Under the pieces are notes generated by a model. It saw only the letters and a list, made by a program, of their open reading frames with translations. It ran no database searches and was not told where the DNA came from. A stretch of 64,000 bases of DNA from the NCBI GenBank assembly GCA_051746405.1, contig JBNJFB010000005.1, forward strand, positions 1,993 to 65,992, written 5' to 3'. Shown in pieces: positions 1-64,000 of this stretch. The position numbers and the translations under genes were made by a program. Each line of letters opens with the position of its first letter. Within the stretch, counting starts at the first letter, position 1. The DNA is from Campylobacterota bacterium. GTDB lineage: Bacteria > Campylobacterota > Campylobacteria > Campylobacterales > Arcobacteraceae.

Positions 1-411
1 TGTAATTTTTACATCATGCTCATAAGTTGGATCCTCTTCAACACAAACCATCTCCAACTCAGCTAATCTATTATTTACTTCATCAGTAAACTCAGCTGCC
101 ATATAAAGCTCTTCTTTCTCTTTTGTAGCATCATACAGTCTTTTGTTACCTAATAACACTGTATCAAATAAAGAGTAATCCTCATATGCATATTGGTTCT
201 GTTCTAATGTACCAAATTTTTTGCCATTTTGAATCTGAACTTCACCTTCTGTGGCATCTTCAATACCTGCTAAAACTCTTAAAAAAGTAGTCTTACCTGC
301 ACCATTTGCACCTATAAGACCATATCTTTTCCCTTGATCTAATTTTAAATTAATATCTTGAAATAACACCCTTGGTCCGAATGCTTTTTTTAAATTGACT
401 ACTTGTACCAT
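1..411 (-). CDS. ABC-F family ATP-binding protein, N-terminal part (runs off window start)
   Basis: Not in ORF track. Hand translation from ATG at 411: MVQVVNLKKAFGPRVLFQDINLKLDQGKRYGLIGANGAGKTTFL..., Walker A GANGAGKT, typical ABC-F N-terminus. Confidence 0.9.
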   Translation of the reverse strand, partial: MVQVVNLKKAFGPRVLFQDINLKLDQGKRYGLIGANGAGKTTFLRVLAGIEDATEGEVQIQNGKKFGTLEQNQYAYEDYSLFDTVLLGNKRLYDATKEKEELYMAAEFTDEVNNRLAELEMVCVEEDPTYEHDVKIT

Positions 412-500
412 ATAAATAAATCTCCAAATCTTTAGTATGCGTGATTATAACAAAATTAGCCTGATTTACAATTTATACTTGTAATTTTATTTTTATTAAA

Positions 501-3251
501 CTATATATTACTATATTCTTGAGTTTTTTGAGGTAATTCAATAGTAAATTTTGCTCCAAAATACTCTTTGTTTTGATAATAAAATTTACTATTTTCTACA
601 TTTATATTTCCCCTTAAGCCCTCAACTACTAAAGAGTATGTCATATGAAGCCCCAAACCTGTACCTTTTGATTGATGTTTTGTAGTAAAGTATGGGTCAA
701 ATATCTTATCTGTAATATCTTTTTTAATTCCCCCTGCACTATCAACAATCTCTAAATATGCAAACTCATTTTTTGTATAACTTTTTATTAATATAATTTT
801 ATTCTCATAATCACTAGTTTCTTTTAAGGCATCATTTGCATTATTAACAATATTGATAATACACTGAACAAGTTCATTAATATTACTATAAACCCATACA
901 TCTTTTTGAAACTCTTTGACTAAGGTAATATTATAGTTTTTAAAAGCTGACTCTAAAAGATGACATGACTTTTCTACTGCTGAATCTAATGTAAAATGAC
1001 TCTGTATTCTCTCACCTTTTAAAAAATCTCTAAAATCATCAATTGTTTGAGAAAGATACTGTGCATTTTCATTAATCATATCACAGGTTTTTAAAAGATG
1101 CTCATCTTTAAGTGCATCAACCTCTTTAAGCATCTTAACTCCTGTTGCTCCACTAGATATAACTGAAAGTGGTTGACGCCATTGGTGAGCTATATTGGCT
1201 ATCATTTCACCCATAGCTGCCATTTTTTCAGAACGAAAAAGTTGCTCTTGAATTTTCTTACTTTTTTCCACTTCTTGACTTACTCTTTGTTCAAGATTTT
1301 GATTTAGTTGTGTAAGCTGTTTTGTTTTAGAAGCAACAGTTTTATGAAGTCTTCTATTCCAGTATGCAAAAAATAGAATATGTAAAACTGCAACGCTTAT
1401 AATACTAAAAATCAAAGACCAATCTATCTCTTTTTTGATAATTACTTGAGTCCATTTGTGAAATATCTCATCACGTTTTTTCTCATCAATACTTTGAAGT
1501 ACTTTATCTAAAATAGAAATTAACTCTTTAGGCATATCTTTAGTAGTCGCCATTTTTAATTCTAAATCAAAATCAAGTTTTTGAGATATTTTAATGTGTG
1601 AATAATCTTTTTTCTTAATATAATATTGTGCTGTAACTACATTGGCTACAAAATAATCAAACTCTTTATTTAATAGACCCTCAAAACCCTCTTGTGTAGT
1701 TTTTACTGATACAAACTTTTTGTTTGGATAACGTTTTTGTAGAATATTTTCAAATATATCATCTTGAACTACTGCTACTTTACTATTTTTAATAAGCTTA
1801 TTTTGATTTTTAAATATTTTTGTTTCATTTTGTCTCTCTACAAATACTACAGGTATTTTATAGATACTATTTTTTGTAAATCTAAACTGTTTAGACCTTT
1901 GTTTATCGTATGCCATACTACTTATCATTATATCTTTAGACTCTTTTGCATAATTTAAGGATTTTGACCATGAATCAAAATGAATAGGCTTAAAATTTAA
2001 AGAGGTTTTTTGCTTTATGATTTTAAGTAAATCAGGAATAATACCATCATGCTCCCCAAGTCTATTCTTCCAGTCAAAAGGGTCTGCATTGGGATCATAT
2101 ACATATGAAATATCTGGTCGTTGATGTAGAAATAAACGCTCATTTTCAGTAAAATATATTCCATGTTCACTTACCGTTTCCATCCAATAGCTTGTAATTT
2201 GTTTTTTTTGCTTAGAAGTTATACTTTTAAGCACTTGATTAATAATATCAGCTAACATAGGATTATCTTTTTGCACAGCCATATGTAGCGATTTTCTTCC
2301 TCTCTCTTCCAAAAGAGAATTTAGTTTAAGATTTTCAATCTTAGCTTTTTTAATGTTATATTGTGTTGAGCTTGAATCAAATATAAAAGCATGGGTTTCA
2401 CCACTTGAAACTGATTGCAGACACTGTACAATACTCATTTTCTCAACAATCTGTATTTGTGGATGATTTTTTTTCAACCAATGAGTTATTGCAAAACCTT
2501 TAGCACTAGCAACTTTTTTGCCATATAGCTGTTTAATATCTTGAATCAAAGGAACATCTTTTTTTGTAAAAACATACTCATACATACTATAATACGGTAT
2601 AGAAAAATTAGCTTTTTTCGTACGTTTTTTTGTTTTATACAAAGCAGGTAATAAATCAATCTCTTTTTTGTCAAAAGCATTTTGCAAAGTATCCCAATAT
2701 GTGTACTCTTTATATTCAAACTTCAAACCTGTATATTTTTGAATAAGTTCCAAATATTCATAGGCCATACCACTATAATTACCATTTTCATCTACAAAAT
2801 CATAAGGTGCCCAGTCTTGTTCTAACCCCACTTTTATTATTGGATTTTCTGCTATCCATGCCTTTTGTGCAAAACTTAGCTGTACAGTTTCATTGTAGTA
2901 AACTTTTACTTCCCCTATTACTTCATCTTTGTAAATAATAGGAGAACTTACTTGTTTATACTCATTTACTTTAGAAGTAATGTCTTTATTATATGAATTG
3001 TCTAAACGATAATAAGTAAACAACTCTTTATTTTCAAGGTTTTCTGTGATTATTAATGCTTTAATATCCTCATTTTTCTTAATAAATGACTTTAAAATAA
3101 GCGGTAGTTGCCTTTGGTCTAAATGATAAACCGCATTTGCACTAAGCATAGCAGCACTTTGAGCTTTTTCGTAAAATTTATCTTGCGTTATAGATATGGC
3201 TGCATTACATTCAAAAAAGATCAACAAAAGTAAAAGAAGTGTTTTTCTCAT
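501..3251 (-). CDS. Sensor histidine kinase with two periplasmic amino-acid-binding (PBP2-type) domains
   Basis: Two GLEQDWAPY/DPFDW-type binding domains, TM helix, H-box IAHQWRQPL, N/G boxes (NNANDA, DSAGG, FDPYFTTK, GTGLGL). Confidence 0.9.
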   Translation of the reverse strand: MRKTLLLLLLIFFECNAAISITQDKFYEKAQSAAMLSANAVYHLDQRQLPLILKSFIKKNEDIKALIITENLENKELFTYYRLDNSYNKDITSKVNEYKQVSSPIIYKDEVIGEVKVYYNETVQLSFAQKAWIAENPIIKVGLEQDWAPYDFVDENGNYSGMAYEYLELIQKYTGLKFEYKEYTYWDTLQNAFDKKEIDLLPALYKTKKRTKKANFSIPYYSMYEYVFTKKDVPLIQDIKQLYGKKVASAKGFAITHWLKKNHPQIQIVEKMSIVQCLQSVSSGETHAFIFDSSSTQYNIKKAKIENLKLNSLLEERGRKSLHMAVQKDNPMLADIINQVLKSITSKQKKQITSYWMETVSEHGIYFTENERLFLHQRPDISYVYDPNADPFDWKNRLGEHDGIIPDLLKIIKQKTSLNFKPIHFDSWSKSLNYAKESKDIMISSMAYDKQRSKQFRFTKNSIYKIPVVFVERQNETKIFKNQNKLIKNSKVAVVQDDIFENILQKRYPNKKFVSVKTTQEGFEGLLNKEFDYFVANVVTAQYYIKKKDYSHIKISQKLDFDLELKMATTKDMPKELISILDKVLQSIDEKKRDEIFHKWTQVIIKKEIDWSLIFSIISVAVLHILFFAYWNRRLHKTVASKTKQLTQLNQNLEQRVSQEVEKSKKIQEQLFRSEKMAAMGEMIANIAHQWRQPLSVISSGATGVKMLKEVDALKDEHLLKTCDMINENAQYLSQTIDDFRDFLKGERIQSHFTLDSAVEKSCHLLESAFKNYNITLVKEFQKDVWVYSNINELVQCIINIVNNANDALKETSDYENKIILIKSYTKNEFAYLEIVDSAGGIKKDITDKIFDPYFTTKHQSKGTGLGLHMTYSLVVEGLRGNINVENSKFYYQNKEYFGAKFTIELPQKTQEYSNI

Positions 3252-3994
3252 TTATATTTGCCTTGAGAAGACTCTTCTATCATCTTGGACACAACACCAT
3301 TTGATTTAATCAAAGCAAGACCTTTATTGAACTTAGATATAACTTCTTGGGCGTTTGGATGTTGCTTAGAAACCATTAAGTAAGCATCTTTTTGAAAAAT
3401 AGCTTTTTTTGAAAAACTTATCTGTTTTTTTTCACTTAAAGAGAAGTTTTCATCTATTAATGTTTTAGCAACACTTTTAGCACATAAAAAAGCATCAAAC
3501 TCATCTTTTTTTAAAACTTGACGTAGTCCCGCTAAATCAGAATTTACCACATGAACTTGGATTTTACCTTCTAAAATCATATCATCTATCTTTTGAGAGT
3601 AAGAGTAACCTCTTGTAATCCCAATTTTGTAATTACTTAAATCTTCTATGGATTTTATCTTTATATCTTTATCTTTTTTAAAAATAAGTATATTTTTGAT
3701 TGAGAAAACTGAGTCTGAATAGTAAAAATCTTTTTCTCTTTTATGGGTTTTAAGCCAAAAACCAGATGCATCAGCTTTAGCAACTTTAGCTACATAGTAT
3801 GCTCTTTTCCATGGATAAAAAGAGAAGTCCACGTCAATGCCAACTTGTTCAAAAGCTTTATGAGTAATAGCAGGTGCTACACCATAATCCTTAAGACTTT
3901 GTGAAACCCAAGGTTTCCACTCTCCTGTTGATACTACAAAATTTTGTGCAAAAGCAACACTTGCAATAAGTAAACTAATAATAATATATTTCAT
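3248..3994 (-). CDS. Periplasmic solute-binding protein (family 3)
   Basis: Signal peptide; TGEWKPW and PWKRA, GITRGYSY motifs; overlaps kinase start by 4 bp. Confidence 0.8.
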   Translation of the reverse strand: MKYIIISLLIASVAFAQNFVVSTGEWKPWVSQSLKDYGVAPAITHKAFEQVGIDVDFSFYPWKRAYYVAKVAKADASGFWLKTHKREKDFYYSDSVFSIKNILIFKKDKDIKIKSIEDLSNYKIGITRGYSYSQKIDDMILEGKIQVHVVNSDLAGLRQVLKKDEFDAFLCAKSVAKTLIDENFSLSEKKQISFSKKAIFQKDAYLMVSKQHPNAQEVISKFNKGLALIKSNGVVSKMIEESSQGKYK

Positions 3995-4158
3995 GACTTG
4001 TCCTTATTATAATTATACTCTAGTGTTTATTTAACACTCTTAAAGTAATCAAGTAAATTTAAATAAATAAGTTATAAATTAATAAAAGATTGAAAATGAT
4101 ATTATTTTGATACTTTTTTTTTGTATAATCTTTTTAAATTAATTGGAGTAACTAGATT

Positions 4159-5733
4159 ATGCAAAAAATCAACTATAGATTTACATTTATTCTTATTTAT
4201 ATAAGTTTTATTTTATTTTCACTACTTTTACTAAAATATATTTTTGAACAAAATAGTTTGAAAAATATAGATGAGATATCAAAAGATAATATTGAAATAA
4301 AAGTTGAGGGGAACACTAAAACTATTGATGAAATAAAAATAGTTTCAAAGACAAAGCTTTTAGAACTAATAAAGCAAAATCAAGATAATCAAAATAATAT
4401 ATATTTTATAATAATACTGATTTCATTTATTTTTCTACCTGTTGTATTCTATTTTGCAAAAATACCTGAGAGTTTAAAAGATAAGATTTATGAGCAAACC
4501 GTAACGGACCAATTAACAAATCTACCAAATAAACAGCATCTATTGAAGGATTTAAATCAACACAAATTTTTAGATGCAGCTATTATTTTAGTAAATATTG
4601 ATAACTTTGATAAAATCCAAACAGCATATGGCTATAAAATCTCTGAAAATCTAATAATAGAAATATCAAAATATTTAAATGAGTATAGTAAAACCCATAA
4701 AAATTTTATAAAACTCTATAAAGTATCAAAAAATAGTTTTGCACTTAAGTATGAAGTGATTTCTAAATCAAATTTTATAGCTATTATTGAAAACTTACAC
4801 AAAGATATAGAAAATAATATATTCGAACCTGATAAAAACTTTGAGATATTAGCTAACTGTACAATTGCATCAAGTGACCCTGTAAATCTTAATAATGATT
4901 TAAATGAACTAAAAGAAGCAGAGCTTGCACTAAGTAGTGCTTTAGAAAACTCAAAAGAGATTAATATCTATGATAATGATGATTTTAATAAAATTGAAAA
5001 AAACAAAAAAAATATAGATATGGTAAACAAAATAAAAAAAGCAATAGATACAAATAATGTGATAGTTCAATTTCAAGCAATATATAATAACTACCATGAA
5101 AAAACTGATAAGTATGAGACATTGATAAGATTGAAAACTAGAGATGGTAAAATAGTATATCCAGGAGAGTTTTTAGATATAGCTAAAGATATAAAAAAGT
5201 ATAAAAAATTAACCATGATAGTTATTGAAAAATCCTTTGAGTATTTCAAAGATAAAGATTATGAGTTTTCTATAAACTTAAGTATTGAAGATATTGCATC
5301 TAAAGAGATTAGAGAGTTTTTATATAAAAAAATTGCACAATATAGTGTTAATGATAAGTTAGTATTAGAAATAGTTGAATCAGAAGCAATAGAAAACTAT
5401 GATGATTTTATTGATTTTATAAAAGCAGCTAAAAAGCTAGGGTGTAAGATAGCTATTGATGATTTTGGAAGTGGTTATTCAAACTATTCATATATTGTGA
5501 AGTTTAGTGACTATATTGACTATCTTAAAATAGATGGCTCACTTATTTTAGGACTTCATGAAAATCCTAAAAGACAACTTTTGGTTGGAACACTAAAGTT
5601 TTTATGCGATAATTTAGATATAAAAACAGTAGCAGAGTTTGTTGAAAGTAAAGAGCTATTTGAGTATGTTAAATCTATGGGCATAAACTACTCACAAGGT
5701 TTTTATATAAGTAAACCCCAAGATGAAATATGA
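4159..5733 (+). CDS. Membrane-anchored degenerate-GGDEF/EAL c-di-GMP phosphodiesterase
   Basis: Two TM segments; GGDEF position reads KVSKNSF; ETLIR, EIVESE and DDFGSGYS EAL motifs. Confidence 0.85.
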   Translation: MQKINYRFTFILIYISFILFSLLLLKYIFEQNSLKNIDEISKDNIEIKVEGNTKTIDEIKIVSKTKLLELIKQNQDNQNNIYFIIILISFIFLPVVFYFAKIPESLKDKIYEQTVTDQLTNLPNKQHLLKDLNQHKFLDAAIILVNIDNFDKIQTAYGYKISENLIIEISKYLNEYSKTHKNFIKLYKVSKNSFALKYEVISKSNFIAIIENLHKDIENNIFEPDKNFEILANCTIASSDPVNLNNDLNELKEAELALSSALENSKEINIYDNDDFNKIEKNKKNIDMVNKIKKAIDTNNVIVQFQAIYNNYHEKTDKYETLIRLKTRDGKIVYPGEFLDIAKDIKKYKKLTMIVIEKSFEYFKDKDYEFSINLSIEDIASKEIREFLYKKIAQYSVNDKLVLEIVESEAIENYDDFIDFIKAAKKLGCKIAIDDFGSGYSNYSYIVKFSDYIDYLKIDGSLILGLHENPKRQLLVGTLKFLCDNLDIKTVAEFVESKELFEYVKSMGINYSQGFYISKPQDEI

Positions 5734-5751
5734 CTTTTGAGCTCTTTTGAA

Positions 5752-7248
5752 TTAAAGCTCTACTTCAAAAGCCATTTTTATTAAATCACTTTCAGTTAGC
5801 TCATCTTTTGTTCTTGTTTTAGGGTATTTGATTTTTAAAACTTTTTGCTTTAAATCATCTAAGTGATACTTTTGTAGGTTTTTAATCAAAGTATCATTTA
5901 TCATATCTTTTTTAAGTCCATCTGTTTCTAACAGCCTTGTGATAGCATTTTTTAGATTTGCTTTTGTTTTCTCATAGAGTTTCTCTTCTTCTGTTAGTGA
6001 AACATAGATTTTATCAAGATACTCAGTGACTGCAACTCCTTGATACTTATATGTTGTAACTGAGTTATAAACATATTTTTGAGCTCTTATATTTGGTACA
6101 AATACGCCTGTAAAAATAGAACCTTGAATGGTATTAATTCCATCTAAGTCTGTCAAAGGATTATGGGAACATATAAAGTCCTCTTTTACTATTGAGGGTG
6201 AGAATTTAAGGGAAGTTATATTGTTTTTTAAAATAATAAAACTACCCTCAACCTGCTTTGGTCCACCTTTTAGTGAAGTTATCTCATTTTTAAAAGCCAA
6301 AAAATCACCATGTACTATTTTTGGACTACCCTCAAGTGAAACTAGCTCATTATCACTTATGTCAAAATTTCCATCTATCTCATTGAAGTTTAGTGGAAGT
6401 TTAGATAAATTTGCTAACTTATCAGAGAGTCTTACGCTACTTTTTACATTTACAGAATTATCACTTAGTATATTGTAGTCTTTTATATCATGTTTATCCA
6501 ACCATCTACTTATATCTTTTTTGTTACTTAATGATACTATTGGTTTATAAACATGTGAAACCACGTCTTTACCTTGATACTTCCAATACTTTTCATCTTC
6601 ATTATAACTACTTGCTAGTCTATTTAGTCTCACATCTGTTAAGACATCCCAACCAATAGTATCTGCAATTCCATCTAAGCTTTTTATCATATTGCTATTA
6701 CAAATATAGTCTTGATGAACAGTAATTGGACCACCATTTAACTCTTTTATGTAGTTATTGGAACAATCAAAATTACCATCAATATATTTAGGTCCACCTC
6801 TTAATGACTCTATCTTGTTATTTGAACAATTGAAATAACCTTTGATAGTTCGGGGACTTCCTTTTATTGAAGTTAATTTATTATTTGAACAGTTAAAAAA
6901 CCCAATAGTCTCTTTTGGGCAGTGTGAAAGAGTTGTTAATAGATTATTTGAACAATCAAAATCACCTACTTTTTTTGGAGCCCCTAATAGTGACTCTAAC
7001 TTATTATTAGCACAATTAAAATCTTTACCAACTGCTTCAGGACAACCCTCAAGTGACTCAATAGCATTATTACTTATATCAAAATACCCATTTACAATAT
7101 CAAACTTAACAGGTAGTTTTTTTTCATTTGTTAATTTTTCATGTAAATTTACACTACCATGAACTGTCACATAAAGTTCATCAGAGATAGTATAGTTTTC
7201 AATGGCATTTTCATCAAGCCACGCTTCAACTGCAGAAATACTTCGCAT
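5752..7248 (-). CDS. Hypothetical protein with two modules of 22-aa LRR-like repeats
   Basis: Repeats of type SLxGxPxxVxGxFxCSxNxL in two blocks, each preceded by a WLDxxxIxxYxI header. Confidence 0.75.
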   Translation of the reverse strand: MRSISAVEAWLDENAIENYTISDELYVTVHGSVNLHEKLTNEKKLPVKFDIVNGYFDISNNAIESLEGCPEAVGKDFNCANNKLESLLGAPKKVGDFDCSNNLLTTLSHCPKETIGFFNCSNNKLTSIKGSPRTIKGYFNCSNNKIESLRGGPKYIDGNFDCSNNYIKELNGGPITVHQDYICNSNMIKSLDGIADTIGWDVLTDVRLNRLASSYNEDEKYWKYQGKDVVSHVYKPIVSLSNKKDISRWLDKHDIKDYNILSDNSVNVKSSVRLSDKLANLSKLPLNFNEIDGNFDISDNELVSLEGSPKIVHGDFLAFKNEITSLKGGPKQVEGSFIILKNNITSLKFSPSIVKEDFICSHNPLTDLDGINTIQGSIFTGVFVPNIRAQKYVYNSVTTYKYQGVAVTEYLDKIYVSLTEEEKLYEKTKANLKNAITRLLETDGLKKDMINDTLIKNLQKYHLDDLKQKVLKIKYPKTRTKDELTESDLIKMAFEVEL

Positions 7249-7285
7249 TATAAACCTTCGAAATAAAAGTTATTTTATTAATTTA

Positions 7286-8755
7286 TTATACCAAATTAAA
7301 AGGTCTATAAACCTTAATATTTTCATACCCCTCTTGGTCTCTTAAGTACTGTGCATGCAACTGACTTAATATACCTTTATCACAATAAAACAAATATGTC
7401 TTATCTTTTGGGAGTTTTTTAAATTCACCTTTTAGTTTATAAAAAGGTATTTTTATAGTCTCACAAGCTGCTTTTATACACTCATTTGTCTGTCTAATAT
7501 CCACTACTATATAATCATTACTAGATGAAATATCAGTCACCTCTTCAACTTCTCCTATTTCTTTGATATCATTTGGGATTTCATCAACATTTACTTTTAT
7601 TGCATTTTCAACAGCTTTATGTAATATATTATAATCAAACTTTGCATGCTCTTTTTCTATTCTTTTAAAAGAACCATACGTAATAGGATTCTTTGAAATA
7701 ACCCCACAATATTCAGGCATACTCTCTGCAAATCTTCTTGTTCCTATATCATTTGCAATCTTTATAATCTCTGGTTTATTCATAGTACATAAAGGTCTTA
7801 AAACCAACTTATCAGTAGCTTGATCAATAATTGATAAGTTTCTTAGTGTTTGACTTGAAACTTGAGCAATACTTTCACCTGTAACAAGTGCATCAATTCC
7901 CATTTCATCGGCAACTTTTTGTGCTGCTTTGAGCATAAGTCTTTTTAAAACAACTCCCATATAAGTCTCATGGGTACTTTTAAAAATCTCAGTTACAACA
8001 TCTTCAAAAGGTATAGAGATAAATGAGACTCTATGTGAAGATGAAAACTTAGACCAAAGATATAAAGCCACTTGCTTCACCCCTATTTCATGAGCTAAAC
8101 CGCCTAAGTTAAAAAATATAAAATGTGTTTTAAGACCTCTTTTCATTGTCATATAACTAGCTACAGTTGAGTCAAAACCACCTGACATTAGTGATAAAAT
8201 ACTACCTTGTGTACCTATTGGAAAGCCTGAGAGTCCCTTATATTTATTTGTCACTATATTTAGTTTTTTATCAATTAGTTCAAGATTTATAGTAACATCT
8301 GCATCTCTTAAATCCACACCTTTTGTATCATTATTTGCAAGCATAAAACCACCTACATTCTGCTCAATATCAGTAGATCTAAACTCATGTGTACCTGAAC
8401 GCTTTGCTCTTACTACAAAAGTTCTATTTTGAATCTTATGAGATGTTATCTCATTTACTTTTTGTTTTATCTCATCTAGTGTTGTAATATTGTCATATTG
8501 TAAAACTTCTAAAATAACCTCAATACCAGCTGTATCTTTTAGTTTTACTCTAACTTCATCTACAATCTCTTTTGTACACTCTACTTCAATTTTATCTGAA
8601 AACTTTACTACAGTTATATCTTTATCTAATCTGTTTAATACCAATTTTAGATTATTGTAAAGTTGCCCTATCATTTGTCTTTTGGTTTTTACACCCTTTA
8701 CCATAATCTCTGGAAAGAACTTAACTATAAACTTTTGTCTTTTAGACTCTTGCAT
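7286..8755 (-). CDS. thiI: tRNA 4-thiouridine synthase ThiI with C-terminal rhodanese domain
   Basis: THUMP region, PP-loop SGGFDS, GESIAQVSSQTL, C-terminal rhodanese FYCDKG. Confidence 0.93.
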   Translation of the reverse strand: MQESKRQKFIVKFFPEIMVKGVKTKRQMIGQLYNNLKLVLNRLDKDITVVKFSDKIEVECTKEIVDEVRVKLKDTAGIEVILEVLQYDNITTLDEIKQKVNEITSHKIQNRTFVVRAKRSGTHEFRSTDIEQNVGGFMLANNDTKGVDLRDADVTINLELIDKKLNIVTNKYKGLSGFPIGTQGSILSLMSGGFDSTVASYMTMKRGLKTHFIFFNLGGLAHEIGVKQVALYLWSKFSSSHRVSFISIPFEDVVTEIFKSTHETYMGVVLKRLMLKAAQKVADEMGIDALVTGESIAQVSSQTLRNLSIIDQATDKLVLRPLCTMNKPEIIKIANDIGTRRFAESMPEYCGVISKNPITYGSFKRIEKEHAKFDYNILHKAVENAIKVNVDEIPNDIKEIGEVEEVTDISSSNDYIVVDIRQTNECIKAACETIKIPFYKLKGEFKKLPKDKTYLFYCDKGILSQLHAQYLRDQEGYENIKVYRPFNLV

Positions 8756-8907
8756 TAATAACTACCCTTACATTTTATATAGTTTGCATTATAACATAAG
8801 AGATTTAAAGTTATTTAGATAAATAGATATTTTAAGTGTTAATACTTAATATTATTAAAAATATACATAATTTTAATTATAATAGTTAATACATATATAA
8901 CTTATAC

Positions 8908-8932
8908 AGTAAGTATAGATATTATACTTACT
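8908..8932 (-). terminator. Stem-loop, probable terminator after the response regulator
   Basis: AGTAAGTATA-gatat-TATACTTACT, 10-bp perfect stem; AT-rich, so could instead be an operator. Confidence 0.4.
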
Positions 8933-8944
8933 ATACAAAATGTA

Positions 8945-9697
8945 CTAACTTAATATATTTATTCTATATCCAAAACTATAGATATTTTCTATATCTAATT
9001 GTGGTATTTTTTTTCTAAGTCTTGAAATTATATTTTTCAAGTTTGAAATATCAGGTATTTTATCTGTTTCATCACTCCATAAATATATCAAAATCTCTTC
9101 ATTTGTATGGGTTTTTTCAGGAAATCTTAAAAGCAAATCAATAAGCATAGACTCTTTTTTTGTGAGTTTTATAATCTCTTCATCTACTATTAGCTGCTTT
9201 ATATTTGTATCCCATTTAAGATTTGAAGCTAACATTATAGTACTACTAGTTTTAGTATCTCTATTTTCATATTTATTTAAATGAATATGCCTAGAGACTT
9301 TAAATATGATATCTATAAAATTATCAAAATCGATAGGTTTTAAAATAAACTGAGATATCCCAATATTAACCAACTCCATAAGATATTCAGACTCATTGTG
9401 AGCTGATAATACAATCAAAGATTGGTCTTCATTTTGTTTATAGATTAATTTTGTAAGCTCTATACCATCTAAATTTGGCATCTTTATATCTGTAATGACC
9501 AAATCATAATACTTACCATGCTTTTCATAATAATCCATATACTTTTCAAAGCCCTCTTTTCCATCCACTGCAGTAACAATATCTTTTTGAAATATATCTG
9601 ATAGCAACTCTGTTGTTTCTTTTCTAATACTTTCATCATCTTCTACAAATAAAACACTTATATCTTTTGCATACTCTTCTAAAAGAACGTAATCCAT
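8945..9697 (-). CDS. OmpR-family response regulator
   Basis: Receiver VEDD...DLVITDIKMP...KP plus C-terminal winged helix (ISRLRKK, YSFGYR). Confidence 0.9.
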   Translation of the reverse strand: MDYVLLEEYAKDISVLFVEDDESIRKETTELLSDIFQKDIVTAVDGKEGFEKYMDYYEKHGKYYDLVITDIKMPNLDGIELTKLIYKQNEDQSLIVLSAHNESEYLMELVNIGISQFILKPIDFDNFIDIIFKVSRHIHLNKYENRDTKTSSTIMLASNLKWDTNIKQLIVDEEIIKLTKKESMLIDLLLRFPEKTHTNEEILIYLWSDETDKIPDISNLKNIISRLRKKIPQLDIENIYSFGYRINILS

Positions 9698-9768
9698 ATT
9701 TACCCCATTTAACCAAATAAAAAATTTATATATATTATAATCTATTCAATATTATATAGGACTAATTT

Positions 9769-10818
9769 ATGACAAAAAATATAACTGATTCCACACAACT
9801 AAATCAAATTTTGGATAATACAATAGAGGGAATTATAATTATTAAAGATGGGTTTATTATAAATGTAAATAAATCTTTAGTGAAAATACTTGGATATAAA
9901 CAAAAAGAAGAGCTTGTAGGAAACTTAGCAACAGGTATTTTAATACCCACTTTAAATATAAAATATATAAAATATAATAGTGAAACTTTTCAAGAAGTCT
10001 CATTAATTACAAAAAATGCACAAATTATTCCTGCAATACTAAAAATTAAAAATATAAAACTAGATAATGAGTCCTATAAAATGGTATCAATATTAAATAT
10101 GAGTGATTTAAAACAGAAAGAAAATATGTTAATAGAGCAATCTAGACTTGCAGCAATGGGTGAGATGATATCTGTAATAGCACACCAATGGAGACAACCT
10201 TTAAGTGCAATTGCAAGTATCACCACAAGAATAAAAATGAAAATTAAGATGAAAAAACTTGATATTGAATTACTTGAAGAGAAAACTGATGAAATAAATA
10301 ACTATTTACAGTATATGTCTAAAACTATAGATGATTTTAGAAACTTTTTTGAACCAACAAAAAACAGATCAAAAACAAATCTTTTTGAGCTTATAAATGC
10401 ATCAGTTAAAATACTAGAACAATCTTTTAAATCTGAAAGTATCAAAATCACAATTGAACAGAAAGATTTATCAGATATATATGTTCACAAAAATGAAATA
10501 GTTCAAGTCTTTATAAATATTTTAAATAACTCAAAGGATGCATTTATAGAAAATAGTACAAAAAATGCAAAAATCAATATAAGCTTTGAACAAACAAATG
10601 ATACCCAAACTGCTATTATAAAAGATAATGCAGGGGGAATCAATAATGATACTATTAAGAAGATATTTGACCCATATTTCTCTACAAAAGACAAAAAAAA
10701 TGGTACAGGGTTAGGTCTATATATTTGTAAAAATATTATAGAAAAACATGCAAATGGGAGTATAAATGTTCAAAATGAAACTAATGGAGTTTCATTTAAA
10801 ATAACTCTTCCTAAATAG
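9769..10818 (+). CDS. PAS-domain sensor histidine kinase
   Basis: N-terminal PAS, IAHQWRQPL H-box, NNSKDA, DNAGG, GTGLGL. Confidence 0.9.
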   Translation: MTKNITDSTQLNQILDNTIEGIIIIKDGFIINVNKSLVKILGYKQKEELVGNLATGILIPTLNIKYIKYNSETFQEVSLITKNAQIIPAILKIKNIKLDNESYKMVSILNMSDLKQKENMLIEQSRLAAMGEMISVIAHQWRQPLSAIASITTRIKMKIKMKKLDIELLEEKTDEINNYLQYMSKTIDDFRNFFEPTKNRSKTNLFELINASVKILEQSFKSESIKITIEQKDLSDIYVHKNEIVQVFINILNNSKDAFIENSTKNAKINISFEQTNDTQTAIIKDNAGGINNDTIKKIFDPYFSTKDKKNGTGLGLYICKNIIEKHANGSINVQNETNGVSFKITLPK

Positions 10819-11506
10819 TATTCATCACATAACCTCTATTTGATGAGTTTTTTATTAGGCTAATATCTGTTTTTTCTCTTATATGCTTTACAATATTTCT
10901 CAAAGAGTACTTAGAAAAATTTCTATTTTTCCATACTATTTTCTCAATTGTTTCATAAGTTACAAGCTGATTTTTTCTTTCAACTAAAAGCTTAATAAGT
11001 GATTTTTCAGTTCTTGTAAGTTTTACAGGCCGTCTATTATAAAAAAGTTCATCTCTTCTTATATCAAAATAGAAGCCATTTTCAAACTCAACTTTTTTAT
11101 TTTGGTTTAGATACTGCATACATAACTCAATATTTAAAAGTAACTCATCAAACTCAAATGGCTCTTTTAACAAAGTATATACATTTGATTTTCTATAAAA
11201 GCTTATATCTTTTAGTTCATTTTCTAAAATAACTATAGGGATATTTAAAACATAATTATACTTATTTTTAAAACCATCTACAAAATTTTTAAGGCTATTT
11301 TGTTCTGTATTGTCAAATACTACTAAATCAAACAGCATTAATTTATCAGCTATAAGTTTAAACTTACTTACTTCAAAAAAAGAGACCTTATAAGCAAGAC
11401 TACTTAAAACATCTTTAAAGCTATTTGTTAACTTTTCATTATTTGTTATTACTAAAACTGATTTGTATTTTATATCATTTGTGGTATCAATAAATATACT
11501 GGTCAT
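10811..11506 (-). CDS. OmpR-like regulator with atypical receiver domain
   Basis: C-terminal winged helix (LTRTE, NIVKHIREK, RGY); receiver has DLVVFD but TNN in place of the acidic pocket. Confidence 0.75.
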   Translation of the reverse strand: MTSIFIDTTNDIKYKSVLVITNNEKLTNSFKDVLSSLAYKVSFFEVSKFKLIADKLMLFDLVVFDNTEQNSLKNFVDGFKNKYNYVLNIPIVILENELKDISFYRKSNVYTLLKEPFEFDELLLNIELCMQYLNQNKKVEFENGFYFDIRRDELFYNRRPVKLTRTEKSLIKLLVERKNQLVTYETIEKIVWKNRNFSKYSLRNIVKHIREKTDISLIKNSSNRGYVMNTI

Positions 11507-11588
11507 TCTACTTTCCTTAAATGTTTGATAAGAAATTTTATCAAGGAAAGGTATTATAAAAGTATCATTTGTTATAAATTTTAAAATT

Positions 11589-11628
11589 TATAGCTACATT
11601 AATTAAACTCTATATCAATGTAGCTATA
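11589..11628. terminator. 12-bp inverted repeat downstream of nitroreductase (terminator or operator)
   Basis: TATAGCTACATT (11589-11600) / AATGTAGCTATA (11617-11628). Confidence 0.4.
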
Positions 11629-11637
11629 TGATAAAAA

Positions 11638-12270
11638 CTACTCTATAAACTCAACTATTTCATCTAAAGGAAGTCTTTGCTGTGTTGATTGTTCGTTTAC
11701 TCTATACCCAAGAGGTAAAATAACTGAAGTTTGATATTTTGAAGTATCAAGATTTAGAAGTTTATCTACTTTTTCTTTTTCAAACCCTTCAATAGGGCAA
11801 CTATCTACTCCAATAGCAGCAGCTGCTGTCATCATATTTCCAAGTGCTATATATGTTTGACATGCTGTCCATGAATATATATTTTCATTTGTAGCTAATG
11901 TATCTTCTAAATGACTAGCATATAGATTTAAATAAAAATCAAGCTTCTCTTGTGGCATCTCTCTTCTTGAAAATCTTTTTTTAGGAATACCTGATTGAGG
12001 CTTAACACAATCAATTCCAGCTAAAACAACTACAAGATGAGAACATGAAGTAATTTGCACTTGATTCCAGCATAATGGTCTAATTTTAGCTTTTAACTCT
12101 TCATTTGTGATTACTAAAAACTTCCAAGGTTCCATACCAAATGATGAAGGTGACTTTTGTGCAACCTCTAAAATATAGTTCATATCCTCTTTTGGAATTT
12201 TTTTATTTTCATCAAAAACCTTACAAGCATGTCTAAAATCCATAGCTTCTAAAAATTGCTCTTTTTGCAT
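11638..12270 (-). CDS. NAD(P)H nitroreductase (NfsB/FrxA-like)
   Basis: RHACKVFD, SPSSFGMEPW, DSCPIEGF; start at second Met chosen for RBS spacing. Confidence 0.9.
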   Translation of the reverse strand: MQKEQFLEAMDFRHACKVFDENKKIPKEDMNYILEVAQKSPSSFGMEPWKFLVITNEELKAKIRPLCWNQVQITSCSHLVVVLAGIDCVKPQSGIPKKRFSRREMPQEKLDFYLNLYASHLEDTLATNENIYSWTACQTYIALGNMMTAAAAIGVDSCPIEGFEKEKVDKLLNLDTSKYQTSVILPLGYRVNEQSTQQRLPLDEIVEFIE

Positions 12271-12279
12271 AATCATCCT

Positions 12280-12870
12280 TTATTTAAAATTTTTTTCTAA
12301 TATACTTTCAAACTTATTTAACTCACCATTTATATCTAAATCACCTTTAAAAACATCATTTATGGAGTATGTTTCAAGCTGTTTTGCTCCACAAAATTGA
12401 AATACTTTATGAACTGCAAAGTTTGCTTCATCCAAAGATAAACCTTCAAAAAATCCATCTTTGTTACTAAACTCACTTATTGGACAGTTGTAAGTAAGAC
12501 TTAACATATATTTTTTTTCAGTCATAAGTCCACCACTTCCATATTTTTTAGATGAATCATCCCTACTTCTTCCATCATTTACAAACGTAACTGTTCCATT
12601 TCCACCTGAAAAAATTTCATCAATATACTTTTTTGCTATCCATGGTACTCCCATCCAAAATACAGGATATTGAAAAAATATATAATCAGCCCACTGAAAC
12701 TTTTCAAGCTCTTCTTTTACATCATAACCACTTTCAATATATGTCTGTTTTATATTAAACTCATTTGATTCAAAGAACTCTTTTGCTTTATCTATAAATG
12801 TTTTAGTCAAATTTCCCTCAGCCATACCTTCATATCTTTGATGTCCACTAATTATCAACACATTTTTCAT
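12280..12870 (-). CDS. mdaB: MdaB-like NAD(P)H:quinone oxidoreductase (flavodoxin-like fold)
   Basis: QYPVFWMGVPW, GRSRDDSSKKYGSGGL, YMLSLTYNCP. Confidence 0.8.
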   Translation of the reverse strand: MKNVLIISGHQRYEGMAEGNLTKTFIDKAKEFFESNEFNIKQTYIESGYDVKEELEKFQWADYIFFQYPVFWMGVPWIAKKYIDEIFSGGNGTVTFVNDGRSRDDSSKKYGSGGLMTEKKYMLSLTYNCPISEFSNKDGFFEGLSLDEANFAVHKVFQFCGAKQLETYSINDVFKGDLDINGELNKFESILEKNFK

Positions 12871-12921
12871 TTTTATCCTTTGGTTTAGTTTTGAAAATTA
12901 TAAAGCTAATATACTTAAAAC

Positions 12922-12951
12922 TCTCTTACTTTACTTTAGGTAAGTAAGAGA
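12922..12951. promoter_or_regulatory. Candidate HxlR-family operator
   Basis: TCTCTTACTT-N10-AAGTAAGAGA inverted repeat between divergent mdaB and hxlR. Confidence 0.55.
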
Positions 12952-12996
12952 AATAAATATATTTTATGTTACAATAATAACTTCAAAAGGATTTAA

Positions 12997-13392
12997 ATGT
13001 ATAAAATAAATGATAAAGATTATAAATGTTCAGTTTCAGTAACATTAGATGTTTTCAATGACAGATGGAAACTTGCTATTATCTGGCATTTATTAGAAAA
13101 TAATAAAAGATTTAAAGATTTACATAAAGATATTACAGAAATAACACAAAAAACATTAACAGTAAAACTAAAAGAGCTAGAAGAAAAAAATATAATAAAT
13201 AGAGAAGTTTTTCCAGAAGTTCCACCAAAAGTTGTATATTCGCTAACCTCTTCAGGAAAAAAATTAAAACCTGTATTAAAAGAGATGTATAACTGGGGGA
13301 TTTCTTATGTTCAAGAGCATGGAGAAATCACCGATGATGTGAGTTGTTGTGAACTAAGTGTCTCTAAGAAAATTGGCTTTAAAAGTAAATAA
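12997..13392 (+). CDS. HxlR-family winged-helix transcriptional regulator
   Basis: CSVSVTLDVFNDRWK, RFKDL, LKELE, EVPPKVVYSLT. Confidence 0.9.
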   Translation: MYKINDKDYKCSVSVTLDVFNDRWKLAIIWHLLENNKRFKDLHKDITEITQKTLTVKLKELEEKNIINREVFPEVPPKVVYSLTSSGKKLKPVLKEMYNWGISYVQEHGEITDDVSCCELSVSKKIGFKSK

Positions 13393-13452
13393 TAAACTTT
13401 TACTAAACATAAAAACTGTATCATATGATAAATTTTAATTTTAGGAAATGAG

Positions 13453-14196
13453 ATGTTAAATATGAAGAAAAAAGTAGTTTTAGCTTTATTTAGTCTATCA
13501 CTTGGAATTAGTGCAAGTGCTTTAAGTGAAGTATCAAAAGATAAGTTATCACAAATTCAAGATTTAAACTTAATCAAAAAAGCAAGTATTGAAGTAAAAA
13601 AAGCTTATGACTTAGGCAGTTTGTATGCACTTGATAGTATTATTCAAGGACAAAATCAAGAGTTATATCTTACTAAAGACACAGAGGTTTTAATAGCAGG
13701 TGAAGCTATCAATACAAATACAGGTCAAAAACTATCAATTCCAGCTGATGTTTCAAAACTAGAGGGTAATGAAGCTTTTACATTTGGAAGTGGTGAAGAT
13801 GAATACTACTTATTTACAGACCCTGAGTGTCCATACTGTAAAAAGTTTGAGTCATATTTAAAACAAGTAGAAGATAAAGTTAGTATTAAAGTATTTTACT
13901 ATCCTTTAGACTTCCATGAAAATGCAAAAGATATCTCTTTGTATGTAATGAGCCAAGATACAAAAGAGAAAAAAAGTGATGCTATGATAAATATTACGAA
14001 AAACTCAAAAGAGTTTAAAAATAGAGATATCGATGAAAAAAAGCTTGCAAAACTTGAAAAAAGCCTAGAAAAACAGATGCAACTAGCTAAAGAATTAGGA
14101 GTAAGAGGTACTCCATCTATTTATGATAAAAAAGGTAACAAAATAAGCTGGGTAAAACTACTACAAGATTATGGTGTAAAAGTTGATATGAACTAA
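13453..14196 (+). CDS. DsbC/DsbG-like periplasmic thiol:disulfide protein
   Basis: Signal peptide, FTDPECPYC active site, GTP cis-Pro loop. Confidence 0.85.
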   Translation: MLNMKKKVVLALFSLSLGISASALSEVSKDKLSQIQDLNLIKKASIEVKKAYDLGSLYALDSIIQGQNQELYLTKDTEVLIAGEAINTNTGQKLSIPADVSKLEGNEAFTFGSGEDEYYLFTDPECPYCKKFESYLKQVEDKVSIKVFYYPLDFHENAKDISLYVMSQDTKEKKSDAMINITKNSKEFKNRDIDEKKLAKLEKSLEKQMQLAKELGVRGTPSIYDKKGNKISWVKLLQDYGVKVDMN

Positions 14197-14210
14197 AAGA
14201 TTTTTATAAT

Positions 14211-14240
14211 AAATATGTAAAGAGTTTTCTTTACATATTT
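14211..14240. terminator. Bidirectional intrinsic terminator between convergent genes
   Basis: AAATATGTAAAGA-gttt-TCTTTACATATTT, 13-bp perfect stem. Confidence 0.7.
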
Positions 14241-14268
14241 TTATTTGAAATCCAGACCGTTCAAAAAA

Positions 14269-14616
14269 TTAAGACTTTTTTACAAACTTAGGTGTAATCT
14301 TAATAGCTCCAACCCCTTTGATTTTACAATCAATATTATGGTCATCAGCACTTTGTACTAATCTAATAGCTTTAATTTTTGTACCTACTTTTACAACTGA
14401 AGAGCTACCTTTAATCTTTAAGTCCTTAATAACAGTTACATCATCACCACTTCTTAAAGTAGTTCCATTTGAGTCTTTTACAGTAAACTCTTCATCTTCT
14501 TCATTTACAGTATCATCATGTGACCATTCATAAGCACATTGGGGACATACAAGTAAGCTTCCATCCTCATATGTATATTCACAATCACATTTTGGGCAGT
14601 TTGGTAAATCCATCAT
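14269..14616 (-). CDS. PhnA/YjdM zinc-ribbon protein
   Basis: CPKC...[25 protein letters not shown]. Confidence 0.9.
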
Positions 14617-14785
14617 AATCCTTCATATTTATTTTGAATTGTTATTATAACACAAACTTATATAATTTATATTTGCTTTAAATTTTTTATTCAGATAGAC
14701 TAAATCTATTACAGACATATCTACGGAATTTACATCTTCGTTCATACCGTCATACTTACTTAAATTTTATAAAGGAAATGACACA

Positions 14786-15934
14786 ATGAATAAACTTAAA
14801 ATAGGAGTTATTGGAACTTCTAAAAAAGTAGATGAAAAAAGACTTCCAATTCACCCAGAGCATTTAATTCGTATCCCAAAAGACCTAAGAGAACAATTGA
14901 TATTTGAAAAAGGTTATGGTGAACCTTTTGGTTTTTCAGATGAAAAAATAATAGCATTAAGTGGTGGGGTTGATACAAGATACAATTTATTATCAAAATT
15001 AGGAACAGTAATAATAAACAAACCTGTTTTGCAAGACTTAGAACAGTTAAAAATCGGTGGGACACTTTGGGGATATGTACACTGTGTGCAACAAGAAGAT
15101 ATAACACAAATTGCAATTGAAAGAGAACTAACACTTATAGCTTTTGAAGATATGTTTATTTGGTCACCCACAGGTCAAATAGGAAGACACACCTTTTATA
15201 AAAATAACGAAATGGCAGGATATTGTGCTGTTTTACACGCTTTACAACTAAAAGGAATAGATGGACATTATGGAAATCAAAGAAAAACTATAATCTTTGG
15301 ATTTGGTGCAGTTAGTCGTGGTGCAATATATGCTTTAAAAGCACATGGCTTTAGGGATATTACTATTTGTATTCAACGACCTGACCATGAGGTTAGAGAG
15401 GAAGTCCTAGACTGTCATTATGTAAGGATTCAACAAGGTAAAAAAAATGAACCTCGTATGGTAGTTATAGAACATGATGGCTCAAAATCACCACTTGAAA
15501 AGTTGATTAATCAAGCTGATATTATAGTTAATGGTATTTTTCAAGATACTACAAACCCTACTGATATTATAATTGAAAAAGAGAGTAAATCCTTAAAACC
15601 AAATAGCTTAATTATAGATATTAGTTGTGATGAGAAAATGGGTTTTTTCTTTGCAAAACCTACTACTTTTAAAAAACCGATGTTTAAGTATGATACAACA
15701 GATTACTATGCAGTGGATCACACTCCCACTTACTTATGGGAGAGTGCTACTCGTTCTATTTCTGCTGCTTTAATTGTATATTTACCAATGTTTTTAACAG
15801 GCAAAAAAAATTGGCACAAATCTCAAACTATTCAAAAAGCTATAAATATAGATTCTGGAACAATTCTTAATAAATTAGTTTTATCTTTTCAAAATAGAGA
15901 TAAAATATACCCTCATAAAATAATTAAAAATTAA
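14786..15934 (+). CDS. ceo: N5-(carboxyethyl)ornithine synthase-like protein (AlaDh/PNT superfamily)
   Basis: GVIGTSKK..EKRLPIHP, FEKGYG, NNEMAGY, GFGAVSRGA, IIDISCD, YAVDHTP. Confidence 0.7.
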   Translation: MNKLKIGVIGTSKKVDEKRLPIHPEHLIRIPKDLREQLIFEKGYGEPFGFSDEKIIALSGGVDTRYNLLSKLGTVIINKPVLQDLEQLKIGGTLWGYVHCVQQEDITQIAIERELTLIAFEDMFIWSPTGQIGRHTFYKNNEMAGYCAVLHALQLKGIDGHYGNQRKTIIFGFGAVSRGAIYALKAHGFRDITICIQRPDHEVREEVLDCHYVRIQQGKKNEPRMVVIEHDGSKSPLEKLINQADIIVNGIFQDTTNPTDIIIEKESKSLKPNSLIIDISCDEKMGFFFAKPTTFKKPMFKYDTTDYYAVDHTPTYLWESATRSISAALIVYLPMFLTGKKNWHKSQTIQKAINIDSGTILNKLVLSFQNRDKIYPHKIIKN

Positions 15935-16003
15935 AACCTCTTAATCAAATCCACATAAACAGCTGTTAAGTCTTCTACTTCTTTTACTGTAGTTCTCTCA
16001 CCT
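15931..16003 (-). repeat. Exact 73-bp duplicate of the dapE 3' end (left direct repeat)
   Basis: Identical base for base to 17368-17440. Confidence 0.97.
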
Positions 16004-16007
16004 TATA

Positions 16008-17312
16008 TTACATATCTTCCAAGCTATATCCAACAAATTCAATATCATAGTTTTTCAAATTTTTTTCTAACTTTTTTGATTTTTCTTTTAATACTTCTAT
16101 ATCTATCTTTTTGGAGTTTATTTTCACTTCACCAATTAAAACGTTTTTATCAAGTTCATTTACCGCTACAATATCTATTTCATTTAAGTTTGACTTTTCC
16201 CAATATGTACCTATTTGAGAGTACTTCTTTTTAAGTTTCAATTTCTCTAAAAAGTATTTTTCTAAAAACTTTCCACTATATACTGAAAAATCTCTTTTTA
16301 CTATAGATTTTACAAAATCATAATTTTCTATTTCTATAGCACTTTTATATTTGTAGATAAACCTAAACCAAAAGTTAAAATAGTTATCAATTATTTCATA
16401 TTTTACTGTTCTACTTCCTTCTTTTGAGAAAATTGGCTTAACTTTTTTTATCATAGTATAATCATTTTCAAGTTTATCTAAATATCCACCTATATTTCGC
16501 TTTAGGATACTTTCTATTTCACTTCTTGAAGTCTTTGAACTAGCAATAAGAGAGAGTATAGAAAAGTATGTAGTATACTCTTTACCAAACTCTTCAACCA
16601 ATAAGTTTTTACCCTCTTCTAAAAAAAGTGAAAAATCACTAAAAATAACATCTAATTGTTTTTCAAAAGTAAAAGCTTTTTTTTCTACAAAAATTTCTAC
16701 ATACTTAGCAACACCGCCTGTGAATATATAAAATGATAATAAATCTTTATTTTTATATGATGGATAGTTTTCTTTTAAAATCTCTTTTAAAGTATTTACT
16801 GTAAAACTTTTTAGATGAATCTTATTATTTGCTCTACCAAATAATGGTTCTTTTTTATCTTCAAATATTTTTTTCATCAATGAATATATAGAACCACTTA
16901 ACACTAAATTCATCTTTGATTTATCTTTATATTCATCCCATATATTTTGCATATCACTGTAAATAGAACTATTTATCTGTAAAAACTCCTGAAACTCATC
17001 TATCACTAGTGTAAATGCAGTTGTAATTGATAAGTTCATAAGATATTCAAAAAGGTTTTTAAAAGATGAAAATTCTCCAAAAACCTTAACTTTTAAAGTA
17101 TTTTCTATAATATCTACAAACTCAGCACAAAGTAAAGCTTCATTTTTTTTAGACACAAAGAAATAAACTTTTTCTTTATACGCTTCTTTTATAAGTTTAG
17201 TCTTACCAATCCTTCTTCTTCCAACTAAAACAGTCATTTTTGATGAGTCTAATGAAGAGGACTGAATATCTATTAAATTTTGTAGCTCTTTTTCTCTATT
17301 ATAAAATTTCAT
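16008..17312 (-). CDS. Archaeal-type ATPase with DUF234/PD-(D/E)XK-like C-terminus (COG1672-like)
   Basis: Walker A GRRRIGKT, Walker B LVIDEFQE, DNYFNFWFRF, EIDIVA...IGEVK. Confidence 0.88.
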   Translation of the reverse strand: MKFYNREKELQNLIDIQSSSLDSSKMTVLVGRRRIGKTKLIKEAYKEKVYFFVSKKNEALLCAEFVDIIENTLKVKVFGEFSSFKNLFEYLMNLSITTAFTLVIDEFQEFLQINSSIYSDMQNIWDEYKDKSKMNLVLSGSIYSLMKKIFEDKKEPLFGRANNKIHLKSFTVNTLKEILKENYPSYKNKDLLSFYIFTGGVAKYVEIFVEKKAFTFEKQLDVIFSDFSLFLEEGKNLLVEEFGKEYTTYFSILSLIASSKTSRSEIESILKRNIGGYLDKLENDYTMIKKVKPIFSKEGSRTVKYEIIDNYFNFWFRFIYKYKSAIEIENYDFVKSIVKRDFSVYSGKFLEKYFLEKLKLKKKYSQIGTYWEKSNLNEIDIVAVNELDKNVLIGEVKINSKKIDIEVLKEKSKKLEKNLKNYDIEFVGYSLEDM

Positions 17313-17321
17313 TTTACCTCT

Positions 17322-17360
17322 TTATAGTAATATATATTACTGTAATGTATATTACTATAA
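17322..17360. promoter_or_regulatory. 19-bp inverted repeat upstream of the ATPase gene
   Basis: TTATAGTAATATATATTAC-t-GTAATGTATATTACTATAA, one mismatch. Confidence 0.6.
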
Positions 17361-17367
17361 TCTCTTC

Positions 17368-17440
17368 TTAAAACCTCTTAATCAAATCCACATAAACAGC
17401 TGTTAAGTCTTCTACTTCTTTTACTGTAGTTCTCTCACCT
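17368..17440 (-). repeat. Right direct repeat (last 73 bp of intact dapE)
   Basis: Identical to 15931-16003. Confidence 0.97.
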
Positions 17441-18468
17441 ACGCTATGAATTGTATCATTGATTACTCCAAACTCAATAGCTTCTATGTCAAAGCTTCCA
17501 AAATACCTAGCATCACTCGTACCACCTGCAGTTGAGTGTTTTGTAGTAACTCCTGTGATTTCTTTGATAGAGTTTTCCATAGCTTTTACTACTTTTGATT
17601 CTTTATTTGTTACAAATGGAAATGACCTTTGTGTTGTGTAAAAGTCATACTCTAAGCCCTTTAAATTTTTATGAATAAACTCTTCTACTTTTTCTCTTGT
17701 GGTGTTTGTTGAGTTTCTTACATTGAACATTAGTTTTAAGTTATCAGGTGTTACGTTGGTAACTTGTGTACCACCTCTTATATCAGTTATTACCATCTTA
17801 CTTGGTGCAAAGTACTCATCACCATCATCTAGGTTATGTCCTGCTATTTTTGGTAATACATGTGCAAAATTATGTACTGGATTTATACATTTTACTGGAT
17901 AAGCTGCGTGTCCTTGCTTTCCTTTTATAGTGATGTATCCATTGATACTTCCTCTTCTTCCTACTTTTATAGCATCCCCAAAAACTTGCTCACAAGTTGG
18001 TTCTGCTACTACTGCATATTGAGGAATCATATCTATTTTTTTTAAATGCTCTAACATTTTAATAGTTCCATAAGTGCCCTCACCCTCTTCATCAGAAGTC
18101 ATAAGAATACTAAGAGTTCCATCAAAGTTTTGTGCATGTTTACAAGCATATAAAAAAGCAGCATCACCACTTTTCATATCTTGCGTTCCCCTAGCAGTTA
18201 TCACACCATTTTTTATATCAGCAGCAAAAGGATCAACATCCCAACCCTCACCTGGAGGTACCACATCTATATGACCTGCAAAACATAAGTGTTGTGGATT
18301 GTCGTTGAACTTCTTATAATAAAATCTATTTTTTACACCTTCCATATCAACACTAATACACTCCCACGTATCACCTAAATACTCTTTTATAAAATCAAAC
18401 GCCCCATCATCATCAGGAGTAATTGATTTAAATCTTAATAATTTTTGAAATAATTCTATTATTGTCAT
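17368..18468 (-). CDS. dapE: Succinyl-diaminopimelate desuccinylase
   Basis: FAGHIDVVP, RGTQDMK, SDEEG, GRRGS, GGTSDAR, TIH. Confidence 0.95.
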   Translation of the reverse strand: MTIIELFQKLLRFKSITPDDDGAFDFIKEYLGDTWECISVDMEGVKNRFYYKKFNDNPQHLCFAGHIDVVPPGEGWDVDPFAADIKNGVITARGTQDMKSGDAAFLYACKHAQNFDGTLSILMTSDEEGEGTYGTIKMLEHLKKIDMIPQYAVVAEPTCEQVFGDAIKVGRRGSINGYITIKGKQGHAAYPVKCINPVHNFAHVLPKIAGHNLDDGDEYFAPSKMVITDIRGGTQVTNVTPDNLKLMFNVRNSTNTTREKVEEFIHKNLKGLEYDFYTTQRSFPFVTNKESKVVKAMENSIKEITGVTTKHSTAGGTSDARYFGSFDIEAIEFGVINDTIHSVGERTTVKEVEDLTAVYVDLIKRF

Positions 18469-18568
18469 TTAATTCCTTTTTTATACAATGTGATTGTAAC
18501 AAAAATGTGATTTATTTTGCTATAATAATTAAATCCCTAAAAAGTTATAATTAAAAAAAGGTCCTAAT

Positions 18569-21433
18569 ATGAGTAGATTTGATAAAGTATTCTATTTCGT
18601 TTTTATAGTTTTTACTATTTATGTATCAGTTGGTTTTAAACTAATACCTTATATTGCACAAGAGCAGTTAGTAAAAAACTTAAACAATAATTTAACCTTA
18701 AAAACCCATATTGAAAAAGTTGATTTTAATCCCTTTACTTTTAGTATAAAAATAGATGATTTCAAACTTGGTGATTATAAAAATCCTACTATATCTTTTC
18801 AAGAGCTTATATTAGATGTTGGAGGTTTTAAATCACTTCTTGATATGCACGTAAATATTGAAAATATCACCCTAAAGCAAGCTTTTGTAGATGTGATACA
18901 ATACGAAGATGACAGTATAAACCTAACAAAGCTTTTAAAACAAAAAGAGAATAAACCAAAACAAAATAATAAAAACAGTAGTAGTGATATTAAGTTTTTA
19001 ATCTCAAAAATATCATTACTAAACTCAAATATAAACTTTACAAAACAAAAAGAGAATAAACCTTTTTTATTTACCTTAGATAATATAAACTACACTATTC
19101 ATGATTTAGGTACATTTAAAAATCCATTAACCTCAAATAACTTATCAATAGACATAAACAAAAATGCAAAATTGATTCTAAAAGGTGCATTACGATTAGA
19201 ACCATTTTCTATGTATGGAAAAGTAAGCTTATCTAATTTAGAGCTTAAAAAGCTTTTAGACTACAAAAAGGAGATGCTAAACTTCACTTTAGATAAAAAT
19301 GCAAACTTTGATACAGTAGTTAATTTTGATATTAGTAAAAAAGATGAGTTTAAACTAAAACTTAATACCGATAAATTTCTATTATCAAATTTAAATATTA
19401 ACAGTAATAAAAATAGTGTTTTAAAACTAGAAAAATTTGATATTAGTAAAATCAACTTTGATTTAAATAAACAAGACATAAAAGTATCAAATATAGAGTT
19501 TACAAAACCAGAAGTAAACCTAATTCAAGATAAAGATGGACTAAATATCTCAAATCTTATTAATAAAACAGAAATCAAAGATGAAAAAAACAAGACAAAA
19601 CAAGAAAATACAAACACTGAAAACAATTGGGATATTATGTTAAGTAATATAAAGCTTAATAACTCTACTTTTAAATTTGAAGATAAGAAAAATAAAATAG
19701 CTATAGATGTAAATGATTTAATTGTAAATCTAAATAGTATAAAACTTATTGATAATAAAATAGATATAAATAAAATAGTTTCAGATACTAAATCAATTAA
19801 TATAAATCAAATAAAACAGAAACAAAAAATTAATATAAAAGATATTGGTTTAGATATAGAAGATATTTATCTAAACAACCAAAATATAGATATTGAAAAA
19901 CTGCAACTATCAAAACCATCATTTAAGCTTGAAAACCAAAAAACAAATAGCTTAATAAAAGCAGAAAATATAGATATTTTTGCAAATAAAATAACAAAAA
20001 ATGAAAAACTAATAAAAGTAGATCAAGTAAAGTTAAATGAACCTGCTTTAAGTATCTATAATAGTAAAGATAAAACTAAAATCAACACTTCAAATATTAA
20101 TATAATAGTTAATAATATAAAAAGATATGATAATGGACTTTTAAGTGTTGGGAATACAAATATAAAAAATCCAAAAATAGAAATATCTCTTCTTAGAAAA
20201 ACACAGAGTAAAACTGAACCTGAAACTAAAAAGAGTGTTGCAAAAAAAGAAGATAGCCCTAAATTTGATATTGGTACAGTAAGTATTAATAATGCTCAAT
20301 TACAGTTTGAAGATGAAAATCTACCAATACCTTTTAAAACTACAATATCAAAACTAAACGGTGAAATATCTAAGTTTGATACAACAAAAGCAAGCAAAAC
20401 AGATTTAAAAGTAAATGGTGTAGTAAATAAGTATGGTATAGCAAAAATCACAGGTATTGTAAATCCACAAGATATAAAAATCTTAACAGATATAAATATG
20501 ATATTTAAAAATATTTCTATGAAAAGCTTTACTCCTTATACTTCAAGATATATAGGAAGACAAATAGATGGAGGGAAACTTGATTTAAATCTAAAATATA
20601 ATATTGAAAAATCAAACCTAGATGCAAAAAACTCAATTGTTATTACAAAGATTGAACTAGGTGATGAAGTAAAAAGTGATGATGCAGTTTCATTACCTCT
20701 TGGACTAGCTATTGCACTACTTGAAAATAGAAATGGTGTTATAGACTTAGATATTCCTGTATCAGGAAATATTGATGACCCAAAATTTGAGATTGGCTCA
20801 ATTGTTTGGAAAGCCTTTTCAAACTTGATAATGAAAGCTGTAACAGCACCATTTTCACTTCTTGGAGCTATGTTTGGATTTGATGAAAATGAGATAAAAT
20901 CTGTAAGCTTTGATTATGGACAAAAAGTGATTTCTCCACTACAAAAAGAGACATTAGATAAAATCACTAAAATACTTAAAAAAAGACCAAACTTAGCACT
21001 GAAACTATCTCCTACCTATGATAAGAATAAAGATTTGGAAGCACTACAAATACAAAGCTTTAAGGAGTTTATAGAAAACAAAATTCCAAATAAGCAAATA
21101 GAGAACTATGAGACTAAATACCAAACTATTTTAGAAAAACAGTACCTAAAGTATAACAAAAACTTAGATATAAAAAATCAGTTTGTAGATAATAAAAAGC
21201 TTAACTATCAAGCCTATACAAAAAGATTAAAAGAGATACTATTAGAAAAACAGAATATTACTAAGAAGGATTTAGAAAAAATAGGTAAAAGTAGAGTCAA
21301 AAGTATTAAAGACTATTTAATACAAAATAATAAAGTAGGACAAAAGCAGGTAATTATTCAAGATAAAATTGATATATTAAATAATAGTACTGATAATTTA
21401 AATATATCAATAGAGCTTTCAAATATAAATTAA
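18569..21433 (+). CDS. DUF748-family membrane-anchored protein with OmpA-like C-terminal region
   Basis: N-terminal TM, PLGLAIALLENRNGVIDLDIPVSGNIDDP, FDYGQ...KRPNL. Confidence 0.8.
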   Translation: MSRFDKVFYFVFIVFTIYVSVGFKLIPYIAQEQLVKNLNNNLTLKTHIEKVDFNPFTFSIKIDDFKLGDYKNPTISFQELILDVGGFKSLLDMHVNIENITLKQAFVDVIQYEDDSINLTKLLKQKENKPKQNNKNSSSDIKFLISKISLLNSNINFTKQKENKPFLFTLDNINYTIHDLGTFKNPLTSNNLSIDINKNAKLILKGALRLEPFSMYGKVSLSNLELKKLLDYKKEMLNFTLDKNANFDTVVNFDISKKDEFKLKLNTDKFLLSNLNINSNKNSVLKLEKFDISKINFDLNKQDIKVSNIEFTKPEVNLIQDKDGLNISNLINKTEIKDEKNKTKQENTNTENNWDIMLSNIKLNNSTFKFEDKKNKIAIDVNDLIVNLNSIKLIDNKIDINKIVSDTKSININQIKQKQKINIKDIGLDIEDIYLNNQNIDIEKLQLSKPSFKLENQKTNSLIKAENIDIFANKITKNEKLIKVDQVKLNEPALSIYNSKDKTKINTSNINIIVNNIKRYDNGLLSVGNTNIKNPKIEISLLRKTQSKTEPETKKSVAKKEDSPKFDIGTVSINNAQLQFEDENLPIPFKTTISKLNGEISKFDTTKASKTDLKVNGVVNKYGIAKITGIVNPQDIKILTDINMIFKNISMKSFTPYTSRYIGRQIDGGKLDLNLKYNIEKSNLDAKNSIVITKIELGDEVKSDDAVSLPLGLAIALLENRNGVIDLDIPVSGNIDDPKFEIGSIVWKAFSNLIMKAVTAPFSLLGAMFGFDENEIKSVSFDYGQKVISPLQKETLDKITKILKKRPNLALKLSPTYDKNKDLEALQIQSFKEFIENKIPNKQIENYETKYQTILEKQYLKYNKNLDIKNQFVDNKKLNYQAYTKRLKEILLEKQNITKKDLEKIGKSRVKSIKDYLIQNNKVGQKQVIIQDKIDILNNSTDNLNISIELSNIN

Positions 21434-21514
21434 TATAAGTATTACTTATATATTATAAAGAGTTTCTTAATAATAATTAGTTATAATAGTACAAAACTAA
21501 TATAAGGAACTCTT

Positions 21515-22069
21515 ATGAAATACGCACTATACGGAATATTGATTTTTATCATAGGTTTTATTGTATATGGTGTTTTCACACAAATAAAAAAAACCACATC
21601 TTTTGATTCAAAAAGAGTTAGTTGTCAAGAGAAAACAACAACTTTTGAGAATATAAATACACAGCAACCAATAAAAAAAGCTATTAAGATTTTTGAATCA
21701 AACAACTTTGAAATTGATGGTTATATTGACTATTCAAAATTTATGAGTAGTAATATTGAAGGTAAAATTACATCTCAAGATATAAAACAAAGAATAATAA
21801 AAATAGCAAAAGAGTTTACCATAGAAAATAGTAAACTAAATACTCAAAACCAACTTGATATTGATTTTTACATATATGAAAATGATAAGGAAGATAGCAG
21901 AAAAAAAGGTGATAACTGTAAACTCTATGCAGGGTATATAGTACTTGATTTTTTATTAAATAAAAAGTCAGTTTATAAAATCCAAATAGACTATATGGAA
22001 AATGATACAAGCGATTTAGATGAGAGAATTAACTGTGCATTTAAATCATTTATATCACTTAAAAATTAG
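21515..22069 (+). CDS. Hypothetical membrane-anchored protein
   Basis: 184-aa ORF with RBS and N-terminal TM helix; no motif recognised. Confidence 0.6.
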   Translation: MKYALYGILIFIIGFIVYGVFTQIKKTTSFDSKRVSCQEKTTTFENINTQQPIKKAIKIFESNNFEIDGYIDYSKFMSSNIEGKITSQDIKQRIIKIAKEFTIENSKLNTQNQLDIDFYIYENDKEDSRKKGDNCKLYAGYIVLDFLLNKKSVYKIQIDYMENDTSDLDERINCAFKSFISLKN

Positions 22070-22070
22070 T

Positions 22071-24275
22071 TTAAAACTTTATTACCTTTGCACCAAATCC
22101 ACCTGAAGAGGGATGAGCATCCTTATAGCTACTAACGCTTGGATGTTTATCCAAAAACTGCTTTACTGCATAAGATAGCTTTCCTGTTCCAATTCCATGG
22201 TAAACCAAAACTTCATCAAAACCAGCTAAAAGTGAATCAGATATAAACTTATCTAAGTTATCTATTGCTTCATCTGCTCTTTGTCCATGTAAGTCCAACT
22301 TCACGTGACCTGATTTAGGTTTTTCAATATTAACTACGGCTTTTTTAGGTATTGGCTTAGGCTTTATTTCATTACCACTTTTTCTAAGGTCTGATAGATT
22401 AACTTGAATCTTCATTCCCATATCATTTTCAATAAATGCTTTCTTACCTCTTATTGAAAGAATAGTTCCTTTTGTACTTCTATACTTTACCCTATCTGCT
22501 ACTTTTAAATCTTCAGGTTCTACTACTTTCTTAGTTTTAATTTCACTAGCTTTTTGATGGGAAATATTTAAGTGCCTATGCCCCTCTTTTGAAATTTTTG
22601 CTTTTATTGCTTTTTTAGCTTCATTTCTTGCATCTGTGTACTCCTTATGAAGCTTTGATTTTTCAGAGTAAACTCTTTCATCTAAACTCTCTTTTTCCTC
22701 TTTTAAAATTCTATTTAATTTTTCATGATTCTTTATTTGCTCATCTAAATTTTGTATTTTTAGCTTATACTCCCTTTCAAGTTCACTACTTCTTTCTATA
22801 AGCTCATTTAGTTTATCTTTATCTTCACCATAAACATCTTTTGCTTTTTTAATAACATTTTGAGGAATACCATATCTTAAAGCTGTTTCAAACGCGTAAG
22901 ATTTTCCGATAGTTCCTTGTAAAAACTCATAAGTAGGTTTTTGATTTGCTTCATCATAAAGTGCTGCTATTAGCTCAACTTGCTCATTTGAAGCCATTAG
23001 TGCTGCTAATCTTTTATGGTGAGTTGTTATAATTATTTTTATATCTTTTTTTATTAAATCTTCAATAATAACTTTAAATAAGCTAGCAGCTTCGTCTGAA
23101 TCTGTACCTAACTCTATTTCATCAACTCCTACAATAGAGTTTCTTGCAGTAAATAGTTTTGAGAACTCAACCATTCTACCTGCAAATGTTGAAATATCAT
23201 TTTTAACACTTTGAGGGTCATCAAGCACTGCTTTTATAGACTTATAACTTCCTATAATACTATCTTTTGAAGCCCTATATGGAAGTAAGTATTTTGATAA
23301 AAATACAGCAGATAGTATTGATTTTAGCATCATAGTTTTACCACCTGCATTTACCCCTGTAATCATAATAACAGATTTTGAGAAATCAACTGATATTGGT
23401 TTTGCACCATGTAGTGCTGGATGATAGAAATCTATAAGCCTATTTTGCTTTTTTTTAGATGGCAAAATAAAGTTTCTATCATTTGCTTTTGCAAAGTTTA
23501 GTCTTGCTTGATAGTGATCAAATCTATCAAACTCTTTATTTAAAAACTTCAAAAACAGTAGTTTCTTTTCAAATAGTGAACTAATCTGCCTACATATTCT
23601 TAAAAGAATCTCTTCTTGCTTATTTTTTAAGTCATTTTGTCTCTGTTTTAGTTCACTAACACTATGGGGAATCACATAAAAAAAGCCTGAGTTTGACCTA
23701 TTAATAACTTGACCTTTTAAGACGTGATTAAACCCACCCCTTACAAGTAAACACTCTTCACCATTTACAAAATGAACTTGTGAATCTACTAAGTATGTTC
23801 TTATTTTATTTGTATTTATAATTTTATAAAGGCTTTGTTTAATTTGATCTTTATTTTTTAAGATAGCTTTTTTAACACTATCATAGTCACTATCAACACC
23901 ATCTTTTAAATTTGATTTCTCATCAAAATATTCACAAATATCTTTAATTTCGCTTGGTATTATTATCTTATCAAGCCATTGTGCCATCTTATCTTCAAAG
24001 TCAAATCTTTTTAAATATAAAAAATAGTTAATTATTTTTATAAATTCATAAATCTCATAAGATTTTAATATACCCTGCTTTTGTATATGAATAAGTTGTT
24101 TATCTAAGTTCTCTACTTTTTTAGGAGCAGTTAGTTCATATTTTTCTAACTCTTCAATAAGTTTAAAGTGAATATTTATATCCCCTTCTAATATTATTGA
24201 TTTTTCCCTTGCTAAATACTCTTTAAAAGAGTCTATATAATCATTTAAATCTAGTTTTTTTAATATTTTTTGCAT
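22071..24275 (-). CDS. mutS2: MutS2 endonuclease
   Basis: GVNAGGKT, DEIELGTD, TTHH, C-terminal Smr LDLHG. Confidence 0.93.
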   Translation of the reverse strand: MQKILKKLDLNDYIDSFKEYLAREKSIILEGDINIHFKLIEELEKYELTAPKKVENLDKQLIHIQKQGILKSYEIYEFIKIINYFLYLKRFDFEDKMAQWLDKIIIPSEIKDICEYFDEKSNLKDGVDSDYDSVKKAILKNKDQIKQSLYKIINTNKIRTYLVDSQVHFVNGEECLLVRGGFNHVLKGQVINRSNSGFFYVIPHSVSELKQRQNDLKNKQEEILLRICRQISSLFEKKLLFLKFLNKEFDRFDHYQARLNFAKANDRNFILPSKKKQNRLIDFYHPALHGAKPISVDFSKSVIMITGVNAGGKTMMLKSILSAVFLSKYLLPYRASKDSIIGSYKSIKAVLDDPQSVKNDISTFAGRMVEFSKLFTARNSIVGVDEIELGTDSDEAASLFKVIIEDLIKKDIKIIITTHHKRLAALMASNEQVELIAALYDEANQKPTYEFLQGTIGKSYAFETALRYGIPQNVIKKAKDVYGEDKDKLNELIERSSELEREYKLKIQNLDEQIKNHEKLNRILKEEKESLDERVYSEKSKLHKEYTDARNEAKKAIKAKISKEGHRHLNISHQKASEIKTKKVVEPEDLKVADRVKYRSTKGTILSIRGKKAFIENDMGMKIQVNLSDLRKSGNEIKPKPIPKKAVVNIEKPKSGHVKLDLHGQRADEAIDNLDKFISDSLLAGFDEVLVYHGIGTGKLSYAVKQFLDKHPSVSSYKDAHPSSGGFGAKVIKF

Positions 24276-24321
24276 TTTGAAATTATAGCCAAAAGGCTAT
24301 AATATCTTCTTTATGTAAGAT

Positions 24322-24861
24322 CTATTTTTTCTTTGGTCTAAATGGTTTAATAATATCTTCATTACAAACCATATATGGACCTTCCATTAAATCTATACAA
24401 TAAGGAATTGCTGGGAATACTGCATCTAAACACTCTCTTATTGATTTTGGTTTTCCAGGAAGATTTACTATAAGTGAATTTTTTCTAAGCCCTGCTGTTT
24501 GTCTTGATAAAATAGCTGTTGGTACAAACTTTAAAGACTCAGCTCTCATAAGTTCACCAAACCCAGGCATCATTCTATCACATACAGCTTCAGTTGCTTC
24601 AGGTGTCACATCCCTAGCAGCAGGTCCTGTTCCACCTGTTGTTACTACTAAACAACAGTTTTGTTCATCAACTAACTCTTTTAATGTATCTTCGATAGTT
24701 TTTTGGTCATCTTCAATACATCTATAAACACTCTGCCACGGTGAAGTTAGATACTCACTCATTGTTTTTTCAATTGCTTTCCCACTTATATCTTCGTACT
24801 CACCTTTACTAGCTCTATCACTAGCTGTAATAATTCCAATTTTTGCTATTTGCTCACTCAT
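24322..24861 (-). CDS. mog: Molybdopterin adenylyltransferase
   Basis: SDRAS, TTGGTGPAARDVTPEA, NLPGKPK. Confidence 0.95.
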   Translation of the reverse strand: MSEQIAKIGIITASDRASKGEYEDISGKAIEKTMSEYLTSPWQSVYRCIEDDQKTIEDTLKELVDEQNCCLVVTTGGTGPAARDVTPEATEAVCDRMMPGFGELMRAESLKFVPTAILSRQTAGLRKNSLIVNLPGKPKSIRECLDAVFPAIPYCIDLMEGPYMVCNEDIIKPFRPKKK

Positions 24862-24883
24862 ATAACTCCTTTTTGTTTAAATA

Positions 24884-25399
24884 TTATAAAATATGCCCTC
24901 TATTTTTTATAAAATATACTGTTGCAAAACTCTTAAAGAAACTACAAGCCTCTTTTGCATCAATTATTTTATCATCACTTCCTAAATAAACTTCTATTTT
25001 TACACCTTTTTTCACAAGCTCTCTAAGGCTATCTTCACTCCATTGATAGTGTAGTAACTCATCTAGTTGTTTATAACTACCTTGTATAAAAAAACTAGAA
25101 ATATCTTTATTATCTGGATAAGTTACATTTTTTAAAAAGTTTTTACCATAAGCTTTTTTATCTTTTTTAAAAAACATCAGTTGCATTCTTCTAAACTTTT
25201 CATTTTGAGTTTGAAAAAAAGCAGGAGAGAAAAGCTGTAACCTATCAACTCTTTTATTTGTATTATAAACCTCTTCAAAAGCTTTTATAGCACCATAAGA
25301 AAATCCTGATACGGTAAACTCATTTTGTATTAGGTACTCTTTAAAAAGCTCTTTTTCATTAGCTAAACAAAAACCTGAAAAATATTTTTTAGATATCAT
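24884..25399 (-). CDS. bioV: Pimeloyl-ACP methyl ester esterase, BioV-like
   Basis: GFSYGA nucleophile motif, D-K-II-D and GH(IL); position beside ftsH2-mtaB as in Helicobacter. Confidence 0.75.
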   Translation of the reverse strand: MISKKYFSGFCLANEKELFKEYLIQNEFTVSGFSYGAIKAFEEVYNTNKRVDRLQLFSPAFFQTQNEKFRRMQLMFFKKDKKAYGKNFLKNVTYPDNKDISSFFIQGSYKQLDELLHYQWSEDSLRELVKKGVKIEVYLGSDDKIIDAKEACSFFKSFATVYFIKNRGHIL

Positions 25400-26876
25400 C
25401 TTCTAAGATAACCTCATTTTTGAGCATAATATTTTTTAGTCTCTCAATTTCAACCGCATTATGAGATAATTCCGCTCTTAAATCATTTTTAATATTTGTA
25501 ATTAAATCTTCTACTGAATTTACCATCTTATATTTATTAACTATCTCATCTGCTAAATCATAAGCATTTTGTAAATCTTTTTGGTTTATTGCATATTTCT
25601 CTTTTTTGATAACTTCAACACCAATAACTCCTGCTAAATCTCTTTTTATGTTTTCACATAATTCATTATACGAAGGATAAGTTGAATCAAGTTTTTTAAC
25701 AGTTTCATCAAATAGTGCAACTTTTGATTTTGCTATAAACGCTTTTGAAGCTTGATATATACATAAAATATCTTTTTGTTTCTCATCAAGTATTTTTATC
25801 TGTTTTTTTCCAAACTCTAATTTATTTTTAGCTATTTCAATATCATCACTTGTTAATATTTTTGAATTACTCTTTATCATATTTAGTAAAGCTTCATTTA
25901 TAAGAGTTGATAAGGTTGCTGAACTAAACCCTGAAGTATCTTGTGCTAAACTATCTATATTTATTTCATGATTTTTATGTTTTAAGTAAAGCTCTAAAAT
26001 ATTTTTTCTATCATTTATATTTGGTAATGATACATGAACTCTTCTATCAAACCTTCCAGCTCTTAAAAGTGCATCATCTAAAACCCCTATTTTATTTGTT
26101 GCAGCTATTACTATTACTCCACTATCACCATCAAAACCATCCATTTGTGTTAAAAGTTCATTTAGTGTAGCTTCTCTTTCATCATTTGACTTTCCACTTC
26201 TTTTCTTACCAACTGCATCAATCTCATCAATAAAAACAATAGCAGGAGCGGTAGCTTTTGCCTTTGCAAAAAGTTCACGTACTTTCTTTGCACCCATTCC
26301 CACATATATTTGAACAAAACTAGAACCACTTTGGTAAAAAAATGGTACATCCGCTTCACCTGCAACTGCTCTTGCAATAAGAGTTTTACCAACACCAGGA
26401 GGTCCAACTAAAAGAACACCTTTTGGAAGTTTTACTCCATGTTTTATAAATTTTTTGGGTTTATTTAAAAACTCCACAACCTCTTCTAACTCTTCTTTTA
26501 TCTCACTAATTCCAGCCACATCATTAAAAGTAATATTTGAAGTTACAGCTTGAATATTACTACTAAAATCATTTGAAGCTTTTGCTCTTGATTTTATTAG
26601 CTCTTCATCAAAGGCCTTGCTAGCTTTTTTACCACCTTTTTTTTTATCAAGGTAGGCTTTTATTTTTGTTTCATTTACTTTTAAAACAAATGCAAAAACT
26701 AAAAGCAAAAATAGGAATCCTATTCCTAAATAGTAAGAGGTATTTTGTATATGAGCATTGCTTTTATATAATGTATAAACAAACAGTACAAGAAGTACTG
26801 TAGCAGACATTATCATAAGTTTCAAGTTTTTATCTACACTGTTTTTATTATCGTTATTATGTGAATTTTGCAACAT
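25389..26876 (-). CDS. FtsH-like AAA+ membrane ATPase lacking HEXXH
   Basis: GPPGVGKT, FIDEIDA, RAGRFDR; YQASKA where HEAGH is expected; start trimmed to MLQNS. Confidence 0.85.
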   Translation of the reverse strand: MLQNSHNNDNKNSVDKNLKLMIMSATVLLVLFVYTLYKSNAHIQNTSYYLGIGFLFLLLVFAFVLKVNETKIKAYLDKKKGGKKASKAFDEELIKSRAKASNDFSSNIQAVTSNITFNDVAGISEIKEELEEVVEFLNKPKKFIKHGVKLPKGVLLVGPPGVGKTLIARAVAGEADVPFFYQSGSSFVQIYVGMGAKKVRELFAKAKATAPAIVFIDEIDAVGKKRSGKSNDEREATLNELLTQMDGFDGDSGVIVIAATNKIGVLDDALLRAGRFDRRVHVSLPNINDRKNILELYLKHKNHEINIDSLAQDTSGFSSATLSTLINEALLNMIKSNSKILTSDDIEIAKNKLEFGKKQIKILDEKQKDILCIYQASKAFIAKSKVALFDETVKKLDSTYPSYNELCENIKRDLAGVIGVEVIKKEKYAINQKDLQNAYDLADEIVNKYKMVNSVEDLITNIKNDLRAELSHNAVEIERLKNIMLKNEVILEDDI

Positions 26877-28125
26877 TTTTATTAGCCTTTGCTTCATACT
26901 TATCAATAAAAATCCAATCACCTTTTATATCCACAGGGGATTCAACCTCTATTTGATTAAAAAATTGGTCAAGTCCAACATACTTTCCATTTTTTTGTTG
27001 TTCTATTAACACTTCTAATGTACTACTATTATTTCTTCTAAAATCTAAATTTTTGTTATTTATAATATCCATCAATTCGTTATAACGTAATTTAGCTATA
27101 TCACCTCTGATTTGTGGTTTCATCTGTGCACTTGGTGTACCATCTCTTTTTGAATAAGTAAAAGCATGTACATGAGTTAGTGGAAATCTATGAAGATTTT
27201 CCATAGCCTCTTTCCATAACTTCTCAGTCTCACCTGGATGCCCTACAATAAAATCAGTACCTAAAGCATATCCGTTATCTCTTAAAAATTCAAATAACTC
27301 TAAATCAGACAATACCTTATTTCTTCTATTCATAATTTTTAGCATCTCTTTAGATGTATGTTGAAGTGCTATATGAAGATGTTTTGACATAAAAGGCTCA
27401 TTTATTATCTCTTTAAATTCATCATCAATTTGAATAGGCTCTATACTTCCCATTCTAATACGTCTAACTCCTTTAATAGCAGACATTTTCTTAATAAGTT
27501 TAGCTAGGCTTGTATGCTGTTTTTTACCATAACTTCCCACATTTGTACCTGTTAAAATAAACTCACCAAAACCATTTGCAGCAAGTGTTGAGATTTGTTC
27601 TAAAATTTTATCTTCTTGGTAACTTCTAGCATCACCTCTTACATAAGGTATAATACAGTAACTACATCTAAAATCACACCCCTCTTGAATTTTAATAAAT
27701 GCCCTACTTTTACCCACAAACTCTTCAACAATAGTATTATCAATATGCTCTAAATCACCAGCTTGAAAAAATCTCTCTTCTTTTTTTAAAAGCTCGTTAA
27801 TACCCTCTTTTTCACTATGCCCAAAAAGTGAGTCAATTTTATTACTTTCATATAAAGACTCACCTTTTGTCCAAACTCCACATCCAGTAAAAACAACTCT
27901 TGGTTTATTAGGAAGTTTATTTAATCCATTTATATAACCCCTGGCAGTTGAATCAGCACCATTTGTAACAGTACATGAGTTTATTACTACTACATTTGCT
28001 TCTTTTTCATCTTTTGTAATATCAAAATCTTTTAGATTACTCATCATAACTTGTGTATCAAATACATTTGTTCTACAACCAAAAGTTTTAAAAAATACTT
28101 TTGGTTTATTACTTGAAAAATTCAT
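26857..28125 (-). CDS. mtaB: tRNA t6A methylthiotransferase
   Basis: TFGCRTN, NSCTVT, radical-SAM CDFRCSYC. Confidence 0.9.
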   Translation of the reverse strand: MNFSSNKPKVFFKTFGCRTNVFDTQVMMSNLKDFDITKDEKEANVVVINSCTVTNGADSTARGYINGLNKLPNKPRVVFTGCGVWTKGESLYESNKIDSLFGHSEKEGINELLKKEERFFQAGDLEHIDNTIVEEFVGKSRAFIKIQEGCDFRCSYCIIPYVRGDARSYQEDKILEQISTLAANGFGEFILTGTNVGSYGKKQHTSLAKLIKKMSAIKGVRRIRMGSIEPIQIDDEFKEIINEPFMSKHLHIALQHTSKEMLKIMNRRNKVLSDLELFEFLRDNGYALGTDFIVGHPGETEKLWKEAMENLHRFPLTHVHAFTYSKRDGTPSAQMKPQIRGDIAKLRYNELMDIINNKNLDFRRNNSSTLEVLIEQQKNGKYVGLDQFFNQIEVESPVDIKGDWIFIDKYEAKANKNVAKFT

Positions 28126-28148
28126 TTTATAAACTTACCTTTAATATC

Positions 28149-29927
28149 TTATCTACTAATAATCTCATCTTCTAATTCTCTTTGTTTATTTTTTTGCTTT
28201 ACAGAAACACCATATGCATTATCTGTTTTATTAATATTAATTTGTTGTGTTGGAAATGCAATATGAATATCATCCTCTTTCATAAAAGCATTTACAATCT
28301 CAGGTGACATAGTACTTCTTAATTGTAAAGCAGCATAAGAGTTAGTTAAGTACCACCCTGAAATCACCATTCCATACTCCTCAACAAAAGTAAATACCCT
28401 TGGTTCTACACCTGTTGATCTTAACTGATATTTACTTCTCATCTTTGACAACTGTTTTCTTGTAATATCAGTATAACCTTTTGAGTAGTGTTTTAAAATA
28501 TCTTTCATAATTTTTTGGGCTTTTTTATGATTTGAATCATAAGTAATAGTCATATCAATACCATCCCATACTGTTCTAAGTCCTGAGTGAGTATAATTAG
28601 CTATCATTTCAGAAAATATATAGTTATTTGGTATAAAGAAAATTCTACCAGTTCTTCTATTTACTTTATATGATGTATATGTAATATCCTCTCTAATAGT
28701 TATTTTAAATAGTGAAATATCAAGTACATCACCCACAACCTCAAGATTATTTCGATTTACTTTTATTCTATCTCCCACTTGAATTGAACCTGATGTTACA
28801 ATAACCATCCAACCAAAAATAGACATAAACCAGTCTTTTAAAGCAATAGCAATACCAGCTGAAGCAAAACCTAAGATTGTAACCAAATAAGAAACATTAT
28901 CTATATATGAAAATAAAACCGTCATCACAATTAAAAATACAACTGTAAAGTTGATTATTTTATTTATCATATAAAAACTCTCATTTTGAGAAAAGTATTT
29001 TTTAAGGGTAAGTTTAATTAAAAAAGTTAAAAATGAAAGAGTTAAAATTATTGACAAAATAACTAATACTTTTTGTATTTGTTCTGAGATTTGACCCTCT
29101 AAATCTAAAATAATTTGTTCGATTTTTCTTGTGTAAACAACTTGTGTTGTGGAAACAATCTCCAAAACCATACTAAAATCTTTTTTTTGTTTATCTAAAA
29201 AAGTGATTTTATCTTTATATTCACTATTTTCAAGAAGATTAAATAAATCCAAATACAAAACCAACTCTTCATCTAACTTTTTAACCAAACTTGTTAATCT
29301 ATCTTCCAACTGCTTAAACTGCTTTTTATTCTCCTTAAGCTCTTGAATATGTGAAAGTGCATTTATAATACCAAATGGGTTTGATATCTCTTCAAAACTC
29401 TTTATTTCAGGAGGATTTATCAAAGCCCCAATTGGCGAGCCCTTATACTCTTTTATAAGTTCAAGCTCATTTTGTTTTACTTTTATTTTATTATGTAATC
29501 TGAAAAGCTTTTCTTCATCTAGTTGATTTTGATTATTTTTAAGTTGAGCTTTTAGTTTTGCTAACTGTGTAGATATTTTAGTATATGATGAATAATTAGA
29601 GTATCTTTTTAATAATATATTATCTTTTAATTCTGCCTCTATTTGTTGTATTCTATCTTTTAAACTATTTATTTTAGCTAGTTTTTGCATATCAATTTCA
29701 CTAGCTTTTATCTGTTGTAACTCTTTTTCTTTTTTTTGCTGTAACTCTTTTTGTGCTAAGTCATATCTCTCTTTTATAATTTGTTGTTCTATCTGGTCAA
29801 TTAATGCTTTATCTTCTAAATCAATTATCTTATCAATACCCTTTTCATTTAAAGAGGTATTACTTTCAGCCCACAAAATAGAAATAGTAGATATAATAAA
29901 AATTGAAAAAAGAAATCTATAAATCAA
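28149..29927 (-). CDS. MscS-family mechanosensitive channel with long periplasmic coiled coil
   Basis: [21 protein letters not shown]; TTG start overlapping aroB stop. Confidence 0.88.
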
Positions 29928-30961
29928 TTAAAACCCTTTAAAACTTCAATAACATCATCTTTTTTTATCTCATCTGTAATAACACAATCACCCAAACTTT
30001 TAGGTAAAATAAATTTTATTTTATTATCTAGTGACTTTTTATCCAAAAAGAAGTGTTCATAAAACTTCTTTATATCTTCTATTTTATATGATGTTGGAAT
30101 ATCATACTTTTCTAAAAGAGTTTTTACTCTTAAAGCTTCATCTTCACTCATAAGTTCTTGCTTAACAGCAAGACTATTAGCCATAACAATACCTATACCA
30201 ACAGCTTCACCATGTAGATATTTTGAGTAATTTGTCTCATTTTCAATTACATGACCAAAAGTGTGCCCATAATTTAAAGCTGCTCTTATCCCATGCTCTT
30301 TTTCATCTTTTGAAACAACTTGAGCCTTTATTTGTACAGACTTAGAAATAGCATTTTTGATACTGTCTTCACTATTTAAATCATTATGCTCTAACCACTC
30401 AAAAAACTCCTTATCAAAAGTAACAGCCATTTTTATTATCTCTGCAACACCTGCAGAAAACTCTCTTTTAGGGAGAGTTTTTAACATACTAGGGTCTATA
30501 TATACAGCCTTTGGTTGATGAAATGCTCCTATTAAATTTTTTCCAAACTTATTATTTATACCAGTTTTACCACCAACACTTGCATCCACTTGTGAAAGTA
30601 AAGTAGTTGGTATTTGAATAAACTCAATACCCCTTTGGTAAATCGAAGCTGCAAAGCCTGTCATATCGCCAATAACACCACCACCAAAAGCTATTAAGAT
30701 AGATTTTCTATCCAATCTTTTTTCAAAACAATGCTCTAAAATCATCTCAATTGTTTGCATATTTTTATACTCTTCGCCATCTGGAATAGTAACTACACTA
30801 AACTGTTTTGCAGTTATATTCTCTTTTAGATACTCCAAATGAAAACCACTTACAGTAGGGTTAGTTACAACAACTACTTTAGTATCAAAATTAACTTGCC
30901 TTAACCTATCAATAGCAATATCATATGAGTTATTATTTCCAAGCATTATATTTACAACCAT
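29924..30961 (-). CDS. aroB: 3-dehydroquinate synthase
   Basis: [38 protein letters not shown]. Confidence 0.96.
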
Positions 30962-31114
30962 TTATTATCCATTTGTATTTTTCATAAATTTTATCTAAAA
31001 CTATCTAATTAAAGGTTTAAAACTACTACAAAAATAAAATTGTCTAATCGCTTTTTAAGATTAGTTTGTTATGGTTTACACATTATTTTGTTATGTCACA
31101 AAAGGATATCTATA

Positions 31115-32761
31115 ATGAAAATAGCTAGTGTTGGTTTTTTTAAGGGAATGAACCGAAAAATGTCGGTAATTTCTATAATACTTATTGTTGTATCTGTTCT
31201 AATAACTGCATACTATCCAAGTAAAAGTTCTGTTTATTTAGAACAAACAAGAGATTTTATAAATCCATTTTTAGAGTGGTACTATATACTTTTAGTTGCA
31301 TTTTTACTTTTTTTAATGATTTGGCTTGGAATGGGTCGATATAGAAATGTTAGATTAGGTGGAGATTTAGAACAACCTGAATTTACCTTTTTTTCATGGG
31401 TATCAATGCTTTTTGCAGCTGGAACTGGTGTAGGAATACTATTTTGGTCTGTAGCACAACCTATTATGCAGTTTCAAAGCAATCCTTTCACAGGTGCAGA
31501 GATGACCCCACAAGCTGCTATTACAGGTATGAGCCTTAGCTTTTTCCACTGGGGATTAAATGGATGGGCAATATTTTCATTTATTGCTCTTACCTTAGCA
31601 TATTTTTCATTTAGGCATGACTACCCTTTGACTATTCGTTCAGCACTTTATCCACTATTTGGAAGAAAAGTGGACTCTTTTTTTGGTGATATTATAGATG
31701 TATTAGCTGTTTTTGGTACTGTTTTTGGTATTGCGACAACTTTAGGCTTAGGGGTTCAACAAATGAACACAGGATTAAGAAAGGTTTTTGAAATAGAAAC
31801 CTCCTTAACCTTTCAACTAACAGTAATGTCACTTATAATGTTAATAGCTGTTGCATCTGTTGTATCAGGTGTTAATAAAGGGGTTAGATTTCTATCAGTT
31901 AGTAACTTTTGGCTTAGTATTATAGCATTAACATTTTTACTTTTATTTGGGCCAACACAATATCTAATTGGTATTACAATTGAGTCAACTGGTCACTATA
32001 TACAAAATATTTTAAGACTAACTTTTCATACAAATGTGACCCATGATACCAGTTGGCAATCTGTATGGACAGTATTTTTCTGGGGATGGTGGATAGCATG
32101 GTCACCATTTGTAGGGATGTTTATAGCAAGAATATCAAGGGGGAGAACCTTTGGTGAGTTTGTATCAGGTGTTTTACTAACCCCTACTTTAATTACTATA
32201 ATATGGATAGGACTATTTGGTGGAACTGCTTTATATGAAGAGCTTATTTTACAAAAAGATATTGTATCAGCAGTGAACCAAGATGTATCAAGTGCACTAT
32301 TTGTAATGCTAGAAAATCTAAACTTAGGAACACTTGGCAGTATAATGTCATTTTTAATGATTGTACTTATTGCCACATATTTAATTACATCAGCAAATGC
32401 AGGAACACTTGTAATCACTACTATTCTAGCAGCAGGTTCAACAACACCACCAACAAGCCATAGAATTTTATGGGGTATAATTCTCACACTTCTTACAGGT
32501 GTTTTAATAGTTGCAGGTGGACTTCAAACCTTACAAGCAGCAGTTATAACAGCTGCATTACCATTTTCATTTGTGATTATTCTTATGGTTGTAGGTTTAT
32601 TAAAAAGTCTAAGCTTAGAAAAAACTCCTGTTAGGTCAGGTAATGAATCAGTAGCAGCTAGAGAACCTTGGATTTTAGAAAAAGATGTAGGGGAAGAACC
32701 AACAATAGTAGATGAACTAAATCCAAATGTAAAAGAGATGAAAGACCCTGAATACAAGTAG
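31115..32761 (+). CDS. BCCT-family (betaine/choline/carnitine) transporter
   Basis: WxSMLFAAGTG, FHWG, WWIAWSPFVGMFIARISRGRT; start at ATG 31115 after AAAGGA. Confidence 0.92.
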   Translation: MKIASVGFFKGMNRKMSVISIILIVVSVLITAYYPSKSSVYLEQTRDFINPFLEWYYILLVAFLLFLMIWLGMGRYRNVRLGGDLEQPEFTFFSWVSMLFAAGTGVGILFWSVAQPIMQFQSNPFTGAEMTPQAAITGMSLSFFHWGLNGWAIFSFIALTLAYFSFRHDYPLTIRSALYPLFGRKVDSFFGDIIDVLAVFGTVFGIATTLGLGVQQMNTGLRKVFEIETSLTFQLTVMSLIMLIAVASVVSGVNKGVRFLSVSNFWLSIIALTFLLLFGPTQYLIGITIESTGHYIQNILRLTFHTNVTHDTSWQSVWTVFFWGWWIAWSPFVGMFIARISRGRTFGEFVSGVLLTPTLITIIWIGLFGGTALYEELILQKDIVSAVNQDVSSALFVMLENLNLGTLGSIMSFLMIVLIATYLITSANAGTLVITTILAAGSTTPPTSHRILWGIILTLLTGVLIVAGGLQTLQAAVITAALPFSFVIILMVVGLLKSLSLEKTPVRSGNESVAAREPWILEKDVGEEPTIVDELNPNVKEMKDPEYK

Positions 32762-32782
32762 GTATTTAGGGTTTAAGATATC

Positions 32783-34570
32783 TTAGTCATCAAATTTTTC
32801 TTTTATTTCTAAAAACTTATCTAAATTTTTAAAAAATATATCAATTAAAATAGGATCAAAGTGTTTTGCTCTTTGCTCTTTAAAAAGCTCAAGTATTCTA
32901 TCTAAGTCCCATGCTTTCTTATAAACTCTATCATGACCCAAAGCATCAAGAACATCAGCTATAGCTGTTATTCTTCCATAAATATGAATTTGCTCACCTT
33001 TAAGTCCTCTAGGATAACCACTTCCATCCCATTTCTCATGGTGTTCATAAGCTACAATAGCAGCAGCTTTTAATACCTCTCTACTAGAACCCTCTAAAAC
33101 TTTATACCCAATATTAGCATGTGACTTCATCACCTCAAACTCTTCTTTTGTAAGTTTGCCTGGCTTATTTAAAATACTATCTGCAATAGCAACTTTACCT
33201 ATATCGTGCATAGGACTTGCAGTAAAAAGTGTTTCAGCCTCTTTATAGCTAAGCCCATATAAAAGTGCTAAAAGCCTAGAGTATTCAGCCACCCTTTTTA
33301 CATGATTTCCTGTTTCCTTACTTCTACTTTCACCTATCTCTCCCATTTTATATACTATCTCTTTTTGAGTAGCTTCAATCTCAAGATGTGAATTTACAAG
33401 AGGCGTAACATCGTGCATTATAAGTAAATACTCACAAATATCTCCATTGATATTTTTTATGGGCTTGATAGTTGTTTCAGTATAAAATGGCTCACCATAC
33501 TTTGGTTTTCCTTTAAAATTTCCTGTATAAACTCTGCCTTTTTGAACTATTTTTAATATCCCATGTCTATTCTCTAAGGATTCCCACGATATAAAATCAC
33601 TAATTCTAGCTTTTAGCATCTCACTTTTTTTATATTTTGTAAGTTGCAGATACTTATCATTAACATACTCAATTGTAAATTTAGTTGAGAGTTTTGCAAT
33701 AGCACTATTATTTATAATAGCATCTTCATACTCTTTTAATGAATTAGATGTATCTTCAAGCTCATTATTTAAAGACTCTTTATAGTTTTGTAGTTGTGTA
33801 ATATCTGTTCTTAATCCAATAAATTCAACAATCTCACCTTTGTTATCTAAAATAGGCTTGATAGTAGCCTCAACCCAATAATAAGAACCATCTTTTTTAA
33901 GATTTTTAATCTCACCTCTCCAAGTTTTTTTAAGATTTTTGATTGTATGCCAAAGATCAGAAAAAATCTCTTTTGGCATATGTGGATGCCTTACTATACT
34001 ATGTGGCTTTCCTATAATCTCATCTTTTTCATAACCTGAAATCTTACAAAACTCAGAGTTAACATATGTAATTATTCCATTTTTATCTGCTTTTGAAAGA
34101 ATAGAACCATCATCAACCGCATCTTTATACTCTTGAAGTAGCTTTTGCGATTGCTCAAGTTGCTTATATGCACTAACATCATGTTGAACACAAAAGTAGT
34201 GTGATAACTCACCTTTTTTATTATATAAAGCTGAAATGTTCCACTCCACCCAATATGAAGTACCATCTTTTCTATAGTTTATTGTACTATCTTGAAAAAA
34301 CTCACCTGCTTGAAGCTTTTGTTTTAATCTATTTAAAACATCTCTACTAGTTTGCTCACCTTGTAAAATACGAGGAGTTTTACCTAAAATCTCTTCAAAA
34401 CTATATCCAGTTTGTTTACAAAAAGCACTATTTGCATATATGATTTGTGGTCCAGGAAGCTCTAGCTGGGATGTGGTTATTACTACAGAGTTAAAAAGTT
34501 GCTCAAAAAATGGCTTAAATAGATCAAGGTTATCTATATCAAAATCAAATTCTTCCAAAGGTGTTGTCAT
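32783..34570 (-). CDS. Triple-PAS HD-GYP phosphodiesterase
   Basis: Three PAS/PAC repeats; MHDIGK and HHEKWDGSGYP. Confidence 0.9.
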   Translation of the reverse strand: MTTPLEEFDFDIDNLDLFKPFFEQLFNSVVITTSQLELPGPQIIYANSAFCKQTGYSFEEILGKTPRILQGEQTSRDVLNRLKQKLQAGEFFQDSTINYRKDGTSYWVEWNISALYNKKGELSHYFCVQHDVSAYKQLEQSQKLLQEYKDAVDDGSILSKADKNGIITYVNSEFCKISGYEKDEIIGKPHSIVRHPHMPKEIFSDLWHTIKNLKKTWRGEIKNLKKDGSYYWVEATIKPILDNKGEIVEFIGLRTDITQLQNYKESLNNELEDTSNSLKEYEDAIINNSAIAKLSTKFTIEYVNDKYLQLTKYKKSEMLKARISDFISWESLENRHGILKIVQKGRVYTGNFKGKPKYGEPFYTETTIKPIKNINGDICEYLLIMHDVTPLVNSHLEIEATQKEIVYKMGEIGESRSKETGNHVKRVAEYSRLLALLYGLSYKEAETLFTASPMHDIGKVAIADSILNKPGKLTKEEFEVMKSHANIGYKVLEGSSREVLKAAAIVAYEHHEKWDGSGYPRGLKGEQIHIYGRITAIADVLDALGHDRVYKKAWDLDRILELFKEQRAKHFDPILIDIFFKNLDKFLEIKEKFDD

Positions 34571-34683
34571 AAAATCTTCTTCTTAAGTATAATATTTAAA
34601 TACGTATATTGTATCATAATTTACTTACGCCCATTTAAAGCATAAGCAAATTTTTTATCTTTAACTTTTCATAAACTATACTT

Positions 34684-36138
34684 TTAAAATAGTTCAATTA
34701 AAAAAAGCCAGCTCATAGTTATTACAGGCCCTAAAACTGCAGTAACAATACCTAATATTAAGAAGTCTTTACCTTGAACTTTATTGCTTGAGTACATAAT
34801 CGCATTTGGTGGAGTAGAAACAGGTAGTATCATCGCAAAAGAAGCACTTAATGCCACTGCAATGACTGCTACTAAGCTTGAATCAGGTGAGATACTTATA
34901 GCCACTGCTATTACAATTGGAAGCATAATATTTGCAGCTGCTGTATTACTCATAAAGTTTGAAACTACTACTACAAGATAAGAAAAAATCACTATAACCA
35001 TAAGCATACCAAGAGTTTCTGTGGGCACAAAAGAGGCTAGCCAAAGGTCAAGACCTGTTTTTGATACTCCAAGACCAAGACTTAATCCACCAATAATAAG
35101 AATAATCACATCCCAACGAATATGACAAATATCATCTGCATCTAAAATCCCAAAAAGAGTAAATCCAATAATTGGAATAAGTGAAACTACAGTTGTAGGA
35201 ATATGATGCAAAGGACCTGTTAGCCAAAGCAAAATAGTCAAAGCAAAGATAGCTATTGTTACGATTTTTTTCCAACTAGGTACAGTGGGTATCTTGGAAA
35301 ACTTTTTTGTAGAATCATCAAAGTGCTCTACTTCTTTGATACTTCTAATATCAATAAAAGGCTCAGTTGAAGCATAGAGCTTAAGAATCACAAACCGTAA
35401 AACTAAAACCATTAAAATTGCAGGTACTACAGCATAACCCATCCAACCAATAAAAGATGGAGCGTTTTGCCCAAGTACACCTACTGCAATAGCATTGGGA
35501 GGAGTACCTATAATTGTTGACATCCCTCCAATATTTGCACCCACAACCACAGACAGAAGCATCGCTTTGCCAAATGGATTACCAGGTTTTACATGTAGAA
35601 GAAGTGGCGTTAATACAGTAAGCATCATTGCAGCAGTTGCTGTGTTTGAAACAAACATAGAAAGCAAAAATGTAACAGCAATAAGCCCAGAAACAATATT
35701 TTTTGGACGTCCACCCACATAAAAAAGTACCCTTTTTGCAAGCCATAAATCAAGTTTAGTTTTAGAAGCAGCACTTGCCATAATAAAACCTGCCAAAAAT
35801 AAAAAAATCAACGGTGATGACCAAGGCTTTAAATAACTCTCCCACTCATTTGAACCACTAGAAAAGTTAAAGTCACTAAAACCTAAGAGTATAATCTCAA
35901 GTGCAATTACTAATAGTGAAACAGCAAATGCAGGAATTGCCTCTGTAATCCAAAGCCCAGCTGCAAATATAAGAATAAAAAGCATTAATACACCCTCTTT
36001 AGAAAGGGAATAATCAGGAATAAATGCAACACATAAAGCAATTAATAAAGTAAATGTAAAAGATCTAAAAATAATTTTAAGAGGAATATTATAAGCCTTA
36101 TCAATTAACTGCCGAAGACTCCGTCTCTCATCTAACAT
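34684..36138 (-). CDS. DASS/SLC13 anion transporter
   Basis: SNTATAAM twice, GTPPNA, PVSTPPNA. Confidence 0.9.
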   Translation of the reverse strand: MLDERRSLRQLIDKAYNIPLKIIFRSFTFTLLIALCVAFIPDYSLSKEGVLMLFILIFAAGLWITEAIPAFAVSLLVIALEIILLGFSDFNFSSGSNEWESYLKPWSSPLIFLFLAGFIMASAASKTKLDLWLAKRVLFYVGGRPKNIVSGLIAVTFLLSMFVSNTATAAMMLTVLTPLLLHVKPGNPFGKAMLLSVVVGANIGGMSTIIGTPPNAIAVGVLGQNAPSFIGWMGYAVVPAILMVLVLRFVILKLYASTEPFIDIRSIKEVEHFDDSTKKFSKIPTVPSWKKIVTIAIFALTILLWLTGPLHHIPTTVVSLIPIIGFTLFGILDADDICHIRWDVIILIIGGLSLGLGVSKTGLDLWLASFVPTETLGMLMVIVIFSYLVVVVSNFMSNTAAANIMLPIVIAVAISISPDSSLVAVIAVALSASFAMILPVSTPPNAIMYSSNKVQGKDFLILGIVTAVLGPVITMSWLFLIELF

Positions 36139-36153
36139 TATAATCCTTTATTA

Positions 36154-36555
36154 TTAAAATTTTAAAATAGACTCTTTAGTAATATCTACCATAGATTGAT
36201 ACTTACTATAATCGTTTATTTCTTCAAAACTCTTTGTTTGCATTGAAAAAATATAAAATGGTATATTAACCCCATAAAGTGAAACTAACATCTGCATCAA
36301 TATGAAGGGGCTTAGTTGATGGCTAATCCTATGTTCATAAGAGGGCAAAGGGACTGCTAATGTGTAAGATGAACCATAAGAAGCATCTACAAAAACTATT
36401 TTTGTTGCATCTTTTAACTCTAAACAGTGTTCAGGAAGTAGTTGATGAGTTTGGATACATTTAAACTTACAATTCTGACTGAAGCTTTTTACCACATCTA
36501 AACCAAATGCATCTTCTCCTCTTAATTCATTGCCCATTCCTACTAAATAAATCAT
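36154..36555 (-). CDS. hoxW: Hydrogenase maturation protease, HoxW-like
   Basis: GMGNELRGEDAFG, HQLLPE, VFVDAS, SHQLSP. Confidence 0.8.
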   Translation of the reverse strand: MIYLVGMGNELRGEDAFGLDVVKSFSQNCKFKCIQTHQLLPEHCLELKDATKIVFVDASYGSSYTLAVPLPSYEHRISHQLSPFILMQMLVSLYGVNIPFYIFSMQTKSFEEINDYSKYQSMVDITKESILKF

Positions 36556-36571
36556 TAGTTTTTATCTTTAT

Positions 36572-37540
36572 TTATCTTACCATCTGTGTTGCCATATCCA
36601 ATAAATTCTGTTTTATTTTATATTTTTGGCTATTTACATAATCTATTGTTACAAATTCAAACTTTGATTCTTTATAAACTATCACATAAGACTCTGTTTT
36701 ATTATCTATATTTAAAAGTTTGTCAATAGAATATGTTACAAATTCAACTGCCATAAGTCTATCATATACAGTGGGATTTCCACCTCTTTGTATATGACCT
36801 AATGTTGTAGCTCTTGTTTCAATTCCAACTTCATTTTCTAAGAAGTCAACTATATTTTCTGTTTGTTTTGTACCCTCTGCCACAAGGGCTACTATATATT
36901 GTCTACCATTTAATAACTCATTTTTTAGTTTAGTTTTCAGTGAATTTAAGTCATATTCAAGTTCTGGTATTATACAAATCTCTGCTCCACAAGTAATAGC
37001 TGAAACTAGTGCTAAATATCCACAATCTCTACCCATAGTCTCTATAACACAACCTCTTTTAAATGAAGCAGAGGTATCTCTAATAGCATCTGTTGCACCC
37101 CTAATTATATTTAAAGCTGTATCTACACCTAGACAATAGTCTGTAGCAAATATGTCATTATCAATTGTAGATGGTATTGCAATAAAAGGAATAGAAAAAT
37201 CTTTATGAAATTGATTTAAAGCTCGAAATGAACCATCACCTCCAAGAATAATAAGCCTACTTATTCCATATGATTTTAAATTTTCATAAGCTTGTTTTCT
37301 ATATTTATACTCATAAAATCGTTTGGATCTTGATGACCGAATCTTAGTCCCACCCTCATGCATTATTCCTGCTACATCTTCATATGTAGCTTTTTTAATA
37401 GTACCGTTTATTAATCCCTCTAATCCATCATAGATTAAGAATGGTTCTATTTTTAATGTAAAACAGTAATCAACAAACTGTTTTATAGCAGGGTTCATTC
37501 CAGCACAATCTCCACCTGAAGTAAGTATTGCTATTGCCAT
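36572..37540 (-). CDS. pfkA: ATP-dependent 6-phosphofructokinase
   Basis: TSGGD, GGDGS (ATP-type), TIDND, MGR, GHIQRGG. Confidence 0.95.
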   Translation of the reverse strand: MAIAILTSGGDCAGMNPAIKQFVDYCFTLKIEPFLIYDGLEGLINGTIKKATYEDVAGIMHEGGTKIRSSRSKRFYEYKYRKQAYENLKSYGISRLIILGGDGSFRALNQFHKDFSIPFIAIPSTIDNDIFATDYCLGVDTALNIIRGATDAIRDTSASFKRGCVIETMGRDCGYLALVSAITCGAEICIIPELEYDLNSLKTKLKNELLNGRQYIVALVAEGTKQTENIVDFLENEVGIETRATTLGHIQRGGNPTVYDRLMAVEFVTYSIDKLLNIDNKTESYVIVYKESKFEFVTIDYVNSQKYKIKQNLLDMATQMVR

Positions 37541-37541
37541 T

Positions 37542-38810
37542 TTAACTCTCTTTTTTCATCTTTTTTATAAGCTTTTTCTTCCCTAGTTCAACTCCTGGTT
37601 GATCATATGTATTTATGTCAAGCATTATACCTACAACTGAAGTTAATAGTTCGTAATAGTATATTAAACTTCCTAAGTTATCAATATTTAGATTATTTAT
37701 TGTAATCATATCACATGGGATTCCTGACTCACTTACACTCTCATATGTAGCCATACATTGGGCATTTATTAAGCTACTAAAACTATAATTATTACTGTAG
37801 TTTACCCCTGTAATATGGTCAAGTTTTATATCAGGTATTTTAATATCTGTTTGGAAATCATTTATTTTTAAAAAAGTTACTGTTTTATCCTCAGGACCTT
37901 GCATAACTAGCTGTAAAAAAGAGTGTTGGTCAACACTTCCTACTAATCCAATAGGAGTTAAACCCACTTTTTTAAATGTTTTATTAAGTTTTCCCAAACT
38001 CTCTCCCCATAACTGAACATACCACTTATTAAAGTTCTCAAAACTAGACCCATAAGAAAAAAGTATATTTATAGGTTTCTTTTTGGCTTTTTTAAAGTAA
38101 AAATATGCTTTTTCTAAAAGATGGTCATGTTTTCTATTAAAAAAATCTTTCTCAAACTTTGCTGCACCTAAAATAAGTTTTTCTATATCATATCCAATAA
38201 TAGAAAGTGGAACAAGTCCAACTGCACTTAATACAGAAAACCTTCCCCCAACGTTTTTAGGAATTGTAAAGGTTTTTATTTTATACTGTTGTGCAAATAA
38301 AAATAGTGGAGAGTTTTCATCTGTTATTGCAATAAGATTTTTTGTATCTTTTGTATGTAAATCTATTTTATATCTTTGAAGTACATACTTAAATATAGAA
38401 GTTGTTTCAATTGTTGTACCTGATTTGCTAATAACAATAAATATCGAATCTTCTTTATTAACATCTATTAAGTTTTCTTTTATATTGCTAGGGTCTCCAT
38501 TTTCAAGAAATATTAATTTTATTTCAGATTTCTTTTTAAATCCTAAAATAGCATCAATAGCTTTAGTACCTAAACTAGATCCACCTATTCCAATAACAAC
38601 AACATTTTTAATTTTATTATTTTGAAGAGAATTGTGATTCTTTTTATATTCTTCTATTTGATGAATTAGAGGTTTTGTATTATTTGGTAAAGAGTAGTAA
38701 CCAACTTTATTACTATCTTTCTCCTTTTTTAGTTTCTTAAAAGTACTTTCACAAAACTCAGTTGCTTTTTTACCAATTTTTGGGTTAAATTGTCTCTGGA
38801 ATTGAAGCAT
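37542..38810 (-). CDS. pgi: Glucose-6-phosphate isomerase
   Basis: GIGGSSLG, SKSGTT, GGRFSV, QLWGESLGK, HS, DQPGVELGK. Confidence 0.95.
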   Translation of the reverse strand: MLQFQRQFNPKIGKKATEFCESTFKKLKKEKDSNKVGYYSLPNNTKPLIHQIEEYKKNHNSLQNNKIKNVVVIGIGGSSLGTKAIDAILGFKKKSEIKLIFLENGDPSNIKENLIDVNKEDSIFIVISKSGTTIETTSIFKYVLQRYKIDLHTKDTKNLIAITDENSPLFLFAQQYKIKTFTIPKNVGGRFSVLSAVGLVPLSIIGYDIEKLILGAAKFEKDFFNRKHDHLLEKAYFYFKKAKKKPINILFSYGSSFENFNKWYVQLWGESLGKLNKTFKKVGLTPIGLVGSVDQHSFLQLVMQGPEDKTVTFLKINDFQTDIKIPDIKLDHITGVNYSNNYSFSSLINAQCMATYESVSESGIPCDMITINNLNIDNLGSLIYYYELLTSVVGIMLDINTYDQPGVELGKKKLIKKMKKES

Positions 38811-39805
38811 TATTTTGTTCCTACAAACTTTACCATATCAACTAATCTTGAGCTATATCCCCACTCATTATCATACCAAGCTAATACTTTTACAGTTTTA
38901 GCATCTACAACATTTGTCATATCAGGTACAAATGTAGAGCTATAAGTACTACCTACAAAATCACTAGATACTCTTTTGTCATTATCTATTTCAATTAAGC
39001 CTTTAAAATCTGCTTGACTTGCTTTTGTCATAGCATCATTTATTGCATCTACAGTAACCTCTTTATGTAAATTAACTGTTAAATCTACTACAGAAACATC
39101 AGCTGTAGGAACTCTCATAGCATAGCCATTTAATTTACCTGTTAAATTTGGCATAACTTTAGCAATAGCTTTTGCTGCACCTGTTGTAGTTGGTATCATA
39201 TTTACAGCAGCTGCTCTTGCTCTTCTTTTATCACTTTTATGTTTTACATCTAAGATATTTTGATCATTTGTGTAAGAATGAATAGTTGTCATAAGTCCAT
39301 TTTCAATCCCAAACTCTTCATCTAAAACTTTACAAATAGGTGCTAAACAGTTTGTAGTACAAGAAGCATTAGATATTATCTCTTCACCTTTATACTCATT
39401 AGTATTAATATTTAATACATAAGTGGGTGTGTCATCTTTAGCAGGTGCTGACATTACAACTTTTTCTACTCCATCTTTTAGATATGCCTTACATTTTTCA
39501 GTAGTTAAAAAAGCACCCGTACACTCAATAACAACTTTAGCTTTACATTTTCCAAAACCTAACTCTTTTGGATCTCTTGTGGAGAATATTTTTACATATT
39601 TTCCATTGATTTTCATAGTTGTATCATCAACAATTACAGCATCTACACCTTTATGAACTGAATCATATTTTAAAAGATATTGCAACATATCCATACTTGA
39701 TGTTGTATTAATTGCTACTAATTCTAAATCATCTCTACTTGTTACAATTTTTGCTACAATTACACCTATTCTTCCTGTTCCATTTATTGCTACTTTTAAT
39801 GCCAT
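38810..39805 (-). CDS. gapA: Type I glyceraldehyde-3-phosphate dehydrogenase
   Basis: GTGRIG, SNASCTTNCLAP, WYDNEWGYS. Confidence 0.96.
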   Translation of the reverse strand: MALKVAINGTGRIGVIVAKIVTSRDDLELVAINTTSSMDMLQYLLKYDSVHKGVDAVIVDDTTMKINGKYVKIFSTRDPKELGFGKCKAKVVIECTGAFLTTEKCKAYLKDGVEKVVMSAPAKDDTPTYVLNINTNEYKGEEIISNASCTTNCLAPICKVLDEEFGIENGLMTTIHSYTNDQNILDVKHKSDKRRARAAAVNMIPTTTGAAKAIAKVMPNLTGKLNGYAMRVPTADVSVVDLTVNLHKEVTVDAINDAMTKASQADFKGLIEIDNDKRVSSDFVGSTYSSTFVPDMTNVVDAKTVKVLAWYDNEWGYSSRLVDMVKFVGTK

Positions 39806-39829
39806 TTGTTATCCTTGATTTAATTGATT

Positions 39830-41473
39830 TTAAAACTTATACATTTTTTCATAATATTTATGTGCCATTGACCCTGAATCAAACTCATGTAAAACACTAT
39901 TCATGGAGTTTTCCATAATTCTAGCCCACTTTTTAGTATCTTCGTAATATATTGGTATTATCTCATTTTCTAGTCTATCCATCATCGATTTATTATCATT
40001 TTTATCTTGCATTTCTATACTTAAGCTTGCATCTGCATTTAAAATAGTAAAACTATTTTCACCATCATTACAAAATTCTGGATGCCAGCCATCTGCTATT
40101 GAGTAGTTAATAGCACCATTCATAGAAGCACTCATACCACTTGTTCCACTAGCTTCTCTAGTAATTCGTGGAGTATTAAGCCATATATCTGCACCCTGTT
40201 TTAGTAATCTTGACAATTGAAGTTCATACTCTATTAATACTGCTGTATTACTATACTGTTTTGTCAAATAGATAAGTTCATTAAATAGATTTATAGAGTT
40301 TGTATCAAAAGGATAAGGTTTACCAGCCCAAATAACTTGAATTGGTTGTTCCTTTCTAGTAATTAGATTTACAAATCTATCAAAGTCATATTTTAAAAGT
40401 CCTGGTCTTTTATACTCAGCAAATCTTCTTGCCCATACAATAGTAAGTACATCTGGGTCAAACATTTTACCTGTTTGATTTGCAACCTCATCAAAAAGTT
40501 TTCTTTTTAGATGTTTTTTTCTAGCAATTAATTCATAATCTTCATGTTCATCAAGGGCTCTAAGCATTGGTTTATCAGCCCAATATCTCTTATTTTGTGC
40601 ATTGGTAATATCAATAATATCACAAATACCATCATAACCTTTCCACATATCATTTGCCACATCTGCATGCATTCTAGATACGCCATTAGCAATTTTTGCT
40701 ACACGTAATGCAGAGACTGTAAGATTAAAATCATCATGCTTTTCATAATGAACTATTTGCTTAACCTCATCTAAAGAAATATTACTAAAAAAACCCATTT
40801 TATTTAAAAGATTTATATTATGTACTTCATTCCCAGCAGCTTCAGGGGTATGAGTAGTGAATCTAACCTTTTGCCTTAATAACTCCATATCTTTAATATT
40901 TTTATATAGTTCAAATACTAATGGTAAAGCATGTCCCTCATTCATATGATAAATATCAACTTTATGATTTAAAGCCTCAAGTACTTTAACTCCACCAATA
41001 CCTAAAACAATCTCCTGAGCAATTCTTGTCTCTTCATGTGCGTCATAAAGCTTATGTGTAATAGTTCTAGAAAGGTAATCATTCTCTTCTATATCTGTTG
41101 TAAGAAGTATTAAAGGAGCTGAACTAAATAGATGTGAAGGAACAATTTGTGCTTTTACAATGACAGGTTTATCATTTATCATAACAGTTACTTTTATATC
41201 TAAATCCTCTAAAAAGTAATAGTGTTTTCTTCTAAACTCAATTTTTAAGTTTCTATCTTCATCCCTTGCTTGGTCATAATAACCATAACTCCATAATAAA
41301 CCAATACCAACAACATTCTGTTTTAAGTCATAAGCACTTCTCATATGAGACCCAGCTAAAAACCCAAGACCACCTGAATATATTTTAAGTGCTTGGTGTA
41401 CTGCAAACTCCATTGAGAAGTAGGCTACTGCTTTACTATACTTTTTACTAAATTCATATTGTTCTATTTGCAT
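39830..41473 (-). CDS. glgP: Short (547 aa) alpha-glucan phosphorylase, GT35; PLP-lysine replaced by Ser
   Basis: YFSMEF, YSGGLGFLAG, NEGH, FTTHTP, RRFAEYKR, EASGTSGMSA. Confidence 0.88.
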   Translation of the reverse strand: MQIEQYEFSKKYSKAVAYFSMEFAVHQALKIYSGGLGFLAGSHMRSAYDLKQNVVGIGLLWSYGYYDQARDEDRNLKIEFRRKHYYFLEDLDIKVTVMINDKPVIVKAQIVPSHLFSSAPLILLTTDIEENDYLSRTITHKLYDAHEETRIAQEIVLGIGGVKVLEALNHKVDIYHMNEGHALPLVFELYKNIKDMELLRQKVRFTTHTPEAAGNEVHNINLLNKMGFFSNISLDEVKQIVHYEKHDDFNLTVSALRVAKIANGVSRMHADVANDMWKGYDGICDIIDITNAQNKRYWADKPMLRALDEHEDYELIARKKHLKRKLFDEVANQTGKMFDPDVLTIVWARRFAEYKRPGLLKYDFDRFVNLITRKEQPIQVIWAGKPYPFDTNSINLFNELIYLTKQYSNTAVLIEYELQLSRLLKQGADIWLNTPRITREASGTSGMSASMNGAINYSIADGWHPEFCNDGENSFTILNADASLSIEMQDKNDNKSMMDRLENEIIPIYYEDTKKWARIMENSMNSVLHEFDSGSMAHKYYEKMYKF

Positions 41474-41543
41474 ATGTCTCCTTTACTGTTTTAGAAAATA
41501 ATTATATATAAATCACATCACTATTTGGTTACAGACTATTATC

Positions 41544-42821
41544 TTACTTCCAATAATATTGAACAGCACCCTCTAGTTGTGCTTCTATTTCAAGAAGTCT
41601 ATTATATTTCTCTATTCTCTCACCTCTACTAGATGAACCTGTTTTTATATGTCCTGCATCAAATGCAACTGCAAAATCAGCTATAAACGTATCCCCTGTT
41701 TCTCCTGACCTATGTGATATAAATGTTCTAAATCCATTCTCTTTACACATCTTTATTGCATCTATTGATTCACTAACAGTTCCAATCTGATTTAACTTAA
41801 TTAAAACAGAGTTCGCACTTTTAAGTTCAATGCCTTTTTTTATATATTTTGTATTTGTTACAAAAAGATCATCTCCTACAACTTCAATATCATTACCTAG
41901 CTTTTGAGTAAATCTTGCAAAACCATCCCAGTCATTTTCTCCAAGTGGATCTTCCCAAGATATTATTGGATATTTTTTGCACCAACTTTGTGCCATTTCT
42001 ATCATTTCATCACTTGTTTTTATTCCACTATTTGACCACTTTAAATTATATTGATTATGGCTATTTTCAACTAAAAATTCACTAGCTGCACTATCTATTG
42101 CTATACTTATTTGCTCACCTGGTTTATACCCTGCATTTTTTATAGCTTCTACAATAAGCTCCATTGCTTCTTCGTTAGAATCAAGATTTGGAGCAAAACC
42201 ACCCTCATCACCTACACTAGTAGCTTTTTTTTGAGTTTTTAAAAGTTTTTTAAGCTCATGAAATGTTTCAGTAGCATACTGAAGACCTTCTTTAAATGAA
42301 GGTGCACCATGGGGTACAACCATAAACTCTTGAATATCTACACTATTATCTGCATGACTTCCCCCATTTAAAATATTCATACAAGGTACAGGTATTCTTC
42401 TAACATTACTTCCACCAAGATATCTATAAAGTGGCATATCACTATATATAGCTGCTGCTTTTGCCACTGCCATAGAAACCCCTAAAATTGCATTTGCTCC
42501 AAGATTTTCTTTTGTTGCAGTACCATCTAAATCTATCATAGTTTGATCTATCATAGTTTGATTCATACAACTCATCCCTTTTATCTTATTTGCAATAATA
42601 TTTTTTACATTATCAACAGCTTTTAATACCCCTTTACCACCATATCTATTTTTGTCATTATCTCTTAGTTCAACCGCTTCATTTACTCCTGTACTAGCAC
42701 CACTTGGTACAGAAGCTGATGCTATAATTCCACAAGCTAGTTTTACATAAACTCTAATAGTAGGATTTCCTCTACTATCTAAAATTTCTAACGCATTTAT
42801 ATCTTGTATAGTTCCACTCAT
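41544..42821 (-). CDS. eno: Enolase
   Basis: DSRGNPT, PSGASTG, DEGG, LIKLNQIG, SHRSGET. Confidence 0.96.
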   Translation of the reverse strand: MSGTIQDINALEILDSRGNPTIRVYVKLACGIIASASVPSGASTGVNEAVELRDNDKNRYGGKGVLKAVDNVKNIIANKIKGMSCMNQTMIDQTMIDLDGTATKENLGANAILGVSMAVAKAAAIYSDMPLYRYLGGSNVRRIPVPCMNILNGGSHADNSVDIQEFMVVPHGAPSFKEGLQYATETFHELKKLLKTQKKATSVGDEGGFAPNLDSNEEAMELIVEAIKNAGYKPGEQISIAIDSAASEFLVENSHNQYNLKWSNSGIKTSDEMIEMAQSWCKKYPIISWEDPLGENDWDGFARFTQKLGNDIEVVGDDLFVTNTKYIKKGIELKSANSVLIKLNQIGTVSESIDAIKMCKENGFRTFISHRSGETGDTFIADFAVAFDAGHIKTGSSSRGERIEKYNRLLEIEAQLEGAVQYYWK

Positions 42822-42843
42822 TAATCTACCCTCTTATTTTATT

Positions 42844-43911
42844 TTATAATCTATTTAAACAATTTAAATCTTCAAATGTTTTCATTGCTCTTTTTACCAT
42901 ACTATCTTGTCCCGCTCTCAACCACTTCCTTGGGTCATAATACTTCTTATTTGGACTACTTTCTCCTGATGGATTTCCAATTTGAGACTGTAAGTATTGA
43001 TGATTTATTTTTTCATACTCTCTTATGCCATCCCAAAATGCCCATTGCATATCTGTATCAATATTCATTTTAACTACCCCAAAACTAATAGCATCTTTTA
43101 TATCTGATACTGAACTTCCACTACCACCATGAAAGACAAAATTCACAGGTTTTGTTTCAGTTTTTAAAGTATCTTTTATATATTTTTGTGAATTGTCTAA
43201 TATTTGAGGTTTTAAAGTCACATTACCTGGTTTATATACTCCATGTACATTTCCAAAGCTAGCTGCAATAGTAAAATTTGGAGATATTTTTGATAACTTA
43301 TCATAGGCATAACAAACTTCACTTGGTTGTGTATAAAGTGAAGTTACATCAGCATCACTATTATCAACTCCATCCTCTTCTCCACCTGTAATACCAAGTT
43401 CAATCTCTAAGGTCATACCAATTTTTGACATTTGTTTTAAATACTTCGATGAGATTTCAATATTTTCTTCTAAAGTCTCCTGACTTAAATCTAACATATG
43501 AGATGAGAAAAGGGGTTTTCCTGTTTTAGAAAAATGCTCTTCACTAGCTTCTAATAACTTATCTATCCATGGTAAAAGCTTTTTTGAAGCATGGTCTGTA
43601 TGGAGTATTACAGGAATACCATAATTTTTTGATACTTCATGAACATGTTTAGCACCTGCAATTGCACCAATTACATCTGCATTTTCATTATTAATATTTC
43701 CTGCATTAAACTTAGCTCCACCATTACTAAACTGTATAATAACAGGTGAGTTGACTTTTGAGGCTACTTCTAAAGCTGCATTTATTGATTCACTACCAAT
43801 TACATTTATTGCAGGTATTGCAAAGTTGTTATTTTTTGCATAATCAAATACCCTTTTCACATCACTGCCTGTTATAACTCCAGTATCTACAATATTTAAT
43901 AAACCCATCAT
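42844..43911 (-). CDS. fbaA: Class II fructose-bisphosphate aldolase
   Basis: HTDH, FGNVHGVYKPG, FHGGSG, NIDTD. Confidence 0.96.
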   Translation of the reverse strand: MMGLLNIVDTGVITGSDVKRVFDYAKNNNFAIPAINVIGSESINAALEVASKVNSPVIIQFSNGGAKFNAGNINNENADVIGAIAGAKHVHEVSKNYGIPVILHTDHASKKLLPWIDKLLEASEEHFSKTGKPLFSSHMLDLSQETLEENIEISSKYLKQMSKIGMTLEIELGITGGEEDGVDNSDADVTSLYTQPSEVCYAYDKLSKISPNFTIAASFGNVHGVYKPGNVTLKPQILDNSQKYIKDTLKTETKPVNFVFHGGSGSSVSDIKDAISFGVVKMNIDTDMQWAFWDGIREYEKINHQYLQSQIGNPSGESSPNKKYYDPRKWLRAGQDSMVKRAMKTFEDLNCLNRL

Positions 43912-43961
43912 TTTTCCTCTTATGTATTATTTTTTACATTGTAAATAATAAAAGATACAGT

Positions 43962-43975
43962 TTGATTACAATCAA
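43962..43975. promoter_or_regulatory. FNR-type Crp/Fnr-family binding site
   Basis: TTGAT-TACA-ATCAA, perfect consensus, in the 161-bp divergent fbaA/hoxE region. Confidence 0.65.
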
Positions 43976-44072
43976 ATTCAAAAAGTTATAATAATTAAAA
44001 AAAAGCAAAGTAACCATTATGTTACTATGAGTATATATAATTTAGTATATAAATAATAAAATGGAGTAGCCA

Positions 44073-44546
44073 ATGAATGCACAAGCAAATAATAGGTATA
44101 AATTAGTTGAAAAAACTATGAAGAGGTTAGGCTTTGAAAAAAGTTCATTGATAGAGACTCTTCATACGGCTCAAGAAACATTTGGTTATCTTGAAAATGA
44201 AACACTTAAATACATAGCTAAAAGACTAAAAATCCCCTACTCAAAAGTTTATGGAGTAGCTACTTTTTATCACTTCTTTAGACTAAAACCAAAAGGTAAG
44301 CATACAGCTGTTGTATGTACAGGAACAGCTTGCTATATAAAGGGTGCTGATAAAATTCTAAAAGATTTAGAAGATAGATTTGGAATAAAAGCTGGGGAAA
44401 CAACAAAAGACTCTCTCATTTCAGTTTTAACTGCACGTTGTGTTGGTTCATGTTCTATTGCACCTATAGTTATTTATGATAATAAATCAGAAGGTAATCT
44501 TACTTTAGAAGATGCTAAGAAAAATGTTGAGGAACTAATATGTTAA
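44073..44546 (+). CDS. hoxE: Bidirectional hydrogenase diaphorase subunit HoxE (NuoE-like)
   Basis: LIETLH..QETFGYL, YGVATFYHFF, CTGTAC and CVGSC [2Fe-2S] ligands. Confidence 0.88.
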   Translation: MNAQANNRYKLVEKTMKRLGFEKSSLIETLHTAQETFGYLENETLKYIAKRLKIPYSKVYGVATFYHFFRLKPKGKHTAVVCTGTACYIKGADKILKDLEDRFGIKAGETTKDSLISVLTARCVGSCSIAPIVIYDNKSEGNLTLEDAKKNVEELIC

Positions 44547-46159
44547 ATTGTGTTGAAGATTTAGAAAATATAGCCATCAAAAAAAAATCTAGTCAAAAAA
44601 GTTGTAAAAATGAACTTCGTATTTGTACAGGAAGCTCATGTGCTGCTTTGGGTGCAAAAGATTTACAAAAGAGTTTATCTAAAAAAATAAAACAGAATAA
44701 AACAAATAAAGAAACAAAAGCAAAAGCTGTAGGTTGTAATGGCTTATGTTCAGCAGCTATTATGGTATCTTCTTTTAATAAAGAGAATAATAATGAAGTT
44801 ATATATGGTGGTATTCAATTAGAAGATGAGCATAAGCTTCTAGATTTAATTGAAAATAAAAAAAGCTTAGAGGATAAACTTTTAGATACAAATACTCCAT
44901 TTTTTTTAAAACAAAAGAAAATAGTACTTGAAAACGCAGGTATTATAGACCCTGATGATATTGAAGATTATATTATGAATGATGGATATAAAGCTTTATT
45001 TACTGCTCTTGAAGATATGACACCAACAGAAGTAATTGATGAAGTTAAAATTTCTGGACTTCGTGGTCGTGGTGGAGGAGGATATCCAGCAGGTTTAAAA
45101 TGGGAAACAGTATCAAAAGTAGAAGCAAACCAAAAGTATATCATTTGTAATGGAGATGAGGGAGACCCTGGTGCTTTTATGGATAGAGCAGTAATGGAAG
45201 CAGACCCCCACAAAGTACTTGAGGGTATTATTCTTGCAGGTTTTGCTTGTGGTGCATCAAAAGGATATATTTACGTTAGAGCTGAATACCCAATAGCAGT
45301 TGAAAAACTAACAAAAGCTATTAAACAAGCAAAAATGAAAGGTATCCTTGGAAATAATATTGCAAATAGTAGCTTTAGTTTTGATATGGAAATACGACTA
45401 GGTGGTGGAGCGTTTGTATGTGGAGAGGCAACTGCATTAGTATCTTCTATTGAAGGTAATAGAGGAAATCCAAGACAAAAACCACCACATTTAAGTGATT
45501 TTGGACTTTATAAAGACCCTACTATATTAAACAATGTGGAAACATTTGCAAATATAGCTACTATTATACGAAATGGTGGAGCGTGGTACAAGAATATAGG
45601 AACAGAAAAATCAAGTGGAACAAAAGTTTTTGCCCTAACAGGTCATATAAAAAATACAGGTCTTGTTGAAGTCCCAATGGGTATTACACTTCGAGAACTT
45701 ATTTATGATATAGGTGGTGGTATTCCTAATGGTGGGAAACTAAAAGCTATACAAACAGGAGGTCCAAGTGGTGGTTGTATACCTGAAGACCTCTTAGATA
45801 TTACAGTTGATTATGATAGTTTAAAAGAGGTTGGTTCTATAATGGGTAGTGGAGGACTAATTGTTATTGATGAAAGTTCAAATATGGTTGAGGTTGCAAG
45901 ATTTTTTATGGATTTCTCAAAAAGTGAAAGTTGTGGAAAGTGTGTGCCCTGTAGAGTTGGAACAAGCCAATTAGCAGACTTACTAGATAAGTTTATAAAA
46001 AAAGAGGCAAAACAGAGTGATTTTTATCTTTTAAAGAGTCTGTGTGATGTTGTAATTGACTCTAGTCTTTGTGGACTTGGTCAAGCAGCACCAAACCCTA
46101 TAAAAAGTACGATAAAATATTTTGAAGCTGAATATCTTGAAGGAATAGCCAATGATTAA
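44540..46159 (+). CDS. hoxF: Bidirectional hydrogenase diaphorase subunit HoxF (NuoF-like)
   Basis: N-terminal [2Fe-2S] CTGSSC/CNGLC, GRGGGGYP, CNGDEGDPGAFMDR, ESCGKCVPCR, CGLG. Confidence 0.9.
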   Translation: MLNCVEDLENIAIKKKSSQKSCKNELRICTGSSCAALGAKDLQKSLSKKIKQNKTNKETKAKAVGCNGLCSAAIMVSSFNKENNNEVIYGGIQLEDEHKLLDLIENKKSLEDKLLDTNTPFFLKQKKIVLENAGIIDPDDIEDYIMNDGYKALFTALEDMTPTEVIDEVKISGLRGRGGGGYPAGLKWETVSKVEANQKYIICNGDEGDPGAFMDRAVMEADPHKVLEGIILAGFACGASKGYIYVRAEYPIAVEKLTKAIKQAKMKGILGNNIANSSFSFDMEIRLGGGAFVCGEATALVSSIEGNRGNPRQKPPHLSDFGLYKDPTILNNVETFANIATIIRNGGAWYKNIGTEKSSGTKVFALTGHIKNTGLVEVPMGITLRELIYDIGGGIPNGGKLKAIQTGGPSGGCIPEDLLDITVDYDSLKEVGSIMGSGGLIVIDESSNMVEVARFFMDFSKSESCGKCVPCRVGTSQLADLLDKFIKKEAKQSDFYLLKSLCDVVIDSSLCGLGQAAPNPIKSTIKYFEAEYLEGIAND

Positions 46160-46871
46160 GCAAAAAGTCAGAGTAAAAACATTTAAAATTGATGATATAG
46201 ATGTTACAGGAAGATCAGATAGTTCAATACTAGAAGTTGCAAATGAACACAACATAAATATACCAACTCTATGTTATATGGAAGGGTTAAGCTGTGTGGG
46301 AGCATGTAGAATGTGTCTTGTAGAGGTTCGTGGTAGTTCTAAACTTATTCCTGCATGCACAGCAAAAATAAAAGAAGGTATGCAGGTTATTACAAATTCA
46401 ACCAAAGTAGAATCCCACAGAAAAATGGTACTTTCAATGATATTTGCTGAACGAACTCATACATGTAGTGTATGTGTATCAAATGGTCATTGCGAATTAC
46501 AAAATCAAGCAATAGAGCAAAACCTTGAACATAGTTTAGTTCCATATATCCATAAAAGTTTTGAAATGGATGCTTCCCATAAATTTTTCAACTATGACCC
46601 AAACAGATGTATACTTTGTACTAGATGTGTAAGAGTTTGTGATGAAGTTGAAGGGGCTCATGCTTTAGATATTATGGGTCGTGGAATAAATGCAAAAATC
46701 ATACATGATATGGATGAACCATGGAGTGAATCAACCAGCTGTACTAGCTGTGGAAAATGTGTGCAGGTGTGTCCAACAGGTGCATTATTTGAAAAAGGTG
46801 TAAGTGCAACAGAAATGATAAAGAAAAAAGATATAGTAACAAACCTCATTAAAATAAGGGCAAATAGATGA
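46152..46871 (+). CDS. hoxU: Bidirectional hydrogenase subunit HoxU
   Basis: IPTLC, CRMC, HxCxxCxxxGxCELQ, CILCTRC, CTSCGKCVQVCP. Confidence 0.9.
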   Translation: MIKQKVRVKTFKIDDIDVTGRSDSSILEVANEHNINIPTLCYMEGLSCVGACRMCLVEVRGSSKLIPACTAKIKEGMQVITNSTKVESHRKMVLSMIFAERTHTCSVCVSNGHCELQNQAIEQNLEHSLVPYIHKSFEMDASHKFFNYDPNRCILCTRCVRVCDEVEGAHALDIMGRGINAKIIHDMDEPWSESTSCTSCGKCVQVCPTGALFEKGVSATEMIKKKDIVTNLIKIRANR

Positions 46872-47407
46872 AAAAAATAAGAGTTGGTACAGTTTGGTTA
46901 GATGGTTGTTCAGGATGTCATATGTCTTTTTTAGATATGGATGAGAGAATTATTGAGCTATCAGAGTATATGGATGTTGTATATAGTCCCTATGTAGATA
47001 CAAAAGAGATTCCATGTGATGTGGATCTATTTATAGTAGAAGGAGCTTTAAGTACCGACCATGATATTAAAATAATTAAAGAAATAAGAAAAAACTCTAA
47101 AAATATTTTAGCCTTAGGAGACTGTGCGGTAACTGGAAATATCTCAGCTATGAAAAATCTTTTCGGAACAGAAGCTGTTTTACAAAAAGGGTATTTTGAT
47201 TTAGCTGATTACAATGAGAGTGGAAAATATCCATCACAAGTAGTACCAAAACTATTAGATAAAGTAATTCCACTAAATGAAGCAATAGATGTGGATTTTT
47301 TTGTGCCAGGATGTCCTACACCTGCAGATGCAATTTATGAAGTTATTAAAGCAATTATAAAAAACAAAGAGATAAAAATAAGTGAATATACAAGGTTTGG
47401 AAAGTAA
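46868..47407 (+). CDS. hoxY: [NiFe]-hydrogenase small subunit HoxY
   Basis: WLDGCSGCHMS, GDCA, PGCP; no Tat signal. Confidence 0.92.
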   Translation: MKKIRVGTVWLDGCSGCHMSFLDMDERIIELSEYMDVVYSPYVDTKEIPCDVDLFIVEGALSTDHDIKIIKEIRKNSKNILALGDCAVTGNISAMKNLFGTEAVLQKGYFDLADYNESGKYPSQVVPKLLDKVIPLNEAIDVDFFVPGCPTPADAIYEVIKAIIKNKEIKISEYTRFGK

Positions 47408-47408
47408 C

Positions 47409-48839
47409 ATGGAAAAGAAAAAAATAGTAATTAGCCCAGTGACAAGAATAGAAGGACATGCAAAAATCACAATTGATTTAAATAAAAAAGGTAGTGTAGA
47501 TAATGCAAGAATCCATGTGACTCAATTTAGAGGTTTTGAGAAAATTTGTGAGGGAAGACCCTATAGTGAAATGCCCTCACTTACAGCTCGTACATGTGGT
47601 ATTTGTCCTGTTAGCCATGCCATCTCTTCTACAAAAGCATGTGATGAAATACTAGCAGTAAGACCTCCAAAAGCAGGAAGAAATTTGCGTCGTATCATAA
47701 ATCTAGCTCAAATAATACAATCACATGCTTTAAACTTTTATCATCTAAGTGCTCCTGATTTTGTATATGGTTTTGATGCAAAAAAAGATGATAGAAATAT
47801 CTTTAAAATGATTCAAACAAATCCAGATATGGCAAAAGATGGTATAAAATTAAGAGCTTTTGGTCAAAAGATTATTGAAAATCTTGGCGGTAAAAGAATA
47901 CATCCAACTTGGATTGTACCAGGTGGAGTAAGTCACCCTATCACAAAAGAACAAAGAGATGATATCCTAAAACAAATTCCTGAAGCTATGGATATAGCTA
48001 AACGAACTTTAAAATATTTTGTAAATAGTCTTCATAAATTCCAAAAAGAGATAGACTCATTTGGAAATTTTCCATCACTATTTATGGGACTTGTGAATAA
48101 ACATGGGAACTTAGAACACTATGATGGCTTATTAAGATTAGTAGATAGTAATGGTAAAATACTTGAAAATGGAATTAATCCTAAGTTTTACAAAGAGTAT
48201 ATTGGTGAAGCAGTTGAAAATGACACCTATTTAAAATCTCCATACTACAAACCACTGGGATATCCAAAAGGGATGTATAGAGTTGGTCCCCTTGCACGTT
48301 TAAATGTAGCAGAAGCTTGTGGTACACCTCTTGCAGACCAAGAGTTTGATAGATTTAAAAATATCAACAATGGGAAGCCAGTATTAAACTCATTTTACTA
48401 CCACTATGCAAGAATTATAGAGATAATTTATGGTATTGAAAGAATCGAAGAACTTTTAAATGAACCTGAAACATTAGATGAGAATATCAGGTCACATGCT
48501 AATATAAATAGAAACAGAGGTGTTGGATGTAGTGAAGCACCAAGAGGAACACTTTTTCATGACTATGAAGTTTCAAATGATGGTATTATAACCAAACTAA
48601 ATCTTATAATAGCAACTGGAAATAATAACCTTGCTATGAATCAAGGAGTAAAGCAAGTTGCACAAACATTTGTAGATGGAAATAATATTACAGATGGTGC
48701 TTTAAATAGAGTAGAAGCAGTTATCAGATGTTTTGACCCATGTTTAAGTTGTTCTACTCATGCTCTTGGAATTGTTTCATCTAATATAGAAATAAGAGAT
48801 CACGATAAAAAACTATTAAATACTATAAATAGAAATTAA
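47409..48839 (+). CDS. hoxH: [NiFe]-hydrogenase large subunit HoxH (group 3d)
   Basis: TRIEGH, RTCGICP (L1), DPCLSCSTH (L2) followed by a 25-aa cleavable tail. Confidence 0.93.
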   Translation: MEKKKIVISPVTRIEGHAKITIDLNKKGSVDNARIHVTQFRGFEKICEGRPYSEMPSLTARTCGICPVSHAISSTKACDEILAVRPPKAGRNLRRIINLAQIIQSHALNFYHLSAPDFVYGFDAKKDDRNIFKMIQTNPDMAKDGIKLRAFGQKIIENLGGKRIHPTWIVPGGVSHPITKEQRDDILKQIPEAMDIAKRTLKYFVNSLHKFQKEIDSFGNFPSLFMGLVNKHGNLEHYDGLLRLVDSNGKILENGINPKFYKEYIGEAVENDTYLKSPYYKPLGYPKGMYRVGPLARLNVAEACGTPLADQEFDRFKNINNGKPVLNSFYYHYARIIEIIYGIERIEELLNEPETLDENIRSHANINRNRGVGCSEAPRGTLFHDYEVSNDGIITKLNLIIATGNNNLAMNQGVKQVAQTFVDGNNITDGALNRVEAVIRCFDPCLSCSTHALGIVSSNIEIRDHDKKLLNTINRN

Positions 48840-48841
48840 AA

Positions 48842-48867
48842 GGGAGTGTTAAAAAACTCCCCCTTTT
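48842..48867. terminator. Intrinsic terminator between convergent hoxH and pgk
   Basis: GGGAGT-N8-ACTCCC followed by cc-TTTT. Confidence 0.6.
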
Positions 48868-48879
48868 AAAGTGAGTTTT

Positions 48880-50082
48880 TTAATCAAGATTTTCAAAACC
48901 AGGAAGAAGTTTTCCCTCTAATAACTCTAAACTAGCTCCACCACCTGTACTTATGAAACTAATATTCTCTTTCTCTCCTGCTTTGTCTGCAGCATTTGCA
49001 GTATCTCCACCCCCAACAATACTATATGCATAAGTATCTGCAATAGCATGTGCTATTCTAAATGTCCCTTTTGAATATCTACCTATTTCAAAAATACCCA
49101 TAGGTCCATTCCATATAATAGTATTAGACAATCCTATAGCTTCTTCAAAAAGTTTTACAGTAGCAGGTCCGATATCAACAGCCATAAAACCATCTAGCAT
49201 ATCTTGTGATGGCACTACTTTATTATCTACTGGATGGTCTATACTATCTGTTATTACCACATCTACAGGTAAATATAGATTTACTTTAGATGCCCGTGCT
49301 GTTTGTATTATTTCAGTAGCTTCTTGTAAATAATCATTTTCTACAAGTGAAGATTTTGTATCATACCCTATTGCTTTAAGAAATGTATTAGACATAGCTC
49401 CACCAATTATAAGCTTATCTATTTTTGGCATAATATTTTTTAATAGTGTTATTTTTGAAGATACCTTTGCTCCACCTATTACTAAACATATAGGTTCTAC
49501 TGGCTTAAATAATGCTTTTGCAAATGCATCTATTTCACGTTTTAGTAAAAACCCTGCAACCTTAGTTTCCACATACTTTGTTATACCAACAGTAGAACTA
49601 TGGGCTCTATGGCTAGTCCCAAATGCATCATTTACAAAAATATCACAAAGTGATGCCAACTCTTTTGATAACGTTTCATCATTTTTTGTTTCACCAGAAA
49701 AGAATCTAATATTTTCTAATATAAAAACTTTTGAATCATTTGCACTATTTAAAACATCTTTATTTTCTATAAAATTATCTATAAGTTCTACTTTTTTATC
49801 AAGTAATCGCTCTAATCTTTTAACTATATGTTTTAAAGAAAATTTATCTTCATATCCATTTTTCGGCTTTCCTAAATGAGTTACTAAAACTATATTTTTG
49901 GCTTGATGGTCTATACAATAAGTTATTGTTCGAAGTGCTTCTTTAATACGATTATCGTCTGTTATGTTATGATGAGAATCCATAGGTACATTAAAATCTA
50001 CCCGAATAAGTACTCTTTTATTTTTTACATCCACATCTTTTAACGACTTAACATTTTGCATTATTTCTATATTTGATAACAT
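48880..50082 (-). CDS. pgk: Phosphoglycerate kinase
   Basis: RVDFNVP, LENIRF, DAFGTSHRAH, GGAKV, WNGPMG, STGGGASLE; start trimmed to MLSNI after AAGG. Confidence 0.95.
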   Translation of the reverse strand: MLSNIEIMQNVKSLKDVDVKNKRVLIRVDFNVPMDSHHNITDDNRIKEALRTITYCIDHQAKNIVLVTHLGKPKNGYEDKFSLKHIVKRLERLLDKKVELIDNFIENKDVLNSANDSKVFILENIRFFSGETKNDETLSKELASLCDIFVNDAFGTSHRAHSSTVGITKYVETKVAGFLLKREIDAFAKALFKPVEPICLVIGGAKVSSKITLLKNIMPKIDKLIIGGAMSNTFLKAIGYDTKSSLVENDYLQEATEIIQTARASKVNLYLPVDVVITDSIDHPVDNKVVPSQDMLDGFMAVDIGPATVKLFEEAIGLSNTIIWNGPMGIFEIGRYSKGTFRIAHAIADTYAYSIVGGGDTANAADKAGEKENISFISTGGGASLELLEGKLLPGFENLD

Positions 50083-50158
50083 TTTGTACCTTTTTAATAA
50101 TTTATTAATATTATCAAAAATTAAGTACAAAATGATTACAAAATTTTATCAAAAGTAT

Positions 50159-51001
50159 TTAATTTAAAAAGCTATCTTCTACTGCTTGTATCTCTTTTTT
50201 AGAACCAAAATAAAAAGGTGTTTTTTGCTGTATTGATACATTTGTCATATCAAGGATTCGTCCCTTATGACTTATAGCTCGTCCCCCTGCTTCTTCAATA
50301 ATATATGAAATTGGAAAAGCTTCAAATATAATATCATGAACTCCATCAGGAAAAGATTTTGTAGCTGGACTTGAATATACTCCCCCTTTTTTAAACAAAA
50401 TTTGGTGCGTATCCAAAGCCAAAGAGTCAGAAAACCTAAGCCTATAACCCTCATTAAAAAATGAATCTATAAGCTCTTTATGCTCACTTGTCCACTCATT
50501 TGGTAATCCACCAGTTGAGTTTATTTTTCCAGAATTTTCTAGTTTTAGAGGGTCTTGTTCTATAAACTCTCCATTTTCATAGGAAAAGTAAATCACCCCT
50601 TCTTGCTTTGAAGCAAATACTAGTTGGAAAGTTGGACCATAGGTTATATACATTGCAGCTTTTAAGTGAAAAGCATCCATATGATTTTCATAAATTCCAA
50701 AAATAGTACCTAAAGAGAAATCAACATCTATTAAATCTAGATTATCAATTGCAACATAACTAATCTTATACTTGCCATTTTCATTTATTGTTGTATATTT
50801 TTTAGAATATTTACCAATAAAACCATGCACTGATTTAACTTTTTTGAACTCTGTTCTTATTACCTTTGAACAATACTCATTTACTCTATCATGCATCTGC
50901 TCATCGCTTAATCCACTTGAGATAAATTTATCACAATCTGTAAAGACATTTTTTTCAATATCTTCTGCAATATTTGTTATGGCGTTGAAAACTGCTATCA
51001 T
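50159..51001 (-). CDS. Class I FBPase homologue with degenerate active site
   Basis: Overall FBPase_1 layout (GTIFGIY, YGP, GYRLR, GGVYSSP, FEAFP...EEAGG) but VAIDNLD in place of DPLDGSS and GKY in place of SEE. Confidence 0.8.
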   Translation of the reverse strand: MIAVFNAITNIAEDIEKNVFTDCDKFISSGLSDEQMHDRVNEYCSKVIRTEFKKVKSVHGFIGKYSKKYTTINENGKYKISYVAIDNLDLIDVDFSLGTIFGIYENHMDAFHLKAAMYITYGPTFQLVFASKQEGVIYFSYENGEFIEQDPLKLENSGKINSTGGLPNEWTSEHKELIDSFFNEGYRLRFSDSLALDTHQILFKKGGVYSSPATKSFPDGVHDIIFEAFPISYIIEEAGGRAISHKGRILDMTNVSIQQKTPFYFGSKKEIQAVEDSFLN

Positions 51002-51081
51002 TTATATAAACCCTAACTTATTATAATTTGTCAATTGACATTGTTTCTTACAATAATACCAAGTAATTCATTAAAGATTGA

Positions 51082-51897
51082 TTACTTAGCTTCTTTTTTT
51101 GTTCCCTCTAAACTCCCATTTTCCAACTTTGAGAGTTTTATTTTAATACTGTTTTTACAAAAAGCACTTTTAATAATTTCTTGTTCCAAAAACATCTTCA
51201 ACTGTTTGTTTTTACCAACACTTCCACCTAAAACTAAATCAGAAAAATCAAATAAACTTATGGCAGTATGAAAGGCATGTGCCAAACCATCATAAAAATT
51301 ATCTATAATTATTTTACTTTCAGGTGTATTTAGTTTATGCAATTTATCAAGCCTATGATAGTATGAAGTTATTTTATAATACTCACACCATCTTTTTATA
51401 GCACTACCACTTACACTTAGTTCAATACAATCATCTCTACCACATCCACATACAAATGGTGTTTTTTTAAAAGGGATATGTCCTATCTCCCCACTTTGAT
51501 TATTTACCCCTCGTACAAGTTTCCCATCGTCAAGAAAAGCACCTCCAAAGCCTGTTCCAATATAAAAAAGTGCCATTGATTTTGAGCCAGTACTTTTATG
51601 TTCTGCTATTGCTGCACAGTTTAAATCATTATCTATTTTTAGTGCAATTTTGTAAGTATCATTTATATATTTTTTAATATTAAAATTTTCTATAGCTATA
51701 CTTGGAGATTTAACTATAACCCCATCTTTTACTTGACCCGCGAAGCTTATAGATATAAACTCTATTTGTTTATTTTTATTTATAATATCATCTAAAAAAG
51801 TTTTTAAGTCAACTGTTTTACTTCCAAGTGATATAATTTGACCATTATCAAACTGATATCTAAAATTTGTACCACCAAAATCTATATAAAGATTCAT
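51082..51897 (-). CDS. ROK-family sugar kinase (putative glucokinase)
   Basis: IDFGGTN, NDLNCAAIAE, GTGFGG, GEIGH, CGCGRDDCIE. Confidence 0.88.
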   Translation of the reverse strand: MNLYIDFGGTNFRYQFDNGQIISLGSKTVDLKTFLDDIINKNKQIEFISISFAGQVKDGVIVKSPSIAIENFNIKKYINDTYKIALKIDNDLNCAAIAEHKSTGSKSMALFYIGTGFGGAFLDDGKLVRGVNNQSGEIGHIPFKKTPFVCGCGRDDCIELSVSGSAIKRWCEYYKITSYYHRLDKLHKLNTPESKIIIDNFYDGLAHAFHTAISLFDFSDLVLGGSVGKNKQLKMFLEQEIIKSAFCKNSIKIKLSKLENGSLEGTKKEAK

Positions 51898-51904
51898 ACT
51901 AAAC

Positions 51905-52885
51905 TTAACTCTCTTTTAATATTTTTGCAGCAGTTTCAGGCAAAAAAGTATTTATCATAATATCACTATCAAGCTCAAATCCAGCAGTTTTGTACAATCT
52001 TGGTATAATTTGAATATGAAATCTATTAGAGTTATGAGTATCTTGTATAGCTCCATTTTTTATAAGCATATTAAAATCACACTCACCCAAAGCTTTTTTG
52101 AGCTTTATAAAACAGTATTGTATAATTTCACTTAAGGAGTAAATCCCTATATCATCTAAATCTAAAATAGAAGATATTTCACCAGTTGCAACTATATTTA
52201 TCTCAAATGAATAACTTGAAGCATAAGGACAAAATGCTATAAAGTAGTTATTCTCAAAAAGTAACCCTTTCATAAAGGTTTTCTCTTCATAAATTAAATC
52301 ATCAAAAAAACATCTATTTGTTTCTTGCTTATATTTACTATACTCTTCAAGGTCAGATGCAATCGTTTTAGGAATAAATGGCGTTGCTATAAGTTGTGAA
52401 TGGGAATGCAAGATAGATGCCCCACCATCTTGTCCATAATTTTTAAATATTGAAAAATAATTCAATCTTATATCTTTTTTAAGGTCATTAATACGAAGTT
52501 TTATGATACTAAAATAATCAAAAAACTCATCAATTGAAAAATCAAACATTTGATGACTATGGACAGGAGTTTCTATGATAACTTCATGTGCTCCAAAAGC
52601 ACTCATATTTTCAAAACATCCTGTTCTATATGATTTTACCTCTTTATCAATACTTAATGCATGATATAAATTTGGAACCACTCTGCATTTCCAGTTTTGC
52701 AAAGTACCAATTCTAGCTAGCTCATTAGGTGTTTGCTCTTCATTTCCTTTCTCAAAAGGACAACTTTCTATATCTTTTTTTGTATGATTATCATCATTTC
52801 TATTAAAACTAAAAGGTCTTCTTGCTCTATTTGGAGCAAATAAAACCCAATTTTTTGTTAGCTTATTATATCTAAATTCTGACAT
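51905..52885 (-). CDS. GalT-like hexose-1-phosphate nucleotidyltransferase
   Basis: RARRP, CPF, VVPNLY, GAHEVIIETP, KNYG..GGASILHSHSQ (HxHxQ). Confidence 0.85.
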   Translation of the reverse strand: MSEFRYNKLTKNWVLFAPNRARRPFSFNRNDDNHTKKDIESCPFEKGNEEQTPNELARIGTLQNWKCRVVPNLYHALSIDKEVKSYRTGCFENMSAFGAHEVIIETPVHSHQMFDFSIDEFFDYFSIIKLRINDLKKDIRLNYFSIFKNYGQDGGASILHSHSQLIATPFIPKTIASDLEEYSKYKQETNRCFFDDLIYEEKTFMKGLLFENNYFIAFCPYASSYSFEINIVATGEISSILDLDDIGIYSLSEIIQYCFIKLKKALGECDFNMLIKNGAIQDTHNSNRFHIQIIPRLYKTAGFELDSDIMINTFLPETAAKILKES

Positions 52886-54972
52886 TATATGTACCAATTC
52901 TTTAAATCTAAATTTTCTATATCTATTATAAAACTATTATATAATGGGAAAGATTGAACTTTATTCGCCCCTTCAAATATAGAAAACTTAAAATCTATTT
53001 TTTTTCCTACTGTTAACTGTTTTGATGAAAACTCTATTTGTATACTATTTTCCAATGAAAAAACATTACAAGAGATATCTTCTTGAATAATATTTTGCTT
53101 ACCTTTTGTAACAAATATTTCAAACTCCTTATCATTTAAAGTAACTATTAATGATATTTTTTTAAAAAGCTTTGCAAAATTTCCATCAAAAAAGAGATAA
53201 AATTTCCCTACATTATAACCATATTTAATATTTTTTACTATATTTTTAGAGCTATCCATAACTGAAAACTCTTTTTTTATATCAATAAAACCACTATTTA
53301 TCCACTCAAAATAATTACTTTTATCACAAGCTAGGTTTTGATAAATAAAACTTAAAGGTTTTGTATGAAAACCATTATTTGAAGTGTCATCAACAATTGG
53401 TCTTAATATTTCTAAAGGTGTTGGAAGCTTTAGATACTCATAAATATTTATAAGGTGCGTTCTAAAAAATGTATCAAACTCTTTGGACTGAACAGTAAAA
53501 TGGTCATCTCCATACCACCAAAACCAATCACTTGCCAATGCCACCATAAATTCATTTTCAATAAGCTGTAGAGTTTTTTTATCTAAAGAGTTTTTATATT
53601 TATCAAAATCCCTTTTTGTAATACTTAAAAGCTCCCAAGCTCTATTTTTTTGTTTACTTCCTATCCAAATATCAAAGTTTCCATTTATCCAACTTCCACT
53701 ATGTATATGTGATAATGTTTCGCATACTATTTGTTTATCATGAGTTACTTCATCCATTGTTACTGTTTCTATCCAAGAAGTACTTTCAAATAAGCTATAT
53801 AGTTCATTAAAAAACTCAAATGCATTATTTGGAAAAAACTCCCAAGCATTTTCTCCATCAAGTATAACATTAACTAATGGCATAAAATCACATGAGTTAT
53901 ATATCTCTTGCAAATGCTCTACAAATCTTTTTGCAGCTACTTTTGGTTCTATATTACTATACTCAAAACCTATTAAGTCACTTAAGTAATGGTCTCTAAA
54001 TCTCACATCAATAACACCATTTTGTGTTTGTAACTGATAATTTTTATAGATATCTTTTTTCTCTCTTTTGTTAGGTGATTTAAAAAGAGTCTCTTCATCA
54101 CTACAAAACCATTGCAAACCATTTTTTGTAAATAATTCAGCAGTATCCTGACTTACACTACCCTCTGCAGGCCAAAAACCCTTTGTTTTCTTTCCAAATC
54201 TATTTTCAAAAAATTGTATTGCATCTTCTGTATTTTTTATACCAAACTCCTTAAAAGAAGCTAACTTTTCTGGCATAACCACATCATGTTTTGCTTTTTT
54301 TGCATTTGAAAAGTCAAGTAATAATGGTGTGATTGGATGAAAATAAGGAGTGGTACAAACTGTTATTTTATTCTCACTATCTAACTTTTTATACAACTGT
54401 ATTATAGATGGTAAAAATGCAACTAGTTCATTTATAAGTTTTATTTTCTCTTCTTGTGAAAAATTATCTCCTTTTGCTAAAAGGAACTTAACCTCTTCAT
54501 TGGAAGTTCTTAAATATACACCACACCATGATAAAAGAAATAATACCTGTGTATCTAAAAGCTCACTAGAACTAAAATCTTGTATAGTTTTATGTGTATT
54601 GTATTTTAAATAAAGCTCATAATATCTTTTAAGAGGTTTTATCATATTTTTTTCATTTGATAAAAAAAGATAACTTTGAAGATACTCTTTATCATGAGTA
54701 GTAAGGTTTACTATATCTTTTTTTAAAGTCTCAAGTAGTTTATCATTTGCACTATTATCTATATATGACTCTATTTGACGCACTAATGAGGGAACTAGGT
54801 TAAAAGTAGTTTTAAGATTAGGAAATAAACTACCATACCAAGGTATATCATAATAGTCTTTTATTGAGTGTAAAAATACCCAAGGAAACAGTGTTTTATC
54901 TGACTTATCATCTTTATAATATGGCTGATGCATATGCCATAAAAATGCTAGTTTTAATTTTTTTTCACTCAT
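52885..54972 (-). CDS. GH57 amylopullulanase-like glycoside hydrolase
   Basis: WHMHQP, GFWPAEG nucleophile, ILDGENAWE acid/base, ASDWFWW. Confidence 0.88.
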   Translation of the reverse strand: MSEKKLKLAFLWHMHQPYYKDDKSDKTLFPWVFLHSIKDYYDIPWYGSLFPNLKTTFNLVPSLVRQIESYIDNSANDKLLETLKKDIVNLTTHDKEYLQSYLFLSNEKNMIKPLKRYYELYLKYNTHKTIQDFSSSELLDTQVLFLLSWCGVYLRTSNEEVKFLLAKGDNFSQEEKIKLINELVAFLPSIIQLYKKLDSENKITVCTTPYFHPITPLLLDFSNAKKAKHDVVMPEKLASFKEFGIKNTEDAIQFFENRFGKKTKGFWPAEGSVSQDTAELFTKNGLQWFCSDEETLFKSPNKREKKDIYKNYQLQTQNGVIDVRFRDHYLSDLIGFEYSNIEPKVAAKRFVEHLQEIYNSCDFMPLVNVILDGENAWEFFPNNAFEFFNELYSLFESTSWIETVTMDEVTHDKQIVCETLSHIHSGSWINGNFDIWIGSKQKNRAWELLSITKRDFDKYKNSLDKKTLQLIENEFMVALASDWFWWYGDDHFTVQSKEFDTFFRTHLINIYEYLKLPTPLEILRPIVDDTSNNGFHTKPLSFIYQNLACDKSNYFEWINSGFIDIKKEFSVMDSSKNIVKNIKYGYNVGKFYLFFDGNFAKLFKKISLIVTLNDKEFEIFVTKGKQNIIQEDISCNVFSLENSIQIEFSSKQLTVGKKIDFKFSIFEGANKVQSFPLYNSFIIDIENLDLKNWYI

Positions 54973-54978
54973 GATTTA

Positions 54979-56970
54979 TTATATATCTTTTATTGTAAAT
55001 TGCATTATTGTATTGAAACTTTTAACAAAATCAAATACAAAACCAAAACTTATCCCTTGATTTGTAATATCAAGCCCTTTTTCACTTTGACTAATAGTGT
55101 TTAGTGGTACTATTAATATATCAATATCTTTTTGAAAACTAAAACTTATTATCTTTTTTGTATATCTATCTTTAATTATAAGTTCACTTGTATGTAGCTT
55201 TAAAGTTGATTGATTATCTTCTAAGATAAGATTATTAAAACTCACTTCTTGTATATTAGCAAAATGTAGATTCCACTCATGAAAATAGTAAAGTTTTTTA
55301 GTAAAACTACTCTTTAAGCCTATGTCTATTTCTATACTATTTTTTAAAAATTTATAAGATTTTTCAATCTTTGTATCAAACTTCTTATCTAAATAGATAC
55401 CACCATCTCTTTTTAAAGAGATTTTTTTTGATCTATTTTTACTCTCTTCATAAGGCTGATTTGCAAAATCTCCTAACTCATGAAAACTATTATTAAAAAA
55501 GCTTTCACAGGATATTGCATTTACAATATGATCAATAGCTGATTTTTTTAAATACCAATCTATAATAATCTTCATATCTTCTTTTAGTAGAAGTTTATTA
55601 TCGTGAATAGTTATTAACTCTTCTTTTTCTTCTAAACTACTATCACCTATTACTATTTCCTTATGATAGGCTTCTTCATGTCTTGTGAGTGTATTTTGTA
55701 GATTATATTTTTCATCTAATAAATCAAGTTCAACTATTTGTCCTCCATGTTTAGATGATATAATAGTAAGAAGGTTTTCACTTTTAAATTTATATTCATC
55801 ATACCCATCCATATCAATATCAATAGTCTCTTTTGATGTTTTAAGCATGGTTTCACAATCTATTATATACTTATATGTATTATCTCTTAAATTTGGAAGA
55901 TATATACCTCCAAATACACCATGCCATAATACATCATTACATTGTGATTTATAAAGTGCTTCTTTATATTTTGTACTTGTACCTTGTTTGTTAGAAAGTT
56001 CTAAAAATCTTTTTTGAATCCAGTTACTCTCTTGATATTTATTAAAAAAATTCTTCCATGTGCCCCCATTAATAAAATGAGATAGCTCTCTTTGAGAATT
56101 CATTAATGAGTCAACTTTAATTGCTTCAGCACACTTTAATGACCACTTCCCCATTTCTGAATATGATACTGTTGGTAAATATACCAAACCTAAAGGTTTA
56201 TTTTCCATATAGTAGTCTTTAAACGTTTTACACTCTATTTTCTCATCTGCTAAAGTTTGAGTAATAAAATCTTCTAACCATTTTTTTTCATATACTGTCT
56301 CATATGTTTTTGGCCATATTCCAAACTTTTCCCCATCATCAAAAAGAATAGCTGCATTTTTTCCTTGTGTATTCTCAAAACTATGAAGAAGATTATTTGT
56401 AGTTTCTAAATCATAAAAAGGAATAGCATATCGTAACTCTTGATTTATAGGAAATATCCCTATAGAGTCACCGCCCTCTTCTGTAATGAAATATCCTGTT
56501 GTATCTTTAACATCAACTCCTGTAGAAATAAGATGATAATCATCTACTATTACATACTCAACGTTACACTGCTTTATATCTCTTATAATACTATTGTCCC
56601 AAACCCTTTCAGTAAGCCATAGACCTTTTGGAGTTTGGTTAAAGTGTTTTTTTATATAGTTTGATAGCTTTTTTATTTGAGCTATTCTATCTACAGCTGG
56701 AATAGAGGCTAAAATTGGCTCATAAAACCCTCCTGTAAAAAACTCTATTTGTTTTGATAGTGATTTTATAAGTGAAAAAAGCTCCTTATCATTTTTTTGT
56801 ATAAACTCTAAAAGCCATCCACTAAAATGAACAGAAAATTTAAAATCAGGAAACTTTTGAACTGTTTGAAAAAAAGGCTTATAAGATTTCTCAATCGCAT
56901 CATATATTACATAATCAAAATTATCAATTGGTTGATGAGAGTGAACCCCTAAAAGAAATGTTGTTTTCAT
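54979..56970 (-). CDS. GH57 4-alpha-glucanotransferase / alpha-amylase
   Basis: HSHQP, GLWLTERVW, FDDGEKFG, SQCNDVLWHG. Confidence 0.88.
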   Translation of the reverse strand: MKTTFLLGVHSHQPIDNFDYVIYDAIEKSYKPFFQTVQKFPDFKFSVHFSGWLLEFIQKNDKELFSLIKSLSKQIEFFTGGFYEPILASIPAVDRIAQIKKLSNYIKKHFNQTPKGLWLTERVWDNSIIRDIKQCNVEYVIVDDYHLISTGVDVKDTTGYFITEEGGDSIGIFPINQELRYAIPFYDLETTNNLLHSFENTQGKNAAILFDDGEKFGIWPKTYETVYEKKWLEDFITQTLADEKIECKTFKDYYMENKPLGLVYLPTVSYSEMGKWSLKCAEAIKVDSLMNSQRELSHFINGGTWKNFFNKYQESNWIQKRFLELSNKQGTSTKYKEALYKSQCNDVLWHGVFGGIYLPNLRDNTYKYIIDCETMLKTSKETIDIDMDGYDEYKFKSENLLTIISSKHGGQIVELDLLDEKYNLQNTLTRHEEAYHKEIVIGDSSLEEKEELITIHDNKLLLKEDMKIIIDWYLKKSAIDHIVNAISCESFFNNSFHELGDFANQPYEESKNRSKKISLKRDGGIYLDKKFDTKIEKSYKFLKNSIEIDIGLKSSFTKKLYYFHEWNLHFANIQEVSFNNLILEDNQSTLKLHTSELIIKDRYTKKIISFSFQKDIDILIVPLNTISQSEKGLDITNQGISFGFVFDFVKSFNTIMQFTIKDI

Positions 56971-57031
56971 ATTTTAACCCCTTATTTGGTTGTACTAATG
57001 TTATTCTTATTTAATCACAGTTTAATTACAA

Positions 57032-58456
57032 TTACTGATATAGCTCTATATATCTTAAAGCAGAGTGTTCCCAGGAGTTATCAACTGCCATATTATGCTT
57101 TGAAATAGTTTCAAACTTTTGATGATTTGCATAGAGACTTAAAGCTTTTGCAATAGCATGCATAAACCAAAAGATATTTTGCTCTTCATATGTGATACCT
57201 ATACCTATATACTCATTAAGACTTGAATAATCCACATCTGTAAAATCAACCACACTATCTTTAAGTCCTCCAGTTTTTGCAACTATTGGTAAAACACCAT
57301 ATTTCATACCTATCATTTGATTCAATCCACAAGGTTCAAAAATAGATGGCATAAGTAAAAAATCCGCAGCTGCATATAGTTTTCTTGAAAAACTCTCTTC
57401 ATATCCAACTTTTATATAAACATTAGGATAACTAACGGAAATATTATTGAAAATTGTTTCGTAATGCTTTTCTCCACTTCCAAGTATGATAAAGTTTGCT
57501 TCAAAATCTTTTAAAAGATTTAAACTCTCTATAAGTAAATCAATACCTTTTTGATTTGTAAACCTACCTATAAAAATAAAAAGTGGCTTTTGACTGCGTT
57601 TAAAACCTATATCTGCTAAAAGTTGTTGTTTATTTTCATTTTTATTTTTATAGTTTTTTAGTGTAAACTTTTTATATATATTTAAATCAATTTTAGGATT
57701 AAACACCTCATAGCTTATTCCATTTAAGATTCCAGAAAGTTTATAATTGTTTGCAATAAGTGTGTGCTCTAAGTCATTACCAAAAAGCTTTGTTTGAATC
57801 TCATTTGCATATGTGGGACTAACAGTTGTGATTTTATCACTATAAAAAATACCAGCTTTAAGAAAATTTACTTCATCGTGATACTCTAAAGCTTCTTTCT
57901 TAAAACACTTATCCCAAGAAAGTTCAAGTAAATCAACACTATTTTTTGGATAAATTCCTTGATAAGCAAGATTATGAATAGTAAGAATTATCTTTTGTGA
58001 TAACTTATATTTTGTTTTTGCCAATAGTGCAATCAGTGCTGTTTGCCAATCGTTTATATGAATAGCAGATATTTCTAAATTCATATGAAAAATTACTTCT
58101 ATACATGCATAAGAAAAGAGTCCAAACCTTAAAGCATTGTCACCAAAATCACCATATCCATCATAATACAGCCCTTCTCTATCACATAAAATTGGATTAT
58201 ATATAAAAAGTTCATATCTATTATTTTTATTATGAAATATATCAAACTGATGGGATACACCATTTAAAGTATAATAAAATGTACAATGAGCGTACTGTAA
58301 ATTAAACTTATTTCTATCTATTGTTTGATAAAGTGGCAACACAGTATAAACATCTATGGTATTTCTTAATGCTTCAGGTAAACTTTGTGAAACATCACCA
58401 AGCCCACCACTTTTAGCATAAGGATACATCTCGCTTGTACAAAATAGTAGTGCCAT
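57032..58456 (-). CDS. glgA: Glycogen synthase (GT5)
   Basis: PYAKSGGLGDV, HINDWQT, TIHNLAYQG, RFTNQKG, PSIFEPCGL, TGGLKD; start trimmed to MALLF. Confidence 0.93.
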   Translation of the reverse strand: MALLFCTSEMYPYAKSGGLGDVSQSLPEALRNTIDVYTVLPLYQTIDRNKFNLQYAHCTFYYTLNGVSHQFDIFHNKNNRYELFIYNPILCDREGLYYDGYGDFGDNALRFGLFSYACIEVIFHMNLEISAIHINDWQTALIALLAKTKYKLSQKIILTIHNLAYQGIYPKNSVDLLELSWDKCFKKEALEYHDEVNFLKAGIFYSDKITTVSPTYANEIQTKLFGNDLEHTLIANNYKLSGILNGISYEVFNPKIDLNIYKKFTLKNYKNKNENKQQLLADIGFKRSQKPLFIFIGRFTNQKGIDLLIESLNLLKDFEANFIILGSGEKHYETIFNNISVSYPNVYIKVGYEESFSRKLYAAADFLLMPSIFEPCGLNQMIGMKYGVLPIVAKTGGLKDSVVDFTDVDYSSLNEYIGIGITYEEQNIFWFMHAIAKALSLYANHQKFETISKHNMAVDNSWEHSALRYIELYQ

Positions 58457-58457
58457 T

Positions 58458-60050
58458 TTATCTCTCCTTTTTTGTGCAGTATATTCTATAATCACAAAAA
58501 CTAAATAGGGAGTTTTTAGACTCAATCTCTTCTAAAAACTCATAATCTATATCTTCATTAATCATTTCTAATAACATTTGAAAATTACTTATATGCTCTT
58601 TTGTTCTTTTAATACTATATTCAGTAGCTGTTTGAGTTGTCATCAAAAATGCCCAATCACTACTTTGTGCTAGCAATAACTCTCTGTGCATTTGATTTAA
58701 TAACCTTGTATTATTAGAACTTGTACCATCTTTATATCTATTTGCTAACTCTTCCATAGTATCAGCCATGTTATGCAAATGTCTATATATCCAAGAGTTT
58801 CCTTCATTTAACCATACATCATAGTACCCCTTATCTCCCCATGATGAAGCAGATGGACTTATTACTTGATTTTGTGAATACATAGAGAGATACTCAAGAG
58901 GTGTTACAGCTTTAAAAACTTTATGCTTATCAATCTCTTTAAAAATATTGTAGATAAACTCAGGACCCTCAAACCACCAATGACCAAAAAGTTCAGCATC
59001 ATATGGAGACACAACCATAGGAGTTCTGTTCATATTTGATTTTAAAAACTCAAATTGCTTATCTCTTTTAAAGTGAAAATCTTTTGCATGTTCCACTGTT
59101 TTTTGTGAAGCAATTAATGGATTATATACCTCTTTATAATCAGTTTCCCCTGTTACTTTATGATATTTAAATCCAGTAAACTCTCTATTTCCACTAGGGT
59201 CAATATGCTCTTTTATATAATCAAACTCTAAGTCATACCCAATATCTCTATAAAAATCTCTATAGTTGAGATCTCCTGGATAGCCCTCTTTTGAACTCCA
59301 TACTTGCTTTGCAGAGTGAGGGTCTCTAGCAAAAGCTGCAACTTCATTTGTGGTATATACAGGTGCATAAACACCATTTGTAGATGTGGGATTGCCATAT
59401 ACTAAGCCATGTGAATCCATAAAGAAAAATTCAATTTCATTATCTTTTAAAATCTCATCAAGCCCTTCATAATATGCACACTCAGGGAGCCATATTCCTT
59501 TTGGAGCTTTTTTAAAATGCCTTTTATGAGACTCTACAGCTACTTCAATTTGAACTTCAACTGCTCTTTTATTTGGCTTTAAAAGAGGAAGAAAGCCATG
59601 GGTTGCAGCACAAGTTATAACCTCTATTTTTCTAAGGTCATTAAAATATCTATATCCATTTAAAATATTCCTATCTAAAACATTTATAAAAAAATCTTTA
59701 GTTTTTGTATATAAGTCTTGATAAAATAGAGCTAAATCCTTATAGTTTATATCATTTGCCGTTCTTTTAACCTCTTTTTTTGCTAAAAGAAGCTGATTTT
59801 TAAGATGATTTTCATATTTTTTCATAAGATGTTCATCATCTAACATCTGAGCTAGGGGAGGAGTTATAGAAATAGTAAGCCTAAAATCTATATTTTCAGA
59901 CTCAAGTTGTTTAAGTCTGCTTAAAAGTGGTATATAACATTCAGTAATAGCCTCAAATAGCCAATGCTCTTCTAGAAAATAGTCATATTTTGGATGTTTT
60001 ACAAACGGTAAATGTGAATGAAGTACTGGTACCCAATATCCTTTTATCAT
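58458..60050 (-). CDS. GH57 1,4-alpha-glucan branching enzyme (DUF1957)
   Basis: HSHLP, EEHWLFEA, GIWLPEC, PYDAELFGHWWFEG, AQSSDWAF. Confidence 0.92.
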   Translation of the reverse strand: MIKGYWVPVLHSHLPFVKHPKYDYFLEEHWLFEAITECYIPLLSRLKQLESENIDFRLTISITPPLAQMLDDEHLMKKYENHLKNQLLLAKKEVKRTANDINYKDLALFYQDLYTKTKDFFINVLDRNILNGYRYFNDLRKIEVITCAATHGFLPLLKPNKRAVEVQIEVAVESHKRHFKKAPKGIWLPECAYYEGLDEILKDNEIEFFFMDSHGLVYGNPTSTNGVYAPVYTTNEVAAFARDPHSAKQVWSSKEGYPGDLNYRDFYRDIGYDLEFDYIKEHIDPSGNREFTGFKYHKVTGETDYKEVYNPLIASQKTVEHAKDFHFKRDKQFEFLKSNMNRTPMVVSPYDAELFGHWWFEGPEFIYNIFKEIDKHKVFKAVTPLEYLSMYSQNQVISPSASSWGDKGYYDVWLNEGNSWIYRHLHNMADTMEELANRYKDGTSSNNTRLLNQMHRELLLAQSSDWAFLMTTQTATEYSIKRTKEHISNFQMLLEMINEDIDYEFLEEIESKNSLFSFCDYRIYCTKKER

Positions 60051-60577
60051 AGTTTTTCTCCTAAATCTTTAGAGCTTAAATACTCACAAGATATATTACT
60101 ATACTCTTGTATTCTTTTAGTTTTTTTTAGATAAGTTGCATAAATAATATCTTTATTAATAATTTTTATATTATCTGATTCCATAAGATTTTTAATTATC
60201 ATACCGTCTTTATAAACAGCTATAACTTTTATCTCTTTTAAAGATGAATTTGTAGTATCTATATTATAAAAATACTCACCATATAAATATTCACACTTTA
60301 TATTAGCAAGTAAATTCTGTTTTTGATCAACTATATGAAAAAAAATATCATCTAAACTTATACTATTTTTATCTAAAAACTCCTCTGTAAACTCCCAATA
60401 AAAATATGATCTACTTTTATTTACAGGTAGCATTACCAATTTATTTTTATAATATCTTGTTGGAATAATATAATCTTTTTCTTCAACTACATTATCTGCT
60501 ACAATCGTATCAATAGAGTGTATACTACTAGTAAAGTTTCCTGTAGTTAAACTTTCATTTATTAAATTCTCTTTCAT
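60047..60577 (-). CDS. DUF4912-like protein
   Basis: LVMLPV...YFYWE motif; directly upstream of the GH57 branching enzyme; start at ATG 60577 for RBS spacing. Confidence 0.65.
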   Translation of the reverse strand: MKENLINESLTTGNFTSSIHSIDTIVADNVVEEKDYIIPTRYYKNKLVMLPVNKSRSYFYWEFTEEFLDKNSISLDDIFFHIVDQKQNLLANIKCEYLYGEYFYNIDTTNSSLKEIKVIAVYKDGMIIKNLMESDNIKIINKDIIYATYLKKTKRIQEYSNISCEYLSSKDLGEKL

Positions 60578-60723
60578 ATTTAGCAATCTCCTTATATCAT
60601 AAATTATATCGCTAAATAGTTACAAATCAGTTATATAGAAAAAAATTTAAGGTTAAGGCTAATATGTAACTAAAATGTATCTAAAGGTAAGTAAAATAGA
60701 GTAACTTTTAATTAGGATAGATA

Positions 60724-63219
60724 ATGAAAGCAATAATTCTAGCAGGTGGTTTTGGAACAAGAATCCAACCACTTACAAACTCACTTCCAAAACCAATGTT
60801 ACCAATACTCAATCGTCCAATGATGGAACATATTATTTTAAAACTACGTGATGAGTTAGATATAAAAGAGATGGCAATTTTACTTTACTTTAAACCTGAA
60901 ATTATTAGAGAATATTTCGGTGATGGCAGTAGATTTGGTGTAAAATTAACTTATATAGAACCCGATGATGACTATGGAACAGCAGGTGCTGTTTCATTTG
61001 CAAGGGATTTTTTAGATGATACGTTTATCATAGTAAGTGGTGATTTAGTAACAAATTTCAATTTTAAAGCCATAGAGAAATTTCACAAAAAGAAAAAATC
61101 ACAATTTACAATTACGCTAACTAGTGTTGAAGACCCTCTACAGTTTGGTGTAGTTATTGCAGATGAAAATAATAGAATAGATAAGTTTTTAGAAAAACCA
61201 AGCTGGGGAGAAGTATTTAGTGATACTATAAATACCGGCATTTATATAATAGAACCTGAAATATTAAACTTTATACCACATGGAGAAGATTTTGATTTTG
61301 CAAAAGACCTTTTTCCTACCCTTATGCAAAATAATATCCCATTATGGGGCTATAGTGAAAAAGGATACTGGAGAGATGTGGGAAATCCTCAAAGTTATAG
61401 AGAAGTATATGAAGATATTTTTAAAGGAGATATAACTCTACCTATAAAAGGTGAAGCAAAAAAGATTGATAATGGACTAGTTTACATATCAAAAGGAGTT
61501 GAGTTACCTGAAAAGTTAAGAGTAAAAGGTGTAGTTGTTTTAGATGAAAATGTTAAAATAAGTGAAGGCGTTACATTAGAAAATGCTTCTATTGGCAAAA
61601 ACTGTAAAATAAAAAAACATTCTGAAGTAACAAACACTATTTTATGGAATGATGTAACAATAGGCTCAAAATCTAAAATCAATAACTCTGTTATATGTAA
61701 CAACTCTCAAATAAAAGATGAAGTAAAAGCATCCTTAGGTGTAATAATAGCTGAAGGTTGTATAATATTTAAAAAAGTAAGTTTTGTAAAAGATATTATT
61801 ATATGGCCTAATAAAGTTATAGATGCTTCCTCAATAGTAAGTAATAATGTAATATGGGGTACAAAATATAAGTCTACTATTTTTGAAGAGGGAAAAGTAA
61901 CAGGAAGAACAAATATAGAACTTTCTGTACAAATGAGTACTAAACTTGCTGAATCTTTTGGTTCTATACTCCCTGTTGGTAGTAAAGTTTATATGTCAAG
62001 GGATTATCATAAAAGTTCAAGAATGATTAAGCGTGCTTTTCTTTCTGGACTTTTAGCAACTGGAATAAATGTTGATGACCTTTTTGATGTTCCCTCTAAT
62101 GTAATGAGACACTGTTTGTCTAATAATGATAATGTTATTGCAGGAGTTCATTTTAGACAATCAGTTGTTGATCCTTCAAATACTGAGATTATTCTTTATA
62201 CAAACGAAGGATTATCTATTGATACAAAACTATCAAAATCCATTGAGAGAATATTTTTTAGAGAGAATTTTAGAAGAGTTAACTATACTCAAATTGGTGA
62301 AATCACTGAAGAAATAGGAACAAAAAACAGATATGTAGATGCAGTTTTAGAAAAATTAAATCTTAATAGTTTTAAAAACAATGAGCTAAAAGTAGCTACA
62401 GATATTATGTTTGGTTCCACATCTGATATATATCCTAAACTTATGAATGAGTTAGCTATTGAAAATGTTGTATTAAATGCCTACAAAGATGATAAAAATC
62501 TATCAGGTGTAGCAAATATGATAGTAAAATCTCAAAAATATATGGAAAATATTGTAAAAGCAATGCAGCTAGACTGTGGTTTCTTAATCTATCCAAATGG
62601 TCAAAAACTTCAACTAATTGATGATAAAGGTGAACTTGTATATGACTATAAAACACTTCTTGTAATACTAACAATGTTAAATGAACAAACAAATAAAAAG
62701 CTAAAAGTTTTACTACCTGCTTGGGGTCCTGATTTTATAGAGTTCAAAAATCTACAAATAACTTATGAAAATTTATCTAAACTCAAAGCAAGTGAACTAA
62801 TGGAGTTTGATCTTATTGCTACAACTGATGGGCACTATTCATTTTGTGATTTTGGTCTAAATCGTGATGCCATTTTTTCAAGTTTTAAAATTCTTGAACT
62901 CATGCAAAAATCAGATATTAAAATATCAAAAATTGTAAAACAACTTCCAGAGTTTGTATTTAGAGGCGAAAATGTAGCTTGTCCTAGTGAATTTAAAGGA
63001 AAAATGATGAGAAAATTCCTTGAAGATGGAAAAGATAAAGAGACTAGTTCTATAGATGGTGTTAAAACTTGGATAAGTGAAGATGAATGGCTACTTATGG
63101 TTCCAGATGAACATGCAGACTATTTAAACATATATATTCAAGCACAAGATGACAAAAGTGCAAGTAAAATATTTTGGAGCTATCAAGATAAAATAGAAAA
63201 ATGGATTAGTGAAAAATAA
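60724..63219 (+). CDS. Sugar-phosphate nucleotidyltransferase + hexapeptide (LbH) + degenerate PGM/PMM fusion
   Basis: ILAGGFGTRIQPLT..PKP, VSGD, FLEKP, YWRDVG; LbH repeats; PGM fold with YPNGQ in place of DxDxD. Confidence 0.85.
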   Translation: MKAIILAGGFGTRIQPLTNSLPKPMLPILNRPMMEHIILKLRDELDIKEMAILLYFKPEIIREYFGDGSRFGVKLTYIEPDDDYGTAGAVSFARDFLDDTFIIVSGDLVTNFNFKAIEKFHKKKKSQFTITLTSVEDPLQFGVVIADENNRIDKFLEKPSWGEVFSDTINTGIYIIEPEILNFIPHGEDFDFAKDLFPTLMQNNIPLWGYSEKGYWRDVGNPQSYREVYEDIFKGDITLPIKGEAKKIDNGLVYISKGVELPEKLRVKGVVVLDENVKISEGVTLENASIGKNCKIKKHSEVTNTILWNDVTIGSKSKINNSVICNNSQIKDEVKASLGVIIAEGCIIFKKVSFVKDIIIWPNKVIDASSIVSNNVIWGTKYKSTIFEEGKVTGRTNIELSVQMSTKLAESFGSILPVGSKVYMSRDYHKSSRMIKRAFLSGLLATGINVDDLFDVPSNVMRHCLSNNDNVIAGVHFRQSVVDPSNTEIILYTNEGLSIDTKLSKSIERIFFRENFRRVNYTQIGEITEEIGTKNRYVDAVLEKLNLNSFKNNELKVATDIMFGSTSDIYPKLMNELAIENVVLNAYKDDKNLSGVANMIVKSQKYMENIVKAMQLDCGFLIYPNGQKLQLIDDKGELVYDYKTLLVILTMLNEQTNKKLKVLLPAWGPDFIEFKNLQITYENLSKLKASELMEFDLIATTDGHYSFCDFGLNRDAIFSSFKILELMQKSDIKISKIVKQLPEFVFRGENVACPSEFKGKMMRKFLEDGKDKETSSIDGVKTWISEDEWLLMVPDEHADYLNIYIQAQDDKSASKIFWSYQDKIEKWISEK

Positions 63220-63220
63220 A

Positions 63221-63242
63221 GGTAGAGATTAATTTCTCTGCC
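63221..63242 (+). terminator. Stem-loop after the nucleotidyltransferase gene
   Basis: GGTAGAGA-ttaatt-TCTCTGCC, 8-bp stem with one G-U pair; no clear U tract. Confidence 0.45.
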
Positions 63243-63261
63243 CTCTTACCACTCCATATCG

Positions 63262-64000
63262 TTAATATTTCTTCCACTCAAACTTAGATATATTTCGCTT
63301 ATTGGTATCAAACTCTATACCTACAAGGTAAATATCTTTATTTTGGTTTGTGTAGCCTGAAGCATAGTTGTTATCTTTTATTTGTTGTAGTGCATCACCT
63401 TTGCCAACTATTTTAAACTCTAACACATAAATTACATCATCCATATTAATAGTTAAATCTATTCGCCCTTTGTTATTTGAATCTTCACCTATGATTCTCA
63501 TTCCTAATGATTGTAAATAGATAAAAAACACACTTGCATAAAATCCTTCATAATTTGCTATAGAATTATTAGTATAGTTATTATGAGGAATAGAATCAAA
63601 TACAGCTACAAGTGAAGCTTTTAAATTATCCATATCTTTTTCTAGTAAGCTTTTGTAAATATTAGTTTTCTTTTGAAGTAATCTATCATCTTCAATAAGA
63701 TAGTAAATAATATAATCAGCAAATGATTGCCTTACTTCTTTATTTGGTAGCTTCAAGTTATATTGTTGTGTTCCAAAAAGTGTAGTTTCTACTTTATCTA
63801 TAGTTAAATATCCACTTTGATACAGTATTACTTCTAAATCAAGATTTTCAATATCAAAGCTGTTAAGTAGTTTTTCATCAACTTTCAAATCAGTAAGAGC
63901 AGGTAAGAAATAATTTTTCTTCTTAATGAGCTTCATTAGAAATGTAGGAGTTCCACTTTCAAACCAGTAGTTACTATATTGAAAGTCATTGTCTATAAAC
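63262..64000 (-). CDS. AAA-ATPase-like / PD-(D/E)XK nuclease protein, C-terminal part (runs off window end)
   Basis: Frame is open upstream of the track Met to the window edge (YWFESGTPTFL); QSGYLT, EGFYAS, GRIDL...LEFK, ALQQIK..Y. Confidence 0.88.
   Translation of the reverse strand, partial: FIDNDFQYSNYWFESGTPTFLMKLIKKKNYFLPALTDLKVDEKLLNSFDIENLDLEVILYQSGYLTIDKVETTLFGTQQYNLKLPNKEVRQSFADYIIYYLIEDDRLLQKKTNIYKSLLEKDMDNLKASLVAVFDSIPHNNYTNNSIANYEGFYASVFFIYLQSLGMRIIGEDSNNKGRIDLTINMDDVIYVLEFKIVGKGDALQQIKDNNYASGYTNQNKDIYLVGIEFDTNKRNISKFEWKKY

Follow-up and report, generated by a model that had tools for sequence, protein, structure and literature searches.

GlgC is generally taken as the point at which bacterial glycogen synthesis is committed and placed under allosteric control. 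Its representatives (TIGR02091; E. coli 5l6s) place a nucleotidyltransferase ahead of a left-handed beta-helix, and they share this domain order and their superfamily with the protein described here. CugP-type UDP-glucose pyrophosphorylases were reportedly described by Maeda et al. in 2014; the CugP-type structure 8x7s (Thermosynechococcus tlr0611) was deposited as a UTP-glucose-1-P uridylyltransferase, and both it and our protein are ManC-like by annotation. Enzymes of the GMPPB/VTC1/Rv3264c type (7d72, 7x8k, NF052502) combine a nucleotidyltransferase with an LbH_EIF2B helix and carry the motifs GGxGTR and F(V/L)EKP, also as in our protein. In the human GMPPA-GMPPB complex (7d72), GMPPA is a catalytically inactive regulatory paralogue that senses product.

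Here we describe a gene in a 64,000-nucleotide stretch of Campylobacterota DNA (the window) that joins a nucleotidyltransferase and a beta-helix to a degenerate phosphohexomutase fold. Proteins with this architecture form a family of ~830 aa (KEGG K16881; Streptomyces SCO1388), and relatives are named 'mannose-1-phosphate guanylyltransferase/phosphomannomutase' or 'sugar phosphate nucleotidyltransferase' in the sources, as the first-pass annotation had anticipated. A literature search on the fusion and glycogen in Sulfurimonas, Sulfurovum and Arcobacter found no published characterisation.

Results

Architecture and locus of the fusion gene

The features of the locus are collected in Table 1. 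The fusion gene has an AGGA ribosome-binding site 8 nt before its ATG and, as proposed at first pass, diverges from the DUF4912-GH57-glgA operon (60047..60586, -). Promoter-like matches around the gene showed no excess over a shuffle background, and a terminator scan found no terminator-like site downstream of it.

Pfam assigns the domain order NTP_transferase, LbH and PGM/PMM, and an AF2 model of all 831 residues has a mean pLDDT of 93.5 and a pTM of 0.65. The intact transferase motifs and following left-handed beta-helix bear out the GlgC-like order noted earlier. In contrast to GlgC, the fusion has an eIF2B/GMPP-type helix, the GlgC-type helix model PF25247 giving 18.2 bits against a 27-bit cut-off, and an extra 450-aa dead mutase domain follows. 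In the model, short beta strands of the helix continue up to roughly aa 375.

Table 1. Features of the fusion gene and its surroundings, in window coordinates
Feature	Residues	Coordinates	Strand	Basis or remark
NTase-LbH-pseudoPGM fusion, whole ORF	831 aa + stop	60724..63219	+	ATG start
Sugar-1-phosphate nucleotidyltransferase domain	aa 2-232	60727..61419	+	PF00483 E 6e-52; catalytic residues intact
Base-reading loop YIEPDDDYGTAG, incl. Pro80	aa 77-88	60952..60987	+	Pro80 at guanine-binding acidic position of GMPP enzymes
Left-handed beta-helix	aa 252-375	61477..61848	+	PF25084 (LbH_EIF2B) E 6e-20 at aa 252-352
Flexible linker	aa 376-385	61849..61878	+	Only low-confidence segment within model; pLDDT <50 at aa 380-382
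Alpha-D-phosphohexomutase fold, four domains	aa 386-831	61879..63216	+	Pfam, TIGR03990, Foldseek; catalytically dead by loop sequence
Former phosphoserine loop, RQSVVDP	aa 478-484	62155..62175	+	FRQSVVDP here vs I[TS][GA]SHNP in paralogues
Fusion-specific insertion FRENFRR	aa 512-518	62257..62277	+	E514, R517, R518 conserved
Former metal loop, YPNGQK	aa 623-628	62590..62607	+	DGDADR in paralogues
Former sugar-binding loop, TTDGH	aa 700-704	62821..62835	+	E.SGH in paralogues
Former phosphate-binding loop, VPDEHAD	aa 793-799	63100..63120	+	Family-wide P-D motif in place of RxSxTEP
Divergent intergenic region, 137 bp		60587..60723	.	Separates DUF4912-GH57-glgA operon (-) from fusion gene (+)
Operon linked by function: DUF4912, GH57 branching enzyme, GlgA, GH57 4-alpha-glucanotransferase type, GH57 (695 aa), GalT-like		51905..60586	-	Conserved fusion neighbours in relatives

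The nucleotidyltransferase domain

The N-terminal domain carries the motifs GGFGTRIQPLTNSLPKP (aa 8-24), SGD107, FLEKPS (155-160), INTGIY and YWRDVG. Across 80 relatives no substitution occurs at G9, R13, K23, D107, E157-K158-P159, N170 or D218, N170 corresponding to the Asn that contacts mannose or glucose in GMPPB-type enzymes. Because these catalytic residues are invariant, the nucleotidyltransferase half is apparently a working enzyme.

Among solved structures, 8x7s comes closest to the N-terminal 359 aa (182 bits, ~32% identity), followed by VTC1 and GMPPB; the 8x7s match is only 20-40 bits above those to the GMPPs, and CugP has a base-reading-loop insertion that the fusion lacks. CugP also has neither a mutase domain nor a glycogen context. 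The top NCBIfam match was man1P_GTase_Rv (NF052502; 229.5 bits, cut-off 440), and the GlgC models TIGR02091 (123.2 bits, cut-off 424.9) and PRK05293 (126.6 bits, cut-off 470) likewise fell short. The domain lies under every curated family cut-off, so its substrate cannot be read from homology. Nor do GGFGTR...PKP and FLEKPS discriminate GMPP, because they are common to glucose enzymes such as 8x7s.

As to the nucleotide, guanine N1 is read in GMPPs by an acidic side chain in the base-reading loop (VTC1 position 80; five residues ahead of Gly in LGTAG). In the clade to which the window protein belongs, this position is Pro in 41/41 members. A GMPP-like Glu is retained there in distant members of the fusion family. 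ADP or UDP would be the most plausible nucleotide for the fusion.

A degenerate phosphohexomutase domain

Pfam matches in the C-terminal half comprise PGM_PMM_I (386-517), PGM_PMM_II (536-636) and a weak PGM_PMM_III. The mutase fold is nonetheless full length, because TIGR03990 aligns aa 392-821 to its positions 9-441 of 444. A Foldseek search with the AF2 model retrieved T. kodakarensis PGM (9du5) and P. horikoshii 1wqa at a TM of 0.82 on the target and 22-23% identity; over the fold, target-based TM values were 0.82-0.86. The fusion has the full four-domain fold of these archaeal-type PGM/PMM enzymes, but differs from them in four degenerate loops, new invariant residues and the 7-aa insertion.

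Using the same genome's own PgmG-like and GlmM paralogues as loop reference, we confirmed the degenerate phosphoserine and metal loops reported by the first-pass annotation and found the sugar and phosphate loops to be degenerate as well (4/4). Ser480 is retained in the former phosphoserine loop and the His-Asn is gone; among phosphosugar-binding residues, the GxRG Arg is replaced by Thr, the loop Lys by Ile and RxSxT by VPDEH. Judged by these loops, the mutase domain is no longer catalytic, and the mutase activity implied by the K16881 label is largely refuted. This is a trait of the entire ~830-aa family and is not specific to the glycogen cluster: the phosphoserine loop is degenerate in 138 family representatives, and the metal loop DGDADR survives in only 1/138.

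An allosteric sugar-phosphate sensor had been suggested for this domain. Such a role would be an inference at most, since the domain has lost its canonical phosphate-binding residues, and with its phosphosugar-binding residues replaced any ligand would bind differently.

Co-occurrence with GlgA and linkage to glycogen genes

A canonical glgC elsewhere would argue against a GlgC-like role, as the first-pass annotation recognized. In the source genome (95.8% complete) nothing exceeded the cut-off of the glgC model, the best match being the fusion itself (120 bits against 424.9), and the same model and cut-off found GlgC in 0/251 sampled Campylobacterota genomes. The source genome also encodes a separate GalU, ManC (524 bits, cut-off 373), PgmG-type PGM/PMM and GlmM. 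In this sample the fusion occurs in 27/251 genomes, the identical 27 with GlgA over cut-off, in keeping with the predicted co-occurrence with glgA in genomes lacking glgC; the 27/27 agreement is drawn from related genomes and does not represent independent events. These genomes span 15 genera, with a patchy distribution within families. A genome-contig search with the single protein reached Campylobacterota plus one unrelated match in Spirochaetia. GalU was present in 249/251 genomes, all 27 glycogen genomes included, and is therefore not glycogen-specific; being near-universal, its distribution neither supports nor excludes GalU as donor source.

The fusion and GlgA lie within ~12 kb on the same contig in 19/26 other genomes. 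The gene order fusion>GH57>GalT-like>GlgA is found at 21/27 genome loci, a GH57 gene is directly downstream of the fusion at 25/27, and at most loci a GalT-like gene keeps its place between GH57 and glgA. Phylogenetically, the glycogen-linked fusions group in one fully supported clade (41 sequences, support 1.0) that takes in non-Campylobacterota contigs (GC 0.49-0.64). Flanking glycogen genes occur in 38/41 members, the neighbourhoods in other phyla coming from one metagenome scan. The window protein has the clade signature Y-x-x-P-[DL]-[DE]-D-x-G-T-A-G, the dead loops, the full-length architecture and the glycogen neighbourhood. Its locus departs from the clade solely in gene order, being divergent rather than at the operon head.

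The window protein is thus a member of the K16881-type family, with the same architecture and dead loops, and belongs to a distinct glycogen-operon clade within it (Pro80, GGFGTRIQPLT). The bulk of the wider family is without glycogen linkage; distant members mostly adjoin genes for CDP-alcohol phosphatidyltransferase or PTS EIIA.

Discussion

The first-pass annotation proposed that the fusion makes the NDP-glucose donor for GlgA. The genomic side of this claim stands, and an NDP-glucose pyrophosphorylase dedicated to glycogen synthesis, carrying a dead PGM domain, is the best reading (probability about 0.6) because glgC is absent, co-occurrence with GlgA is complete in the sampled genomes, the gene shares an operon with glgA in most relatives, ManC is encoded separately and the guanine-reading residue is missing. 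The claim is less secure as to where the donor comes from, GalU and the conserved GalT-like neighbour being less likely candidate sources. The genomic role resembles that of GlgC, judging by the position of the fusion beside glgA and the absence of glgC. In the mechanism we envisage, the N-terminal GMPP/CugP-type transferase would join an NTP to glucose-1-phosphate, its presumed substrate, and so fill GlgC's role. Glc-1-P would be supplied by the genome's separate PgmG-type mutase, and the NDP-glucose product would serve as the GlgA donor. The non-catalytic PGM fold would have been kept by selection, most likely as a regulatory or assembly module. By analogy only, GMPPA also joins a pseudoenzyme module to a GMPP-type transferase; GMPPA, however, is a dead transferase copy on a separate subunit, whereas the dead module of the fusion is a mutase fold in cis.

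A more specific version of this proposal is tentative, and we think it somewhat unlikely: the dead PGM domain may be a new allosteric sensor that binds a metabolite at a fusion-specific basic site, in a clade that spans Campylobacterota and several other phyla and uses a non-GlgC donor enzyme. Such a sensor would give GlgC-like metabolic control by another route, with a donor that is possibly not ADP-glucose.

An alternative, unlikely in our estimate, is that GlgA takes its donor from GalU (UDP-glucose) or from a GalT-like enzyme acting as a reverse NDP-glucose phosphorylase, the fusion being otherwise related to glycogen through a different NDP-sugar, priming, or a regulator or scaffold function. 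GalU-made UDP-glucose is available in all 27 glycogen genomes and could feed GlgA, and the operon holds a GalT-like (HIT-type) nucleotide-sugar enzyme that is conserved to the same degree and could form the donor or interconvert it; the pseudo-PGM part, moreover, is conserved and constitutes over half of the fusion protein. This view is at odds with the invariant catalytic residues of the transferase, and if GalU sufficed, the strict coupling of fusion and GlgA and the operon position would be left unexplained.

That the PGM-like domain keeps a non-canonical activity or handles substrate, for example by passing Glc-1-P or Glc-1,6-bisphosphate to the transferase site, appears improbable. Ser480 is kept here, as it often is among relatives, the old cleft conserves R426-D427 and G474, and the fusion-specific invariant basic residues R433, R437, R462, R518, K758 and R763 could form an anion site. 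Yet Ser480 is not invariant, the domain has lost its three metal-binding Asp residues together with the loop Lys, the GxRG Arg and the RxSxT phosphate loop, and an Asp now lies within the phosphate loop.

That the protein is what its database name says, a GDP-mannose-producing bifunctional mannose-1-phosphate guanylyltransferase/phosphomannomutase (KEGG K16881), is very improbable: the top NCBIfam match, the F(L)EKP motif, the LbH_EIF2B helix as in GMPPB/VTC1 and the source names favour it, but the score is far under the cut-off, all four loops of the phosphomannomutase half are dead, the genome already encodes genuine ManC and PMM/PGM enzymes, and the gene context points to glycogen rather than mannose. 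Further doubt falls on the GDP-mannose label because the guanine reader is Pro clade-wide and the Streptomyces member adds little GMP activity in vivo, disruption of SCO1388 having given no GMP-type phenotype and its authors having concluded that little GMP activity was contributed (PMC5982138).

Overall, 27/27 GlgA-bearing genomes among the 251 sampled Campylobacterota are without GlgC and all have the fusion. The protein is also a clear example of a conserved pseudoenzyme domain that lends itself to functional study by truncation. Should the fusion indeed make the donor, thousands of database entries named 'bifunctional mannose-1-phosphate guanylyltransferase/phosphomannomutase' would be misnamed, and an unstudied protein would be the control point of carbon storage in Campylobacterota of vents, sediments and sulfidic waters and in relatives in other phyla.

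Domain architecture and catalytic sites

The fusion gene is one open frame of 831 codons, with an AGGA ribosome-binding site 8 nt 5′ of its ATG start. It joins a nucleotidyltransferase (NTase) and a left-handed β-helix (LbH) to a PGM/PMM mutase fold, which is complete because residues 392-821 align with positions 9-441 of 444 in the archaeal GlmM model. With 80 relatives in the alignment, AlphaFold2 gave a confident model (mean pLDDT 93.5, pTM 0.65) whose sole weak internal stretch is the linker at residues 376-385. In Foldseek searches with the model, matches to the N-terminal half were VTC1, GMPPB and 8x7s, and those to the C-terminal half were archaeal PGM/PMM structures (9du5 and 1wqa, TM 0.82 on target); no solved structure spanned both. 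A literature search found no paper characterising an NTase-LbH-PGM-like fusion.

Features of the fusion, its locus and related genes (window coordinates unless stated)
Feature	Position	Strand	Description
Fusion gene	60724-63219	+	
NTP_transferase	aa 2-232	+	Pfam, E 6e-52
Left-handed β-helix, eIF2B/GMPP type	aa 252-352	+	Pfam
PGM_PMM domains I and II, weak domain III		+	Pfam
Phosphoserine loop			real mutases I[TS][GA]SHNP; fusion FRQSVVDP, Ser480 kept, His-Asn lost
Metal loop			real mutases DGDADR; fusion YPNGQK
Sugar loop			real mutases E.SGH; fusion TTDGH
Phosphate loop			real mutases R.S.T; fusion VPDEH
GalT-like gene	51905-52897	-	HIT family, below galT cut-offs, weak DUF4921 match
Overlap at listed glgA start (TTG)	58458-58525		68 nt, with end of GH57 branching-enzyme gene
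Stand-alone NTase-LbH frame, genome G232	G232:C19:8647-9675		390 aa
Fusion gene, complete genome G040	G040:C1:957797-960310		one in-frame TAA inside the match

The catalytic site of the transferase half is intact: G9, R13, K23, D107, E157-K158-P159, N170, G172, Y174, W216 and D218 are invariant among 80 relatives down to ~28% identity. The mutase half is predicted to be catalytically dead. Two degenerate loops had been noted in the first-pass annotation; alignment with the PgmG-like and GlmM proteins of the same genome bears these out and extends the number to four, and the fusion also lacks the GxRG Arg and the Lys that follows the Ser loop. This degeneracy is common to the family, not peculiar to the window gene: of 138 full-length representatives (30-52% identity), none keeps SHNP and one keeps DGDADR, with a new P-D motif standing throughout in place of RxSxTEP.

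Constraint nevertheless acts on the dead domain. Within the whole protein, its domain I ranks second in conservation, and the residues invariant in near and far relatives (R433, R437, R462, E508, R518, Y537, D715, K758, R763 and P794) belong to a set that takes in a fusion-specific seven-residue insertion, FRENFRR. That this domain is a sugar-phosphate sensor, as suggested earlier, is possible but unsupported. It is conserved and has invariant basic residues of its own; the phosphosugar-binding residues of real mutases, however, are replaced, one loop having an acidic residue instead.

Co-occurrence with GlgA in genomes lacking glgC

Among 251 sampled Campylobacterota genomes, each at least 90% complete, the fusion was found in 27, and GlgA exceeded its curated cut-off in exactly the same 27; glgC exceeded its cut-off in none. 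This is the pattern sought when the fusion was first proposed as a GlgC substitute. GalU, present in 249 genomes, shows no such coupling, and a gene so nearly universal is uninformative on the source of the glucosyl donor. The 27 genomes cover 15 of 49 genera, with patchy distribution within families (7/16 in one family, 4/10 in one genus), and since the genomes are related, these counts are not independent events. Of the 26 genomes other than the window genome, 19 have fusion and glgA on one contig, within ~12 kb, and the remaining 7 have them on separate contigs of fragmented assemblies.

About half of the GlgA-positive genomes have two tandem GlgA paralogues (~545 and ~500 bits) 3′ of the fusion, whereas the window genome has a single GlgA. 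In G232, another Campylobacterota genome, the stand-alone frame is present in addition to the fusion and scores 138.7 bits with the glgC model, versus 123.9 for the fusion. The in-frame TAA in G040 could reflect a pseudogene or a sequencing error.

A TIGR02091 search of the window assembly (2.44 Mb, 103 contigs, 95.8% complete) yielded no glgC, as a GlgC substitute would predict; its best match, the fusion itself, scored 120 bits, where the cut-off is 424.9. The assembly also carries a GlmM, a pgmG-galU-pgi operon, a true ManC (GMP_PMI, 524 bits, over cut-off) and an additional NTase extended at its N-terminus. The genome thus has separate ManC, PgmG-type and GlmM genes to provide mannose activation and real mutase activity.

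Gene order and the source of the glucosyl donor

A co-directional order of fusion, GH57 (~690 aa), GalT-like gene and GlgA occurs at 21 of the 27 Campylobacterota genome loci, and GH57 lies directly 3′ of the fusion at 25, with gaps of a few to ~25 bases. The window is an exception, its operon being reordered on the minus strand with the fusion divergent. There (50159-63219) the minus-strand order is DUF4912, BE, GlgA, 4-α-GT, GH57, GalT-like, ROK and FBPase; in relatives' loci L011-L037 the fusion-to-GlgA series occupies one strand, and DUF4912 and the GH57 branching enzyme form a separate unit. The true glgA start is probably ~20 codons later than listed, because GlgA models begin only at residue 23-26.

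The best-supported reading, to which we assign a probability of about 60%, is that the fusion acts as a dedicated NDP-glucose pyrophosphorylase that would feed GlgA where GlgC is missing. Its main rival, which takes the donor to come from GalU or the GalT-like gene and gives the fusion another role in glycogen metabolism, seems unlikely. The GalT-like gene is as conserved as the fusion at glycogen loci, and its product may produce, deplete or interconvert the NDP-glucose pool. This gene, kept between GH57 and glgA at most clade loci, is the main confounder in giving the donor-making role to the fusion.

Substrate of the transferase domain

The N-terminal domain groups with GMPP/CugP rather than GlgC. 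Its best solved relative is 8x7s (182 bits; VTC1 159, 7whr 155, GMPPB 140), which is tlr0611 of Thermosynechococcus, deposited as a UTP-glucose-1-phosphate uridylyltransferase and is a CugP-type enzyme, a type formerly annotated as ManC. The sugar-contacting Asn is invariant in mannose and glucose enzymes alike and is non-discriminating. In VTC1, guanine N1 is read by acidic residue 80, five before Gly85 of LGTAG (PMC9168903). There the window protein, like its entire 41-member glycogen clade, has Pro (signature Y-x-x-P-[DL]-[DE]-D-x-G-T-A-G), whereas distant fusions retain Glu (for example Y-S-x-E-E-x-P-L-G-T-A-G-S). Loss of the guanine-reading residue weakens the guanylyltransferase label but does not separate ADP from UDP. 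Genetic evidence likewise argues against this label: no GDP-mannose phenotype resulted when the Streptomyces family member SCO1388 was disrupted, alone or together with other manC candidates (PMC5982138). That the fusion is a bifunctional GDP-mannose enzyme, as databases annotate it, is highly improbable.

Phylogeny of the fusion family

Scanning metagenomes with the family alignment recovered 80 full-length fusions, and a maximum-likelihood tree of 103 sequences resolved the 41-sequence clade with support 1.0. Its members are 32 low-GC Campylobacterota-type sequences and, as their sister group, 9 on contigs of GC 0.49-0.64; the named cluster members near these 9 are from Dadabacteria, Ignavibacteriales and Thermosulfidibacteraceae bins. 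GH57, GalT-like or GlgA genes are in the available flank of 38 of the 41, and glycogen genes occur at only three loci outside; the glycogen clade is monophyletic and reaches beyond Campylobacterota.

Among 90 neighbouring ORFs at 61 metagenome loci with no detected glycogen gene (two of which, L043 and L046, fall in the 41-sequence clade), the gene most frequently adjoining distant fusions encodes a CDP-alcohol phosphatidyltransferase (11 ORFs), with PTS EIIA second (5); rhomboid and DUF881 genes also adjoin them (metagenome loci L061-L118, outside the glycogen clade). Streptomyces SCO1388 shares the CDP-alcohol phosphatidyltransferase context, which hints at a different role for the distant fusions, possibly in lipid or polar-head-group metabolism. 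Tree and neighbourhoods therefore place the window protein in a branch dedicated to glycogen, within a larger family that is heterogeneous in function.
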